In this document: piece after piece, positions 1-64,000 of the stretch
Layout of the letters: each line of letters starts with the position of its first letter
How positions within the stretch are numbered: position 1 is the first letter of the stretch
Origin: an uncultured Chloroflexia bacterium
GTDB lineage: Bacteria > Chloroflexota > Limnocylindria > QHBO01
Reading direction: 5' to 3'
DNA length: 64,000 nt
Assembly: GCA_963814375.1 (NCBI GenBank)
Contig: CAWFCQ010000008.1
Coordinates: 493,519-557,518, forward strand
Program-made: the position numbers and the translations under genes
The notes under the pieces: model-generated
What the model was told of the DNA's origin: nothing
The model's input: only the letters and a program-made list of their open reading frames with translations
Databases searched by the model: none

Positions 1-1188
1 GCCGGCATCAGCCGGGAGCTGGTCCGGTCGGAGCGCCTCGCGGACGCGATGAACGTCGTGACGCCGGCGCCTGGTCGAGGAGACGATGATGGAGCGCGTC
101 TGGATCGGTCTGGGGCGGACCGTCGCGACCGAGCGCGTCGCAGGAGACTCCGGTCCGGGACGAGCCCCTGCCCGTCCACCACGGATCGCATCACGTCCTC
201 CAGCGCGATCGTGCCGAGGGGTCGACAACGTGGACCCGCATCCATCCGGCGGCAGGGACGCGCGTGCCGACCGGAGTCGCCGCCCGCCCGCGGCCTCTAC
301 CGCATCGAGCTGCGCGCCGGCGACGATGTCATCGGATCGCTGTGGGCACGTCCGAGGCACCGACGGAGCAGCCGCACGTCGAGGAGAGCCGGTTGCTTGC
401 CGCGGCCGCCGATCAGATGGGGGCGGCGGTCCGCCGTGATCGGCTCCTGGCGCAGGCTGCCGAGCTCGAGATCGCCCGACGCAGCGACGAGCTGAAGTCG
501 GCCCTCGTCGACTCGGTCTCGCACGACCTCCGCACGCCGCTTGCGACGATCCGCGCGGCCGCCGGGAGCCTGGCGGACCCGACGATCGACCTGCCGGCCG
601 ATGAGCGACGCGCCATCGCGGCGGCGATCGACGCCGAGGCGGCTCGCCTCAACCTCCTCGTCGGTGACCTGCTCGACATGAGCCGCATTCAGGGCGGCGC
701 GCTCGTTCCGGACATCGAGGTCATCCCGCTCGCGGAGCTCGTCGGTCCCGCCGTCGAGCGCGCCTCGGCCGCGGTCGACAACCGGCCGATACAGGTCGAC
801 CTGCCGGACGACCTGCCGGAGGTCCAGGCCGATGCGGCACTCCTCGACCAGGTCGTGTCGAACCTGCTCGACAACGCGGTCAAGTACGCGGGCGACGATG
901 CGCCGATCCGTCTGACCGCCGAGGCGCTCGCCGATGACAGGGTCTCCCTGACGGTCGAGGACGGAGGGCCGGGCGTGCCGGACAACGCGCTCGCGACGAT
1001 CTTCGAGCGATTCGCCCGCATCGATCGGCCCGAGGATCGCGCACGTCGGGGCTTCGGGCTGGGCCTCGCGGTCGTTCGCGGGCTGGTCGAAGCGATGGGC
1101 GGATCGGTCCGGGCGGCGCGGAGCGAGATGGGCGGGCTCGCGGTCACGGTGACGCTTCCGGCGCACGCGGCCGCCGACGGTCTCGTGA
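1..1188 (+). CDS. kdpD: KdpD-type sensor histidine kinase, C-terminal part (5'-truncated by the window, frameshifted near the start)
   Basis: HisKA box SVSHDLRTPL, N box NLLDNAVKY, G boxes DGGPG and GFGLGLAV; adjacent to kdpE and kdpFABC. The end is inferred from the GTGA overlap at 1185-1188 because the ORF track runs it into kdpE. Confidence 0.8.
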
Positions 1189-1919
1189 CAGCGGACGGGG
1201 CGCCGCGCCTCCTGCTGGTCGAGGACGACCACGCGACCCGTGGAGCGCTTGCGACGAACCTGCGCGGACACGACTACCGCGTGACTGAGGCAGCAGACGG
1301 CGAAGAGGCGTTGCGATCCTGGGAGCAGGGGCGCCCGGACCTCATCCTGCTCGATCTCGGCCTTCCGGGCATCGACGGCCTCTCCGTCGTCCAACGCGTG
1401 CGTCGCGACGCGACGACGCCGATCATCGTGCTCTCGGCCCGGGACCAGGAGCGCGACAAGGTCGCGGCACTCGATGCGGGCGCCGATGACTACCTCACCA
1501 AGCCGTTCGGCATGGAGGAGCTCCATGCGCGCGTGCGCGCTGCGCTCCGGCGGGCGCTCGCTCCGGCGGCGGCACCGGATGGCCGCGTGCTGCTCGGGCC
1601 GCTGGCCCTGGATCCGGCACGCCGCCGGGTCGCGGTGGCCGAGCGCGAGGTGCATCTCACGCCCCGCGAGTACGAGCTGCTCAAGACGCTGCTGGCCAAC
1701 ACCGGCCGTGTGGTTGGGCGCGGGCGGCTCCTGCGCGCGGTGTGGGGGACCGACTACGTCCACGAGGGTCACTACCTCCACGTCCACGTCGCCGCCATCC
1801 GGCGCAAGCTCGCCGCGGCCGACGAGACCGGGGTCCTGCGCGGCTTGATCGTCGCCGAGCCAGGCGTCGGTTACCGCGTGCGTGACGCCGAAGAGCTGGG
1901 GATCGCCGCGGGATCTTGA
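1185..1919 (+). CDS. kdpE: OmpR-family response regulator KdpE
   Basis: REC domain (LLVEDD, DLGLPGIDG, KVAALDAGADDYLTKPFG) plus winged helix (LTPREYELL, EPGVGYR); in-frame GTG at 1185. Confidence 0.88.
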   Translation: MTADGAPRLLLVEDDHATRGALATNLRGHDYRVTEAADGEEALRSWEQGRPDLILLDLGLPGIDGLSVVQRVRRDATTPIIVLSARDQERDKVAALDAGADDYLTKPFGMEELHARVRAALRRALAPAAAPDGRVLLGPLALDPARRRVAVAEREVHLTPREYELLKTLLANTGRVVGRGRLLRAVWGTDYVHEGHYLHVHVAAIRRKLAAADETGVLRGLIVAEPGVGYRVRDAEELGIAAGS

Positions 1920-1945
1920 GCGCTTCTTGAGCGCCTGCTGACCGC
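1914..1945 (+). promoter_or_regulatory. Candidate KdpE binding site: three direct repeats at an 11-bp period
   Basis: TCTTGAGCGC at 1914 and 1925, TGCTGACCGC at 1936; upstream of a weak -10 (CAGTGT, 1978-1983) and the kdp operon; geometry typical of OmpR/PhoB-family sites. Confidence 0.6.
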
Positions 1946-1989
1946 TCGGGTGGCCGCTGCCTCTTGGGCCGTCGCGTCAGTGTGGACTC

Positions 1990-2238
1990 ATGGTTGATAC
2001 AGCGGCCGACGAGGTCGCCCACATCGGAGAGGCACTGGCATCGGTCCGTGCCGCCGTCGACGTCGTGGCCAGCGGCGCCGCCCGCCGGGTCGTCGTGCAT
2101 GCCATCACGTGCGAGCAGATTCTCCCGGCGGCGCGCGCCCTCGCGCGCACCGCGCGGGTCGACATCGAGCCGATCTGGTGGACCGATGACGCGGGCTGCG
2201 ACATCGTCGTCAGCTCGCGCTCCGCGCCGGATGAGTGA
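1990..2238 (+). CDS. Hypothetical 82-aa protein, first gene of the kdp operon
   Basis: Clean ORF with GC-rich third positions; overlaps the start of the next gene; -10-like hexamer 6 nt before the ATG. Confidence 0.65.
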   Translation: MVDTAADEVAHIGEALASVRAAVDVVASGAARRVVVHAITCEQILPAARALARTARVDIEPIWWTDDAGCDIVVSSRSAPDE

Positions 2239-2602
2239 CCCTGGCGAGGTCCTCCTCGTCGAGGATGACGCGCTCCTCGCTGGCATCGTCCAGCGGTACC
2301 TCGACGCCCACGGACACCCGACGCGGGTCGTCGGCACCGCCGAAGAGGCGGACGACGTCATCCGCACCGACCCGCCCTCACTCGTCCTCGTCGACGTGAA
2401 TCTACCCGGCGAGACCGGCTGGTCGGTGCTGCGCTCAGCGGCCATGTGCGCCCCCGATGCGCCCCCAGCCGTGATCGTCAGTGCCGGCATCGTGAACCCC
2501 CGTCGGCTCCGGGAGTCGGGGGCGGCCGGCTACCTGCCGAAACCCTTTCCCCTCGAGACCCTTCTCGCGACGGTCCGTCGCTTCACCAGCGGGTGGCCGT
2601 GA
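2231..2602 (+). CDS. Single-domain response regulator (CheY-like REC)
   Basis: VLLVEDD, LVLVDVNLPGETG, VIVSA and YLPKPF motifs all present; no output domain. Confidence 0.85.
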   Translation: MSDPGEVLLVEDDALLAGIVQRYLDAHGHPTRVVGTAEEADDVIRTDPPSLVLVDVNLPGETGWSVLRSAAMCAPDAPPAVIVSAGIVNPRRLRESGAAGYLPKPFPLETLLATVRRFTSGWP

Positions 2603-2691
2603 TGGATGACATCCTGCTCATCGGTCTCGTGCTCGTGCTGGGGCTCGTCTTCATCGGCTACGTCGCGCTCTGCGAGCGCCTCGCTCGATGA
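2602..2691 (+). CDS. Small hydrophobic Kdp-associated peptide (29 aa)
   Basis: MDDILLIGLVLVLGLVFIGYVALCERLAR; one TM helix with a YxxxCxxL tail; TGATG and ATGA coupling on both sides. Confidence 0.7.
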   Translation: MDDILLIGLVLVLGLVFIGYVALCERLAR

Positions 2692-2777
2692 GCCTCATCG
2701 ACGTCGTCGCGGCCGTCGTCGCGGCTGGGCTGCTCGTGTACCTCGTCGTGGCGCTGCTTCGCGCCGAGGAGCTCTGA
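2688..2777 (+). CDS. kdpF: K+-transporting ATPase subunit F
   Basis: Translated by hand as MSLIDVVAAVVAAGLLVYLVVALLRAEEL; YLxxALLxxE tail; directly before kdpA. Confidence 0.88.
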   Translation: MSLIDVVAAVVAAGLLVYLVVALLRAEEL

Positions 2778-2779
2778 CC

Positions 2780-4498
2780 GTGGCCGGCCTCGTTCCGGAT
2801 CTCGTCGAGACGCTCACGCTGCTGCTGATCGTCGGGGTCCTCGCCGTGCCGCTCGGCGGGTACATCGCGCGCGTGCTCTCCGGGGAGCGCACCGTTCCTC
2901 TCACCGGTGCTCGCTCCGGTCGAGCGGGGGATCTACCGCGTGCTCGGGGTCGATCCCGAGCGCGAGCAGCGATGGACCGCGTACGCGGTCTCCGTCCTCC
3001 TGTTCGCCGTCGCGTCGATCGTCGGGCTCTACCTCATGCAGCGGCTCCAGGGCCTGCTGCCGTTCAACCCGGCGGGGTTCGAGGGAGTGGCGCCCGACCT
3101 CGCCTTCAACACCGCCATCAGCTTCGTGACGAACACGAACTGGCAGGCGTATTCGGGCGAGTCGACGATGTCGCACGCCACCCAGGTCGCCGGCCTCGCG
3201 GTCCAGAACTTCGTCTCGGCCGCGACCGGGATCGCCGTCGCGATCGCCCTGACCCGCGGCCTCGCACGGCGAAGCCAGGAGACCATCGGCAACTTCTGGG
3301 TCGACCTGACCCGCTCGACCCTCTACATCCTCCTGCCGATCGCCTTCGTCGCCGCGATCGTTCTGGTCAGCCAGGGCGTGATCCAGACCTGGTCCGGGCC
3401 GGTCGACGGTCACCACGCTGCAGGGCTCCGAGCAGACGCTGGCCGTCGGGCCGCTCGCCGGCCACGAGGCGATCAAGGATCTCGGCACGAACGGCGGCGG
3501 GCCGTTCAATGCCAACTCCGCCCATCCCTTCGAGAGCCCGAACGGATTCACGAACTGGTTCGAGATCGTCCTCCTGCTCGTCATCCCGTTTGCCCTGACG
3601 AACACCTATGGGCGCCTCGTCGGGGATCGCGCGCCAGGGATGGGTCCTCTTCGCGGCGATGATGTCGGTCCTCGTCGTCGCCATCGGCGTCGCCGCGTTC
3701 GTCGAGCTCGGAGGGAACACGCTCTTCCCGACGCGATGTCATGCAGGCCGCCGGCAACATGGAGGGCAAGGAGGCCCGCTTCGGCTCGTTCGTGAGCGGC
3801 ACGTTCGCCGCCTCCACGACGGGGACGAGCACGGGATCGGTCAACTCGATGCACGCCAGCTTCGTCCCGATCGCGGGGATGGTCCCGATGGCGCTCATGC
3901 TCCTCGGCGAGGTCACGCCCGGCGGCGTCGGCGCGGGCCTCTACGGGATCCTCATCTTCGTCATCCTCGCCGTCTTCATCGCCGGCCTCATGGTCGGGCG
4001 CACGCCTGAGTACCTGGGCAAGAAGATCGAGGCGTTCGAGATGAAGATGGTGCTCCTCGCCGTCCTCGCGACTGCGACAAGCATCCTCTTCTTCAGCGCG
4101 CTCGCATCGGTCACGACCGATGGCCTCGCCGGCCCGGCGAACGTCCGGGCCGCACGGCTTCAGCGAGATTCTCTACGCGTTCACCAGCCAATCGGCCAAC
4201 AACGGATCGTGCTTCTGCAGCCTGAGCGCGAACAGCGGGTACTACAACATCACGGGCGGCCTCGCCCTCTTCATCGGCCGGTTCGCGACGATCGTGCCGA
4301 TTCTGGCGATCGCCGGGTCGATGGTCGGGAAGCGCAGCGTCGCGCCGTCGCTGGGCACCTTCCCGACGACCGGGCCGCTCTTCGTCGGGCTCCTCGTCGC
4401 GACGATCGTGATCGTCGGCGCGCTCACGTTCTTCCCGGCCCTCGCGCTCGGCCCGATCGTCGAGCAGCTGCATCCTCGAGAGCGGGAGGCTCCTCTAG
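2780..4498 (+). CDS. kdpA: K+-transporting ATPase subunit A (several frameshifts)
   Basis: [59 protein letters not shown] and [14 protein letters not shown] spread over several frames. Confidence 0.92.
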
Positions 4499-4503
4499 GT
4501 CCG

Positions 4504-6679
<2,176 letters not shown>

Positions 6680-6688
6680 GGAGACCGA

Positions 6689-7263
6689 GTGATCACCATC
6701 CTTCGCACCCAGCTCTGGCCGGCGATCGGCGCGCTGCTGCTGCTGACGCTGCTGACCGGCGTGCTGTACCCCGCGGCGGTCACGCTCGTCGGCCAGGTCG
6801 CCTTCAACGACCAGGCCAATGGCTCGCTGATCGAGGTCAACGGCGCCGCGGTCGGCTCGGCCCTCATCGGTCAGTCCTTCGACGACCCGACGTACTTCTG
6901 GTCGCGGCCATCCGCGGCCGGCGACGGCTACGACGGCCTCGCCTCGTCCGGTTCGAACCTGGCGCCGACGAGCGCGGACGCTGCTCGCGCGGATCACTGC
7001 CGAGGTCGAGCGGCTTCAGGACCGCTCACGGCGACGCGCCGATCCCGGTCGACCTGGTGACCACGTCCGCCTCGGGCCTCGACCCGCACATCAGCGTCGA
7101 CGCGGCCGAGTACCAGGCGGCGCGGGTCGCCGAGACGCGAGGGCTCGAGCCTCGACGACGTGACGGCGGCCATCGATCGGCACACCGACCAGCCGTTGCT
7201 CGGCTTCCTCGGCGAGCCGGTCGTGAACGTGCTCGGATCTCAACCTCGACCTCGACGGGCTGA
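6689..7263 (+). CDS. kdpC: K+-transporting ATPase subunit C (frameshifted)
   Basis: [45 protein letters not shown]. Confidence 0.9.
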
Positions 7264-7266
7264 CCG

Positions 7267-8451
7267 ATGACTGACGACGTGCGGGAGGGCCGCCCAACCG
7301 GCGACGAGATGCTTCGGCGCCTCGAGACCGGAGGGCGAGGTCGCGCACCAGGGGCAGGCTCCGCGTCTACCTCGGCATGGCGCCCGGCGTCGGGAAGACC
7401 TTCGAGATGCTCCAGGAGGCGCATCGGCGTGTGCCCGCGGCACCGACCTCGTCGTCGGCTTCGTCGAAGCGCACGGCAGGCCGCGGACCGAGGAGCTGCT
7501 CGACGGTCTCGAGATCCTCCCGCGCGCGCGCATCGAGTACCGAGGCGTGACGCTGGAGGAGATGGACACCGATGCGGTGATCGCGCGAAAGCCGGCGGTC
7601 GCGCTCGTGGACGAGCTGGCCCACACGAACGCGCCGGGCTCACCGCGAGCGAAGCGCTGGGAGGACGTCGAGCTGATCCGGGATGCCGGGATCGACGTCG
7701 TCAGCACCTGCAACGTCCAGCACCTGGAGTCTGTCGCCGATGCGGTCGCGACGATCATTGGCGCGCCCGTGCACGAGCGACTCCCCGACGAGGTCCTGCT
7801 TGCCGCGGACGAGATCGAGCTAGTCGACATGAGCCCGCGCGCCCTCCGTCAGCGGCTGCGTCACGGCAACGTGTACGGCGCGGACCGCGCACAGACTGCG
7901 CTCGATCGCTTCTTCACCGAGGCCAATCTCACGGCGCTGCGCGAGCTCGCGCTGCGGTACACGGCCGAGCGCGTCGACGCGCAGCTCGAGGGGATCATGG
8001 CGCAGCGCGTCGATACCGCCTCGTGGCCGGTCCGCGAGCGGCTGCTCCTGGTGGTGGACCACCGGAAGTCGTCGCTGGTCGCGGCCCGTCGTGCCGCGAG
8101 CCTCGCCGCTGCCCTGCGCGCGCCGCTGATCGTCGTCGCCGCCGAGCCCGAGACCGCCGAGCGACTCCCGCGCGACAAGGCGCAGGACATCCGTGAGCAT
8201 CTCGAGTTCGCCGAGGAGCTCGGCGCAACGGTCGTGCATCCCGAGGCGCAGCGCACCGATCGACCGCATCGCCGAGGTGGCCCGAGACCGCCATTCGACC
8301 CAGCTCATCCTCGGCCCGCGATCTCGCGGCGGACCGCCCCGGCCTGATGCGGCGAAGCTTCGCGGACGAGCTCGAGCGCCGACTGCCGGACCTGGAGCTG
8401 CATCTCATCCGCGCGCCCGATCGGCAATCCGAAGCTGGCTCGCCAGAGTGA
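7267..8451 (+). CDS. Stand-alone KdpD N-terminal domain plus Usp domain protein (frameshifted)
   Basis: YLGMAPGVGKT Walker-like motif, ALVDELAHTN, NVQHLES, NLTALRELAL, then Usp-like RERLLLVVD; no TM helices or kinase domain. Confidence 0.85.
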
Positions 8452-8461
8452 GTGGCCCGGC

Positions 8462-10512
8462 GTGACTGAGCGCGGCAAGATCGCCCCAGCGGAAGATCGA
8501 CGCGCGCCTCGAGGTGCGGGAGGAGCGACGAGGGCGCAGGCCGGGCGATGCGTACGTCAGGATCGTGCGTCCGTACGACGAGATCTTCGAGCGCGGCGAC
8601 GAGGGCGGGCTCGTCGCGACGGAGCGGACCGTCCTGGATCGGCCCGGCTGGACCCGAGTCCTGCGCCGCGTCCGGACGGTCCTCATCGGCCGGCCGATCA
8701 GCAGCGAGCGCGAGGAGCACGAGCGCCTCACCAAGCTGAAGGCGCTGGCCATCTTCAGCAGCGACAACATCAGCTCGTCGGCCTACGCGACCGAGGAGAT
8801 GATGCGGATCCTCGTCATCGCCGGCATCGGCGCGATCAGCCTGACCATGCCGCTCACGATCGCGATCTGCACCGTCCTCGCGATCGTCGCGACCAGCTAC
8901 TGGCAGACGATCCGCGCGTATCCGAAGGGCGCGAGCAGCTACCTCGTGGCGAGCGACAACCTCGGGTCGACCGCCGGCCTGGTGGCGGGCGCGTCGCTGC
9001 TGATCGACTACACCCTGACCGTGGCGGTCTCGGTCTCCGCGGCGGTCGCGGCGATCACCTCGGTCGTCCCGGAGCTGTTCCCCGAACGGGTGCTGATCGC
9101 GGTGCTCATCGTGCTCGTCCTGATGCTCGGGAACCTGCGCGGCATCCGGGAGTCGGGCACGATCTTCATGGCGCCGACCTACCTGTACATCGGCGCCATC
9201 CTCGCGATGGTCGGCATCGGCGTGGCGCGATGGGCGACCGGCAGCCTCCCGGACTACACGCCGCCCACCGAGTGGCTGACCGCCGAATCCGGTGGCGAGG
9301 CGCTCGGCATCTTCCTCATCCTGCGCGCATTCAGCTCGGGCGCTGCGGCGCTGACCGGCGTCGAGGCGATCTCGGACGGCGTCCCGGCCTTCAAGCCGCC
9401 GGAGTGGAGGAACGCCCGGATCACGCTCGTCTGGGCCGCTGCGATCTTCGCCGCGCTCTTCCTGGGCATCAGCTTCATGGCTTCAGACGCTCGGGATCGT
9501 GCCCGACCCGACCGAGGAGCAGACGGTCCTGTCGCAGATCGCGCGGCTGCTGTTCGGCGACGGGTTCTTCTTCATCGTCATCCAGGTCGCGACCGTTCTC
9601 GTCCTGGCGTTGGCCGCGAACACCGCGTTCGCCGACTTCCCGCGCCTCTCATCGTTCATGGCGCGCGACAGCTTCATGCCACGCCAGTTCGCGTTCCGCG
9701 GCGAGCGCCTGGCATTCACCACCGGCATCGTCGCGCTGTCCGGACTGGCCGCGCTGCTGCTCGTCGTCTTCGGCGCGAGCGTCACGGCGCTGATCCCGCT
9801 CTACACGCTCGGTGTCTTCCTGGCCTTCACGCTGTCGCAGTCGAGCATGGTCGTGCGCTGGTGGCAGCGCCGCGAGGCCGGCTGGCGGCGGGGGCTCGTC
9901 ATCAACGGGCTTGGCGCGCTCACGACCGGGGTCATCGCGCTCATCGTCGTCGAGAGCAAGTTCCTGGCAGGCGCGTGGATGGTCGTGCTCGCCATCCCGC
10001 TGCTGGTGCTCCTGATGCTCGCCATCCGCGGGCACTACCGCGCCGTGGACGCGGGACTCAAGCTGGCGCGCATCCCGGCGGGCGGACGCGCCGCCGAGAA
10101 GCCGATGGTGATCGTGCCGATCGCCCGCCTCGACGAGCCGGCGCGCCAGGCGATCGCCTTCGCCAACTCGATCTCGACCGATGCCACCGCGGTCCACGTC
10201 ACGAACGATGCCGACGGCGCCGACGAGTTCCGGCGGCAGTGGCCGGAGTGGTCGGGCGGCGCCGAGCTCGTCGTCATCGAGTCACCGTATCGCGCGCTCA
10301 TCGGCCCGCTGCTGGCGTACCTCGACGTCCTCCAGCGACACGACCCGGATCGGCCCGTGCTCGTCGTGCTCTCCGAGTTCGTGCCGCGCCACTGGTGGGA
10401 GAACCTCTTGCACAACCAGACCGCTCTGCGTCTGAAGCTGCGGCTCTTCACGCGGCCGAACACCATCGTCGCCGACGTTCCGTATCATCTGAGCAGGCCA
10501 AGATCGGACTGA
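8462..10512 (+). CDS. kimA: APC-superfamily K+ transporter, KimA/YdaO-like (frameshifted)
   Basis: SSDNISSSAYATEE, GASLLIDYTLTVAVS, ALTGVEAISDGV, ANTAFADFPRL and C-terminal WWENLLHNQTA; frame changes near 8500 and 9490. Confidence 0.8.
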
Positions 10513-10546
10513 CTTTGCCGATACGGTCGCGGTCGCGGTCCTATAC

Positions 10547-10750
10547 ATGGCCGATGCCGCCAAGCCCGACGGCTGGGAGCTTATGGGGCTTCGCCGCACA
10601 TCAGCAGGTCTTGCGACGGCAGCTCGGTCCGACAGATGGCTTGCCGAGGCGTGCGGCCCCGCTGATGGGTGCGTCCGCATCGAGTCGCATTCCGCGGAGG
10701 ACGCCCTCCAACAGCTCACGACGCGACTCCGCGAGCTCCCGAACGGCTGA
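10547..10750 (+). CDS. Hypothetical 67-aa protein
   Basis: Short ORF with plausible composition that fills the gap after kimA. Confidence 0.4.
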   Translation: MADAAKPDGWELMGLRRTSAGLATAARSDRWLAEACGPADGCVRIESHSAEDALQQLTTRLRELPNG

Positions 10751-10815
10751 CTCACCGCCCCCGAGTCTCCGACCGTTCAGCGTCTAGCAACTTACAAGGG
10801 CCGCTTACCGGCGGC

Positions 10816-11349
10816 TTATCGGCCCTCGAACGCCGCCGTACACGCACGGATGTAGTCGGCGTCCGTCCGATAATCTTCCCGGAGATCCCAGATCGGGAGG
10901 TTCCCGTCGGGACCTAGCAGGAACTCGGTCCCAAGTTCGACGGCCTTGGCTTCGATGACCGTAACCCCGGTCTCGTGCCAACACCAATCGGCCTCGTCCC
11001 GGGTGAGCGGCCCTGAGTCGCTGAGATCGCCAATGGCTACGGTCTCCTCTAATACCGCCCGGCATGCCCGCTGGTAGTCCGGATGCGCCTGCTGCTCCTC
11101 GCGCGGAGGGTTCCCAACCAACCACGGTGCTGTGGACATCAGCTCCAGCGTCACCGCCGACCTAGTTACGGCCTCAGCGTTGGCCTGACACCACACCCAG
11201 GCCGCATCGGACAGAGACGTGCACGCGGACAGGAAGACTACGAACGCGGCGGATTGCCACCAGCGACGTGAACCATGTTGCCGGCGCATGATCTTCCGGT
11301 GCGACATGCCTTGAAGACCGGTCCTCGCCGTCGCCGTCCTCTCGGCCAT
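10816..11349 (-). CDS. Putative lipoprotein with two internal Cys-containing repeats
   Basis: Lipobox VFLSAC after SRRWW; two WC...DYxRAC units; TAGTCT -10 6 nt before the ATG. Confidence 0.7.
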   Translation of the reverse strand: MAERTATARTGLQGMSHRKIMRRQHGSRRWWQSAAFVVFLSACTSLSDAAWVWCQANAEAVTRSAVTLELMSTAPWLVGNPPREEQQAHPDYQRACRAVLEETVAIGDLSDSGPLTRDEADWCWHETGVTVIEAKAVELGTEFLLGPDGNLPIWDLREDYRTDADYIRACTAAFEGR

Positions 11350-11465
11350 GCGGGCAGACTAGCGGCTGGATTGCTACACGGCCGTGAGCACGATGCGCCG
11401 GAGAACTTCTGCCCAACCTGCGGCGTGGCTCACATCGACACGCAACGCTCATAGAAAGGCAGTCG

Positions 11466-11648
11466 ATGGGCAAGGTCGTCCGCCGACTCGGGATAACCTT
11501 CGGCTCGTTCGTGATCGCGTGGCTCGCGGTCTACCTCGTGGCCGAATGGCTCTTCGGCTCGGGCAACATTCTCGTCTGGGCGTTAGCCGCTATCGTCGCT
11601 GCCGGCATCTACCTCGAGCTCCTGCGGCGAGACCGGCGCGCGGGCTAG
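11466..11648 (+). CDS. Small two-TM membrane protein
   Basis: 60 aa, two hydrophobic helices with basic flanks; AGAAAGG upstream. Confidence 0.65.
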   Translation: MGKVVRRLGITFGSFVIAWLAVYLVAEWLFGSGNILVWALAAIVAAGIYLELLRRDRRAG

Positions 11649-11789
11649 CGCCCTTTGGATCGGTCGCTCTGCTAATCGTATTCGGCCATGTTGATCCTCT
11701 TCGCGGGCCGCGTAGAGAACACCGGATCAGCGGTCCGGTGCGCCATCCGTGCGCGGTGCGGGCCGGTCGGAAGTGGGCCACCCGCTGCG

Positions 11790-11876
11790 TGGTGCCGGGG
11801 GTGGGACTTGAACCCACACGGGATTTCTCCCATCGGTGTTTGAGACCGACGCGTCTGCCGATTCCGCCACCCCGGC
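11790..11876 (-). tRNA. tRNA-Leu(CAA)
   Basis: Reverse complement folds as a cloverleaf: anticodon arm TCGGT-CT-CAA-AC-ACCGA, long variable arm, GGTTCAAGTCC, CCA end; TATAAT upstream. Confidence 0.96.
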
Positions 11877-11903
11877 GAGGGGAGCCGTCATTATAGAAAT
11901 CGG

Positions 11904-12515
11904 ATGACGGACGCTCCGCGGCCCGCCCCGACCAACCGCACGCCGCCGCTTCACGACGAGGCGGCGGTCATCGCTCGTGCCGCGGACGGCGACCGCACGG
12001 CCTTCGCGCAGCTCATGGAGCACTACCAGAGCGCCTGCTACGGCCTCGCCTGGCGGCTTCTGAGCGACCCCGATCAGGCGGCCGATGCGACCCAGGACGC
12101 GTTCATCCACGCCTATCGGGCGATCGGAACGTACCGGGGCGGCGTCTTTCGTTCCTGGCTTCTCCGCATCACCGCAAACGCCAGCTACGACATCCTGCGG
12201 CGCCAGCAGCGTCGGCCGGCGTCACCGCTGCCGGATCCGGAGGAGGGGGCACCAGAGCTACCGGACGTCGCGGCCGTGAACCCGGACGTCGAGGCGACCC
12301 GCGGCGAGATGTATCGGCAGCTCGAGATCGCGCTGCGACGCCTGCCGGAGGACCAGCGGACCGCGATCGTGCTGTGCGACGTCTATGGCATGGACTACAA
12401 CGAGGTCGCGGCCATGACACAGTCGGCGCTCGGCACGGTGAAGTCGCGCATCCATCGGGGTCGCCTTCGCCTGCGCGAGCTGCTCGCCGAGCACCGGGAA
12501 CTGTTCACCCGATGA
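11904..12515 (+). CDS. ECF sigma-70 family sigma factor
   Basis: Region 2 (DATQDAFIHAY, FRSWLLRI) and region 4 (LPEDQR, YNEVA, GTVKSRIHRGR). Confidence 0.92.
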   Translation: MTDAPRPAPTNRTPPLHDEAAVIARAADGDRTAFAQLMEHYQSACYGLAWRLLSDPDQAADATQDAFIHAYRAIGTYRGGVFRSWLLRITANASYDILRRQQRRPASPLPDPEEGAPELPDVAAVNPDVEATRGEMYRQLEIALRRLPEDQRTAIVLCDVYGMDYNEVAAMTQSALGTVKSRIHRGRLRLRELLAEHRELFTR

Positions 12516-12534
12516 CCGCGTCTGGAGCGTTGGC

Positions 12535-13161
12535 ATGCTGATTCCGAACCACCCGGCCGATGAGCGCCTGTCCGCGCTGGCATCCAACGACCCCGATGCC
12601 ATCGCCGACCGCTCGCTCGCCGACCACGTCACCTCATGCGTCCGCTGCACCGACTCCGTCGAGGAGCTCGGTGCGCTCCGCGCGTCCCTGGCCGAACTGC
12701 CCGACCTGCATCCGAATCGGCCCCTCCGCCTCCTCCCCGACGCGGCCCCGAAGTCCGATGGGTTCGGCTCATGGGTGCGCCGGCTCTTCGCCCCTGCCCT
12801 CACCGCGGGGGCGGCGCTTGCCGTCGTGGGCCTGGTCGGCACGAGCGGCGTGACGAACCAGCTCTACCAGAACGCCGGCACCGACCTGGACGGGGCGGAT
12901 GCGGAAGTCGGCGCCGAGGCGCCGGGTGAGGCAGCGGGTGCGGGCGCGAGCCCGGTGGCGACCTACGACTCGCTCAGCGGTGCTCAACGGTCCAGCGGGG
13001 AGGCGCCAGCCGTAGCGGGCGAAGACGACAGCGAGAGCTTCGAACCCGTGACGCCCGCGCCAACCGAGACCTCCATCTTCCCGATCCTGCTCGTCAGTGG
13101 CCTGGCGGTGATCGCCGTCGCCCTCCTTCTGCGCTACGTGATCGTTCCGCGCGCCGGCTAG
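12535..13161 (+). CDS. Putative zinc-binding anti-sigma factor, membrane-bound
   Basis: HxxxCxxC motif (HVTSCVRC), two hydrophobic segments, directly after the ECF gene. Confidence 0.75.
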   Translation: MLIPNHPADERLSALASNDPDAIADRSLADHVTSCVRCTDSVEELGALRASLAELPDLHPNRPLRLLPDAAPKSDGFGSWVRRLFAPALTAGAALAVVGLVGTSGVTNQLYQNAGTDLDGADAEVGAEAPGEAAGAGASPVATYDSLSGAQRSSGEAPAVAGEDDSESFEPVTPAPTETSIFPILLVSGLAVIAVALLLRYVIVPRAG

Positions 13162-13172
13162 ACCGGGCAACG

Positions 13173-13691
13173 TCAGAGCGCGAGGCGACCCACCACCACG
13201 GCGCCAAGCAGCAAGGCCACCATCACGGCGCCGACGATGATCGCTGCCCATCCCGAGTCGCGGAATGTGGTCGGCATCGGCTCCGGCCGGGGAGGACGAC
13301 GGGTGCGGGGAATCGGGATCTCGCCCGGCTGACGAACGGTCCGGGGCGCTGCGCGGGTGTCGGCGGCAGTCGCGCGCCATGAGGCCCAGGTGCGCGTCGA
13401 GGACGGTGAGACCGGCCGGATCGGCGAGCGTGAGGCGGCCCAGTGGCCGGACGCGGGTGTTCCGGCCTCGGGGTAGGCGCGGTCGTACTCGCCGCGGCGG
13501 ATGGGGTTCGAGAGGATGGCCCACGCCTCGTTGATGCGGCGCATGCGCTCGTCGGCTGCGTCGGCGCCCTCGTGGAGGTCGGGGTGATGGCGCTTCGCCA
13601 GGCGCCGATGGGCACGTGCGACCTGGAGCGGCGTCGCGTCACGGGCGAGGCCGAGGGTCGCGTACGGATCCAGGGTACGGCGCGCCTCCAT
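13173..13691 (-). CDS. J-domain protein with C-terminal membrane anchor
   Basis: DPYATLG, HHPD and INEAWAILS J-domain motifs; hydrophobic C-terminus. Confidence 0.88.
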   Translation of the reverse strand: MEARRTLDPYATLGLARDATPLQVARAHRRLAKRHHPDLHEGADAADERMRRINEAWAILSNPIRRGEYDRAYPEAGTPASGHWAASRSPIRPVSPSSTRTWASWRATAADTRAAPRTVRQPGEIPIPRTRRPPRPEPMPTTFRDSGWAAIIVGAVMVALLLGAVVVGRLAL

Positions 13692-13779
13692 CGTCAGATT
13701 CTACGGGCCCGGAGGTCATTGCCCGCGCTCTCGCTCGCAGCCGCCGCGTGGGCGCCATCGGTCTAGACTGACCGCTCCG

Positions 13780-16671
13780 ATGCCCGACCGCCGCCCCCTC
13801 CTCATGCTCATCGACGGGCCGAGCCTGGTCTATCGCGGCTACTTCGCGCTGCCGCCCCTGACGCTCTCGGACGGGATGCTGGTCAACGCCGTATTCGGCT
13901 TTCTCCAGATCGTCCTGCGCGGGATGCAGGACGTGAAGCCGGACTACGCGATGGTCAGCTTCGACATCGGCAAGCCGCAGTTCCGGTTCGACGCCTACCC
14001 CGACTATAAGAAGGGTCGTCCGAGCATGCCGGACGACCTGCGCGCCCAGTTCCCGATCGTGCGCGAGATCGCCGGGATGATGAACATCCCCATCCGAGAG
14101 CTCAGCGGCTACGAGGCCGATGATGTCATTGGCACCCTCACGAAGCGCGCCACCGCGGAGGGCGTCGACACCATGATCGTGTCGGGTGACCTCGACGGTC
14201 TCCAGCTGGTCGACGATCACGTGCGGCTGCTCACCACCCGAATGGGCGTCGCCGCGACCGTCATCTACGACGAGGCCAGGGTGATGGAGCGCTACGGCCT
14301 GCGTCCCGACCAGATGCTCGACTACAAGGCGCTCAAGGGCGACACCTCCGACAACATCCCCGGCGTCCCGGGAGTGGGGGAGAAGACCGCCAGCAGCCTT
14401 CTTCAGCAGTTCGGCACGCTCGACGGCATCTACGAGCATCTCGACGAGGTGAAGGGCAAGCTGCGCGATCGGCTCGCCGAGCACCGTGAGTCCGCCTTCA
14501 TGTCGCGCGAGGTCGGCCGGATCGTCATCGACCTACCGGTCGAGCTGGACCTGGAGGAGGGGCGAACCGGCCGATACGATCGCCGCGCAGTCGCGCAGCG
14601 CTTCCGCGAGCTCGAGTTCCGCTCGCTCATCGACCGTCTCCCGGCTTCGAGCATCGCCCCGACCGGATACGACAGCCCCGAGGCCGAAACCAAGGGCGGG
14701 CTCCAGCTCAGCCTCGACTTGCTGGGTGGCAAGCCCGTGCCGGCCGACGGCGCCGCCGCCCCTCCACTCGTCCGGCCTGACCCGCTCGCCGATCCGGGAG
14801 GCGCCATCGAGCATGTCGATCCGCGGATCGTGCGGACGCCCGCCGACATGGCGGAGCTCGACGCGTGGCTCGAGGCGCACGGCGACGAGATCGGCCTCGG
14901 CTGGGCCGTTGGCAGCGGCCGGCCGCTGGAGCGGCACCTGCTCGGCCTCGCCCTGGCCGGCGGCGACGGGAGCAGCTGGTACCTGCCCTGCGACCGAGCG
15001 AGCGTCGCCGCCGAGCGGCTGCCCGCCTGGTTCGGGCGCGAGGATCGCCGTCGCATCGGCCACGACCTCAAGCAGCTGGCGACGACGCTCGCCGCCGATC
15101 GCGGCGTCGAGATGCGCGGAACCTTCTTCGACACGCTCGTCGCGGGCTACATGTGCAATCCCGCGCTACGCTCGCAGACGCTCGAGGACGTTGCGGCGAC
15201 GCGCTTCGGCACGGATCTGCCCGCGCGCGCCGTCAGCGCCGACACCGGCGCCGAGGAGGGAGCGGTGGCGCGGCGAGCGGCCGGCGAGGCATTGACCACG
15301 CTGCTCATGGCACCGGCCCTCGAGCGGGAGCTGGCGGAGGGCGGACTGACCAATCTCTTCGACGAGGTCGAGATGCCGCTCGTCCCGGTCCTCGCCCGCA
15401 TGGAGCTCGCGGGTGTGCAGCTCGACCTGGAGGCGCTGGCGGCGATGCGCGAGGAGTTCGGCGCGACCCTGGCCGGGCTCGAGTCCCGCATCTTCGAGCT
15501 CGTCGGGCACGAGTTCAACATCGGCTCACCCAAGCAGCTCGAGCAGATCCTCTTCCACGAGCTCGAGCTGCCTGCCACGAAGCGGACGCGCACCGGGTTC
15601 TCGACGGATGCATCGGTCCTGGAGGAGCTTCGGGACAAGCACGAGGTGATCGGCCTGATCCTGGAGCACCGCCAGGTTGCCAAGCTCAAGTCGACCTACG
15701 TCGACGCGCTCCCGACGCTGGTCGACCCCGAGGGCCGCCTGCACACGACCTACCAGCAGGCGGTGGCCGCGACCGGGCGTCTGTCGAGCACCGATCCGAA
15801 CCTCCAGAACATCCCGATCCGGACGGCGCTCGGGCCGCCGCATTCGGCGCGCCTTCGTCGCCGCCGCCGGGACGGCTCCTGCTCGGCGCGGACTACTCGC
15901 AGCAGGAGCTGCGCATCCTCGCCCACGTGTCAGCCGATCCGGGACTGCGCGCCGACTTCGAGGCGCACTCGGACATCCATCTCGCCGCGGCCGCCCGGGT
16001 GCTGGGCCTCTCCGCCGACCAGGTCGGGCCGAAGGAGCGCAGCGTTGCGAAGATGATCAACTACGGCATCGCCTACGGGCTCTCCGACTATGGCCTTGCC
16101 GAGCGGCTGAAGATCCCGCGCGAGGAGGCGCAGAGATTCATCGCGGACTACTTCGCCGCCTACGAGGGGATTCGCCGCTACACCGTCGAGATGAAGATCC
16201 TCGCTCGCGACCAGGGCTTCGTCACCACGCTGCTCGGCCGGCGCCGATACCTGCCGGAGCTGACCGCCCGCAACGGGGCGCTGCGATCGGCCGGTGAGCG
16301 GATGGCCATCAACATGCCGATCCAGGGCACTGCCGCAGACGGGATGAAGATCGCGATGGTTCGGGTCGATGCGGCGCTGCACGACGCGCGGCCTCGCGTC
16401 TCGGATGCTGCTCCAGGTCCACGACGAGCTCGTGTTCGAGACCGACGAGTCGGAGCTGCCGGAGCTCGCCGCGCTCGTGACGGAGATCATGGAGGGCGCG
16501 CTGCCGCTCGACGTGCCGCTCGAGGTCGACCTCAAGGTGGGCTCAAACTGGGAGCAGATGGACCGATACCTCGCTTCCGACGACGGCACCTGGAGGCGCA
16601 TGCCGAAGACGGCCGACGCGGTCGCCCGGGAAGAGGCCGAGGAGGAGCTCGCCGCCGAGCTGGTGTCGTAG
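13780..16671 (+). CDS. polA: DNA polymerase I (frameshifts near 15840-15870 and 16390)
   Basis: 5'-3' exonuclease motifs (GYEADDVIGTL, GDTSDNIPGVPGVGEKTA) and Pol A motifs (TGRLSSTDPNLQNIP, ADYSQQELR, INYGIAYG, NMPIQGTAAD, QVHDELVFE). Confidence 0.95.
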
Positions 16672-16678
16672 CGACACC

Positions 16679-17593
16679 ATGCCGGAGCTGCCCGAGGTCG
16701 AGACGGTCGCGCGCGACCTGCAGCGCTGGGTCGCGGGCGCCACGATCCGCGACGCGACGGTCCACTGGGACCGGACGATCCGCCATCCGCAGCCGCCCGA
16801 GCGCTTCATCGCGGAGGTGAGCGGCGCGACGATCCGCCGCGTTTCCCGCCGTGCGAAGACGGTCCTTCTCCATCTCGAGGACGGGCGCGTGATGACCGTG
16901 GCGCTGCGCATGACCGGCGCGCTGCTGGTGACGCCGGGCGGGACTCCGCCTGACCCGTACGTGCGGGTCGTCTTCGCGCTGGCGGACGGACGGGAGCTGC
17001 GCTACCGGGACGTGAGGAAGTTCGGTCGGATCGGGCTCTGGCCCGGTGGAGGACTGCGCAGCGTCGGCGCGGGGCGAGGCGCACGGTCGCGCAAGGTGGG
17101 GGAGGGCGGGCGCCAATATCGGATCGGCGAGGTGTTCAGCGGCCATGGACCCGAGCCCCTCCAGCGAAGCTTCACCGCGTCGCGGTTCGCAGAGCGGCTG
17201 TCACGGCGCTCGGCGAAGCTGAAGACGCTGCTGCTCGACCAGACCTTCATCGCGGGCGTGGGGAACATCTACGCCGACGAGGCACTGTGGCGCGCTCGCC
17301 TCCATCCGCTGCGTGGGGCCGACACGCTCACGCCGCAGGAGATCCGACGCCTGCACCGGGCCGTGCGGCAGGTTCTGCGGCAGGGGATCGAGAACCGCGG
17401 CTCGAGCTTCAGCGACTACGTCGGAGCGGACGGGGAGCCCGGCGACAACGCCGAGCGGCTGGCGGTCTATCGGCGCACGGAGCAGCCGTGCTACCGATGC
17501 GGACGCCGGATCGAGCGAATCGTGGTCGGGCAGCGCAGCACGCACTTCTGCCCGAGATGCCAGCGCGAGGCGGTAGCATCGGTCGAGCCATGA
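16679..17593 (+). CDS. mutM: Formamidopyrimidine-DNA glycosylase Fpg
   Basis: MPELPEVE start, GVGNIYADE H2TH motif, C-terminal zinc finger CYRC...CPRCQ. Confidence 0.96.
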   Translation: MPELPEVETVARDLQRWVAGATIRDATVHWDRTIRHPQPPERFIAEVSGATIRRVSRRAKTVLLHLEDGRVMTVALRMTGALLVTPGGTPPDPYVRVVFALADGRELRYRDVRKFGRIGLWPGGGLRSVGAGRGARSRKVGEGGRQYRIGEVFSGHGPEPLQRSFTASRFAERLSRRSAKLKTLLLDQTFIAGVGNIYADEALWRARLHPLRGADTLTPQEIRRLHRAVRQVLRQGIENRGSSFSDYVGADGEPGDNAERLAVYRRTEQPCYRCGRRIERIVVGQRSTHFCPRCQREAVASVEP

Positions 17594-18162
17594 AGGTGAT
17601 CGGCCTGACCGGCAACATCGGCTGCGGCAAGAGCACCGTGGCGGCCATGCTGCGGGAACGAGGGGTAGCCACCGTCGACGCGGATGCCGTCGCGCGCGAG
17701 ATCCGCCACAACGATGCCGATGCCCGCGCCGCGATCGAACGCCGCTTCGGCACGTACGAGGCCGGCGAGCTGGCGGCCATCGTCTTCACCGATGCAGAGG
17801 CGCTGCGTGACCTCGAGCAGATCCTCCATCCCCGCGTCCGCGGCGCGATCCGGGCGCGGCTGGCCGAGCTCGAGCAGGGCGGCGTGGAGGTCGCCGCGGT
17901 CGAGGTGATCAAGCTGTTCGAGTCGCCGCTGGCCGATGCGTGCGACGCGGTATGGGTGGTGCGCTGCGACGAGGCGGACGCGATCCGGCGCCTCGCGGCC
18001 TCGCGCTCGATGGACGAGGAGACGGCGCGCCAGCGGCTGGCCAACCAGTCGTCGCAGGACGAGAAGGTGGCCAGGGCCGACGTCGTCATCGACGGCTCCG
18101 CACCGATGGAGGAGACGCGTCGCCAGGTCGAGCGAGCCCTGGCGACGCTGAGCGCGGGCTAG
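17590..18162 (+). CDS. coaE: Dephospho-CoA kinase
   Basis: MKVIGLTGNIGCGKSTV, DAD, LEQILHPRV; conserved polA-mutM-coaE order. Confidence 0.93.
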   Translation: MKVIGLTGNIGCGKSTVAAMLRERGVATVDADAVAREIRHNDADARAAIERRFGTYEAGELAAIVFTDAEALRDLEQILHPRVRGAIRARLAELEQGGVEVAAVEVIKLFESPLADACDAVWVVRCDEADAIRRLAASRSMDEETARQRLANQSSQDEKVARADVVIDGSAPMEETRRQVERALATLSAG

Positions 18163-18986
18163 GGCGCCTCGGCAGCCTGGGGTGGCTCGAACTCCGGCGG
18201 TCGCGGAACGGGGAACCCGAACTCCTCGACGAGCCGATCGACGGTCGAGCCCTCGGTGTCCGCGGTCCGGTCGTCCTCCATCGGCCGAAGTGCCATGGTG
18301 AACGTGCCGCCGACGGCGACGAGCTCCGCGACCTTCTCCGCGGTCTCGAGGTCGGCCCGGACGATGTAGACCTCGCCGGTGCGCGCGAGGATGGTGATCG
18401 ACTGGAGCGTGACCTTGGTCGACGGACCCGGGATCACGTCGGCCGCCTGCGCCTCGGCCTCCACCTCGGTCTGCCCGACCTCTGGGTTGAGCGGCATCGT
18501 CACGATCAGGTCGACCTTCTGGCCCGGCACGAGCGTGCCGGCCACGGCGTTCGCATCGGCAACGGTGAGGCTGACGGCGCGGACGTCCGGCCCATTCGGG
18601 TCGAACTCGGCGCCCGCGTCGAGGATCGAGAAGGTCTGGCCCTCCGTCGTCGAGGCGAGGACGTTACGGGTGACGAGCTGCCCGGTCGCGACCGGAATGC
18701 CGGCGATCCGACCGAGGACCTCGTCGAGGCGCCTGAAGGCCGTCTCGTTCGTGGCATCGGCGACGACGGTGCGGACGATCACATCGCCCTCCTCGATCGC
18801 CTTGCGGGCCGGGATGTCACGGGTGGCGACGACCACCTCGCGCATCTCGACGTCGCGGCTCGTCGTGAGCCCGCTCGCCTGGAGGGCGACGTAGACCGTG
18901 CCCGCCACGAGCAGCGCGACGATGACCCCCACCACGATGTAGAGCTTCGAACGGCGCCGGTTCTTGTCGGTGTACTCGAGTTCCAC
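18159..18986 (-). CDS. cpaB: Flp pilus assembly protein CpaB/RcpC
   Basis: N-terminal TM, SAF domain (VVVATRDIPA), RAVSL...VAGTLVPGQKVDLI. Confidence 0.85.
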   Translation of the reverse strand: MELEYTDKNRRRSKLYIVVGVIVALLVAGTVYVALQASGLTTSRDVEMREVVVATRDIPARKAIEEGDVIVRTVVADATNETAFRRLDEVLGRIAGIPVATGQLVTRNVLASTTEGQTFSILDAGAEFDPNGPDVRAVSLTVADANAVAGTLVPGQKVDLIVTMPLNPEVGQTEVEAEAQAADVIPGPSTKVTLQSITILARTGEVYIVRADLETAEKVAELVAVGGTFTMALRPMEDDRTADTEGSTVDRLVEEFGFPVPRPPEFEPPQAAEAP

Positions 18987-19022
18987 GGGGATCTGCGCTC
19001 CTCAGCTGATTTACGGGCTCTG

Positions 19023-21002
19023 TCAGGACCAGGGCACCAGCCGGGAGCGCTGTGCTCGCCGGAGGCTCGGGTCCTGGGGGTCGGCCGAGATGCCGGAGAC
19101 GGCGTGGCCGATGATGTCGTTGGAGTCGATCGAGTCGATGTGGAAGACGGCGTAGCCGATGACATCCACGTACTGGCCGCTGCTGCTGCTGCTGGCCACG
19201 GTGAAGCGGACGGTGTCGAGATGCGTGACGGGCTGGCCGTTGCTGTTCGTCCCGTGGCCGCGGATGTTGAACAGGTAGCACCCCTGGGCTAGGCCGGAGG
19301 TGTTGATGGTGAGCGTCGAGAGGGTCCCCGTCCCGGTCGACGGCACGACCGACGTCGAGCTGAATCCGATCGAGGCCGTGCCCAGCGATCGCGGCTGGAG
19401 GCTGCATGTGGTCAGGGAGTCGGTATCCCAGCTGAGCGCCACGTTCGTCTCGGCCGCGGGGCCGCTGCCCCAGTTCGCCGTGCTCGTCCCGGTCGAGACC
19501 CGCAGCGGCAGGGTGATCGTGCCGCCGAGAACCTCCGTCGATCCGTCCACGATCGAGTTGGCGAGGCTGAAGTCGCGGGTCGTCCGGATGTCGACCGCGT
19601 CGTTGTAGTCGCCGTCGTTGTTGCCATCGGTCTGAACGCGCACGGCGACCGGGACACGCCGCTGCTGGTAGTAGGGGTTGCCCGACTCGCCCTCGAGCCA
19701 CACCGCGTAGATTCCCGGTGGGATCGCGTTCGTCTGCATGTCGTTCATCCGGACGCTGGTGCCGCCCGTGGTCGGCTGGAAGACGTTCACCGACCAGATC
19801 GGCTCGGTCATGTCGCCGGCTGCGGGAGGGGTGACCGATGGATCGGGAAGGATGTCGAGGGCAGGCATGCCGAGGGCCGCGGCGGCGGCGTCCCCGACCA
19901 TGTTCAGAGTGACCGTGCTGGTGAATGCCGCGTTGCGTGACACGGTGAACGTGGGCCCGTCGTACGGCGCGGTCGTCGTCGAGGCCAGCGTGATCTCCGC
20001 CGGCGGCACGATCGCGAAGTCGGGGATCTGCATCACCGTGCCGTCGTAGACCGCAAGCAGGACGCGGTCGCCCGGGCGGTATGCGTCACCGAAGGGCTGG
20101 ACGATATGGGCACTGCTGTTCCCGGAGAGGACGGCCACCTGGGTGTCGCCGGTGGGCGGCACGCTCACGGCGGGGAAGGCCGGCCCGGGATAGCCGGTAT
20201 AGAGATACTCGCCCTGCATGTCCTTGAGCGTGTTCGGGTTGGTCCCGGCGGTGACCCCGTTGTAGTAGACGCGCGTGTCGACACCCTCGAAGTTGCGGAC
20301 GTCGAGGGCGACGAATCCGCGGAAGCTCGAGTCGTTGTTCGACTTGGCACCGGGCCCGTAGATCGAGAACTGCAGCCCGGGCGCCGCCTCGCTTGCGGGC
20401 GACCCGTGCGCCGTAGCCGCGCGGATTCGCCGAATCGACCGATCCGGTCGAGCTCGTCGCGGCGGTCGCGAGATGGTCGACGAATCCCGCCGCCCGGTCC
20501 AGGTGGCCTCGAGTAGCGCCGCGCGACGAGCGGCACGGCCGGGCCGCCCTGGAGGTCGCAGCGCGCACGGGCGCCGGTCTCCAGCGTCGAGATGCCCACG
20601 ACCTGTCGCAAGTGCGGTGTCCACCGTGGATGAGATGGCGACGCGGACCTTGGTGCCGGCGACCACGATGCCGCTGACGAGCTCATCGGCGTCGATCACG
20701 CCGCTGCCGTCCTCGTCCGTGTAGGTGGGCGGGGAGTCGATCGTTGCCACCGCGCCGCTCGGTGAGCCGGTCAGGTTGGCGAGGGCCACCTGGCGCGCCG
20801 TTGTCGCTGCCGTCGAGTCCGTCGCGCCGGCGATCAGCTCGCGGCAGGCAGCCAGGGCGGCGGCATCGGCTGCGGTCTGGGCGTGGCGCCGCTCTGCCAC
20901 CTGCCGGCCGAGGTCGATCGCGATGCCGGCGAAGCCGAGCAGGATGACCAGGAGGATCGAGAAGATCACGAGGACCTGGCCCCGCGGCGCAGCGCGGTCC
21001 AT
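19023..21002 (-). CDS. TadG-like large pseudopilin/adhesin (compensating frameshifts near 20400-20610)
   Basis: RGQVLVIFSILL...IDLG...QTAADAAALAA N-terminus; long Thr/Gly/Ser-rich extracellular region. Confidence 0.8.
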   Translation of the reverse strand: MDRAAPRGQVLVIFSILLVILLGFAGIAIDLGRQVAERRHAQTAADAAALAACRELIAGATDSTAATTARQVALANLTGSPSGAVATIDSPPTYTDEDGSGVIDADELVSGIVVAGTKVRVAISSTVDTALATGRGHLDAGDRRPCALRPPGRPGRAARRAALLEATWTGRRDSSTISRPPRRARPDRSIRRIRAATAHGSPASEAAPGLQFSIYGPGAKSNNDSSFRGFVALDVRNFEGVDTRVYYNGVTAGTNPNTLKDMQGEYLYTGYPGPAFPAVSVPPTGDTQVAVLSGNSSAHIVQPFGDAYRPGDRVLLAVYDGTVMQIPDFAIVPPAEITLASTTTAPYDGPTFTVSRNAAFTSTVTLNMVGDAAAAALGMPALDILPDPSVTPPAAGDMTEPIWSVNVFQPTTGGTSVRMNDMQTNAIPPGIYAVWLEGESGNPYYQQRRVPVAVRVQTDGNNDGDYNDAVDIRTTRDFSLANSIVDGSTEVLGGTITLPLRVSTGTSTANWGSGPAAETNVALSWDTDSLTTCSLQPRSLGTASIGFSSTSVVPSTGTGTLSTLTINTSGLAQGCYLFNIRGHGTNSNGQPVTHLDTVRFTVASSSSSGQYVDVIGYAVFHIDSIDSNDIIGHAVSGISADPQDPSLRRAQRSRLVPWS

Positions 21003-21607
21003 CAGTTCACCACCATCGTGGCGGTGGCAACCTGGACGAATCGCCCGTTGGCATCCGTGGAGAGGATCGCCCCGATGAACGGGACGATGATGTCGGATCG
21101 ATAGGTGACGCTCACCTGGACGAGGCATCCGGCAGGGTCGTCGGCCGTGCAGTAGGTCCCGGCCGTCGGGCACGGGCTGGTCGGGGTGGCCATGGCGCTG
21201 CAGAGCGTGATGGTGATGTCGCCGTTCACCCATCTGTCGTGCTTGCCGTCGCCGTTGAGGTCGCTGGCCGATCCAGCCGGGCAGGGTCGGGTGGCGACGA
21301 AATGCGGCGAGGTCGCGGTCAGCAGCCCGAACGAGTGGCGGGCTCCGTCGAGCGCGGTCGTGCAGCGGTCGAGGTCGTTGACGGCCCGGGATGCGGCGAT
21401 GTCGTACTGCGAGATCGTGGCGCCGCGGGCCGCCTCGCGCGCGGCGTTCGTCAGCGTGACGTGTGCTCCGAGGAGGAGCCCGAACTGGATGACGCCGACG
21501 ACGAGGAGCAGGACGGGCATGAGCACGGCCGCGAACTCGACCATTGCCTGGCCACCCGGTGAAGCCGGGCTCGGCGCAGTACGGTGCTCGGGGGTGGGCT
21601 GAGACAA
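21002..21607 (-). CDS. TadE-like pseudopilin (start uncertain)
   Basis: GQAMVEFAAVLMPVLLL...AAREAAR TadE motif; Cys-rich C-terminal part; stop overlaps the next ATG. Confidence 0.85.
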   Translation of the reverse strand: MSQPTPEHRTAPSPASPGGQAMVEFAAVLMPVLLLVVGVIQFGLLLGAHVTLTNAAREAARGATISQYDIAASRAVNDLDRCTTALDGARHSFGLLTATSPHFVATRPCPAGSASDLNGDGKHDRWVNGDITITLCSAMATPTSPCPTAGTYCTADDPAGCLVQVSVTYRSDIIVPFIGAILSTDANGRFVQVATATMVVN

Positions 21608-21833
21608 CTCGGTGGGCCGTTGCTCGTTCGGTTGGATGGCGGGCAGCCAACCGGATCGTAGGAACGGTTCCCTGGTACCGGTATAGGCCGTTGGGGGATG
21701 TCCGCATGGGACAGATGGAAGGGCTGGCGCGTCGCGCACACGCCCTGTCAGCGCTTCTATCACTGTTGATATATCCGCTGAGCGGAGCGGCCGCCACCGC
21801 CCAACGAAGACTGGTTCAGACGCTCAGCCCATC

Positions 21834-21866
21834 CCTGACAGCCCTTGTCAGGATCGCCGCTAGAAT
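21834..21866 (+). promoter_or_regulatory. uvrB promoter with palindrome CCTGACA-N5-TGTCAGG and -10 TAGAAT
   Basis: Perfect 7-bp arms at 21834-21852; TAGAAT at 21861-21866; ATG 8 nt later. Confidence 0.55.
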
Positions 21867-21874
21867 CGAACTCG

Positions 21875-24015
<2,141 letters not shown>

Positions 24016-24016
<1 letters not shown>

Positions 24017-24624
24017 TGGCGGGCACGATGCCGCACGCCATCTTCATCGAGACCGACGTCGACGGCCAGGGGCTCGTCGGCGCGTACGCCGCCGAGCTGC
24101 CCGGGTGTGCGGTCTTCGCCAGCACGGATGACGAGGCCGCGGGCGGCATGCCGATGAGGGTGAGCCGCTTCACGGCATGGCTGCGGGACCAGGGCGAGCC
24201 GGCGGCGACCTTCGTGGGCGACAACTGGTACGAGGTCGAGCGTTCGGCCGCCGCCGCCGACGGCCGGCGCGCCTCGTTCACGCTCGACGAGCTGCCGCCG
24301 TCCGACGAGGAGTTCTCGACCTGGCTCCGCTGGCTCGAGCTCGCGCGCGAGTCGCTCGCGGAGGCGCTCGACCGCGGGGATCCGGCGGCGGCTGCGGACC
24401 AGCTCGACGCGATCGAGCGCCAGGACGTGACCTTCGTGCGGGACCTCGGAGGCGGCGCCCCGGAGCTGTCGAGCGACCCGATCGATCGGCTCTACGCGGC
24501 GCGTGACGCGCTCACCGATGCGCTCGAGGCGGCGGGCCCGGCGCAGGACGGAGTGCGACGCATGCTGCGCCTGGCGATCGCGGACGACCTGAGGGCGGCC
24601 GATGCCCTCCGTCCGCCGGCGTGA
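24016..24624 (+). CDS. Hypothetical protein with a HicB-like N-terminal motif
   Basis: AELPGCAVFASTDDEA resembles the HicB LPGC..G.T.EEA motif; helical C-terminus; coupled to uvrB. Confidence 0.6.
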
Positions 24625-25289
24625 TCGACCTCGCCAGCGTCGAGCCGAAACGGCTCCGCCACGTCGGCGACTGGCCGACTCCAGCGCCCCGCCGCGCTCC
24701 TCAGGCGACCGAGCTGCGTGAGCTCCAGGACCGCATGCCGCGCTGTGGCGACCGAGCGACGCCGGTCCTGTCCGGCGATGGCACCGAGCGAGCCATGCTC
24801 ATCGGCCAGGCTCCCGGCTGGCGTGAGATCGAAACCGGCCTCCCCTTCGCCTGGGACGCCGGCAAGCGGCTGTGCGGCTGGCTGGCCGCTGCCGGCATCG
24901 GCGTGGACGACTTCCGCGAGCGCTGGTACGTCACCAGCGTCGGAAAGTGCTACCCCGGCCGCGCGCCGGGCGCCTCGGTCGATCGGCCGCCATCGCGCGA
25001 CGAGATCGAGCGCTGGACGCCGTTCCTGCGCGATGAGCTGCGGCTGGTTCGCCCGGAGCTCGTGCTGCTCGTCGGTGGCTTCGCCCATCGGTTCGCCTTC
25101 GGCGCGTCGGCCAGGCTGGACGATCTCGTCGGGCGTGAGCTTGCATGGGCCGATGCTCCCGGCGCTTCGGTCCTGTGCCTGCCGCACCCGTCGGGTGCGT
25201 CGACCTGGCTCAACGATCCCGACCGCGTCACGCTCTGGCGACGCGCCATCGAGATCCTGCGCGGCCGATGGGCGGCCATGGACGCGTGA
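24621..25289 (+). CDS. Uracil-DNA glycosylase superfamily protein
   Basis: IGQAPG...PF...G.RL, KCYPG, DRPP, LPHPSG motifs. Confidence 0.85.
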   Translation: MIDLASVEPKRLRHVGDWPTPAPRRAPQATELRELQDRMPRCGDRATPVLSGDGTERAMLIGQAPGWREIETGLPFAWDAGKRLCGWLAAAGIGVDDFRERWYVTSVGKCYPGRAPGASVDRPPSRDEIERWTPFLRDELRLVRPELVLLVGGFAHRFAFGASARLDDLVGRELAWADAPGASVLCLPHPSGASTWLNDPDRVTLWRRAIEILRGRWAAMDA

Positions 25290-25813
25290 CCCGCGACCTG
25301 CGGCTCGGCGTGCTCGCGGTTGTCGCGCTCGGGGCATTCGTGGTCGTGATGATCCTCGTCGGATCGATCGGTGCGCCGCGGCCGGAGGTCGACCCACTGA
25401 CCGTGGAGGAGGCGCTCGCCGGCGGGGCGCCAGCCGATCGATGGGGGACCGACGAGCTCCACGTGTCCGGCTGGTACGCAGAGCTCGACGCCGACTGCAC
25501 CGGCGACACCGGTGGCGCGGATCCGTCGGTGGCATGGCTCCAACGTGATTGCCCGCTGCGCGTCCTCCTGCCGGCGCAACCCGACCGCAACGTCAGCCAG
25601 GAGCAGCTCCTGCGCGACGGCCTGCTGCTCGCGGCGCCGCAGGGCCGCCCCTTCCCGTCGCGCGCCGACCCGTCCGGACCGAACCTGCGCGGCCAGCAGC
25701 TCGTGTTCGTCGGTCACTTCTCCGATCCGACGGCGTCCGCGTGCGTGCCTGAGCGTGCGCAGCGCTGCGCCAACACGTTCGTCGTGAGCGACTACGACGA
25801 GCTCGTGCATTGA
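25286..25813 (+). CDS. Hypothetical membrane-anchored protein with four Cys
   Basis: GTGA coupling to the UDG gene; N-terminal TM; GHFSDP.A..C...C motif. Confidence 0.7.
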   Translation: MTRDLRLGVLAVVALGAFVVVMILVGSIGAPRPEVDPLTVEEALAGGAPADRWGTDELHVSGWYAELDADCTGDTGGADPSVAWLQRDCPLRVLLPAQPDRNVSQEQLLRDGLLLAAPQGRPFPSRADPSGPNLRGQQLVFVGHFSDPTASACVPERAQRCANTFVVSDYDELVH

Positions 25814-25909
25814 AATTCGCGCCGAGCCTTGCGCCGATGGTGGAAGATTGAGGGCGGGGGCACGGCACCATGCGCGGTGTCGATCAACGCACAACGGAGG
25901 TCTCCCCGC

Positions 25910-26572
25910 ATGGATCTGTTCGTCGCCCTGATCGTGATCGGGCTCGGCGCCCTGGCACTCTTCGTCGGATTCCGGCTGTTCGTGGTTCTCCTTCCGATCT
26001 GGGGCTTCTTCGTCGGCTTCGCCCTCGGGGCCTCGCTGATGGCGAACTGGCTCGGCGAGGGATTCCTCGGCAGCGTTCTCGCCATCGTCGTCGGCGCCGT
26101 GGTCGCCATCGGCTTTGCCCTGATCGCCTACCTGTGGTGGTGGGCCGGCGTGGTCATCGCGATCGGTGCGTTCGGGTTCGCGATCGGCTACGCGATCCTG
26201 CCCGCCATCGGCCTCGACAACGCCGAGTTCCTCTCCTTCCTGCTTGGCCTGGCGGGCGCCGTGGCGTTCGGCCTCGCGGCCGTCGTCCTGCGGCTTCCCC
26301 GGCTGCTCGTGATCGTCGTGACCTCCCTGTGGGGCGCCGGCGCGGTCATCGGGGGAGTGATGATCTTCCTCAACATGATCGAGGTCGAGCAGCTCGGCCG
26401 CGGCGTGGTCGACCGTGCGGTGAGCGACTCGTTCTTCTGGCTCATCGCCTACGTCGCGCTGGCGGTGGTCGGCATGGTCGCGCAGCTCACGACGAGCGAC
26501 GAGATCGTCCTCGGTCCTCCCGGCAGCGAGGACAACCTCCGTACCGGCCCGCCCGACCCTCGCCTCGCCTGA
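25910..26572 (+). CDS. Multi-pass membrane protein (DUF4203/TMEM198-like)
   Basis: GGAGG RBS; about seven TM helices; GFRLF..LLPIWGF and TSLWGA patterns. Confidence 0.75.
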   Translation: MDLFVALIVIGLGALALFVGFRLFVVLLPIWGFFVGFALGASLMANWLGEGFLGSVLAIVVGAVVAIGFALIAYLWWWAGVVIAIGAFGFAIGYAILPAIGLDNAEFLSFLLGLAGAVAFGLAAVVLRLPRLLVIVVTSLWGAGAVIGGVMIFLNMIEVEQLGRGVVDRAVSDSFFWLIAYVALAVVGMVAQLTTSDEIVLGPPGSEDNLRTGPPDPRLA

Positions 26573-26613
26573 GGTCCAGCGCCGATTCGACCGGCTCCTC
26601 GACACGCCGAGTG

Positions 26614-27480
26614 TCAGGAGCCGGTCGTCATATCCAGCAGCCCGGCCTGGCGCGCACGGCGCATGAACCAGGCGAAGGCTGCGAGCGCGATGGGAATGGC
26701 CACGGCGGTGCTGATGAGCAGGTAGAGCATGACCGTGCCGTCCGAGAGGCTGCCGATGTCACCCGGCGACCCGTGCCCCAGGAGCCCGCGCCGTGACGCC
26801 TCGAGCCACCACGTCGTTGGCGCGGCGTAGGCGATCGGCTGGAGTACGGCGGGAAGGATGTCGATCGGGAAGATCGCCCCGGAGATGAGGTAGAGGGCGC
26901 CGGCGATCGCCTCCGGGTAGTGCCACGCCTCCTGGCGCAGCTGGAGGCACCACCCCGCCATGCCGATGCCGAGCGCCATCACAGCGAGCAGCCCGATCAC
27001 ACTGGCCGGCACGAGGACGATCAGGTTCGGCTGGAGCTGGATGTCGAGGAAGACGACCCCGACGAGCAGTGTCAGCACGACCGCGACCATCGAGATGAGC
27101 ACGCGGGCCACCGATCGCCCGATGAGGAACGGGAAGAGCGACGTCGGCGTGACGACGACGTACTTGATCATGCGGTACCGCTCGCGGTCCTCGAGGATCG
27201 ACTGGACCATCCCGCTCATGACGCCGAAGACCACATTCCACAGCGCGCTGCCGACGATCATGAACTGGAGGAAGTCGGTGCCCTGGCCGCCGGTGATGAC
27301 CTGGAACATGACCACGAGGATCAGCGCCGCCGCGAGCGGCTTGGCGATCGTGTAGACGGCGAAGAGGAACGGGTCCGACCAGTTGGACTCGATGGCCCAG
27401 CCGAGGCCGATGGCTGTCCGGAAGGTCCGCCACGCGTCCCCCAGCGAGGGGTCGCGCACCGTCGCGGCGCGATTGATCAC
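26614..27480 (-). CDS. ABC-2 type transporter permease
   Basis: About six TM helices, SGAIFPIDILP..LQ, PTTWWLEASR. Confidence 0.88.
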   Translation of the reverse strand: MINRAATVRDPSLGDAWRTFRTAIGLGWAIESNWSDPFLFAVYTIAKPLAAALILVVMFQVITGGQGTDFLQFMIVGSALWNVVFGVMSGMVQSILEDRERYRMIKYVVVTPTSLFPFLIGRSVARVLISMVAVVLTLLVGVVFLDIQLQPNLIVLVPASVIGLLAVMALGIGMAGWCLQLRQEAWHYPEAIAGALYLISGAIFPIDILPAVLQPIAYAAPTTWWLEASRRGLLGHGSPGDIGSLSDGTVMLYLLISTAVAIPIALAAFAWFMRRARQAGLLDMTTGS

Positions 27481-28352
27481 TGCCACTTCAGCGTGAGCCG
27501 CCCTTCGCGGCGAGCGAGATGCTCCAGGTAGCGCAGCGCGATCCGCGCCCCCACCAGGAAGACGACGCCCATGACGATCAGGATGGCGATCTCGGTGCCG
27601 ACGGGCAGGATGCCCTGGACATCGCTGCTCGCGAAGACGATCTGTCGCATGGCATCCAGGCCGACGGCCAACGGAAGCGTCGCCATCATCAGCCCGGCGA
27701 TCGGCCCGATGGCTCGGAGCGGGAAATTGACGCCGCCGAGGAAGTAGATCGGCTCCTGGAGCAGCTCCGCCAGGTGGTTCGCCTCGCGTCCCCACATGAG
27801 GAACAGCGAGGCGAAGAGCATCCCGAGACCGTAGAGGGGGATCATCGTGAGGATGAAGACCGCAACGAGCAGCCAGGGCTCCTGGATGTCGTAGGTGACG
27901 CCGTACAGGATCGAGCCGATGGCGATCACGGCAACCGCCCGCGAGCTCGTCATCACGAGGCCGCCGATGGCCATGCCCGCCAGCACGCTCATGAGGTGCA
28001 TCGGCGCGGTGAAGTAGAGCTCGAGGTTCCCCTGGTCCTTCTCCCAGAAGAACTGCGCGGCCATCATCCAGACCACGTTGAGCCAGAAGGCGGTCATCGC
28101 CCCGCCGAGGACGACGAAGCCGATGTACTCCTCCGGTGCCTCCAGTGCGCGGTACACGAACACGAACGCGCTCACGGCAAGGAACGGCAGGAAGATCTCG
28201 AAGAAGAGCCACGACGGCTCCCGGGTGAGCCCGATGATGCGTGGATAGGCCCGACCGAAGACGGCCCGAAGGTTCGACCTGATGACTCGGCCACGCGACC
28301 ATTCGGCGGCGTCGCGCGGGTTCGTCGCGGCCGCGGACCCGTACCTCGTCAC
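27477..28352 (-). CDS. ABC-2 type transporter permease
   Basis: WEKDQGNLELYFTAP, GGVNFPL, LPLAVGLDAMR. Confidence 0.88.
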   Translation of the reverse strand: MTRYGSAAATNPRDAAEWSRGRVIRSNLRAVFGRAYPRIIGLTREPSWLFFEIFLPFLAVSAFVFVYRALEAPEEYIGFVVLGGAMTAFWLNVVWMMAAQFFWEKDQGNLELYFTAPMHLMSVLAGMAIGGLVMTSSRAVAVIAIGSILYGVTYDIQEPWLLVAVFILTMIPLYGLGMLFASLFLMWGREANHLAELLQEPIYFLGGVNFPLRAIGPIAGLMMATLPLAVGLDAMRQIVFASSDVQGILPVGTEIAILIVMGVVFLVGARIALRYLEHLARREGRLTLKWQ

Positions 28353-29374
28353 GAGTCGTTGTCTCCGGCTTCCTCGTCGCCGAAGCCGCGGCCGACGAGC
28401 TCGACGAACACGTCTTCGAGGCTCGGCTCCGACTTCGCCAGCCCGACGAGGTGCGAGCCGCGCGCCGCGACCGCCGTGACCACGCTGGTCAGCGCCGAGT
28501 CGTCGGCGAGCGCGACCTTCAGCGCCACCCGGTCCGACCCGGCGCCGTTATCCGCGCCATCCTCGTCTGCTCGAACCGCCGAGAGGACGCCGGGGAGCTC
28601 GCCGATGGCCGCCAGGCCGCCGTTCTCGGGAAGCTGGTCGAGCTCGATCCGGAAGATCGACTCGGCCTGGACCCGTCGTCGCAGCTCCTGCGGCGTGCCG
28701 AGGGCCAGGATGCGCCCGCGATCGACGATGGCGATCCGGTCGCACAGCTGCTCGGCCTCGACCATGTAGTGGGTCGTGAGGAGCAGGGTCCGCCCGGGCG
28801 CCGCCGCCTTCCACGCGAGCGTGTGCTCGCGGAGGTCCCGGGCTGCCGCGACATCGAGCCCGAGTGTCGGCTCGTCGAGGAAGAGCACCCAGGGATCGTT
28901 CAGGAGCCCGCGCGCGAAGTTCAGCTTCTGGCGCTGACCTGTCGATAGGGTGCGGACCTTCTGGTCCTTCTGCTCGGTCAGCCCGGTGATCTCGATGAGC
29001 TCGTCCACGCGCCGCCAGCCCTCGCGGTAGGGGAGCCCGTAGAACTGGCTGAACATCCAGAGCTGCTCGCGCAGCGTCAGCAGGCCGTAGCCGGACTGCT
29101 CGCCGCCCGAGACCATGTTGATCACCCGCCGGATCTTGGCGGTCTCGCTCTCGACGTCGAACCCGGCCACCCGGGCGGTGCCGCTGGTCGGCAGCAGCAG
29201 CGTCGTCAGGATCTTGATGAGCGTCGTCTTGCCCGCCCCGTTCGGGCCGAGCAGCCCGAAGTACTCGCCCGGCCGGACGTCGAGATCGACGCCCGCGAGG
29301 GCGGTGATGGGATCGGGCTTTGCCTTGTAGACACGCGTCACGTCGCGCGCGTGAATGGCGAGCTCTTGGGTCAT
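28349..29374 (-). CDS. ABC transporter ATP-binding protein
   Basis: GPNGAGKTT, LSTGQRQ, LFLDEPT, TTHYM. Confidence 0.93.
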   Translation of the reverse strand: MTQELAIHARDVTRVYKAKPDPITALAGVDLDVRPGEYFGLLGPNGAGKTTLIKILTTLLLPTSGTARVAGFDVESETAKIRRVINMVSGGEQSGYGLLTLREQLWMFSQFYGLPYREGWRRVDELIEITGLTEQKDQKVRTLSTGQRQKLNFARGLLNDPWVLFLDEPTLGLDVAAARDLREHTLAWKAAAPGRTLLLTTHYMVEAEQLCDRIAIVDRGRILALGTPQELRRRVQAESIFRIELDQLPENGGLAAIGELPGVLSAVRADEDGADNGAGSDRVALKVALADDSALTSVVTAVAARGSHLVGLAKSEPSLEDVFVELVGRGFGDEEAGDNDS

Positions 29375-29484
29375 TGGGGGCAGTTCCTGGGACAGCGCGT
29401 GACCGTCTCCGGGGAGGCGGGAGGGAAATGGTAGCAGCAGCCGAAGACCGTCGAGAATGCACCGCGCGGGGTGCGCGGCCCCGG

Positions 29485-29745
29485 TCAGTTCAGCGCGTCG
29501 TCCCGCCCGCAGCCGCCAGGGCCGTGGTCGCAGTCCACGGCCAGAAGGTGGGATCCCGAGATCGTGAGGAGCGCGGAGCAGGCCGCCGCCTCGGTCTGGT
29601 CGCCGGCGGGCAGCTCGTCGAGGGCCAGCTCGACGCGGGCGGCCAGGGTGGCGCTCATCGACTCGTTGGCGCTGAAGGTCCGCCACATCCCCTCGTCGTC
29701 CCAGATCACGATTCCGTAGCCCCTGACTGCCACCGAGAACATCAC
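29485..29745 (-). CDS. Hypothetical 86-aa protein
   Basis: GGAGG and GGGGG upstream of GTGATG; plausible composition; same strand as the ABC operon. Confidence 0.55.
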   Translation of the reverse strand: MMFSVAVRGYGIVIWDDEGMWRTFSANESMSATLAARVELALDELPAGDQTEAAACSALLTISGSHLLAVDCDHGPGGCGRDDALN

Positions 29746-29870
29746 GATCCCCCTGCCTCCGAAAGTACCGGCGGGTACCGGTACTCAGCATCGTGGCCCG
29801 GACCGCGGCTGCCAACTGACCGGGTCCGATCCCAACTCCACCTTGCCGCTCATCTTCCCGTTCGAACTTG

Positions 29871-30002
29871 GGTTACCGGCATCGGTAACCATCGGAGAAG
29901 CAACGGCCTCCCGATGGCCCTCCCTTACCGACGCCGGTAAATGCGTGTCGCGAACGGGCTAGAGATCGGCGCTCGATGTCCGTTGGTTACCGGCATCGGT
30001 AA
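29871..30002. repeat. Three palindromic TTACCG-N4-CGGTAA boxes
   Basis: Copies at 29873-29888, 29925-29940 (inverted centre) and 29987-30002. Confidence 0.85.
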
Positions 30003-30041
30003 AACGACTGCTCGGGGCCTGGGCCGCTGGGGATTTCGCCA

Positions 30042-30102
30042 TGGAAGCGCTCTCTTGACGCAGGCGCCTAGAATGCCCAAGTGACCGTGAGAGCGCTCTC
30101 AC
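30042..30102 (+). promoter_or_regulatory. CelR/CebR-like LacI operators flanking -10 TAGAAT
   Basis: Perfect palindrome GTGAGAGCGCTCTCAC at 30087-30102 and imperfect TGGAAGCGCTCTCT at 30042-30055; resemble the CelR/CebR box TGGGAGCGCTCCCA. Confidence 0.75.
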
Positions 30103-31157
30103 AAGCGCCGGACGATCGACCGCATCGCGGCGTCGTGACACTCGAGCAGGTGGCCCACGCGGCCCACGTCTCACGCGCGACCGCATCTCGCGTCCTCAAC
30201 GAGGATCGACGCGTCTCCGAAGCCGCTCGGGCCGCGGTCGAGAAGGCAATGCAGGAGCTCGGCTACGTGCCCAACAGGGCCGCTCGGAGCCTGGCTACGC
30301 GACGCAGCGACTCGGTCGCCGTGGTGATCCCCGAGCCGAGCGGCCAGCTCTTCGGCGACCCGTTTTTCCCGCGCGTGCTGCGCGGCATCAGCGACGCGCT
30401 CACGGCCGAAGCGATGCAGCTCATCCTCCTGATGCCGCAGGCCCGCAGCGACGAGGACCGCGCCGGCCGATATCTCGCCGCCGGGCACAGCGACGGGGTG
30501 CTGCTCATCTCCCTTCACGGCGCGGACCCCCTGCCGGCCAGCCTTCGGCGCCAGGGGATCCCATTGGTGGTCGGCGGGCGACCGCCGGAGGAAGGCATCA
30601 CGTACGTCGACGTCGACAATCGGGGCGGCGCATCGAGCGCGGTTCAGCATCTGCTCGACAGCGGGCGTCGCCGGATCGCCACGATCGCCGGCCCGCAGGA
30701 CATGGCCGCCGGCGCCGACCGGCTTGCCGGGTACCACGAGCGACTCGCGACCGCCGGCGACGGCACTGCCGCAGGGCTCGTCGAGATCGCCGATTTCACG
30801 CATGACGGTGGCCGCGCGGCGATGGAGCGACTGCTCGATCGAGCGCCAAGGCTCGATGCAGTCTTCATCGCATCGGACCTGATGGCCGTCGGAGCGGTCG
30901 CAGCGCTGCGTGCCGCAGGGCGCTCGATCCCACTGGACGTCGCCGTCGTCGGGTTCGACGACTCACAGCTGGCCGTGACGACCGAGCCCGGTCTCTCGAG
31001 CGTGAGCCAGCCGATCGAGGAGATGGGGCGCGAGATGACGCGGCTCCTGCTGCAGGAGATTCGCTTCCCGGGTCGTCCGCCGCGGCGGGTGATCCTCGAC
31101 ACCGAGCTCATCGTGCGGGGCTCGACCATCGACAACATCGGCGACACCACGGAGTAG
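30081..31157 (+). CDS. LacI-family regulator, CelR/CebR-like
   Basis: HTH VTLEQVAHAAHVSRATASRVLN, LGYVPNRAARSL, DVAVVGFDD; linked to a GH1 gene. Confidence 0.92.
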   Translation: MTVRALSQAPDDRPHRGVVTLEQVAHAAHVSRATASRVLNEDRRVSEAARAAVEKAMQELGYVPNRAARSLATRRSDSVAVVIPEPSGQLFGDPFFPRVLRGISDALTAEAMQLILLMPQARSDEDRAGRYLAAGHSDGVLLISLHGADPLPASLRRQGIPLVVGGRPPEEGITYVDVDNRGGASSAVQHLLDSGRRRIATIAGPQDMAAGADRLAGYHERLATAGDGTAAGLVEIADFTHDGGRAAMERLLDRAPRLDAVFIASDLMAVGAVAALRAAGRSIPLDVAVVGFDDSQLAVTTEPGLSSVSQPIEEMGREMTRLLLQEIRFPGRPPRRVILDTELIVRGSTIDNIGDTTE

Positions 31158-31204
31158 GACCCACGCGGAGGAGAGGATCCGCCCACATCGGAGGTAGGAG
31201 AGGT

Positions 31205-31477
31205 ATGGATCAACGAGCTCTGACCCTGCGACGGTTCGGCCCGATGAGCTTCGGGCTGGGCTATTACGAGGACGACGTGTGGATCGATCACTCGCAATCG
31301 GGCCCCGAGCCGCTACCGGCCGTGGGTCTGGCTTCCGAGGCCGACCGCGCCGCTCTCGCCGCCATCCACACCTGGTTTCCCTGCTGCGCCGAGGGTGCCG
31401 CGGAGGAGGCGCTAGCGGAGGCTGGAAGCGCGCGCCAACGGAGGCTGACCGCGGTCGCCCGATCGGCGACCTCATAG
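31205..31477 (+). CDS. Hypothetical 90-aa protein
   Basis: Strong RBS (GGAGGTAGGAGAGGT); sits between the LacI and GH1 genes. Confidence 0.6.
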   Translation: MDQRALTLRRFGPMSFGLGYYEDDVWIDHSQSGPEPLPAVGLASEADRAALAAIHTWFPCCAEGAAEEALAEAGSARQRRLTAVARSATS

Positions 31478-31497
31478 CGTCACTGACGCCCGCATCG

Positions 31498-32883
31498 GTG
31501 CCGACCGACGGAGGGGGCGCGGAGCAATTCCTGGCCGCTGCCGACCTCGCGGCGCGGTTCCCAAGCACCTTCACGTGGGGTGCCGCATCGGCGGCCTACC
31601 AGGTCGAGGGGGCCCACGACGCTGACGGACGGACGCCGAGCGTCTGGGACACCTTCAGCCACACGCCCGGAGCGACCCTGAACGGCGATACCGGCGACAT
31701 CGCCTGCGATCACTATCACCGCTGGGCGGAAGACCTCGACCTCATGCGCGACCTCGGACTGCGCGCCTACCGATTCAGCACCTCGTGGACGAGGATCCAG
31801 CCCGGCGGCTCCGGCCCAGCCAACAGGGCCGGCCTCGACTTCTACGATCGGCTCGTCGACGGCATGCTCGAGCGCGGCGTCGAGCCGTGGCTGACGCTCT
31901 ACCACTGGGACCTGCCGCAGCCGATCGAGGACCGCGGCGGCTGGCTCGAGCCGGAGGTGGTCGATCGCTTTGCCGAGTATGCCGAGATCGTCGGACGCCA
32001 TCTCGGGGACCGGGTACGGCACTGGATCACCCTGAACGAGGCCCGTACGTTCTGCCTCATGGGGTACGGCACCGGCGAGCACGCGCCCGGGCGCACTGGA
32101 TGGCGAGGCGCGCTGCGTGCTGCTCACCATTCTCATCTGGCACACGCCGCCGCCGCGACTGCCCTGCGCGGGGTGGTCGCCGATGCCCGAGTCGGGATTG
32201 CCCACGACGTGGCGCATGTCGAGCCCGCGACGGACACCGCCGACGATCTCGAGGCGGCGATCCGGTACGACGGAGCGATGCACCGCTGGTTCCTGGATCC
32301 GACGTTCGGGCGCGGCTATCCGGCCGATCTCGTCGCCTGGTATGACCGCCACGGCATGATTGGCGGCCTCGACCTCGATGCCGTCGCCGGTCCGCCGCCG
32401 ATCGACTTCCTCGGGCTCAACTACTACCGACGCGAGCGCATCGTGGACTTGCCCGTCGAGTCGCAGTGGGGGATCGGCGGCGGCTGGGCCGAACCGGTCG
32501 GCGAGGTCAACGAGCTCGGATGGGAGATCCAACCCGACGGGCTCCGGCAGGTGCTGGGTCGGATCGCGCGCGACTACGCGCCGCGGGCGATCGCCATCAC
32601 CGAGAACGGGTCCGCCTTCCCGGACGCGGTCGCCGCTGACGGGACCGTCAAGGATCCCGAGCGTCAGTCGTATCTGGAGCGTCACCTCGCGGCGGCCGCG
32701 GACGCGATCGCGGAGGGCGCGCCGCTGACCGCCTATTTCGCCTGGTCGCTCATGGACAACTACGAGTGGGCCATGGGCTACGCGACTCGCTTCGGCATCG
32801 TCCATGTCGACTTTGCGACGCAGCAACGCACCCTCAAGGCGAGCGGCCACCGGTACCGCGAGCTCATCGCCGCCGCTCCATGA
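31498..32883 (+). CDS. GH1 beta-glucosidase (start uncertain)
   Basis: FTWGAASAAYQVEG, YRFSTSW.RI, TLYHWDLPQ, TLNE acid/base, ITENG nucleophile, WSLMDNYEW. Confidence 0.95.
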   Translation: MPTDGGGAEQFLAAADLAARFPSTFTWGAASAAYQVEGAHDADGRTPSVWDTFSHTPGATLNGDTGDIACDHYHRWAEDLDLMRDLGLRAYRFSTSWTRIQPGGSGPANRAGLDFYDRLVDGMLERGVEPWLTLYHWDLPQPIEDRGGWLEPEVVDRFAEYAEIVGRHLGDRVRHWITLNEARTFCLMGYGTGEHAPGRTGWRGALRAAHHSHLAHAAAATALRGVVADARVGIAHDVAHVEPATDTADDLEAAIRYDGAMHRWFLDPTFGRGYPADLVAWYDRHGMIGGLDLDAVAGPPPIDFLGLNYYRRERIVDLPVESQWGIGGGWAEPVGEVNELGWEIQPDGLRQVLGRIARDYAPRAIAITENGSAFPDAVAADGTVKDPERQSYLERHLAAAADAIAEGAPLTAYFAWSLMDNYEWAMGYATRFGIVHVDFATQQRTLKASGHRYRELIAAAP

Positions 32884-32887
32884 CGCA

Positions 32888-32922
32888 ACCGCGGCCGGCC
32901 ACCTCCACCGGGCGGCCGCGGT
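32888..32922 (+). terminator. GC-rich hairpin after the beta-glucosidase gene
   Basis: ACCGCGGCCG...CGGCCGCGGT inverted repeat just after the stop; no U-tract. Confidence 0.5.
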
Positions 32923-33026
32923 CCCTCCCAATTGGTCGTCTGAGGCGGTCACATTCCGGACATGGGCTGACACGATTGTCGTAAATGATGGGCGCGAGGA
33001 TGACCGTCAGCGCTCGCGACTCAAAC

Positions 33027-33040
33027 CGAACAGGCGTTCG
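33027..33040 (+). promoter_or_regulatory. LexA (SOS) box upstream of uvrA
   Basis: CGAACAGGCGTTCG matches CGAAC-N4-GTTCG; lies over the -35 region of an extended -10 TGTTAGCAT. Confidence 0.85.
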
Positions 33041-33074
33041 TATCGGTCCCGATCCTGTTAGCATTGGCTACCGA

Positions 33075-36007
<2,933 letters not shown>

Positions 36008-36011
<4 letters not shown>

Positions 36012-37666
36012 GTCGCGCCCCTCGGCGCCAGCCCCATCTCGGCCAGGAAGGGCGATGGCCGCGCCGGGTCGAACGCCAGGATGAGCTCCCTCGTCGAGCG
36101 GGTGAGCGCGACATAGGCGAGGCGACGCTCCTCCTCCATGGCCCGATCCGGGTCAGCCGCGTCGACCAGGGATCGGCGGTTCGGCATCCGATCCGCCTCG
36201 AAGCCCAGGAGGACCACGGTCTGCCATTCGCGACCCTTCGCGGCGTGAACCGTTGCGAGCTCGACCGGCGCCTCGGGGTCGCGCAACGCCACGATCCGGG
36301 CGCGCGCGGCGTCATACGCGGCGATGAACGCATCGGTCGTGACGAATCCAGTCGTCCAGCCCATCAGCGCGTCGAGCGCCGCGTGATCCTCGTCCGCGAG
36401 CCGATCGCCGGTCGGAGAGCCGCGAGCCATGCCGCGCATCGCTCGGAGGCGCCGCAGGACGTGGAACGGGTGGTCTCGATCCTCCGAGCTGCGCGCGGCA
36501 TCGACGAGGGCGACGACCGGCTCCGCCTCGACGAGCGGCGGGATCGCGGCGGTGTGCCGAACGCCGGCGCGGACCAGTGCCAGCAGGACCGGTGTGAGCT
36601 CGTTCCTCGTCCGCGAGAGGAAGCAGAGGCTGCGACCGGCCCGATCCTCCCGCGCGGCGAGACGAGCCATGGCATCAGGCCAGCCCGCATCGGCAGTGCT
36701 CCAGGCGGAGATCGCGGTCCCGTCCAGGTGACTGCCCGCGGGAGCGCGGATCGGCTTTTCGAAGCGCTCGCGGTTGGCTGCGACCATCCGCGCGGATGCG
36801 GCGACGATGGCCGCGGGGCACCGGTAGTTCGTGGCGAGCATGACGCGCCGGGCGGTCGAGTAGTCGGCAGAGAACTTCAATATCCGACGCACGTCCGCGA
36901 GGCGCCACGCATAGATCGTCTGATCGTCGTCGCCGACCACGAACAGGTTTTCCTCGGGCGCGGCGAGCAGCCGGACCAGCCGAAGCTGTGCGGCGTCGAC
37001 GTCCTGGAACTCGTCCACACACAGGTGGCTGAAGCGGGACTGCCAGCGCAGCCGCACGCGCGGTTCCTTCTCGATGAGGTCGCCGGCCCGGACGACCATG
37101 TCGTCGAAGTCGATCGCTCCACGCGAGGCCAGCAGGCCGGCATAGGTCTCGAGGATGCCGCGGACGGTGTCGGGCACCGGACGACCCTCGACCTTCGAGG
37201 CCGACAGCCACGTATCGAGCTCCGCAACCTCGGGTACCACGGCGGAGGGATCCGCCTCCGCGTGCCGGCGTCGGGCCGCCCGGAGCAGCGGCATCCGATC
37301 GGCGACGAGGTTCGTCCCCTCGCCGGAGTCGAGCAGCACCTGGCGCGCCAACGCGTGCAGCGTGCGAATCTCGATCGACCCGGAGGCCACGTCGGTACCG
37401 AGGCGTCGCCTGACGCGCCCGGAGAGGTCGCGGGCCGCGTCGCGGTTGAAGGTAACCACGCAGATCCGGTCGGCCGGAACTCCGCGGTCGAGCAGGACCG
37501 CCAGGCGGGCCACCAGTGTCGTCGTCTTGCCGCTACCGGCCGGCGCGATGATCTGCGCGGGGCCATCCGGCAGCGTCGCCGCGGCTCGCTGCTCGGGATC
37601 CAGGCTCGCCAGCAGATCGCCGAGCGACGGGATCGGTGGTGCGAACGAGATCGACGGCATCGCCAT
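36008..37666 (-). CDS. UvrD/PcrA-family SF1 DNA helicase (short form)
   Basis: [50 protein letters not shown]. Confidence 0.92.
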
Positions 37667-37781
37667 CGCGTCATCATCGTCGCCAGCGATTACCAGCCGG
37701 TCATCGGCGGCTTATCGGCCGAGGCCGTATCCTGTGCGCCGCCCAGCCGAAGATGACCCCGAGCCGCAGCATGAGATCAAC

Positions 37782-38957
37782 GTGACGCGTCAACCCGATA
37801 CCGACCTGCCCTACGACCGCGACCGGATCCGATCCGGCGGCGTCGCTCGCCAGGCGAGTCGGCCCAGCCAGCCAGCGTCCATCGGCAACCAGGCGGCGCG
37901 GCGCACTCGATCCAGGGCGGCGCCGAGGCGGCGGCGGTCGGTGTGGCGCACCGTCAAGGTCGTCCTCTTCCTTGTTGTCGTTGCGGTCGTCGTGGGGTCG
38001 GTGCTGCTCGGCATGCGGGCCGCGGCCTTCAACGAGACGGTCTCGACAGCCGGCTTCCCGTCGACTGCGCTGCTCGGGCCGCTCAACGGGAGCGATCGAG
38101 TCAATGTCCTCCTCGTCGGCTACGGAGGCGGCGACCATGACGGCACGTACCTCGCCGACTCGATCCAGATCCTCTCGATCGATCCGGAGACCGACACGAC
38201 GACGTCGATCCCGATTCCGCGCGACCTGTGGATCGAGGGCATCGACTCGTTCTCCCAGAACGGCAAGGTGAACGAGGTCTTCTCGATCGGCCAGCTCGAG
38301 GGCGGGATCGACACCGCCGGCGCCCGCCTGGCCGAGGTGCTGAGCCAGGTCACCGGCCTCGAGATCGAGCATGCGGTGTCGATCGACTTCGCCGGCTTCC
38401 GCGACATGGTCGACGCCGTCGGCGGCGTCACGATCGACAACCCGGTCGCCTTCGACTACGCCACCCGGGAGGACAAGCACTTCGCCGGGGACTGGAGTGA
38501 GGGTGGGTTCGCGGCGGGTGAGATCCACCTCGACGGAGACCAGGCCCTGGCCTACACACGGGCGCGGTACACGAGCGTGCCCGCGGAGTCGACCGACTTC
38601 GCGCGATCGGTACGGCAGGCACGCGTCCTGGGCGCCATCCGCGAGCAGCTCGGAGACGGCGGCGCGGGGTCGTTGTTCCCGGGTCTGCGCCTGATGGACG
38701 CGATGGAGAGCCGCGTGCGGACCGATCTGTCCGCCATCGACCTCTTCCTGCTGTCGTCGCATCTCGGCGCCGACCGCCGGATCACGCTCGAGGAAGGACC
38801 CGTGCTGACGGCCACGACGAACACGATCGGCCAGTACATCCTGATCCCGACGGGCTGGACCGGGTCGGGCGACTACGGGGGCCTCCAGGCGTACCTGGCG
38901 GACGAGCTCGCGCAGCCGATCCCGTCCGCCTCGTCCGCCCCATCCGATGCGCCGTAA
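37782..38957 (+). CDS. LytR-CpsA-Psr (LCP) family protein (start uncertain)
   Basis: TM helix followed by NVLLVG, DSIQILSI, IPRDLW, VDAVGGV, ALAYTRAR, DFARSVRQ. Confidence 0.88.
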   Translation: MTRQPDTDLPYDRDRIRSGGVARQASRPSQPASIGNQAARRTRSRAAPRRRRSVWRTVKVVLFLVVVAVVVGSVLLGMRAAAFNETVSTAGFPSTALLGPLNGSDRVNVLLVGYGGGDHDGTYLADSIQILSIDPETDTTTSIPIPRDLWIEGIDSFSQNGKVNEVFSIGQLEGGIDTAGARLAEVLSQVTGLEIEHAVSIDFAGFRDMVDAVGGVTIDNPVAFDYATREDKHFAGDWSEGGFAAGEIHLDGDQALAYTRARYTSVPAESTDFARSVRQARVLGAIREQLGDGGAGSLFPGLRLMDAMESRVRTDLSAIDLFLLSSHLGADRRITLEEGPVLTATTNTIGQYILIPTGWTGSGDYGGLQAYLADELAQPIPSASSAPSDAP

Positions 38958-39465
38958 GCGGCGGATCCGGCTCGCGGATCTCCCGCGGCTCGTGGTGGGG
39001 GCCGTCGTCCAGTTCGCGGGCCTGTTCGGCGGTCGCTATCGTCGGACGGAGGGCGCAAACCTGTTCGTGACCGATGACGCGGACCGGGTGCTCGTCGTAC
39101 GCACCACATATCTCGGGCCGCACTGGATGCTGCCCGGCGGCCGCGTCGAGCGCGGCGAGACAGCGCACGGCGCTGCCGAGCGCGAGACGCTGGAGGAGAC
39201 CGGCATCGAGGTCCGCGTCGAGCGGCTGCTGGTCGTCGACGGGCGCCGGACGCGGGACACGAGCTTCGTCTTCGCCGGGCGAGCCGTCGGCGGCACGCTC
39301 GAGCCGCAGCTGGGCGAAATCGCGGAGGCCGGTTGGCTCGACCGATCGGAGATCGCGGCGTCCGCACCGAGGCTCGATCGGCTGCTCGAGATCATCGACG
39401 ATGGCGGCGACGGCGTGACGTACCTCGGGATCGACTCGGGGCCCCCTGAGGCCAAACGACCCTAG
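38947..39465 (+). CDS. NUDIX hydrolase
   Basis: Nudix box GGRVERGETAHGAAERETLEETG. Confidence 0.9.
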   Translation: MRRKRRIRLADLPRLVVGAVVQFAGLFGGRYRRTEGANLFVTDDADRVLVVRTTYLGPHWMLPGGRVERGETAHGAAERETLEETGIEVRVERLLVVDGRRTRDTSFVFAGRAVGGTLEPQLGEIAEAGWLDRSEIAASAPRLDRLLEIIDDGGDGVTYLGIDSGPPEAKRP

Positions 39466-39475
39466 AATCGACCGC

Positions 39476-41473
39476 GTGAGCCCGCAACGCGCCATGCCCG
39501 ACACCCTGCGCGCCGTGCTGCGCCGGCTGCCGACCGGGCCGGGTGTCTACCTCATGAAGAACGAGTCGGGACGCGTCCTGTACGTCGGCAAGGCCGACGC
39601 GCTGCGCAGCCGAGTGCGGTCCTACTTCGGCATGCGCGGGCCAGAGGACGCGCGCATCGTGCGCATGACCCAGGAGGTCGCCGATGTCGACTACATCGTC
39701 ACCGACACGGTCAGCGAGGCCTACCTCCTCGAGTCGAACCTGATCAAGGAGCATCGGCCTCGATTCAACATCCGGCTTCGCGACGACAAGAGCTACCCGT
39801 TCGTCAAGATCACGCTGGGCGAGGACTTCCCGCGCATCGTGCGGACCCGGCGACTGGTGCGGGACGGGAGCCGGTACTTCGGGCCGTATGCCAGCGCCTC
39901 GAGCGTCGACGAGACGCTCAAGCTGCTGCGGAAGATCTTTCCCTTCCGGACCTGCAACCTCGACATTCCCGAGGGAAAGCGCGTCCTCGAGCGTCCGTGC
40001 CTGCTGTACTTCATCAACCGATGCCAGGGCCCATGCATCCAGGCCATCGAGAAGCAGCCCTATCGCGAGACGATCGGCCAGATCGTCGACTTCCTGGATG
40101 GCCGTCAGGAGCCGATCGCGACGCAGCTGCGGGTCGAGATGGAGGGCCATTCGGAGGCCCTCCGCTATGAGCAGGCAGCCACGACCCGCGACAAGCTGCG
40201 CGCCGTCGAGCGCACGATGGAGCAGCAGAAGATGGCGGCCTTCAGCCGCGCCGAGTACGACGTCATCGGGATGGCTCGCGGCGAGGACGAAGCCTGCATG
40301 CAGGTCATGCAGGTCCGCAACGGCAAGCTCATCGGCCGCGAGCACTTCATCGTCGAGGGTGCCCGCGACGTCAGCGATGCCGAGACGCTCGGGTCGTTCC
40401 TTCAGCAGTACTACGCCAGCACCGACGCCGTTCCGCGGGCCCTCCTGGCCCCGCTGCTGCCGTCGGATGCCGATGTGCTCGCGACTCACCTCGCCGATCG
40501 GCGCGGTGTACAGGTCACGGTCACGGTGCCGGAGCGCGGCGAGAAGCGCCGCCTCGTGGCGCTGGCAGTCCAGAACGCGGTCGAGGCGCTCGAGCGCGAG
40601 CGAGCGGAGTGGATGGCGGACACCGCACGCCGCGACGAGGCGCTGACCGAGCTCGCATCGGCGCTCGAGCTTCCCCGCGTGCCGGAGCGGATCGAGTGCT
40701 ACGACATGAGCAACATCCAGGGCACTGCGGCGGTCGGAAGCATGGTCGTCTTCATCGACGGCCGGCCCGAGCCGCGGGAGTATCGGCGCTTCCGCATCCG
40801 ATCCGGCGACACTCCGGACGACTTCCGGATGATGGCCGAGGTGCTGCGCCGCCGATTCAGCCGCGTCGCCAAGCTGCGATCGCGGACGGGAGCCCTGTCA
40901 CTCGCCGAGGTCGGCGCCGACGAGGCGCCGGAGGGCGACGGTGGCGACGAGCCACTCGACCTCGATCCCGACGCCGGGCCGATCGATGAAGGGACGCCGG
41001 CGCCGAGGAGCCGCGAGACCGGATGGGCAGTGCCGGACCTCGTCATCGTGGACGGAGGAAAGGGACAGCTGTCGACGGCGGTGGCCGCCCTCGGCGAGCT
41101 CGGTATCAGCGACGTGCCGCTCACCGGGCTCGCGAAACGCTTCGAGGAGCTCTATCTGCCGGGCCGATCGGCGCCGATCGTGCTCCCGCGCCGCTCGCAG
41201 GCGCTCTACCTGGTGCAGCGCATCCGGGACGAGGCTCATCGGTTCGCGATCACCTACCACCGCGACGTGCGCGGCAAGCGCGCGCTGCACAGCGAGCTGG
41301 ACGACGTGCCCGGGATCGGCCCGGGCCGGAAGAAGTCGCTGCTCAAGCGATTCGGCTCCGTACGCCGCATGCGCGAGGCGACCCTGGACGAGGTGGCTGC
41401 GACGCCGGGAATCAGCCGTGACCTCGCGGAGCGCCTCAAGGCGCACCTCGCGCGCGAGGGAATGCTTGCCTGA
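39476..41473 (+). CDS. uvrC: Excinuclease ABC subunit C
   Basis: GIY-YIG (PGVYLM, YVGKA), DDKSYP, RIECYDMSN, DGGKGQ, RDEAHRFA, HhH motifs. Confidence 0.97.
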   Translation: MSPQRAMPDTLRAVLRRLPTGPGVYLMKNESGRVLYVGKADALRSRVRSYFGMRGPEDARIVRMTQEVADVDYIVTDTVSEAYLLESNLIKEHRPRFNIRLRDDKSYPFVKITLGEDFPRIVRTRRLVRDGSRYFGPYASASSVDETLKLLRKIFPFRTCNLDIPEGKRVLERPCLLYFINRCQGPCIQAIEKQPYRETIGQIVDFLDGRQEPIATQLRVEMEGHSEALRYEQAATTRDKLRAVERTMEQQKMAAFSRAEYDVIGMARGEDEACMQVMQVRNGKLIGREHFIVEGARDVSDAETLGSFLQQYYASTDAVPRALLAPLLPSDADVLATHLADRRGVQVTVTVPERGEKRRLVALAVQNAVEALERERAEWMADTARRDEALTELASALELPRVPERIECYDMSNIQGTAAVGSMVVFIDGRPEPREYRRFRIRSGDTPDDFRMMAEVLRRRFSRVAKLRSRTGALSLAEVGADEAPEGDGGDEPLDLDPDAGPIDEGTPAPRSRETGWAVPDLVIVDGGKGQLSTAVAALGELGISDVPLTGLAKRFEELYLPGRSAPIVLPRRSQALYLVQRIRDEAHRFAITYHRDVRGKRALHSELDDVPGIGPGRKKSLLKRFGSVRRMREATLDEVAATPGISRDLAERLKAHLAREGMLA

Positions 41474-41595
41474 GGGCGAATGCCCGCCAAGTCGCTATAC
41501 TTGCGCCGCCCGCCGCTGGTGAAGCGGCGTGTTTCGTGTCCTGGGCACACCTCGCCGGCACGAGATTCCGCTTCCATGAGGACCGTACGGCCGCA

Positions 41596-42933
41596 ATGAC
41601 CTGGCGTCGCATCGCCCCGTGGGTCATCGGGGTGATCGCCCTGGTGGCGATCCTGATCAACCTGCCGCGCACCACGCTCGGCCTCTCCTGGCTGCCTGAG
41701 CAGATCGGCGGGGTCGAGTTCCGCACCGTCCTCGGCCTCGACCTCCAGGGCGGCGTGCGCGTGAGCCTCGAGGCGCAGGGCGAGGACGGCGCCGAGGTGA
41801 CCGCGGAGCAGATCGAGACGGCGCGGAACATCATCGAGCGTCGCGTCGCCGGCATCGGCGTGACCGAGCCGCAGGTCCGCACCGAGACGGCCGGCGACGG
41901 ATCGCAGCGGATCGTGGTGGAGGTGCCGGGCGTCAGCGCCGCGGACCAGGACCAGGTGCGCGCCCTCGTTGGTGCTACCGGGCAGCTCCAGTTCATCGAC
42001 CCGCAGGGCCAGGCCCTCACCGAGGGGCAGGACATCAGCGACCTGCTGGAGGCGGGTACGGTCCGCGAGCTCTTCGACGGGGGAGAGATCGATCCCAACA
42101 GCGTCGCTCCGGCGGCCAATGGCAACCTCATCGGCGTCCAGTTCAGCCTCAGCGAGACGGGCAGTGACATCTGGTGCGCGTTCACGACGGCGAACGTCGA
42201 CCGACCCGGCCCGATTGCGCTCGACAACGAGGTCATCACGACCCCGAATATCGACGACGCGATCTGCGCGGGAGAGACGATCATCACGGTCGGCGCGGCA
42301 TCGGCAGCCGCCGAGGCCGAACGGACGAGCCTCTACAACACGCTGCGATTCGGCGCGCTGCCCATCTCGCTGGAGGAGGTCGGCTTCGAGACGGTCGATC
42401 CGACCCTCGGCGCGGACTTCCTGGTCCAGGCGCTCGTGGCGGGGGCGGTGGGGCTCGCGCTGGTCCTCTTCTTCATGATCGCCTACTACCGCCTGCCCGG
42501 CGTCCTTGCGGCAATCGCCCTCGTGTTCTACACGCTCGTGGTGTACGCGATCTTCCGCCTCATCCACGTGACGCTGACGCTGGCCGGGGTGGCGGCGTTC
42601 ATCCTCAGCATCGGCATGGCGGTGGACGCCAACATCCTCATCTTCGAGCGCATGAAGGAGGAGATCCGGGCAGGCAAGACGCTCGGGCCGGCTATCGAGG
42701 CCGGATTCAACCGCGCCTGGTCGAGCATCCTCGACTCGAACGTCGCCTCGCTGCTCGTCGCCGGCTGGCTGTACTGGCAGGGGACGACGGTGGTCCGTGG
42801 GTTCGCTCTCGTCCTCATCATCGGTGTCTTGGTGAGCATGTTCAGCGCCGTGACGGTGACGCGGACGATGCTCCGCTACGTCACCCGCACGAGCTGGGGC
42901 AGGCGGCTCGAGCTCTACCACGTGGAGCGCTAG
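41596..42933 (+). CDS. secD: Protein translocase subunit SecD
   Basis: LGLDLQGG, GALP, PTLG, GMAVDANILIFER..EE. Confidence 0.95.
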   Translation: MTWRRIAPWVIGVIALVAILINLPRTTLGLSWLPEQIGGVEFRTVLGLDLQGGVRVSLEAQGEDGAEVTAEQIETARNIIERRVAGIGVTEPQVRTETAGDGSQRIVVEVPGVSAADQDQVRALVGATGQLQFIDPQGQALTEGQDISDLLEAGTVRELFDGGEIDPNSVAPAANGNLIGVQFSLSETGSDIWCAFTTANVDRPGPIALDNEVITTPNIDDAICAGETIITVGAASAAAEAERTSLYNTLRFGALPISLEEVGFETVDPTLGADFLVQALVAGAVGLALVLFFMIAYYRLPGVLAAIALVFYTLVVYAIFRLIHVTLTLAGVAAFILSIGMAVDANILIFERMKEEIRAGKTLGPAIEAGFNRAWSSILDSNVASLLVAGWLYWQGTTVVRGFALVLIIGVLVSMFSAVTVTRTMLRYVTRTSWGRRLELYHVER

Positions 42934-42936
42934 CCC

Positions 42937-44073
42937 GTGTACGACATCGTCGGCAAGCGCAACCTGTGGTTCGCGATCAGCGCCATCCTCACGATCCCCG
43001 GCCTGATCTTCATCTTCCTCGGCGGGCTCAGGCCGTCGATCGACTTCACCGGCGGCACCGAGTGGGAGGTCCGCTACGAGAGCGAGCCATCGGCCGCCGA
43101 GGTCGAAGATGCGCTTGCCGAGCTCGGGTACGAGGACGCGGTCGTCACCGCGCTGCCCGATGGGTACCTTCGGATCCGAACCGAGCCGATCGACCTCGTT
43201 CCGCCTCCCACCGAGGAGCCGGCGCCGTCCGGATCGGTCGAGCCGAGCGCCAGCGCCAGCGCCGAAGCCTCGCCGAGCGATGCTCCCTCGAGCAGCCCGG
43301 AAGCGTCCGGCAGCCCTGACGCGTCGGGCAGTCCGGCACCAAGCGCCAGCCCGGACCCGACCGGAAGCGCGTCAGCGTCGCCATCGGGATCGGCCGCTGC
43401 GTCGCCGTCCTCCTCGCCCGAGCCGTCTCCGCCCGCCGTCATCGCCGGCACGGAGTTCGCCGACGTGCAGGCGTCGCTCGAGGAGCAGTTCGGGGAGGGT
43501 GAGCCGCGCAGCGTGCGGACCGTGGGGCCGATCATCGGCTCCGACCTCATCCGCAGCTCGGCGATCCTCATCATCATCGGCGAGCTCTTCATCCTCGCCT
43601 ACCTGTGGATCCGCTTCGGCTTCCGATTCGGCACCGCCGCGATCATCGCGCTGCTGCACGACGTCATCCTCGTGGTCGGCACCTTCGCGATCCTGGGCTA
43701 CTTCTTCTTCATGGAGTTCGACGCGCTGTTCGTGACCGCGCTGCTGACGATCATCGGCTTCAGCGTCCACGACACGATCGTGGTCTTCGACCGAATCCGC
43801 GAGAACCGGGTGCGCCACGCGGGCGAGACGTTCGGCGCCATCGTGAACCACTCCATCCTCCAGACGATGGGCCGCTCGATCATCACCTCGCTCACCGTGG
43901 TCGTCACCCTCGGCGCGCTGCTCCTGCTCGGCCCGCCGACGATCCGGACGTTCACCCTGGCGCTGCTTCTCGGCGTCGTCTCGGGGACGTACTCGTCGAT
44001 CTTCAACGCCAGCCAGATCCTGGTGGCATGGAACGACTGGGACGCGAGGCGCAAGCTTCGAGCCACGCGATAA
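42937..44073 (+). CDS. secF: Protein translocase subunit SecF with a Ser/Pro/Ala-rich insert
   Basis: IDFTGGT, VGP, ALLHD, GFSVHDTIVVFDRIREN, GTYSSIF. Confidence 0.95.
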   Translation: MYDIVGKRNLWFAISAILTIPGLIFIFLGGLRPSIDFTGGTEWEVRYESEPSAAEVEDALAELGYEDAVVTALPDGYLRIRTEPIDLVPPPTEEPAPSGSVEPSASASAEASPSDAPSSSPEASGSPDASGSPAPSASPDPTGSASASPSGSAAASPSSSPEPSPPAVIAGTEFADVQASLEEQFGEGEPRSVRTVGPIIGSDLIRSSAILIIIGELFILAYLWIRFGFRFGTAAIIALLHDVILVVGTFAILGYFFFMEFDALFVTALLTIIGFSVHDTIVVFDRIRENRVRHAGETFGAIVNHSILQTMGRSIITSLTVVVTLGALLLLGPPTIRTFTLALLLGVVSGTYSSIFNASQILVAWNDWDARRKLRATR

Positions 44074-44118
44074 CGGTTCGGTAAGCGGCGGGTGACCCGC
44101 CGCGGCTACGATGGCGGG

Positions 44119-45867
44119 GTGATCGTCCCGAGCCTGGAGTGGGTGCTCCCGGAGCCCGTGCCGGAGCCGCCCGTCTTCGCCGGGTTTGCGCCGCCGGTGG
44201 CGACGCTTCTCGCCCGCCGAGGCTTCACCGGCGACGACGACCTCCAGCGCTTCCTCCAGGCCGGCGCTGGCGCGCTCCACGATCTGTCGCGCATGGCCGA
44301 TGCGGGCCGCGCGCTGGACCGGATCGACGCGGCGATCGCGACGGGAGAGCGCATTGCGATCTGGGGCGACTACGACGCCGATGGGATGACCGCGATCGTC
44401 GTCTGGATCATGGCGCTTCGGCGCCTGGGCGCCGATCCGGTGCGCTACGTTCCGTCAAGGCTGGCCGAGGGTTACGGTCTGTCGGCGGTCGGGCTCGAGC
44501 GGCTCGCCGGCGACGGCATCGGCCTCGTCATCACCGTCGATTGCGGTGTCAGCAACGCCGCCGAAGTGGAGGCGGCGCGCGCGCTTCGGCTCGACGTCGT
44601 CATCACCGATCACCATCTGCCGCCGGCGGTGCTTCCGCGAGCCGCTGCCGTGGTCGATCCCCATCGACCCGACTGCGAGTATCCCGACCCCGACCTGACC
44701 GGCGCCGGCCTCTCGTACAAGCTCGCCGCGGCGCTCCTCGCGCGCCACGGGCTTTCGGAGGAGGGCCTGGCCGCGGTGGCCGCGATCGGCACGGTCGCCG
44801 ACCTCGCGCCGATGACGGGCGAGAGCCGGGCAATCGTGCGGCTGGGCCTGGCAGAGCTCGGGCGGACGACCCATGCCGGGCTCCGCGCCCTCCTGGCGCG
44901 CGGCTGCGAGGCGCCGGAGCAGCCGACGGCTCGCGACCTGGCGTTCGGTGTCGTTCCGCGCATCAATGCGGCCGGCCGGATCGCCGACACCGAGCTCGCG
45001 ATCGAGCTCCTCCTCGAGTCCGATCCGTCGCGCGCCGCGGAGCTCGCTGCTGAGCTGGAAGAGGTCCACGAGCGGCGCCGCGAGATGACGAAGGTGGCCG
45101 TGGAGACCGCGCGCCCCATGGCCGACGCGGTACCCGGCACCAGCGGCCTCGTCCTGCGCAACGATGAATGGTCGCCCGGCCTGGTCGGGCTCATCGCCGG
45201 GCGGTTGGCCGACTCGCTGGCCCGCCCGGTTGCGATCGCGACGCTCGTGGGCGAGGAGGTGCGAGGATCGGTCCGAGCCCCTTCCGACTTCCATGTCGCC
45301 GCGGCCCTGGAGGCCTGCGCCGAGCATCTCGCCAAGCGGGGCGGGCACGCTGCGGCCGGCGGCTTCAGCGTCGTCCCTGAGCGATGGCCCGCGTTCATGG
45401 CCGCTTTCGCCGCCCTTCCGCGTCCGTTCCCGCATGACGTCGCGCCGGAGATCGAGCGTCCCGGCCGCCAGGTGGTGGATCTGGTGCTGACGGCACGCCG
45501 GCTCGACTGGTCGTTGGCCGACGAGCTGGCACGGCTGGCACCGTACGGGCCTGGCCATCTCGAGCCGGTCCTCGCAGTGACCGGCATGACGGTGACCGAC
45601 GCCCGCCGCGTCGGCCAGCGCGAGCAGCACGTGGCGATGAAGATGCGTCGAGGGCTGGAGACCTTCGACGCCATCGCCTTCGGCATCGACGCCGACCGCG
45701 CGCTCCCGGAGCCCGGCGATGCAGTCGACCTGGTCGGTACGCTCGAGCGCGACGAGTTCGGCGGCATGCCGCGGCTGCGGATGCGGGTCGTCGACTTTGC
45801 GCACACCGACGCCAGCCCGCTCCTCGCACGTCGCCTTCCGATGCCGGTGCTGGCGCGCGCCGGATGA
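44119..45867 (+). CDS. recJ: Single-stranded DNA exonuclease RecJ
   Basis: GDYDADG, EGYGL, ITVDCG, ITDHH, GTVAD, PRINAAGR, GGHAAAGG. Confidence 0.93.
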   Translation: MIVPSLEWVLPEPVPEPPVFAGFAPPVATLLARRGFTGDDDLQRFLQAGAGALHDLSRMADAGRALDRIDAAIATGERIAIWGDYDADGMTAIVVWIMALRRLGADPVRYVPSRLAEGYGLSAVGLERLAGDGIGLVITVDCGVSNAAEVEAARALRLDVVITDHHLPPAVLPRAAAVVDPHRPDCEYPDPDLTGAGLSYKLAAALLARHGLSEEGLAAVAAIGTVADLAPMTGESRAIVRLGLAELGRTTHAGLRALLARGCEAPEQPTARDLAFGVVPRINAAGRIADTELAIELLLESDPSRAAELAAELEEVHERRREMTKVAVETARPMADAVPGTSGLVLRNDEWSPGLVGLIAGRLADSLARPVAIATLVGEEVRGSVRAPSDFHVAAALEACAEHLAKRGGHAAAGGFSVVPERWPAFMAAFAALPRPFPHDVAPEIERPGRQVVDLVLTARRLDWSLADELARLAPYGPGHLEPVLAVTGMTVTDARRVGQREQHVAMKMRRGLETFDAIAFGIDADRALPEPGDAVDLVGTLERDEFGGMPRLRMRVVDFAHTDASPLLARRLPMPVLARAG

Positions 45868-46721
45868 TCGGCTCCACCCTCGCGCGGCTGAGGGCGCGAC
45901 GGACGGCCGTCGGGACGCGGCTTTGCCTGGGCATCGATCCGCATCCCGACCAGCTCCCCGCCGGCCTCACCAGTGATGCGCGGGGCATCGAGCACTTCGC
46001 GCGCGGCCTGATCGAGGCCGCCGCCCCCGAGGCGTGCGCGGTGAAGATCAACGTCGCCTTCTTCGAAGCGTTCGGCGCCGACGGTTGGGCCGCCCTCGAA
46101 CGCGTCCGGCGCGACGTGCCCTCTGAGATCGTATGCATCCTCGACGCGAAGCGCGGCGATATCGGCTCGACCGCCGAGCGCTACGCGGAATCGCTGTTCG
46201 GCCGGCTCGAGGCCGACGCGGTCACGCTCTCGCCTTACCTCGGCGAGGATGCCGTCGATCCGTTCCTCGCCGATGTCGACCGGATGGTCTATCTGCTCGC
46301 GCGGACGAGCAATCCGTCGGCCGGCACGATTCAGGGACTCGTGGCGGACGGCTCGCCGGTGCACCTCCACGTGGCGCGCTGGGCTGCCGATCGATGGCCG
46401 GATGGCCGGGTCGGCCTCGTCGTGGGGGCGACTGCACCCGCCGAGCTGGCATCGGTCAGGGCTGCGGTGCCGGGGCCGGGCTTCCTGGTTCCGGGGGTGG
46501 GCACCCAGGGCGGCGATCTCGAGGCGGCCATGCGCAGCGCGGACGGGAGCTGGGCGCCGGGCCTGATATCGGTCTCGCGCTCCATCGCCGGCGCCTCGCG
46601 AGGGCCCGATTGGCGCCAAGCGGCCGCCGCGGCCGCCAGAGCCATGGCGGATCGGATGCGGGACACGGTGCTACACTCGGAAGCCAGTTCCGCTGCTGCG
46701 GCCAATCACGGAGGTTCGTGA
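45864..46721 (+). CDS. pyrF: Orotidine-5'-phosphate decarboxylase
   Basis: [39 protein letters not shown]. Confidence 0.93.
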
Positions 46722-46728
46722 AAGTCAG

Positions 46729-46947
46729 ATGCCGGTTCCCGGACCGATGGAGCTCATCCTGCTGCTGGTGATCGTGCTGATCATCTTCGGCCCCGGCAAG
46801 CTGCCCGATATCGGCAACGCGGTCGGGAAGGGGATCCGCGAGTTCCGCAAGGCATCCAGCGAGCTCGAGGACTCGGTTCGAGGCGAACCGAAGCGTCCGA
46901 CCGCAGACGAGACCCCGACGGGCGACGGCTCGGACCGCTCCCACTGA
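46729..46947 (+). CDS. tatA: Tat translocase subunit TatA
   Basis: [22 protein letters not shown]...GKGIREFRK. Confidence 0.93.
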
Positions 46948-46994
46948 TCCGCGTTCGCCCAGCGTCGTCCGCCGCGTGACGTGACGTCCCGCCG

Positions 46995-47705
46995 ATGACG
47001 GACGACGCCACGATGAGCCTCGTGGAGCACCTCGAGGAGCTCCGCAGCCGGATCATCGTCATCGCCGTCGCGGTCGCCGTGACCGGCACCCTCGGCTTCT
47101 TCCTCGCCGATCCCATCCTCGTGCTGCTGCGCGCTCCGCTGCCGGATGGGCAGGACAACCTCATCCAGCTGACGATCGGCGAGTCGCTGGCGGTCCGGCT
47201 GCGGATCGGCCTGTACGTCGGCATCGCGCTCTCGGTGCCGGTGATCCTCTATCAGCTGTGGCGCTTCGTGACTCCGGGCCTCACAAAGCGCGAGCGGCGC
47301 CTCATCTGGCCGATGCTCATCCTCGCCATCGTCCTCTTCGCGTTCGGGGTCGTCATGGGATACCTGATCATCCCGTACGCGCTCGACTTCCTCCTGGGCC
47401 TGACGCTGCCGGGCGTCGACTCGAGCACGCTGAGGCTCTCCGACTACGTCAGCTTCGTGATGACGATCATGCTGGCCTTCGGCCTCGCCTTCCAGTTCCC
47501 CGTGCTCCTCCTGCTGCTTGCCCGCGCCGGAATCCTCAACTACCGATTCCTCTCGGCCCGGCGCCGTTGGGCGGTCCTGGTGATCGTGCTCTTCGCCATC
47601 ATTGCGACCCCGGGCGGCGACCCGGTGAGCTCCGCGGTCCTCTCACTGGTCATGTACGCGCTGTTCGAGGGAACGCTCCAGGTGATGCGGACGATTCGTC
47701 CGTGA
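46995..47705 (+). CDS. tatC: Tat translocase subunit TatC
   Basis: HLEELRSR, YQLWRFVTPGL, FGLAFQFP, ATPGGDP. Confidence 0.94.
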   Translation: MTDDATMSLVEHLEELRSRIIVIAVAVAVTGTLGFFLADPILVLLRAPLPDGQDNLIQLTIGESLAVRLRIGLYVGIALSVPVILYQLWRFVTPGLTKRERRLIWPMLILAIVLFAFGVVMGYLIIPYALDFLLGLTLPGVDSSTLRLSDYVSFVMTIMLAFGLAFQFPVLLLLLARAGILNYRFLSARRRWAVLVIVLFAIIATPGGDPVSSAVLSLVMYALFEGTLQVMRTIRP

Positions 47706-48655
47706 CCGTGCTCCTGCTGACCGATGCGGCAATGGACACCCACCAGGCCGCCGGCCACCCGGAGCGACCAGAGCGCCGAGATGCCGCCGCCGCCGGGGTG
47801 CGGGATGCCGCGGGCGACCTGCTCGCCGAGTACGACCCGTCACCGGCAACCGACGACGAGGTGCTGGCAGTCCACGACGCCGAGTACCTGCGGCTGCTGC
47901 GCGATGCCGACGGGCGCGGGGGCGGATGGCTCGACGCCGACACCTACCTCGTGCCCGGGTCGATGCGGGCCGCTGAGCTTGCCGCCGGCGCGACGATCCA
48001 GGCGGCGCGGGCCGCCGAATCCGGTGCGGCCGAGGTGGCCTTCGCGGTCGTGCGCCCGCCCGGCCACCATGCCACGAGGGACCGCGGGAGTGGGTTCTGC
48101 CTCCTCAACAGCGTCGCGATCGCGGCCGCCGCCCTGCGCGCGGGCGGCGTGCAACGGGTCGCGATCGTCGACTGGGACGTGCACCACGGTGACGGCACGC
48201 AGTCCATCTTCGACGCCGATCCGGACCTCTGGTACGGGTCGACCCACCAGGCTCCGTTCTACCCGGGGACCGGGGCCCCCGGGGAGCGCGGTCGTGGCGC
48301 GGCGGTGGGAACCAAGCTCAATCGACCGCTGGCGGCAGGGGAGGGGGATGACGCCTTCGTCGAGACATGGCGGGATGACCTGCTCCCCGCGCTCGAGGGC
48401 TTCGCGCCGGGCGCGATTCTCGTGTCCGCCGGCTTCGACGCGCATCGTGACGATCCGCTCGCGGGGCTCGAGGTGACCGAGGCCGGCTACGAGGCGGTGG
48501 CGAAGGCGCTGGGTGGGGTTGCCGCTCGGCTGGGAGTGCCCGGCATCGCCCTGACGCTGGAGGGTGGCTACGCGCTCGACGCCCTCCGCACCTCCGTCGC
48601 CGCCACGGTTCGAGGGCTCCGCTCCGGCCGAGCCGACGCCGTGGATCCCCGGTAG
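47702..48655 (+). CDS. Histone deacetylase family protein
   Basis: HPERPER, RPPGHHA, GFC, DWDVHHGDGTQ, SAGFDAH..DPL, LEGGY. Confidence 0.93.
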   Translation: MTVLLLTDAAMDTHQAAGHPERPERRDAAAAGVRDAAGDLLAEYDPSPATDDEVLAVHDAEYLRLLRDADGRGGGWLDADTYLVPGSMRAAELAAGATIQAARAAESGAAEVAFAVVRPPGHHATRDRGSGFCLLNSVAIAAAALRAGGVQRVAIVDWDVHHGDGTQSIFDADPDLWYGSTHQAPFYPGTGAPGERGRGAAVGTKLNRPLAAGEGDDAFVETWRDDLLPALEGFAPGAILVSAGFDAHRDDPLAGLEVTEAGYEAVAKALGGVAARLGVPGIALTLEGGYALDALRTSVAATVRGLRSGRADAVDPR

Positions 48656-48695
48656 GGCGAGGCTATACTCCGATCGCCTTCAGCAAGGAGGAAGC

Positions 48696-49643
48696 GTGGC
48701 GCGCCCGCAACCGATCGAAACACGACCCGCGGAGCCGGCAGATAGCGCTGCCGGCGACGTGGCGGCGCGCCAGGACCATGCCGACCACCTGCTGGTGATC
48801 AGCGGCCTCTCCGGCGCGGGCAAGAGCCAGGCCAGCAAGCTCTTCGAGGATCTCGGCTACTCCGTCGTGGACAACCTCCCTGCCGCGCTGCTGGACGACT
48901 TCCTCGCGCTGCGTCGAGAGCAACCGGAACGATTTCGGCGGGCCGCCCTGGTGCTCGACATCCGGGCGGGGGATCCGGCTCCGGCCATCGGTCGCGCAGC
49001 CGCATCGGTCGAGGCCGAGGGCGGCAAGTTCGAGCTCGTCTACCTCGAGGCCAGCGATGCCACGCTCGTCAGCCGCTTCAGCGAGACGCGCCACCGCCAC
49101 CCGCTCCAGGCCACGCGCATTGGCGTCCAGGCCAGCATCGCCGAGGAGCGGCGCAGGCTGTCACGCACGCGAGAGCTCGCGGATCACGTGGTCGACACGA
49201 GCGGTCTCTCCATCGGACAGCTCAAGGATCGGCTGTTCGCGATCGTGCCGCGAGACACGGCCGAGGACGCGCTGCGGATCGACATCGTGACCTTCGGCTT
49301 CAAATACGGGATCCCGCTCGAGGCCGATCTCGTCCTCGACGTGCGTTTCCTGACGAACCCCTACTGGAACCCCGATCTCAAGCCCCTCTCCGGCCTCGAG
49401 TCGAAGGTCCGCGACTTCGTGCTGTCGCAGCCGACCGCGAACCGGTTCCTGGAGCTCGTGACCGAGCTGCTGCGCCTCACCGTGCCGGCCTATCGGGCTG
49501 AGGGGAAGGAATATCTCCGCCTGGCGCTGGGCTGCACAGGTGGCTACCACCGCTCGATCGCGCTGGCGGAGGAGCTGGCCCGTCGTCTCGCCGATCTGCC
49601 CGACGCATCGGTCACCGTCTTTCATCGGGAGCTCGAGCGATGA
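48696..49643 (+). CDS. rapZ: RNase adapter RapZ/YvcJ
   Basis: SGLSGAGKS, VDNLP, ETRHRHPL, FGFKYG, DVRFL.NP, GCTGG.HRS; AAGGAGG RBS. Confidence 0.93.
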   Translation: MARPQPIETRPAEPADSAAGDVAARQDHADHLLVISGLSGAGKSQASKLFEDLGYSVVDNLPAALLDDFLALRREQPERFRRAALVLDIRAGDPAPAIGRAAASVEAEGGKFELVYLEASDATLVSRFSETRHRHPLQATRIGVQASIAEERRRLSRTRELADHVVDTSGLSIGQLKDRLFAIVPRDTAEDALRIDIVTFGFKYGIPLEADLVLDVRFLTNPYWNPDLKPLSGLESKVRDFVLSQPTANRFLELVTELLRLTVPAYRAEGKEYLRLALGCTGGYHRSIALAEELARRLADLPDASVTVFHRELER

Positions 49644-50962
49644 GGCGATCCGGGATGCCCCGGTGGATGTATCCCGGGATGCACCTCAAGCGCTGGCTGG
49701 GGCTGCTGCTGGTGGGCATCGTCATCATCGGCCTCGGCGCGGCGATCTTCATCCGCGACCTCTACCGCGCGACGGATGCCGACACGATCCCGTTCCTGTA
49801 CTGGGCCACCGGCGCGTGGCTCGAGCCGGAGGTGCGCGCCTTCGTCGTCGCACTCCTCGGGATCGTCCTCACCGTGCTCGGGATGTGGGGCCTGATGCGG
49901 TCGATCGTGTCGCCCTTCGTCGGCCGCGGCGACAGCGTCATGGAGGTCCTCTACACGAAGCGCTACCTCGCCCGCGGCCCGCGGATCGTTGCGATCGGCG
50001 GCGGGACGGGACTGTCGACCCTGCTCCGCGGGCTCAAGGGCTACTCCGCCAACATCACCGCCGTGGTGGCCGTGGCCGACGACGGCGGGAGCAGCGGGCA
50101 GCTCCGACAGCAGCTCGGGATCGTGCCGCCTGGCGACATCCGCAACTGCATCGCCGCCCTCGCCGACGCCGAGCCGCTGATGACGCAGCTCATGCAGTAC
50201 CGGTTCCCGGCGGGTTCCGGCCTCGACAACCACGCGTTCGGCAACCTCTTCATCGCCGCCATGACGGCGGTCACCGGTGACTTCGAGGAGGCGGTGCGCG
50301 AGTCCAATCGCGTCCTGGCGGTGCGGGGCCAGGTGCTGCCCGCCACGAGCGTGCCGCTCAATCTCTCCGCGCAGCTGGTCTCGGGGCGGACGCTTCACGG
50401 CCAGGTCGGGATCGCGCGCGCCAAGGAGCCGATCGAGCGTGTCTTCATCGAGCCGGCCGACGTGCGGGCCAACGGCGAGGCGCTCGAGCGCATCCTCGAG
50501 GCGGACATGATCGTCATCGGCCCGGGCAGCCTCTTCAGCAGCGTCCTGCCGAACCTGCTCATCAGCGATATTCGGGACGCGCTCGAGGCGGCGCCCGGGA
50601 CCAAGGTGTACGTCTGCAACGTCGCGACCCAGCCGGGCGAGACCGATCGCCTGACCGCGGCCGACCACCTGCGCGCGCTGTTCGACCACGTCGGGGACGA
50701 CCTGATCGACTACGTCATCGTCAACCGCAACAACCTGACACGCATTCCGGAGGGATGGCGTGCCAAGCCGGTCGAGGTCGATGCCCGCCGCCTCGAGGAG
50801 CTCCCGGTTGTCATCGTCGAGGAGGACGTGATCGACCCGGCCAACCCGCATCGTCATGACCCGGCGAAGCTTGGTGCCGCGCTGATGCGCCTCCAGCAGG
50901 AGGATCGCATCGACCGCCCGCGGCAGCGACGGGTGAGGCGGCCGACCGCGCAAGCGTCCTGA
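49640..50962 (+). CDS. yvcK: YvcK/GlmR family protein with an N-terminal membrane extension
   Basis: IGGGTGL, DDGGSSG, PPGDIRNC, GPGSLFSS, TQPGET, RHD. Confidence 0.92.
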   Translation: MRRSGMPRWMYPGMHLKRWLGLLLVGIVIIGLGAAIFIRDLYRATDADTIPFLYWATGAWLEPEVRAFVVALLGIVLTVLGMWGLMRSIVSPFVGRGDSVMEVLYTKRYLARGPRIVAIGGGTGLSTLLRGLKGYSANITAVVAVADDGGSSGQLRQQLGIVPPGDIRNCIAALADAEPLMTQLMQYRFPAGSGLDNHAFGNLFIAAMTAVTGDFEEAVRESNRVLAVRGQVLPATSVPLNLSAQLVSGRTLHGQVGIARAKEPIERVFIEPADVRANGEALERILEADMIVIGPGSLFSSVLPNLLISDIRDALEAAPGTKVYVCNVATQPGETDRLTAADHLRALFDHVGDDLIDYVIVNRNNLTRIPEGWRAKPVEVDARRLEELPVVIVEEDVIDPANPHRHDPAKLGAALMRLQQEDRIDRPRQRRVRRPTAQAS

Positions 50963-50970
50963 GCGCGACC

Positions 50971-51819
50971 GTGCTCGTCGCCGGAGAGGTCAAGGGCGAG
51001 CTCGCCCGCATCCAGCCGGCGCGAGCCTGCGACCGGCGCGCTGAGCTGATCGGGCTGCTCCACGGCTCGGGCGGCGCCGGCATCCGGACTTTCGACCACG
51101 CCATCGCCCGCACCGCGGTCCACCTCGCGACCTCGCTGGGCGTCTCGGTCGACCCGCCTCGGCCAAGCGCCACCGGCCGCGCGCGCCCAGGTTCGCGCCA
51201 CCATCTCACGGTCGAGGTCGATCGCGACTCTCTCGGCGCGTGGTCGTGGGCCGATGCGCCGGCCTGCGACCGACGCGCCTTCCTGCGCGGCGTCCTGCTC
51301 GGGCGCGGCTCGATGTCATTCAGCGCCACCGGGCCGCACGTCGAGTTCGTCCTCGCCGATCGGGTTGCCGGTGAGGAGCTGCAGAGCGCGCTTGCCTCGC
51401 TCGAGGTGCGGGCGTTGCGCGCTGAGCGCCGTGGCCGACAGGTCGTGTACCTGAAGGGGCACGAGGAGATCGCTGCGCTCCTGCGGCTGGTCGGCGCCAA
51501 CCGCGGTGTTATCGAGCTCGAGAGCCACCGTGTCGGCCGCGATGTCCAGGCGCGGCTCAACCGGCTGGTCAACGCCGAGGAGGCGAACCTCGCGCGGACC
51601 GTCCGGGCCGCCGATCGGCAGCTGGCCGCCATCGGCCGACTCGAGGGTCACGGGCGTCTTGCGGGACTGCCACCGGCGCTGGCTGAGACGGCCGCAGCGC
51701 GTCGACGCATGCCGGACGCCGATCTCGATACGCTTGCATCCTCGCTGGGCGTGACTCGCTCGGCGGTGAACCACCGCCTGCGCCGGCTCGTTGAGCTGGC
51801 CAGCGACGAGGAGGAGTGA
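50971..51819 (+). CDS. whiA: DNA-binding protein WhiA
   Basis: FLRG, YLK, NRLVNAEEANL, RSAVNHRLRRL; conserved rapZ-yvcK-whiA order. Confidence 0.9.
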   Translation: MLVAGEVKGELARIQPARACDRRAELIGLLHGSGGAGIRTFDHAIARTAVHLATSLGVSVDPPRPSATGRARPGSRHHLTVEVDRDSLGAWSWADAPACDRRAFLRGVLLGRGSMSFSATGPHVEFVLADRVAGEELQSALASLEVRALRAERRGRQVVYLKGHEEIAALLRLVGANRGVIELESHRVGRDVQARLNRLVNAEEANLARTVRAADRQLAAIGRLEGHGRLAGLPPALAETAAARRRMPDADLDTLASSLGVTRSAVNHRLRRLVELASDEEE

Positions 51820-52574
51820 TGCGCCGACCGGTCGTCGCCGGCAACTGGAAGATGAACCCGCCGACGGTGGCGGAGGCAATCGCGCTGGCCGAGATGGTCG
51901 AGATGATCGCGGTCGAGATGCCGCGGGTCACGACGGTCGTCTGCCCGCCGACGATCTGGCTGTCCGCGGTGGCCCAGTCGGCGCCCGGACTCCACATCGG
52001 GGCGCAGACGATGCATGCAGACGATCGAGGCGCATTCACCGGCGAGACGAGCCCGCTCATGCTGACCGGCCTCGCGACCTACGTGATCCTGGGGCATTCG
52101 GAACGCCGGCAGTACGACGGCGAGACGGACGAGTCGGTCGGGCGCAAGGTTGCCAGCGCGGTGACGCACGGCCTCCGCCCGATCGCGGCCGTCGGGGAGC
52201 GAGCCGACGAGCGGCGCGCAGGAACGACCGAGGCCGTCATCGATCGCCAGGTGCGTGCGGCGCTGGCCGGCCTCGACCGGATCAGCGGCTCCGGCCTGGT
52301 GATGGCCTACGAGCCGGTGTGGGCGATCGGCACCGGCGACGCCGCTTCGGGGACCGACGCCCAGGCGGTGGCGGCGCAGATCCGCGCCATCCTCCGCGAC
52401 CTCGATCCGGATGGTGCCGACGAGGTTCCGATCCAGTACGGCGGCAGCGTGACCGATGCCAACGCCGCCGAGTTCTTTGCCTGCCCCGACATCGACGGTG
52501 CGCTGGTCGGGGGCGCCTCGCTCAAGCCGGACCTCTTCGCGGCGATCCTGCGCGCCGCAGACGCTGCGGCGTGA
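51819..52574 (+). CDS. tpiA: Triosephosphate isomerase
   Basis: AGNWKMN, GAFTGE, GHSERR, AYEPVWAIGTG, YGGSV, LVGGASL. Confidence 0.97.
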   Translation: MRRPVVAGNWKMNPPTVAEAIALAEMVEMIAVEMPRVTTVVCPPTIWLSAVAQSAPGLHIGAQTMHADDRGAFTGETSPLMLTGLATYVILGHSERRQYDGETDESVGRKVASAVTHGLRPIAAVGERADERRAGTTEAVIDRQVRAALAGLDRISGSGLVMAYEPVWAIGTGDAASGTDAQAVAAQIRAILRDLDPDGADEVPIQYGGSVTDANAAEFFACPDIDGALVGGASLKPDLFAAILRAADAAA

Positions 52575-54094
52575 CCGTCCTTCTCGTTGTCCTCGACGGG
52601 TTCGGCATCGGGGACGACCCCGAGCGCAACGCGCTCATGGCGGCATCGATGTGGAACTGGCATCGGCTGCTGGCGGAGTGGCCGAACGCGCAGCTCGCGG
52701 CCTCCGGCGAAGCCGTCGGCCTGCCCGCGGGCCAGATGGGCAACAGCGAGGTCGGGCACCTCAACCTCGGCGCCGGCTTCCGCGTGCTCCAGGACCTGCC
52801 GCGGATCAGCGCCGCGGTCCGGGACGGCTCGTTCTTCGACAACGCGGTTCTGCGGGCGGCCTGCGACCTCGCCCTCGTCCGTGGCGGTCGCCTCCACCTG
52901 ATGGGGCTCGTCGGCCCCGGAGGGATCCACGCTGTCGATGAGCACATCGAGGCGATGGTGGAGCTGGCGCATCGGTCGGGCGTGCCGCAAGACAGGGTTC
53001 TCTTCCACGCCTTCATCGATGGCCGGGACACCCCGCCGCGATCGGCGGAAGCCTTCCTTCCGGCGCTCGAGGCGCGGTTCGCCGGTCGGGCACGAGTGGC
53101 CACCGTGAGCGGGCGCTACTACGCGATGGACCGCGACCACCGCTGGGATCGGACGCATCTCGCCTACGCGGCGATCGTCAACGCCGACGGCCTCGTTGCG
53201 GCCACGCCGTCCGATGCGATCGCGGCTGCCTACGGCCGCGGCGAGTCGGACGAGTTCGTCCGGCCCACCGTCATCGGCGGCGTGGTCCCGATCCGCGCCG
53301 ATGACGCGGTCGTCCACCTGAACTTCCGGGCCGACCGGGCGCGGCAGCTGACGCAGGCGCTGGCGCTGCCCGACTTCATCGGCTTCGAGCGCCCCGCCTT
53401 TCCGGGGGCGCTCGACGTGACGACGCTGACCGAATACCAGGCGCCGGATGAGCTTCCGGTTCCGGTCGCCTTCCCGCCGCTCGTGATCGACTCGCTGGCG
53501 GCGCATCTCTCTCGCCTCGGCAAGCGCCAGCTGCACGTCGCGGAGACCGAGAAGTACGCGCACGTCACGTACTTCTTCAACGGCGGGTTGGAGGACCCGT
53601 TCCCCGGCGAGGAGCGAATCCTGGTCCCTTCGAACCGGGAGGTGGCGACCTACGACCTCGCCCCGGAGATGAGCGCCGGGCCGATCACCGACCGGCTCGT
53701 CGAGGCGCTGGATCGGCGGGAACAGGACTTCATCGTCGCCAACTACGCCAACCCTGACATGGTCGGCCACACCGGGGCCTGGTCGGCCGCGGTCCATGCC
53801 GCGGAGTTCATCGACGCCTGCCTCGGTCGCCTGACGCGCGCCGCTCTTGGCACGGGCAGCCCCATGGTCATCACCGCCGACCACGGCAACATCGAGGAGA
53901 TGCGAGACGCGCGGGGCGAGCCGCAGACGAAGCACACGACCTCGCCGGTGCCGATCGTGCTCGTGAGCGAGGCACACGACGGCGCAACGCTGCGCAACGG
54001 TCAGCTGGCCGATGTCGCGCCGACGATCTGCGAGCTGATGGGCGTCCCGGCCGGCCCGGCGATGGTGGGGGAGAGCCTCCTCGTGCGCCGGTGA
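52571..54094 (+). CDS. gpmI: 2,3-bisphosphoglycerate-independent phosphoglycerate mutase
   Basis: LDGFG, GQMGNSEVGH, DGRDT, GRYYAMDRD, AETEKYAHVT, DMVGHTG, TADHGN. Confidence 0.96.
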   Translation: MTVLLVVLDGFGIGDDPERNALMAASMWNWHRLLAEWPNAQLAASGEAVGLPAGQMGNSEVGHLNLGAGFRVLQDLPRISAAVRDGSFFDNAVLRAACDLALVRGGRLHLMGLVGPGGIHAVDEHIEAMVELAHRSGVPQDRVLFHAFIDGRDTPPRSAEAFLPALEARFAGRARVATVSGRYYAMDRDHRWDRTHLAYAAIVNADGLVAATPSDAIAAAYGRGESDEFVRPTVIGGVVPIRADDAVVHLNFRADRARQLTQALALPDFIGFERPAFPGALDVTTLTEYQAPDELPVPVAFPPLVIDSLAAHLSRLGKRQLHVAETEKYAHVTYFFNGGLEDPFPGEERILVPSNREVATYDLAPEMSAGPITDRLVEALDRREQDFIVANYANPDMVGHTGAWSAAVHAAEFIDACLGRLTRAALGTGSPMVITADHGNIEEMRDARGEPQTKHTTSPVPIVLVSEAHDGATLRNGQLADVAPTICELMGVPAGPAMVGESLLVRR

Positions 54095-54103
54095 GTCGCT
54101 CTC

Positions 54104-54119
54104 GTATATACGTATATAC
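54104..54119. promoter_or_regulatory. Palindrome (GTATATAC)x2 upstream of the secG promoter
   Basis: Perfect 16-bp AT-rich palindrome; extended -10 TGCTAAACT at 54141-54149. Confidence 0.5.
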
Positions 54120-54158
54120 CCGGCGACGCCACGAACCCTCTGCTAAACTTCGCCGGCC

Positions 54159-54383
54159 ATGACGACCGCCATTCTCATCGCCCAGATGATTCTCGCCGTC
54201 GCGCTCATCGCCTCGATCCTGCTGCAGCAGCGCGGGACCGGCCTCGGCGGAGCCTTCGGTGGTGAGGTGACGGCCTACCGCAGCCGGCGCGGGATCGAGC
54301 GAACGCTCTTCCGCCTCACGATCGTCCTGGCCATCCTCTTCGTCGCCTTCAGCCTGTTGAACCTGCTGCCGCCCACGACCTGA
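54159..54383 (+). CDS. secG: Preprotein translocase subunit SecG
   Basis: ILLQQRGTGLGGAFGG, RRG.E..L.RLT; two TM helices. Confidence 0.93.
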   Translation: MTTAILIAQMILAVALIASILLQQRGTGLGGAFGGEVTAYRSRRGIERTLFRLTIVLAILFVAFSLLNLLPPTT

Positions 54384-54403
54384 CCGCGGCCGGGCCTTCG
54401 CGC

Positions 54404-54874
54404 ATGAACAACCTGTTCGAAGAGGAAATTCGCGGTCACCACCGACTGCGGGACCACCTGCTGACCGTGGTGTCCGATGCGGATCTCGCCTACAAGCTTC
54501 CCGGCCACAACCCGACCCTGGGCGAGCTGCTGGTGGAGATGGGCGACATCGAGGGCATCTATACCCACTCCTTCGAGACGTTCACTCTCGACTGGTCGCA
54601 CCGCCGGCTGCCGCCTCCAGCGCCGCTCACGATTGCCAGCCTGCGAGCTTGGTTCGATGCGCAGGACGAGGCCATGAAGACCACGCTGGATCGCTTCACG
54701 CAAGAGGAGTTGCACGCTGACCGGGTCGACCGGGGCCACGGTTTCATTGCCTCGCCGTTTGTCCAGTACGAGGTCTACCGCGAGGCGGTGTACATCCTGT
54801 ACGGCAAGCTCAGCGTGTACCTGAAGGCACTGGAGCGCGACGCCGGCGAGGAATGGGCGGTCGGCGTAGGCTAG
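54404..54874 (+). CDS. DinB/DUF1572-like hypothetical protein
   Basis: SDADLAYKLPG.NPTLGELL helical pattern resembling the DinB superfamily. Confidence 0.6.
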   Translation: MNNLFEEEIRGHHRLRDHLLTVVSDADLAYKLPGHNPTLGELLVEMGDIEGIYTHSFETFTLDWSHRRLPPPAPLTIASLRAWFDAQDEAMKTTLDRFTQEELHADRVDRGHGFIASPFVQYEVYREAVYILYGKLSVYLKALERDAGEEWAVGVG

Positions 54875-54928
54875 AAGTTCGCCGAGTGTTTGGCGCGGCC
54901 ATCGGCGGCTGATAGAATCCGTGCTCGT

Positions 54929-55017
54929 GCCGAGGTGGCGGAATAGGCAGACGCGCTAGGTTCAGGACCTAGTGATCCTTACGGGTCGTGTGGGTTCAAG
55001 TCCCTCCCTCGGTACCA
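54929..55017 (+). tRNA. tRNA-Leu(CAG)
   Basis: Anticodon arm CTAGG-TT-CAG-GA-CCTAG, long variable arm, CCA; TAGAAT upstream. Confidence 0.95.
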
Positions 55018-55025
55018 CCCTCGAT

Positions 55026-55110
55026 GCCCAGGTGGCGGAATTGGTATACGCGTACGTTTGAGGGGCGTATGGGGAAACCCATCCGGGTTCAAGTCCCGGC
55101 CTGGGCACCA
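55026..55110 (+). tRNA. tRNA-Leu(GAG)
   Basis: Anticodon arm TACGT-TT-GAG-GG-GCGTA, long variable arm, CCA. Confidence 0.95.
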
Positions 55111-55132
55111 ATTCACTCTCGATCGACCGATG

Positions 55133-55162
55133 CGCCGCTCGCGCTCCTCCGCGAGCGGCGTT
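55133..55162 (+). terminator. Hairpin terminator after the tRNA-Leu pair
   Basis: 11-bp stem CGCCGCTCGCG/CGCGAGCGGCG, 6-nt loop, short T tail. Confidence 0.65.
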
Positions 55163-55402
55163 CGTCGTGGGTGGGGTACGGCGCGCGAACGGTCGGAATT
55201 CACACCAGTAACCGCTAGACGGATCGATCGCCTCCGAGACGTCGCAGATTCACGCCCCGCGTGCGTGAGAGGCGAATTGTGGCGATTCGGCGGCCACATC
55301 GAACACAAGGCACACCTGGTGTGAATCTGTGCTGTCCGTGCGACGGCACGAGCCTCCCTCACCCGGGTGGAGGCGGCTTGGCATCGGCTACCATGCCGCG
55401 GC

Positions 55403-55479
<77 letters not shown>

Positions 55480-55494
55480 TCGGCTCGGCAGCGG

Positions 55495-56343
55495 TCACAT
55501 GCGCTGGAGTGCCTCCTGGCGGCTTGCCTCGACCCGAGCTCCGGATTCGCGCCGCGCCATGCGTCGCAGCACCGCCGGCGCGACGAGGAGGCCGATGACG
55601 CTCCAGGCGCCGAGCACCAGAACCATCTCGAGGTGCCGCCACGACTGGCCGATCTCGATGGCGACCGCCGCCTCGGGCAGGAACACGTATCGCATGCCGA
55701 GGCCGATCCAGTAGGTCGGGAGCGCCTGGCCGAGCACCTGCACCCAGGGCGGCATCTCCTGGAGCGGGATGAGGATGCCGCTGATGATCGCCAGGCCGCC
55801 GATGAAGAAGAACCCGAGCGCACCAACCAGCCGCGGGCTGCGCACCAGCGAGCCGATGATCACCCCGACCGGCAGCGTCGCCAGCAGGCCCAGGACCACG
55901 ACGAGCACGAATACGAGCCAGTGGACCGCATCGGGCACCTCGAGGCCGGGGAAGAGGAAGAAGCCGGGAATCGTGATCAGCGCGATGGCGACGAACGTCT
56001 CGAGGCAGGCCTGTGAGAGGACGCCGGTGACGTAGCCCACGATCCCGTACGGCACGGCTTTCGCCCGCAGCACCGTGCCGTCCTCGCGCTCGGCAGCAAT
56101 GTAGTACGCCGGCCCGAGCGCCGAGGCCGCGATCATCAGACCGAGGAAACCGGGGAGCCCGACTGCCGCAAGGGACAGGTCGGTGCCCTCGATCGTCTCG
56201 TTGCGGTTCAGGACGAGGATCACCAGCGGGATCCCGGCCCAGACGACGGTATTGAAGATGCCGTCGGGGGTGGTCAGGATGTGCTTGAACATCATCCATC
56301 CACGGGCCAGCCCGATGCGCAGGGCGTAGCGCCTCGGGTTCAT
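55495..56343 (-). CDS. ABC-2 type transporter permease
   Basis: AEREDGT, SGILIP..EMP.WVQ, LPTYW. Confidence 0.9.
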   Translation of the reverse strand: MNPRRYALRIGLARGWMMFKHILTTPDGIFNTVVWAGIPLVILVLNRNETIEGTDLSLAAVGLPGFLGLMIAASALGPAYYIAAEREDGTVLRAKAVPYGIVGYVTGVLSQACLETFVAIALITIPGFFLFPGLEVPDAVHWLVFVLVVVLGLLATLPVGVIIGSLVRSPRLVGALGFFFIGGLAIISGILIPLQEMPPWVQVLGQALPTYWIGLGMRYVFLPEAAVAIEIGQSWRHLEMVLVLGAWSVIGLLVAPAVLRRMARRESGARVEASRQEALQRM

Positions 56344-57242
56344 GCGGCTTCACCGGAATCGGTCGCAGCCAGCGTCTCGTCGCGGCGGACCATTGCGAGG
56401 TAGGTGTCCTCGAGAGTCGCCCGCCTGACTTCCAGGTCCTCGACCGGTGGGCCGACGCGATTGAGGAGGTCGCGGACGAACGCGGTGGCATCGGCCGCCG
56501 ACTCGGTATGGCGGGTGCCAGCCTGGCTCCAGCGGACCTCGGCCGTCGTCGAGATGCGGCCGGCGAGCTCGTCGGCAGTGCCGTCGGCGACGATTCTTCC
56601 CTTGGCCAGGATGACGATCCGATCCGCCAGCTTCTCCGCCTCGTCGAGGTCGTGGGTGGTGAGGAACACGGTCGTCTCCTCGTCGTCCGACAGGCCGCGC
56701 ACCAGGTTATGGAAGTCGCGGCGCGCCTCCGGGTCGAAGCCTGCCGTCGGCTCGTCGAGGAAGAGGAGCTCCGGCCGGCCGATGAGCCCGATCGCGACGT
56801 CGAGCCGCCTGCGCTGCCCCCCGGAGAGGGTCGCGATGCGCTGGCCGGCCTGCTCCGGCAGCCCGACCACTTCGATCAACTCGTCGACGTCGCGTGGGCG
56901 TGCGCGTGCGGCCGTCGCATACGGGCGGTAGTACTCGCCGAGGTGATGGAGCAGCTGGCGCACCCGCCACTTGCCGTGGTCCCGCCACGACTGGAGCACG
57001 ATCCCAACCTGCGCGCGCCACGCCTCGTCCGCCGTCGCGGGGTCGGAACCGAGGACCTCGACCTCACCATCGGATCTGCCGCGGAAGCCCTCGAGGATCT
57101 CGATGATCGTGGTCTTGCCGGCCCCGTTCGGGCCGAGCAGCGTTACGATCTCGCCGCGCTCGACGGTGAAGCTGACGCCGTGCAAGACGTCCTTGGTGCC
57201 GTATCGCATGCGCAGGTCGCGCACCGCGACCGCCGAGTCCAT
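56340..57242 (-). CDS. ABC transporter ATP-binding protein
   Basis: GPNGAGKTT, LSGGQRRR, LFLDEPT, TTHDLDEA. Confidence 0.94.
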   Translation of the reverse strand: MDSAVAVRDLRMRYGTKDVLHGVSFTVERGEIVTLLGPNGAGKTTIIEILEGFRGRSDGEVEVLGSDPATADEAWRAQVGIVLQSWRDHGKWRVRQLLHHLGEYYRPYATAARARPRDVDELIEVVGLPEQAGQRIATLSGGQRRRLDVAIGLIGRPELLFLDEPTAGFDPEARRDFHNLVRGLSDDEETTVFLTTHDLDEAEKLADRIVILAKGRIVADGTADELAGRISTTAEVRWSQAGTRHTESAADATAFVRDLLNRVGPPVEDLEVRRATLEDTYLAMVRRDETLAATDSGEAA

Positions 57243-57314
57243 GGCCGCAGCCTAGCGCAGACCGGCGTGGGGTAGCATGCTCGGCGTCAACTCCCGCGTT
57301 CGAGGAGCTCCCGA

Positions 57315-57893
57315 ATGCCACTCTGGGGATGGATCGTCCTGATCGCGGTCGCGGTCATCGTCCTCTTCCTGATCTTCACCTACAACGGCCTGGTTCGGCT
57401 GCGGAACATGGTCGACGAGGCATGGAACCAGATCAGCGTCCAGCTGAAGCGCCGCCACGATCTGATTCCGAACCTCGTCAACGCCGTGAAGGGCTACATG
57501 GACTTCGAGCAGGAGACGCTCACGCGCGTCATCGAGGCTCGATCCGCGGCGGTGAGCGCCCAGCAGGGCGGCCCGGCGAACGCAGGCCAGGCGGCGCAGG
57601 CCGAGAACTTCCTGACTGGCGCCCTTCGGCAGCTGTTCGCCCTGGTCGAGAACTACCCGGACCTCAAGGCGAATGAGAACGTCATGCAGCTCCAGGAGGA
57701 GCTGACGACGACCGAGAACCAGATCGGATTCAGCCGCCAGCACTACAACGGCACCGTCCGCGAGTTCAACACGTCGGTCCAGACCTTCCCGAACGTCCTC
57801 ATCGCCGGTCTCTTCGGCTTCCGCGAGCGCGACTACTTCCAGATCGCCGAGTCGGACGCCGCGGTGCCCGAGGTGAACCTGCGGACCACTTGA
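57315..57893 (+). CDS. lemA: LemA family protein
   Basis: YNGLV, QLKRRHDLIPNLV, ENYPDLKAN, TENQI..SRQ.YN, FP. Confidence 0.95.
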   Translation: MPLWGWIVLIAVAVIVLFLIFTYNGLVRLRNMVDEAWNQISVQLKRRHDLIPNLVNAVKGYMDFEQETLTRVIEARSAAVSAQQGGPANAGQAAQAENFLTGALRQLFALVENYPDLKANENVMQLQEELTTTENQIGFSRQHYNGTVREFNTSVQTFPNVLIAGLFGFRERDYFQIAESDAAVPEVNLRTT

Positions 57894-57903
57894 CCTCAGG
57901 CCG

Positions 57904-58887
57904 ATGAGCGCCGAGGCGCGCCCGACGCCGACCACCTTCTATCGCGAGATCGATCGCAACCGGCGCCGGAGCTGGCTGCTGGTGGCGATCGTCGTCGTCG
58001 TGCTCGGCCTGCTCGGCGGAGCCATCGGCTACGCCAGCGGGCTCGGCTGGGGCGGCGTCGTCATGGCGCTCATCGTCGCCACCGCGATGAGCATCGGCTC
58101 GTACTTCGCCGGCGATGCGCTCGTGATGGCGACCAGCGGCGCGCGCGAGATCGACCTCGCCCAGCCGCCCGACCAGTTCCGGCAGGTGCTCAACGTGGTG
58201 GAGGAGATGCGCCTTGCCGGCGGCCTGCCGCGCCCGCGGGTCTGGATCATCGACGACACGGCACCGAACGCCTTCGCCACCGGCCGCGATCCGGAGCACG
58301 CCAGCGTGGCGGTCACGACCGGCCTGATCCAGAAGCTCGACCGCGAGCAGCTCCAGGGCGTCATCGGCCACGAGATGAGCCACATCGGCAACCTCGACAT
58401 CCGCTTCACGCTGCTGGTGGGTGTCCTGGTCGGGGCGATCGCGCTGTTGGCCGATTGGTTCCTGCGCTTCACGTACTGGGGCGGCGGGCGGCGCAGCAGC
58501 TCCGACTCGGACCGAGGCGGCGGGGGAGCGATGGCCCTCATCTTCGCGCTCGCGCTTGTCCTCTCGGTGGTCGCGCCGCTCATCGGGCGGCTCGTGCAGG
58601 CCGCCGTCAGCCGCAGCCGCGAGTCCCTGGCCGATGTCACCGCGGTCGAAATGACGCGCAACCCCGTCGGGCTGGCGCGCGCGCTGCGCACGATCAGTGA
58701 CGACGCCGAGGTGCTCGAGGTCGCCAACCGCGCCACCCAGCACCTCTACATCGTCAACCCGATCAAGTCGTTCGAGGAGCGCGCCAAGTCGCTGTGGGAC
58801 ACCCACCCGCCCATCGGCGAGCGGATCCGCGCGCTCGAGGCGATAGCCGGCCGGATGGGTGGGGTGGCTTCGTCCGGCACGGGCTGA
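57904..58887 (+). CDS. htpX: M48 zinc metalloprotease HtpX
   Basis: PNAFATG, HEMSH, SRSRE..AD, THPPI..RI; lemA-htpX pairing. Confidence 0.92.
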   Translation: MSAEARPTPTTFYREIDRNRRRSWLLVAIVVVVLGLLGGAIGYASGLGWGGVVMALIVATAMSIGSYFAGDALVMATSGAREIDLAQPPDQFRQVLNVVEEMRLAGGLPRPRVWIIDDTAPNAFATGRDPEHASVAVTTGLIQKLDREQLQGVIGHEMSHIGNLDIRFTLLVGVLVGAIALLADWFLRFTYWGGGRRSSSDSDRGGGGAMALIFALALVLSVVAPLIGRLVQAAVSRSRESLADVTAVEMTRNPVGLARALRTISDDAEVLEVANRATQHLYIVNPIKSFEERAKSLWDTHPPIGERIRALEAIAGRMGGVASSGTG

Positions 58888-58904
58888 CGAGGCACACAGC
58901 CGAC

Positions 58905-59381
58905 GTGGAGATCCTCGGGTCCGCCGAGGTCGAGGCGGAGCGCCTTCAGGCCTTCCTCACCGAGCAATGGCATGCCGAGGTTGTGGTCGCCCATGACGAG
59001 CCGATGCGCCCCGTCGAGCTGCCAGGCTTCGTGGCGGTCGACGACGGACGGATCGTTGGCCACGTCGCCTATCGGATCGCGGGGGACGCGTGCGAGCTCG
59101 TCGCCATCGCGGTCGACCCCCCGTGGCGGGGTATTGGATCGGCGCTGCTCCAGCGCGTCGTCGAGGCGGCTCGCTCCGCCGGCTGTGGGTTGGTCTGGCT
59201 GACGACGACGAACGACAACCTCGATGCGCTGCGCTTCTACCAGCGCCGCGGCTTTCGGTTGTCTCGGGTCAGGCCGGGTGCGGTCGACGAGGCGCGACGG
59301 GTCCTGAAGCCCGAGATCCCGTCGGTCGGCTCATATGGGATTCCGATGCGCGACGAGATCGACCTCGTTCTCGACCTCTGA
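58905..59381 (+). CDS. GNAT family N-acetyltransferase (start uncertain)
   Basis: RGIGSALL acetyl-CoA motif, TTNDNLDALRFYQRRGF. Confidence 0.88.
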   Translation: MEILGSAEVEAERLQAFLTEQWHAEVVVAHDEPMRPVELPGFVAVDDGRIVGHVAYRIAGDACELVAIAVDPPWRGIGSALLQRVVEAARSAGCGLVWLTTTNDNLDALRFYQRRGFRLSRVRPGAVDEARRVLKPEIPSVGSYGIPMRDEIDLVLDL

Positions 59382-59448
59382 ACCGCGTCCGTGTTGCGAC
59401 CCCTGTGCCGCCTCGGTATCCTTGCGACCGCCCCGAAGTGAGACGCGA

Positions 59449-59524
59449 GCCGAGGTAGCTCAGTCGGTAGAGCACCGCCCTGAAGAGGCGGGTGTCGTCA
59501 GTTCGATTCTGACCCTCGGCACCA
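59449..59524 (+). tRNA. tRNA-Phe(GAA)
   Basis: Anticodon arm CCGCC-CT-GAA-GA-GGCGG; 76 nt with CCA. Confidence 0.96.
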
Positions 59525-59555
59525 TCAACGCGGTATCATCGGGCACGATAAGCGG

Positions 59556-59631
59556 GCGGAAGTGGCTCAGTTGGTAGAGCATCACCTTGCCAAGGTGAGG
59601 GTCGCGGGTTCGAGTCCCGTCTTCCGCTCCA
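59556..59631 (+). tRNA. tRNA-Gly(GCC)
   Basis: Anticodon arm TCACC-TT-GCC-AA-GGTGA; ends TCCA. Confidence 0.97.
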
Positions 59632-59688
59632 TTTTCATGTCCTGCTGGGACGCGTGGAAGGCCGACCTGCTAGCGTGAGACGAGGCGA

Positions 59689-59762
59689 TGCCCCGTCGTC
59701 TAGTGGTAGGACAGCGGACTTTGGATCCGTTAACCGAGGTTCGAATCCTCGCGGGGCAGCCA
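59689..59762 (+). tRNA. tRNA-Gln(TTG)
   Basis: Anticodon arm GCGGA-CT-TTG-GA-TCCGT; U1-A72 pair; ends GCCA. Confidence 0.96.
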
Positions 59763-59777
59763 GTCAGGACGACCGGT

Positions 59778-59852
59778 GGCGACGTGCCCGAGTGGTTCAG
59801 GGAGCGGTCTGCAAAACCGCGTACACGGGTTCGATTCCCGTCGTCGCCTCCA
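59778..59852 (+). tRNA. tRNA-Cys(GCA)
   Basis: Anticodon arm GCGGT-CT-GCA-AA-ACCGC; U73 and CCA. Confidence 0.96.
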
Positions 59853-60213
59853 CCAACCTGAACGTGATAGAGGGCCGGGTTGCGCATGCACGCAAGGCCG
59901 GTCCTCCGCTTCCCGTGTCCTCAGAGGGCACTGCGATTTGGGCTAAGAGTGAATGTTCAGCGTGTCCAGGGCCTCATCCAGATAGAGCACCGGCACATGC
60001 ACGGCGCGAATCCCGAGCGCGACGGAGGACCCTGCGGTGAAGCGAATGCTGCTGGCCGGACACCAGCGAGAACCAGGCCGGCTTGTACTCGTGGGATGGA
60101 GACCACTGCGCATCGGCCCGGCCTAAATGGCCCCATCCTGATCGGACCCGACGGCTCGGAGTGGGAGCTCATCTCGCCCGAGTCAGGACCCTCTCCGAGA
60201 CCGTGCGCCTAGA

Positions 60214-60242
60214 GGCGACGTGCCTTCCAGTCGTCGCCTCCA
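60214..60242 (+). repeat. Internally deleted tRNA-Cys copy (minihelix or att-like repeat)
   Basis: GGCGACGTGCC equals tRNA-Cys nt 1-11, joined to TTCCAGTCGTCGCCTCCA, which matches the last 18 nt with one mismatch. Confidence 0.8.
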
Positions 60243-60260
60243 CGCATTCTGACCTCCAAA

Positions 60261-60298
60261 GGGGGGCCCGATCCGGCCATTTGCGGTCGGGCCCCTCC
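60261..60298. terminator. GC hairpin between the tRNA-Cys fragment and the convergent gene
   Basis: GGGGGGCCCGATC...GGTCGGGCCCCTCC inverted repeat. Confidence 0.55.
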
Positions 60299-60312
60299 GA
60301 GGTTCCCTGTCT

Positions 60313-61407
60313 CTACGGATTGACGTAGATGACGCTGCGCCCGTCGTCCAGCGTCCCGGCAACGAACCCGATGCTGGCTGCGCCGGCCGGTGCGGCCGTC
60401 AGCGCGCCCGCCCCAGTCGTGGTGAGCTCAGTGCCGGCGGCAAGGCCCGTCATCGCCGCGTTCGCCTCGACCGCCAACAGGCCGTCGGTCACGATCAGCA
60501 GAGTGCCTCCCGCCGTTGCACCGGCTTCCCCTCGAACCATGCGCTGCGAGCCGGTGCGTGGATTCGCGACGAGTGAGATTGACCGATCCGCAAGGCCGAT
60601 GACCTGGTCGCCGGCCGTTGCGCGGCGGACGATCAGCATGGGAGCACCGGTCGGGCCGGTTGTGACGCCGGCGATGGCTACCGCGTCACCTTGGGCCACG
60701 GCCTCGCTGGTCTCGACGGCCAGCACGGTTGTGCAACCGGTGCACGAGCCGACCTGGATGTCGCCGTCAACCACGACGTCGCCAAAGAAGTCGCCCGCGA
60801 GGCCCCCATCGGAGAAGTCCGATGCTGTGACAGCCACACCAGCCGGGCTGTTGTTGATTCCCCACACGCCGAAGTTGACCCCGGTGTCCTCCTCGACCGT
60901 GCCCACGACGCCGTTCCCACCGCTCGCGCGGGACTCACCGTAGACGCCGTTGGCGGAGCCCACGGAGGCATCGGTCGCGAGGTTGACGCCACGCACGGCA
61001 TCGGCCTCGTCTGCGCTCGTGGTTCCTGAAACCCCATCGTTGTTGCGCCCGTCGCCGAGGACGGCAGCGCCGCCGCCGAAGGAGCTGGCGTTCTGGGTGC
61101 CTACTACCGCGTACTTGTCTGCGGTCCCTGTGAAGCCCGCCATGCCAGTCGAGGTGGTGCTCTGAAAGAGGCCGCCGATTCCGCTGTTCGCCAACCCTCG
61201 GACCGCCCAACCGGCTCCCGTGTTCTGCGCGAAGAGCGTCTGCCCGCCATTGGACGACGTGACGACCGTCGACGAGGTGCCGGCCGTGTTATTGCGCCCG
61301 AGAAGCAGTGCGGATCCGGCGGCGCCGGCAACCACACCGGATACAAGCAGCGCCAGGGCGACCGCAAGGATCGTGGCGAAGCGGGCATTGCTGAGGAAGC
61401 GATTCAT
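60313..61407 (-). CDS. Secreted Gly/Ala-rich repeat protein (probable beta-solenoid)
   Basis: GGAGGAGG RBS, signal peptide MNRFLSNARFATILAVALALL, repeated (G/A)VxG units, CTGC, then a small C-terminal beta domain. Confidence 0.8.
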   Translation of the reverse strand: MNRFLSNARFATILAVALALLVSGVVAGAAGSALLLGRNNTAGTSSTVVTSSNGGQTLFAQNTGAGWAVRGLANSGIGGLFQSTTSTGMAGFTGTADKYAVVGTQNASSFGGGAAVLGDGRNNDGVSGTTSADEADAVRGVNLATDASVGSANGVYGESRASGGNGVVGTVEEDTGVNFGVWGINNSPAGVAVTASDFSDGGLAGDFFGDVVVDGDIQVGSCTGCTTVLAVETSEAVAQGDAVAIAGVTTGPTGAPMLIVRRATAGDQVIGLADRSISLVANPRTGSQRMVRGEAGATAGGTLLIVTDGLLAVEANAAMTGLAAGTELTTTGAGALTAAPAGAASIGFVAGTLDDGRSVIYVNP

Positions 61408-61636
61408 GGGTGGTCCTCCTCCACGTGCGTTTCCCGCACAAATGCGTTGCCCGTGCGGGCGATCGGGCTGCGCGTGGGCCACGTTAAGGCGTCGCGTGTG
61501 AGCACAGCTGACGACGCTGGGGCTCGGACCGCGTCGCGCGAAACTGCGACCCTCCGCTCGGGTACGTTACGCCCTGGGCGGACCAGTCGGACTTCCTGAG
61601 CGTGGGGCGACCGGGCTCCTCACTTCGGCGGCTGAT

Positions 61637-61927
61637 TTAGCGATCGGACTCCCACGTCCACGGCAGGCGGCGGCGATACGCCTCCGTGACGAGGCGCGCG
61701 ATCTCGGGACCTATCTCCGCCCGGACCTCGTTCTGCAGCTCGTCCCAGGCGAACAGGGCTGGGTGGTCATGGGGGAGGTGATCGAGAGCAGGGACCGGCG
61801 CGACAAAGACCGCATCGGCGAGGCCATAGCCGAACAGCTCCTCGTCAGGGTCAACGTCAGGCACGTGTTCGACGACCACTCGACTCGCGCCGGCGGTCAC
61901 CTTGCACTGGAACTCGGCATGCGCCAT
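61637..61927 (-). CDS. Hypothetical protein
   Basis: About 96-aa ORF with plausible composition; no recognised family. Confidence 0.5.
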   Translation of the reverse strand: MAHAEFQCKVTAGASRVVVEHVPDVDPDEELFGYGLADAVFVAPVPALDHLPHDHPALFAWDELQNEVRAEIGPEIARLVTEAYRRRLPWTWESDR

Positions 61928-62175
61928 CGAGCGTGCACACATCTGACGTCACCAGCTAGCTTGCGCGATTCACGTGGTGCGCGCATTGGCAAGATCAGGA
62001 CCAGATCCGCGCGATCACGTATTGCGGATGGTGACGTACACTGGCGCACGCTCACGGGGCGACTGCAAGACTGCCTGACGGGCTCGACTCCCCGGCGTCG
62101 CCCCCAGCATCTGAGCGTGAATGGCCGATCCGGGCGTACCGAGCGGTTCGGCACTTGCCTGCGGAGGGGTTCGGA

Positions 62176-62607
62176 ATGGCGCGTCTGGCAGCGATCGGCA
62201 TGGACGAGATGATCGTGCAGTGGATCCTGGCGCACATGGCGACCGTCGGCGCCGGCGAGGACCTTGCCGCCTACACGCCCTCGGCGGATGAGGGCAATCC
62301 GACGGTGTTCGTAGCCACCGACATCGGCCTCGTGCACGTCTCCGGTGAGCGACGCGGTCCGCGGGCGATGTTCAGCTTCCTCCGCTTCTCGGTCACCCCG
62401 TGGAGCGAGGTGGAGGGATTCGTCTTCCGGGCGGACGGCATGGCGCAGTTCCCCCAGGAGGCCGAGTGGCATCTGACCATCGAGAAGCCAGGACCCCTTG
62501 CCGGGAAGGCGCGCGCCGTCGACGGCGTGACCGACTGGCAGCTGATCGAGTTCGGGGGCACCTGCACCTACCTCATCGCGAAGGTGCGCGACGGGCAGCA
62601 GATCTAG
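62176..62607 (+). CDS. Hypothetical protein
   Basis: GGAGG RBS before the ATG at 62176; GC-rich third positions. Confidence 0.6.
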   Translation: MARLAAIGMDEMIVQWILAHMATVGAGEDLAAYTPSADEGNPTVFVATDIGLVHVSGERRGPRAMFSFLRFSVTPWSEVEGFVFRADGMAQFPQEAEWHLTIEKPGPLAGKARAVDGVTDWQLIEFGGTCTYLIAKVRDGQQI

Positions 62608-62620
62608 ACTGAAACCGATG

Positions 62621-62704
62621 GCCGGAGTGGCGGAACGGCAGACGCAGCCGGCTTAAACCCGGCGGCCGCAAGGCGTGGGGGTTCGAATCCCTCCTCCGGC
62701 ACCA
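62621..62704 (+). tRNA. tRNA-Leu(TAA)
   Basis: Anticodon arm GCCGG-CT-TAA-AC-CCGGC, variable arm GCC-GCAA-GGC, CCA. Confidence 0.96.
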
Positions 62705-62706
62705 AC

Positions 62707-63939
62707 TCATCCGCTACGGCGACGGCCGAAGAGCGACCTGCGCTCCTTCTTGGCTGCCGGCGCCGGCTGCTCGAAGCCGATGACGGCCTGCGCGACCCGC
62801 CGCAACGCCGCTGCGGCCGGGACCATCGGCCGGCCGATGACGAGCGGCACGCCCTCGTTGACCGACCGGATCATCTCGACCTCGGTGTACGGGATCTCGG
62901 CGGCCGGCTTGGCACGGAGCAGGTTCTCGACGTCCCGCGTTTTGAGCAGCTCCTTGGGGAAGATGTGGTTTACGACGAGGTGGGTTCGCGCCTTGAGCGG
63001 CGTCGTGTCGGCCAGAAAAGTCATGAGCAGGCTCATGGAGCGCAGCGCTGCGATCTCTGGGAAGAGAACGAAGACGTGAGCATCGGACTGCTCGATCAGC
63101 CACAGCGTCCGCGGGTCCAGCCGGCTGCCCAGGTCGACCAGGATGTGGTCGAACGAGGGCTGCATCAGCTCGACAATGCGCTGAAGGTGCTCGAGCGTGA
63201 CGCGGAAGTCCGCCTCCGGCCGGGATGGCGCCGCGAGGACGACCAGCCCAGACGAATGGGTGGTGAGGTAGGTGCGTGCCAGCTCCGGATCCGCCAGCGA
63301 CTGATCGTCGCTGGCTAGGCCGGCGAGGTCATACCGGGGCGTCAGGTTGAGATGGGTCGCGACCTGGCCGAACTGGAGGTCGAAGTCGATCAGGAGGACC
63401 CGGGACGCCGGGAGGGCGCCGTCGCCAGCCGCGGCGCCCCCGGTCGGCCCACCGCCGCCTGCCAGGAGCACCGCCGTGTTGACGGCCAGCGTCGTCGTCC
63501 CCACCCCGCCCTTTGGGCTGAAGAAGGCGACGAGCTCACCAACGCCGACGCCGGCGGTGCTCTCAGGATGGACCTTTCCGGCGCGGATGAGGAGCGCCAT
63601 CACGCGGCCGTCGAGCTCGTTGTGCGCGAAGCCGGTGGCGATCACGTCGTCCGCACCGGCCTCCAGGAACGCGATCCGCGCCTCGACGTCGTTGGCCGGA
63701 GCGACGACGAGGATCGGCGTCACGTGGCTGTCACCCGCCGTGCGGAGGGATGCGATCGCTCCGGAGGCGGCCAGGCCTTCCGCCACAATCAGGTCCACCG
63801 GGGCGCCGCGCATGGCCGCGACGGCGTCCGCCGGCGTCGTGACCGATATCGTTCGGTAGCCGGCATCGGCCAGCGTCGTCTCGAGCTCGGTCCGGAGCTC
63901 GGGCGCGCGGGCGCAGATCAGGATCGGATTGGAGGCCAT
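62707..63939 (-). CDS. cpaE: CpaE/TadZ-like pilus assembly protein (degenerate REC plus MinD/ParA ATPase)
   Basis: N-terminal REC-like domain (EAGADD), deviant Walker A SPKGGVGTTT, DFDLQFG, SVNEGVP. Confidence 0.82.
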   Translation of the reverse strand: MASNPILICARAPELRTELETTLADAGYRTISVTTPADAVAAMRGAPVDLIVAEGLAASGAIASLRTAGDSHVTPILVVAPANDVEARIAFLEAGADDVIATGFAHNELDGRVMALLIRAGKVHPESTAGVGVGELVAFFSPKGGVGTTTLAVNTAVLLAGGGGPTGGAAAGDGALPASRVLLIDFDLQFGQVATHLNLTPRYDLAGLASDDQSLADPELARTYLTTHSSGLVVLAAPSRPEADFRVTLEHLQRIVELMQPSFDHILVDLGSRLDPRTLWLIEQSDAHVFVLFPEIAALRSMSLLMTFLADTTPLKARTHLVVNHIFPKELLKTRDVENLLRAKPAAEIPYTEVEMIRSVNEGVPLVIGRPMVPAAAALRRVAQAVIGFEQPAPAAKKERRSLFGRRRSG

Positions 63940-64000
63940 GGCGTCCCGCGAGCGGGTGGAGATGATGGCGAGTATACGAGCCGCCCTGCCCGACGTTGGC

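What the first reader, a model, noticed from the sequence alone, without database searches (positions are those of the whole stretch)
60214..60242. tRNA-Cys minihelix retaining the acceptor stem, U73 and CCA
Seen: about 360 bp after tRNA-Cys is GGCGACG-TGCCTTCCAGT-CGTCGCC-T-CCA, made of tRNA nt 1-11 joined to the last 18 nt with 46 nt removed. It forms a perfect 7-bp acceptor stem, begins 1 nt after the TAG of a small ORF, and is followed by a hairpin placed like the one after the real tRNA. Known: integration normally duplicates only the 3' part of a tRNA, and U73 is a main CysRS identity element that supports charging of minihelices in vitro. Inference: more than a plain att scar; possibly a tRNA-mimic 3' tag processed by tRNA nucleases, a Cys-chargeable small RNA, or the signature of an unusual integration mechanism.
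Basis: partly seen in the sequence, partly recalled or inferred. Interest (0 to 1): 0.72.

Follow-up and report, generated by a model that had tools for sequence, protein, structure and literature searches.

The report
Internally deleted tRNA-Cys relic copy
The 29-base "minihelix" is real and does derive from both ends of the neighbouring tRNA-Cys gene, but it occurs in this one assembly only, amid gene debris in a mobile-island insertion hot spot, so it is most likely a dead remnant of a second tRNA-Cys copy.

Summary
The sequence is as described. Window 60214-60242 equals tRNA-Cys nt 1-11 (exact) plus nt 58-75 (17 of 18; the mismatch at 60229 was not noted). It lies 361 nt after tRNA-Cys and 1 nt after a TAG, and a hairpin follows it. 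Chance is excluded: the 11-mer occurs 14 times in 5.0 M genome positions, and none of 41 loose-pattern hits in 185,579 species genomes has a tRNA nearby. Nothing supports a function. The element is absent from a second 93-96% identical haplotype in the same MAG. It was not found in 62 congeners, the species-representative genomes, JGI metagenome contigs or IMG/VR. No tRNA model calls it, and in context U73 and C74 are predicted to be paired. The surroundings are debris: two out-of-frame gene fragments, an accessory gene, and an older displaced tRNA-Cys fragment at 62063-62106. Congeners carry ordinary 3'-only tRNA-Cys repeats here. Homology runs past CCA into the tRNA-Cys flank and terminator, so this is a DNA-level copy. 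Best reading (about 0.68): a redundant tRNA-Cys copy made during island turnover that lost nt 12-57. Reads could not confirm the junction. Interest is low.

The parts
59778..59852 (+). Intact tRNA-Cys(GCA), last gene of the Phe-Gly-Gln-Cys cluster (59449-59852). It is the source sequence and the island integration target.
   Evidence: ARAGORN; Rfam tRNA 62 bits; 100% or near-identical in 50 full-length genus hits.
59860..59912 (+). Hairpin after the real tRNA-Cys, preceded by the flank motif shared with relatives (CTGA.CGTGA...GGCC).
   Evidence: Fold (-26.5 kcal/mol, z = -2.2); flank comparison.
60053..60100 (+). 16-codon fragment of an unrelated secreted or membrane protein, in a different frame from the next fragment.
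   Evidence: tblastn: 81% over 16 aa to a 218-aa ORF of G048 (an unpublished genome).
60114..60212 (+). C-terminal 31-33 codons and natural TAG stop of a lipoprotein-family gene. The first ~200 codons are missing, so it is a pseudogene end. The 110-aa ORF 59880-60212 is an open frame over debris.
   Evidence: tblastn: 61% over 31 aa to residues 200-230 of the 231-aa stop-to-stop frame of the G075 lipoprotein (219 aa from its ATG). Cys-x-stop ends all 7 metagenome homologues that include the C-terminus. No Pfam hit.
60214..60224 (+). 5' piece of the element, identical to tRNA-Cys nt 1-11 (acceptor 5' strand, nt 8-9, first two D-stem bases).
   Evidence: frequency control.
60225..60242 (+). 3' piece of the element: tRNA-Cys nt 58-75 (end of T loop, T-stem 3' strand, acceptor 3' strand, U73, CCA), with one mismatch at 60229.
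   Evidence: homology continues downstream.
60243..60304 (+). tRNA-Cys-type 3' flank and terminator-like hairpin, homologous to what follows tRNA-Cys or its displaced fragments in congeners. It also lies just past the stop of the convergent 389-aa gene.
   Evidence: 72-77% over 53-75 nt to L007 and L010; 88% over 34 nt to the flank of the G010 3'-only fragment. Fold.
60313..61482 (-). 389-aa Gly/Ala/Thr-rich protein with an N-terminal hydrophobic segment; accessory island cargo.
   Evidence: ORF; no Pfam hit; found in 1 of 62 congeners at 37% identity.
62063..62106 (+). Older, degenerate displaced fragment of tRNA-Cys (nt 32-75; 35 of 45 aligned columns identical), followed by the same flank motif. 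It marks the distal end of the inserted zone.
   Evidence: Its upstream arm is shared with haplotype C4 and with G068. The apparent 5' extension is not significant.
62621..62704 (+). tRNA-Leu(TAA). In two congeners it lies within 15-25 nt of tRNA-Cys or of its old fragment, which frames the inserted interval.
   Evidence: G006, unpublished; G068.

Best explanation
The element is a non-functional relic: a second copy of the tRNA-Cys gene that has lost its middle. SHOWN: tRNA-Cys in this genus is a hot spot where integrative islands enter and decay. The stretch between tRNA-Cys and the old displaced fragment at 62063-62106 is accessory DNA and pseudogene debris. The element's 3' piece continues into the tRNA-Cys-type flank and terminator. 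Its 5' piece is tRNA-derived beyond chance. INFERRED: a full-length redundant tRNA-Cys copy once stood at 60214, directly behind a lipoprotein gene. It could have arrived with incoming DNA that carried the 5' half of a tRNA-Cys gene. One possible source is an island that excised imprecisely from another host and took the left junction and upstream gene along, as lambda transducing phages do (recalled). Another is an attP that spans the whole tRNA gene. Integration at the resident tRNA-Cys then placed this copy in front of the previous flank. Being redundant, the copy lost nt 12-57 in a 46-bp deletion without microhomology and took one substitution. The island body shrank to 361 bp of fragments. 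The 7-bp stem, U73 and CCA survive only because both ends of the gene survived.
For: (1) Both pieces are tRNA-derived, in gene order and orientation. Chance is excluded (14 of about 5.04 M positions; 0 of 41 loose-pattern hits lie near a tRNA). (2) Homology runs past the CCA into the flank and hairpin, so this is a DNA copy of gene plus flank, not a copy of mature tRNA. (3) The same flank variant follows an ordinary, longer 3'-only fragment (nt 45-75) in G010. This suggests the 3' piece here was once longer. (4) The locus is a hot spot. 11 partial 3' repeats (starting at nt 28-45) occur in 10 congeners plus haplotype C4, at about 0.45 to 12 kb from the tRNA where both lie on one contig. Tandem repeats occur at the neighbouring tRNA-Gln in G011. 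Tandem islands that share an att site, and damaged fragments, are documented (PMC2440964 and PMC4383910, passages read). (5) The surroundings are debris: two gene fragments in different frames, no Pfam domains and no integrase-sized ORF. The 389-aa gene occurs in 1 of 62 congeners. (6) There is no conservation. The element is absent from haplotype C4. Only G000's own hit among the 19 pattern hits in 63 genus genomes has this form. The exact 29-mer with one N gave 0 hits in genome contigs and 0 in metagenome contigs. The loose pattern gave 0 hits in IMG/VR. (7) ARAGORN and Rfam do not call it. No sigma-70-like promoter is found in 59300-62750. (8) In G001 both the tRNA and its displaced fragment are followed by a similar flank. 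These islands therefore carry host-locus sequence beyond the tRNA end, which fits past capture of flanking DNA.
Against: No genome searched shows the postulated intermediate, a full-length second tRNA-Cys bounding an island. The only genomes with two full-length copies (G000, G001) look like mixed haplotypes. None of 15 metagenome loci, nor G075 or G047, has a tRNA next to the lipoprotein gene. The boundaries are oddly tidy for random decay. The 5' piece starts exactly at tRNA +1, one base after a natural stop codon. The 3' piece starts at nt 58, close to where two other short 3' repeats in this genome begin (tRNA-Glu 58-77, tRNA-Lys 56-73). Islander groups this region as T-loop/junction crossover sites. 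The deletion has no microhomology to explain it. The assembly junction is unverified. Transcription was not tested.
Confidence: 0.68

Rival explanations
1. The element is the attachment-site junction of a small island whose own attP had this mini-tRNA form. An 18-nt identity block (nt 58-75, T-loop/junction class) was preceded in the element's arm by a copy of the acceptor 5' strand. Integration at nt 57/58 of the resident tRNA gives exactly the order seen: tRNA, 361 bp, nt 1-11 fused to nt 58-75, then the previous flank.
For: The order tRNA(1-75) - Z - (1-11)(58-75) - old flank equals insertion of a circle (58-75, Z, 1-11) at nt 57/58 (worked out). Two other short 3' repeats in this genome start at nt 56-58. 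Islander counts 1836 islands with T-stem-region sites (PMC4383910, passages read). The 5' piece starts 1 nt after a natural stop codon, as an element arm might.
Against: Z is 361 bp of gene fragments with no integrase. The same flank variant follows a longer fragment (nt 45-75) in G010. Every clear tRNA-Cys repeat in the genus is of the anticodon-loop class. No such attP was found in IMG/VR, genome or metagenome contigs. This reading still needs a tRNA-derived, internally deleted ancestor, so it moves the deletion into the element rather than removing it.
Confidence: 0.15
2. The element is an assembly artefact. The MAG mixes two haplotypes of this locus, and the true sequence holds either a full second tRNA-Cys or no such element.
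For: Contig C4 repeats window 41121-64000 at 93-96% identity, and contig C8 ends at the window's end. Contamination is 4.5%. No public run or contig spans the junction.
Against: A clean 46-nt internal loss with unique sequence on both sides is not the usual product of a haplotype collapse. The flanks are unique in the genome. The extra mismatch at 60229 points to a diverged copy rather than a mis-join of identical repeats.
Confidence: 0.07
3. The element is a functional tRNA-like RNA. It is transcribed, trimmed by tRNA nucleases and perhaps charged by CysRS through U73, or it acts as a 3' tag or decoy.
For: It has a perfect 7-bp acceptor stem, U73 and an encoded CCA. U73 suffices for Cys identity in minihelices (PMC9976931, section 10 read).
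Against: There is no conservation at any level, and the ORF it would tag is a dead fragment. There is no sigma-70-like promoter, and a hairpin lies between it and the tRNA operon. U73 and C74 are predicted paired in context. The stem is 7 bp with an irregular 13-nt loop; as recalled, the charged minihelices have a 12-bp acceptor-T helix with a T loop. Rfam reports nothing.
Confidence: 0.03
4. Chance: an ordinary 18-nt att remnant that happens to be preceded by a complementary GC-rich run.
For: GGCGACG is common in this 69.7% GC genome (3604 sites). Similar stem-plus-tail patterns occur in coding DNA (19 hits in 63 genus genomes; 41).
Against: The match extends 4 nt beyond the stem into tRNA nt 8-11 (P = 14/3604 given the 7-mer). 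The full 11-mer has a frequency of 2.8e-6 per position. None of the 41 chance-type hits lies near a tRNA.
Confidence: 0.01

Closest known systems
Displaced tRNA-gene fragments at the ends of integrated genomic islands (Islander principle, PMC4383910; partial tRNA genes, PMC9897764 section 12)
   Same: It lies downstream of the cognate tRNA in the same orientation. The 3' piece ends at the CCA and is followed by att-type flank. The locus is a proven island hot spot in the genus.
   Different: Such fragments hold one end of the gene only. This one also has the first 11 nt. A 5' fragment downstream of the tDNA is a configuration that Islander's filter rejects. There is no integrase, and the interval is 361 bp against Islander's 2-kb minimum.
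Tandem island arrays that share an internal att site (for example AICESav3728/3708 with a 44-bp att between them; PMC2440964, passages read)
   Same: There are several tRNA-Cys-derived sites in a row (59778, 60214, 62063). Each is followed by a similar flank, with unrelated cargo between them.
   Different: The internal site here is not the plain 44-48-nt block seen in congeners. It is a composite with an internal loss, and the 'islands' are remnants without integration genes.
tRNA pseudogenes made by internal deletion
   Same: Both gene ends are kept in order, the middle is missing, there is one extra substitution, and no tRNA finder calls it.
   Different: The deletion happens to keep the whole acceptor stem, the discriminator and the CCA, which gives a minihelix look. 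The parent copy has not been observed.
Synthetic minihelix-Cys substrates of CysRS (work cited as ref. 33 in PMC9976931; the original paper was not read)
   Same: It has the acceptor stem of tRNA-Cys with U73 and CCA.
   Different: As recalled, those substrates are 12-bp acceptor-T-stem helices closed by the T loop and are made in vitro. This is a 7-bp stem with an 11-13-nt mixed loop in genomic DNA, with no evidence of transcription.
Hybrid att sites of specialised transducing phages (lambda gal/bio type; recalled textbook knowledge, no call)
   Same: It offers a route by which an element can carry the host-side arm, here the tRNA 5' half and the upstream gene, into a new site.
   Different: This is only an inferred history here. 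No element, integrase or donor arrangement was found.

Membership tests
Functional tRNA gene | Cloverleaf with anticodon arm, recognised by tRNA models | tested here: not met
   ARAGORN lists 9 tRNAs and none at 60214. Rfam at E<=1 has no hit on the element. nt 12-57 are absent.
Displaced tDNA fragment of an integrated island (Islander definition) | Terminal fragment of the cognate tDNA, same orientation, on the correct side | tested here: met
   nt 58-75 lie downstream on the + strand, 17 of 18 identical, with the att-type flank continuing.
Displaced tDNA fragment of an integrated island (Islander definition) | Only one end of the gene is present | tested here: not met
   tRNA nt 1-11 directly precede the 3' piece. 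All 11 other genus fragments are 3'-only.
Displaced tDNA fragment of an integrated island (Islander definition) | Tyrosine integrase gene between tDNA and fragment, interval of 2-200 kb | tested here: not met
   The interval is 361 bp with no Pfam domain in its ORFs. The wider interval to 62063 also has none among the ORFs tested.
Aminoacylatable RNA minihelix | Acceptor stem with the cognate discriminator (U73 for Cys) and a 3' CCA | tested here: met
   7 perfect pairs, then T, then CCA. The identity rule comes from PMC9976931 section 10.
Aminoacylatable RNA minihelix | Continuous 12-bp acceptor-T helix closed by the T loop, with a single-stranded NCCA end (definition recalled) | tested here: not met
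   The T-stem 5' strand and most of the T loop are deleted. In the 106-nt context U73 and C74 are paired with A60213 and G60212.
Aminoacylatable RNA minihelix | Exists as a discrete RNA and is charged | not testable with these tools
   No run holds the stretch. This needs small-RNA sequencing and an enzyme assay.
Known tRNA-like RNA families (viral TLS, mascRNA and others) | Match to a curated covariance model | tested here: not met
   Rfam scan of 54000-64000 at E<=1: the only hits of these families overlap true tRNAs.
tRNA pseudogene by internal deletion | Collinear homology to both ends of a resident tRNA gene and its 3' flank, with the middle missing | tested here: met
tRNA pseudogene by internal deletion | Full-length parent copy at the orthologous place in a relative | tested here: not met
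   Not found in haplotype C4, in 62 congeners, or in the lipoprotein-gene loci. Absence in incomplete MAGs is weak evidence.

The most novel reading that the evidence does not exclude
The fusion is not decay but design: a genome- or element-encoded acceptor-stem minihelix with U73 and CCA. It could be made as a small RNA and seen by CysRS, the CCA-adding enzyme or tRNA nucleases as a decoy, tag or primer. Or it could be the attP core of an island family whose attachment site is a fossil of a complete tRNA gene with both acceptor strands retained.
Probability: 0.04. Interest if true: 0.75.

Novelty: new member of a known kind. Interest (0 to 1): 0.17.

Why it matters
As it stands, this is a curiosity of genome decay. 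It shows that a tRNA integration hot spot can hold composite tRNA remnants as well as the usual 3' fragments, and that such remnants can mimic a minihelix. That matters mainly for annotation, because island finders and tRNA finders assume end fragments only. It also hints that islands here sometimes carry the host-side half of the tRNA gene along. If the element were expressed and charged, it would be the first natural minihelix-type substrate of a tRNA synthetase. The lack of any conservation makes that unlikely.

Tried and rejected
Read support. The look-up of sequencing runs listed 24 runs, none holding more than 0.17 of the sampled words. Read laying on X1, X2, X3 and X13 put contigs on the tRNA-Gln part and on the 389-aa gene only. 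One 34-nt piece (60230-60263, 3 differences) ran on into unlike sequence. Nothing spans 60214-60242, so the junction is neither confirmed nor refuted, and nothing can be said about expression.

A 'third full-length copy' idea. The old fragment at 62063-62106 seemed to extend to tRNA nt 1. The 5' part scores no better than shuffles (896 of 2000 shuffles for C8 and 400 of 2000 for C4 reach the score). The upstream arm is a conserved element arm shared with G068. Rejected.

Segmental duplication of the tRNA cluster. The 361 bp and the 70 nt before the element show no significant similarity to the region upstream of tRNA-Cys. Score 20 against a shuffle mean of 20.05. A shared 9-mer is reached in 36 of 500 shuffles. 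Rejected.

Donor search. The variant 18-mer (with the A) occurs in 1 of 400 other class genomes (G034), with no tRNA in the 18 kb around it. Read as chance.

Lipoprotein homologues. 15 metagenome loci and G075 have no tRNA next to the gene.

Weak 24-44-nt matches of 59989-60040 to many congeners. One was looked at; it lies in the hydrophobic N-terminus of a large membrane protein. Not interpreted.

Other tRNAs. No 5'+3' fusion was found for the other 8 tRNAs of the window in 94 fetched loci plus the window. Those loci include ones fetched with the Cys pattern itself. In G000, of 13 distinct places holding a 15-nt-or-longer 3'-end piece of any of its 61 tRNAs, only this one has the 5' 7-mer within 45 nt upstream.

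Small islets at tRNA-Glu and tRNA-Lys of G000 and in C4. Pfam found hydrolase, Na/H exchanger, SDR, ADH and DnaJ domains and no integrase. Uninformative.

Literature. A search for 'minihelix' + 'genomic island' + 'tRNA gene' found 0 papers. A search for attP / acceptor stem / entire tRNA gene / integrase listed 7 papers, and none of the 7 listed holds the phrase 'entire tRNA gene' (0 occurrences each in the listing). The SLP1 whole-tRNA att site is recalled; the passages read in PMC2440964 did not confirm it. The supplementary tables of PMC9897764 may list comparable fragments.

Short 5'-only BLAST hits of 15-30 nt (E 0.001-0.5) were not examined.

Claims resting on unpublished genomes. G006: the short tRNA-Cys to tRNA-Leu spacing. 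G047: one 32-75 repeat and one lipoprotein C-terminal fragment. G048: one 28-75 repeat and the 16-aa motif match. None is essential to the verdict.

Full report
OBSERVATION. ARAGORN finds a tRNA cluster Phe-Gly-Gln-Cys at 59449-59852, with tRNA-Cys(GCA) at 59778-59852 and the CCA encoded (Rfam 62 bits). Its first 11 nt equal tRNA nt 1-11. Its last 18 nt equal tRNA nt 58-75 at 17 of 18, with A for C at 60229. So 46 nt (12-57) are missing. The element starts 361 nt after the tRNA and 1 nt after the TAG (60210-60212) of ORF 59880-60212. It folds into a perfect 7-bp stem (-13.6 kcal/mol, z = -4.7). In its 106-nt context the stem grows to 9 bp, because G60212 and A60213 pair with C74 and U73. Hairpins follow both the real tRNA (59860-59912) and the element (60251-60304) at nearly the same distance, 18 and 19 nt to the inner stem.

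IS IT MORE THAN CHANCE? Yes. The genome is 69.7% GC, and GGCGACG occurs 3604 times, but only 14 of those sites continue with TGCC. The 11-mer's frequency is 2.8e-6 per position. A loose pattern (the 11-mer, 0-30 nt, then the last 11 nt) scanned over one genome from each of 185,579 species gave 41 hits. All look like GC-rich coding DNA, and none has a tRNA in its locus of up to 8 kb. In G000, 13 distinct places hold a 15-nt-or-longer 3'-end piece of one of its 61 tRNAs. Only this one has the matching 5' 7-mer within 45 nt upstream. The 5' piece is therefore derived from a tRNA-Cys gene.

IS IT CONSERVED? No, at any level that could be searched. The MAG (8 contigs, 89% complete, 4.5% contamination) holds a second version of this region. 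Contig C4 452088-428897 is collinear with window 41121-64000 at 93-96% identity. C4 has the same tRNA cluster (96-97%) and a different insert of about 1.9 kb. It then has the same old tRNA-Cys fragment and the same distal flank, but no minihelix. In 63 genomes of the genus (G000 plus 62 congeners), the pattern stem / 3-40 nt / stem-TCCA hits 19 times in 16 genomes. Only G000's own hit has the tRNA-like continuation. The exact 29-mer with N at the mismatch gives 0 hits in the species-representative genomes and 0 in JGI metagenome contigs. The loose pattern gives 0 in IMG/VR.

THE SURROUNDINGS. tRNA-Cys is an island hot spot in this genus. A BLAST of the 75-nt gene over the 63 genomes finds 50 full-length copies. 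It also finds 11 partial copies, and all of them are 3' pieces: nt 28-75 (two), 31-75 (two), 32-75 (four), 34-75, 40-75 (C4) and 45-75. Where both lie on one contig they sit about 0.45 to 12 kb downstream of the intact gene. These are the ordinary displaced fragments of anticodon-loop-class integration. The neighbouring tRNA-Gln shows two such fragments in tandem in G011. In the window, an old degenerate fragment lies at 62063-62106, with 35 of 45 aligned columns identical to nt 32-75. Its upstream arm is shared with C4 and with G068, so it predates the split of these lineages. In G068 and in G006 (unpublished), tRNA-Leu(TAA) follows within 15-25 nt. Most of 59853-62062 is therefore inserted DNA.

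Its content fits that reading. The 389-aa Gly/Ala/Thr-rich gene (60313-61482, minus strand) has no Pfam domain and occurs in 1 of 62 congeners at 37% identity. The 361 bp in front of the element hold two unrelated gene fragments in different frames. Window 60114-60212 encodes the last 31-33 residues and the natural stop of a lipoprotein family. It is 61% identical to residues 200-230 of the 231-aa stop-to-stop frame of a G075 protein, which is 219 aa from its ATG. All 7 metagenome homologues that reach the C-terminus end in Cys, one residue, then stop. Window 60053-60100 encodes a 16-residue motif of another protein (G048, unpublished). No sigma-70-like promoter or canonical terminator is found in 59300-62750.

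WHAT THE ELEMENT IS. From 60225 on, homology does not stop at the CCA. It continues for 35-55 nt into the flank motif and hairpin that follow tRNA-Cys or its fragments in congeners: 72-77% over 53-75 nt to L007 and L010, and 88% over 34 nt to the flank of the G010 fragment. The element is therefore a DNA-level copy of gene end plus flank, not a copy of a mature tRNA. The G010 comparator carries the same flank variant behind a plain, longer 3' fragment (nt 45-75) with no 5' arm. This suggests that the window's 3' piece was once longer. Upstream, homology to the tRNA begins exactly at nt 1. The 70 nt before it do not resemble the Gln-Cys spacer.

The simplest history is that a full-length, redundant tRNA-Cys copy stood here, behind the lipoprotein gene and in front of what was then the tRNA's flank, and later lost nt 12-57. 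How a full copy arose is inference. One route is an island that had excised imprecisely elsewhere and carried the left junction (upstream gene plus tRNA 5' half), as specialised transducing phages do (recalled). Another is an attP that spans the whole gene (SLP1 is recalled as such; not confirmed in the passages read). Integration at the resident tRNA-Cys would give the observed order in either case. There is indirect support in G001. There, both the tRNA and its displaced fragment are followed by a similar flank, so these islands do carry host-locus sequence beyond the tRNA.

WHAT SPEAKS AGAINST THIS. The intermediate was not found. No relative has two full-length copies bounding an island, and no lipoprotein homologue sits next to a tRNA. 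The boundaries are tidy: tRNA +1 lies one base after a natural stop, and nt 58 is close to where two other short repeats in this genome start (tRNA-Glu 58-77, tRNA-Lys 56-73). Islander places one of its two crossover classes in that region (PMC4383910, passages read). This keeps alive a rival in which an element's own attP had the 11+18 form. The observed order is exactly what insertion of a circle (58-75, Z, 1-11) at nt 57/58 would give. But Z has no integration genes. No such attP was found anywhere. This rival also still needs an internally deleted tRNA ancestor.

FUNCTIONAL READINGS. U73 is indeed sufficient for Cys identity in minihelices (PMC9976931, section 10). The element, however, lacks the T-stem 5' strand and most of the T loop. 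It has a 7-bp stem with an irregular loop. Its U73 and C74 are predicted paired in context. It is seen by no RNA model. It follows a dead gene and is unique to one haplotype of one MAG. Transcription could not be tested: the runs found hold at most 0.17 of the sampled words, and nothing covers the element. I put a functional RNA at about 3%.

COMPARISON WITH THE KNOWN. The element works like, and mostly is, a tRNA-gene remnant of island turnover. It meets the side, orientation and flank criteria of a displaced fragment. It fails the criteria 'one end only', 'integrase present' and 'at least 2 kb' (PMC4383910). Tandem islands that share an internal att site are known (PMC2440964), and partial tRNA genes from integration are common (PMC9897764, section 12). 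Internally deleted tRNA pseudogenes are an ordinary kind. The only unusual point is that this deletion spared the whole acceptor stem, the discriminator and the CCA. Two literature searches turned up no report of such composite fragments at islands: 0 papers for the first, and 7 listed for the second, judged only from the listing. That is weak evidence of absence.

VERDICT. Best explanation: a relic of a redundant tRNA-Cys copy with a 46-bp internal deletion in an island-accretion zone (0.68). Rivals: element attP of mini-tRNA form (0.15), assembly artefact (0.07), functional minihelix RNA (0.03), chance (0.01). Interest 0.17. Claims that rest on the unpublished genomes G006, G047 and G048 are marked above, and none is essential.

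Noticed in passing
window 41121-64000 versus G000 contig C4 452088-428897: The MAG holds two collinear versions of this 23-kb region at 93-96% identity, and contig C8 ends where the window ends. These are probably two strains or species binned together, so counts of 'two tRNA-Cys genes' in this genome are not true paralogy.
   Followed up: partly
window 55479-55482 (just after tRNA-Val 55403-55479): Relative to the window, haplotype C4 carries about 1.2 kb of extra DNA right after tRNA-Val (C4 437766 to 436569). This may be another tRNA-adjacent insertion.
   Followed up: no
window 58859-59393: About 530 bp covering most of the GNAT acetyltransferase gene (58794-59381; Pfam PF00583, E 6e-20) has no counterpart in haplotype C4.
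   Followed up: no
window 60313-61482 (-): A 389-aa Gly/Ala/Thr-rich protein with an N-terminal hydrophobic segment. It has no Pfam family and occurs in 1 of 62 congeners at 37% identity. Contigs 95-99% alike for parts of the gene occur in four metagenome runs (three DNA runs labelled soil, outdoor and a coded organism; one rhizosphere RNA run).
   Followed up: partly
window 62063-62106; G000 C4 about 430857-430822; G068 C9 about 57473-57515: There is an old, degenerate displaced tRNA-Cys fragment with a conserved upstream arm, shared by both haplotypes and by another species. It is an ancient attR that has outlived its island.
   Followed up: partly
G000 C8:92568-92587 and C7:323716-323733 (outside the window): There are exact 20-nt and 18-nt copies of the 3' ends of tRNA-Glu (nt 58-77) and tRNA-Lys (nt 56-73), 2.6 and 4.4 kb downstream of those genes. 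The intervals hold hydrolase, Na/H exchanger, SDR and ADH genes and no integrase. They may be T-loop-class att remnants.
   Followed up: partly
G011 C134:52603-68311: The neighbouring tRNA-Gln carries two successive 3' fragments of about 50 nt, 13.4 and 1.8 kb apart. This is a tandem island array at the next tRNA of the same cluster.
   Followed up: no
G034 C9:192340-192357: An 18-mer identical to the element's 3' piece, including the A variant, lies in a genome of another family with no tRNA within 18 kb. Read as chance but not excluded as an att relic.
   Followed up: partly
window 62155-62607 (+): A 150-aa ORF without a Pfam family lies between the old fragment and tRNA-Leu(TAA). It is conserved at about 96% in haplotype C4. 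Its place is occupied by only 15-25 nt in G068 and G006, so it may be a still older insertion.
   Followed up: no
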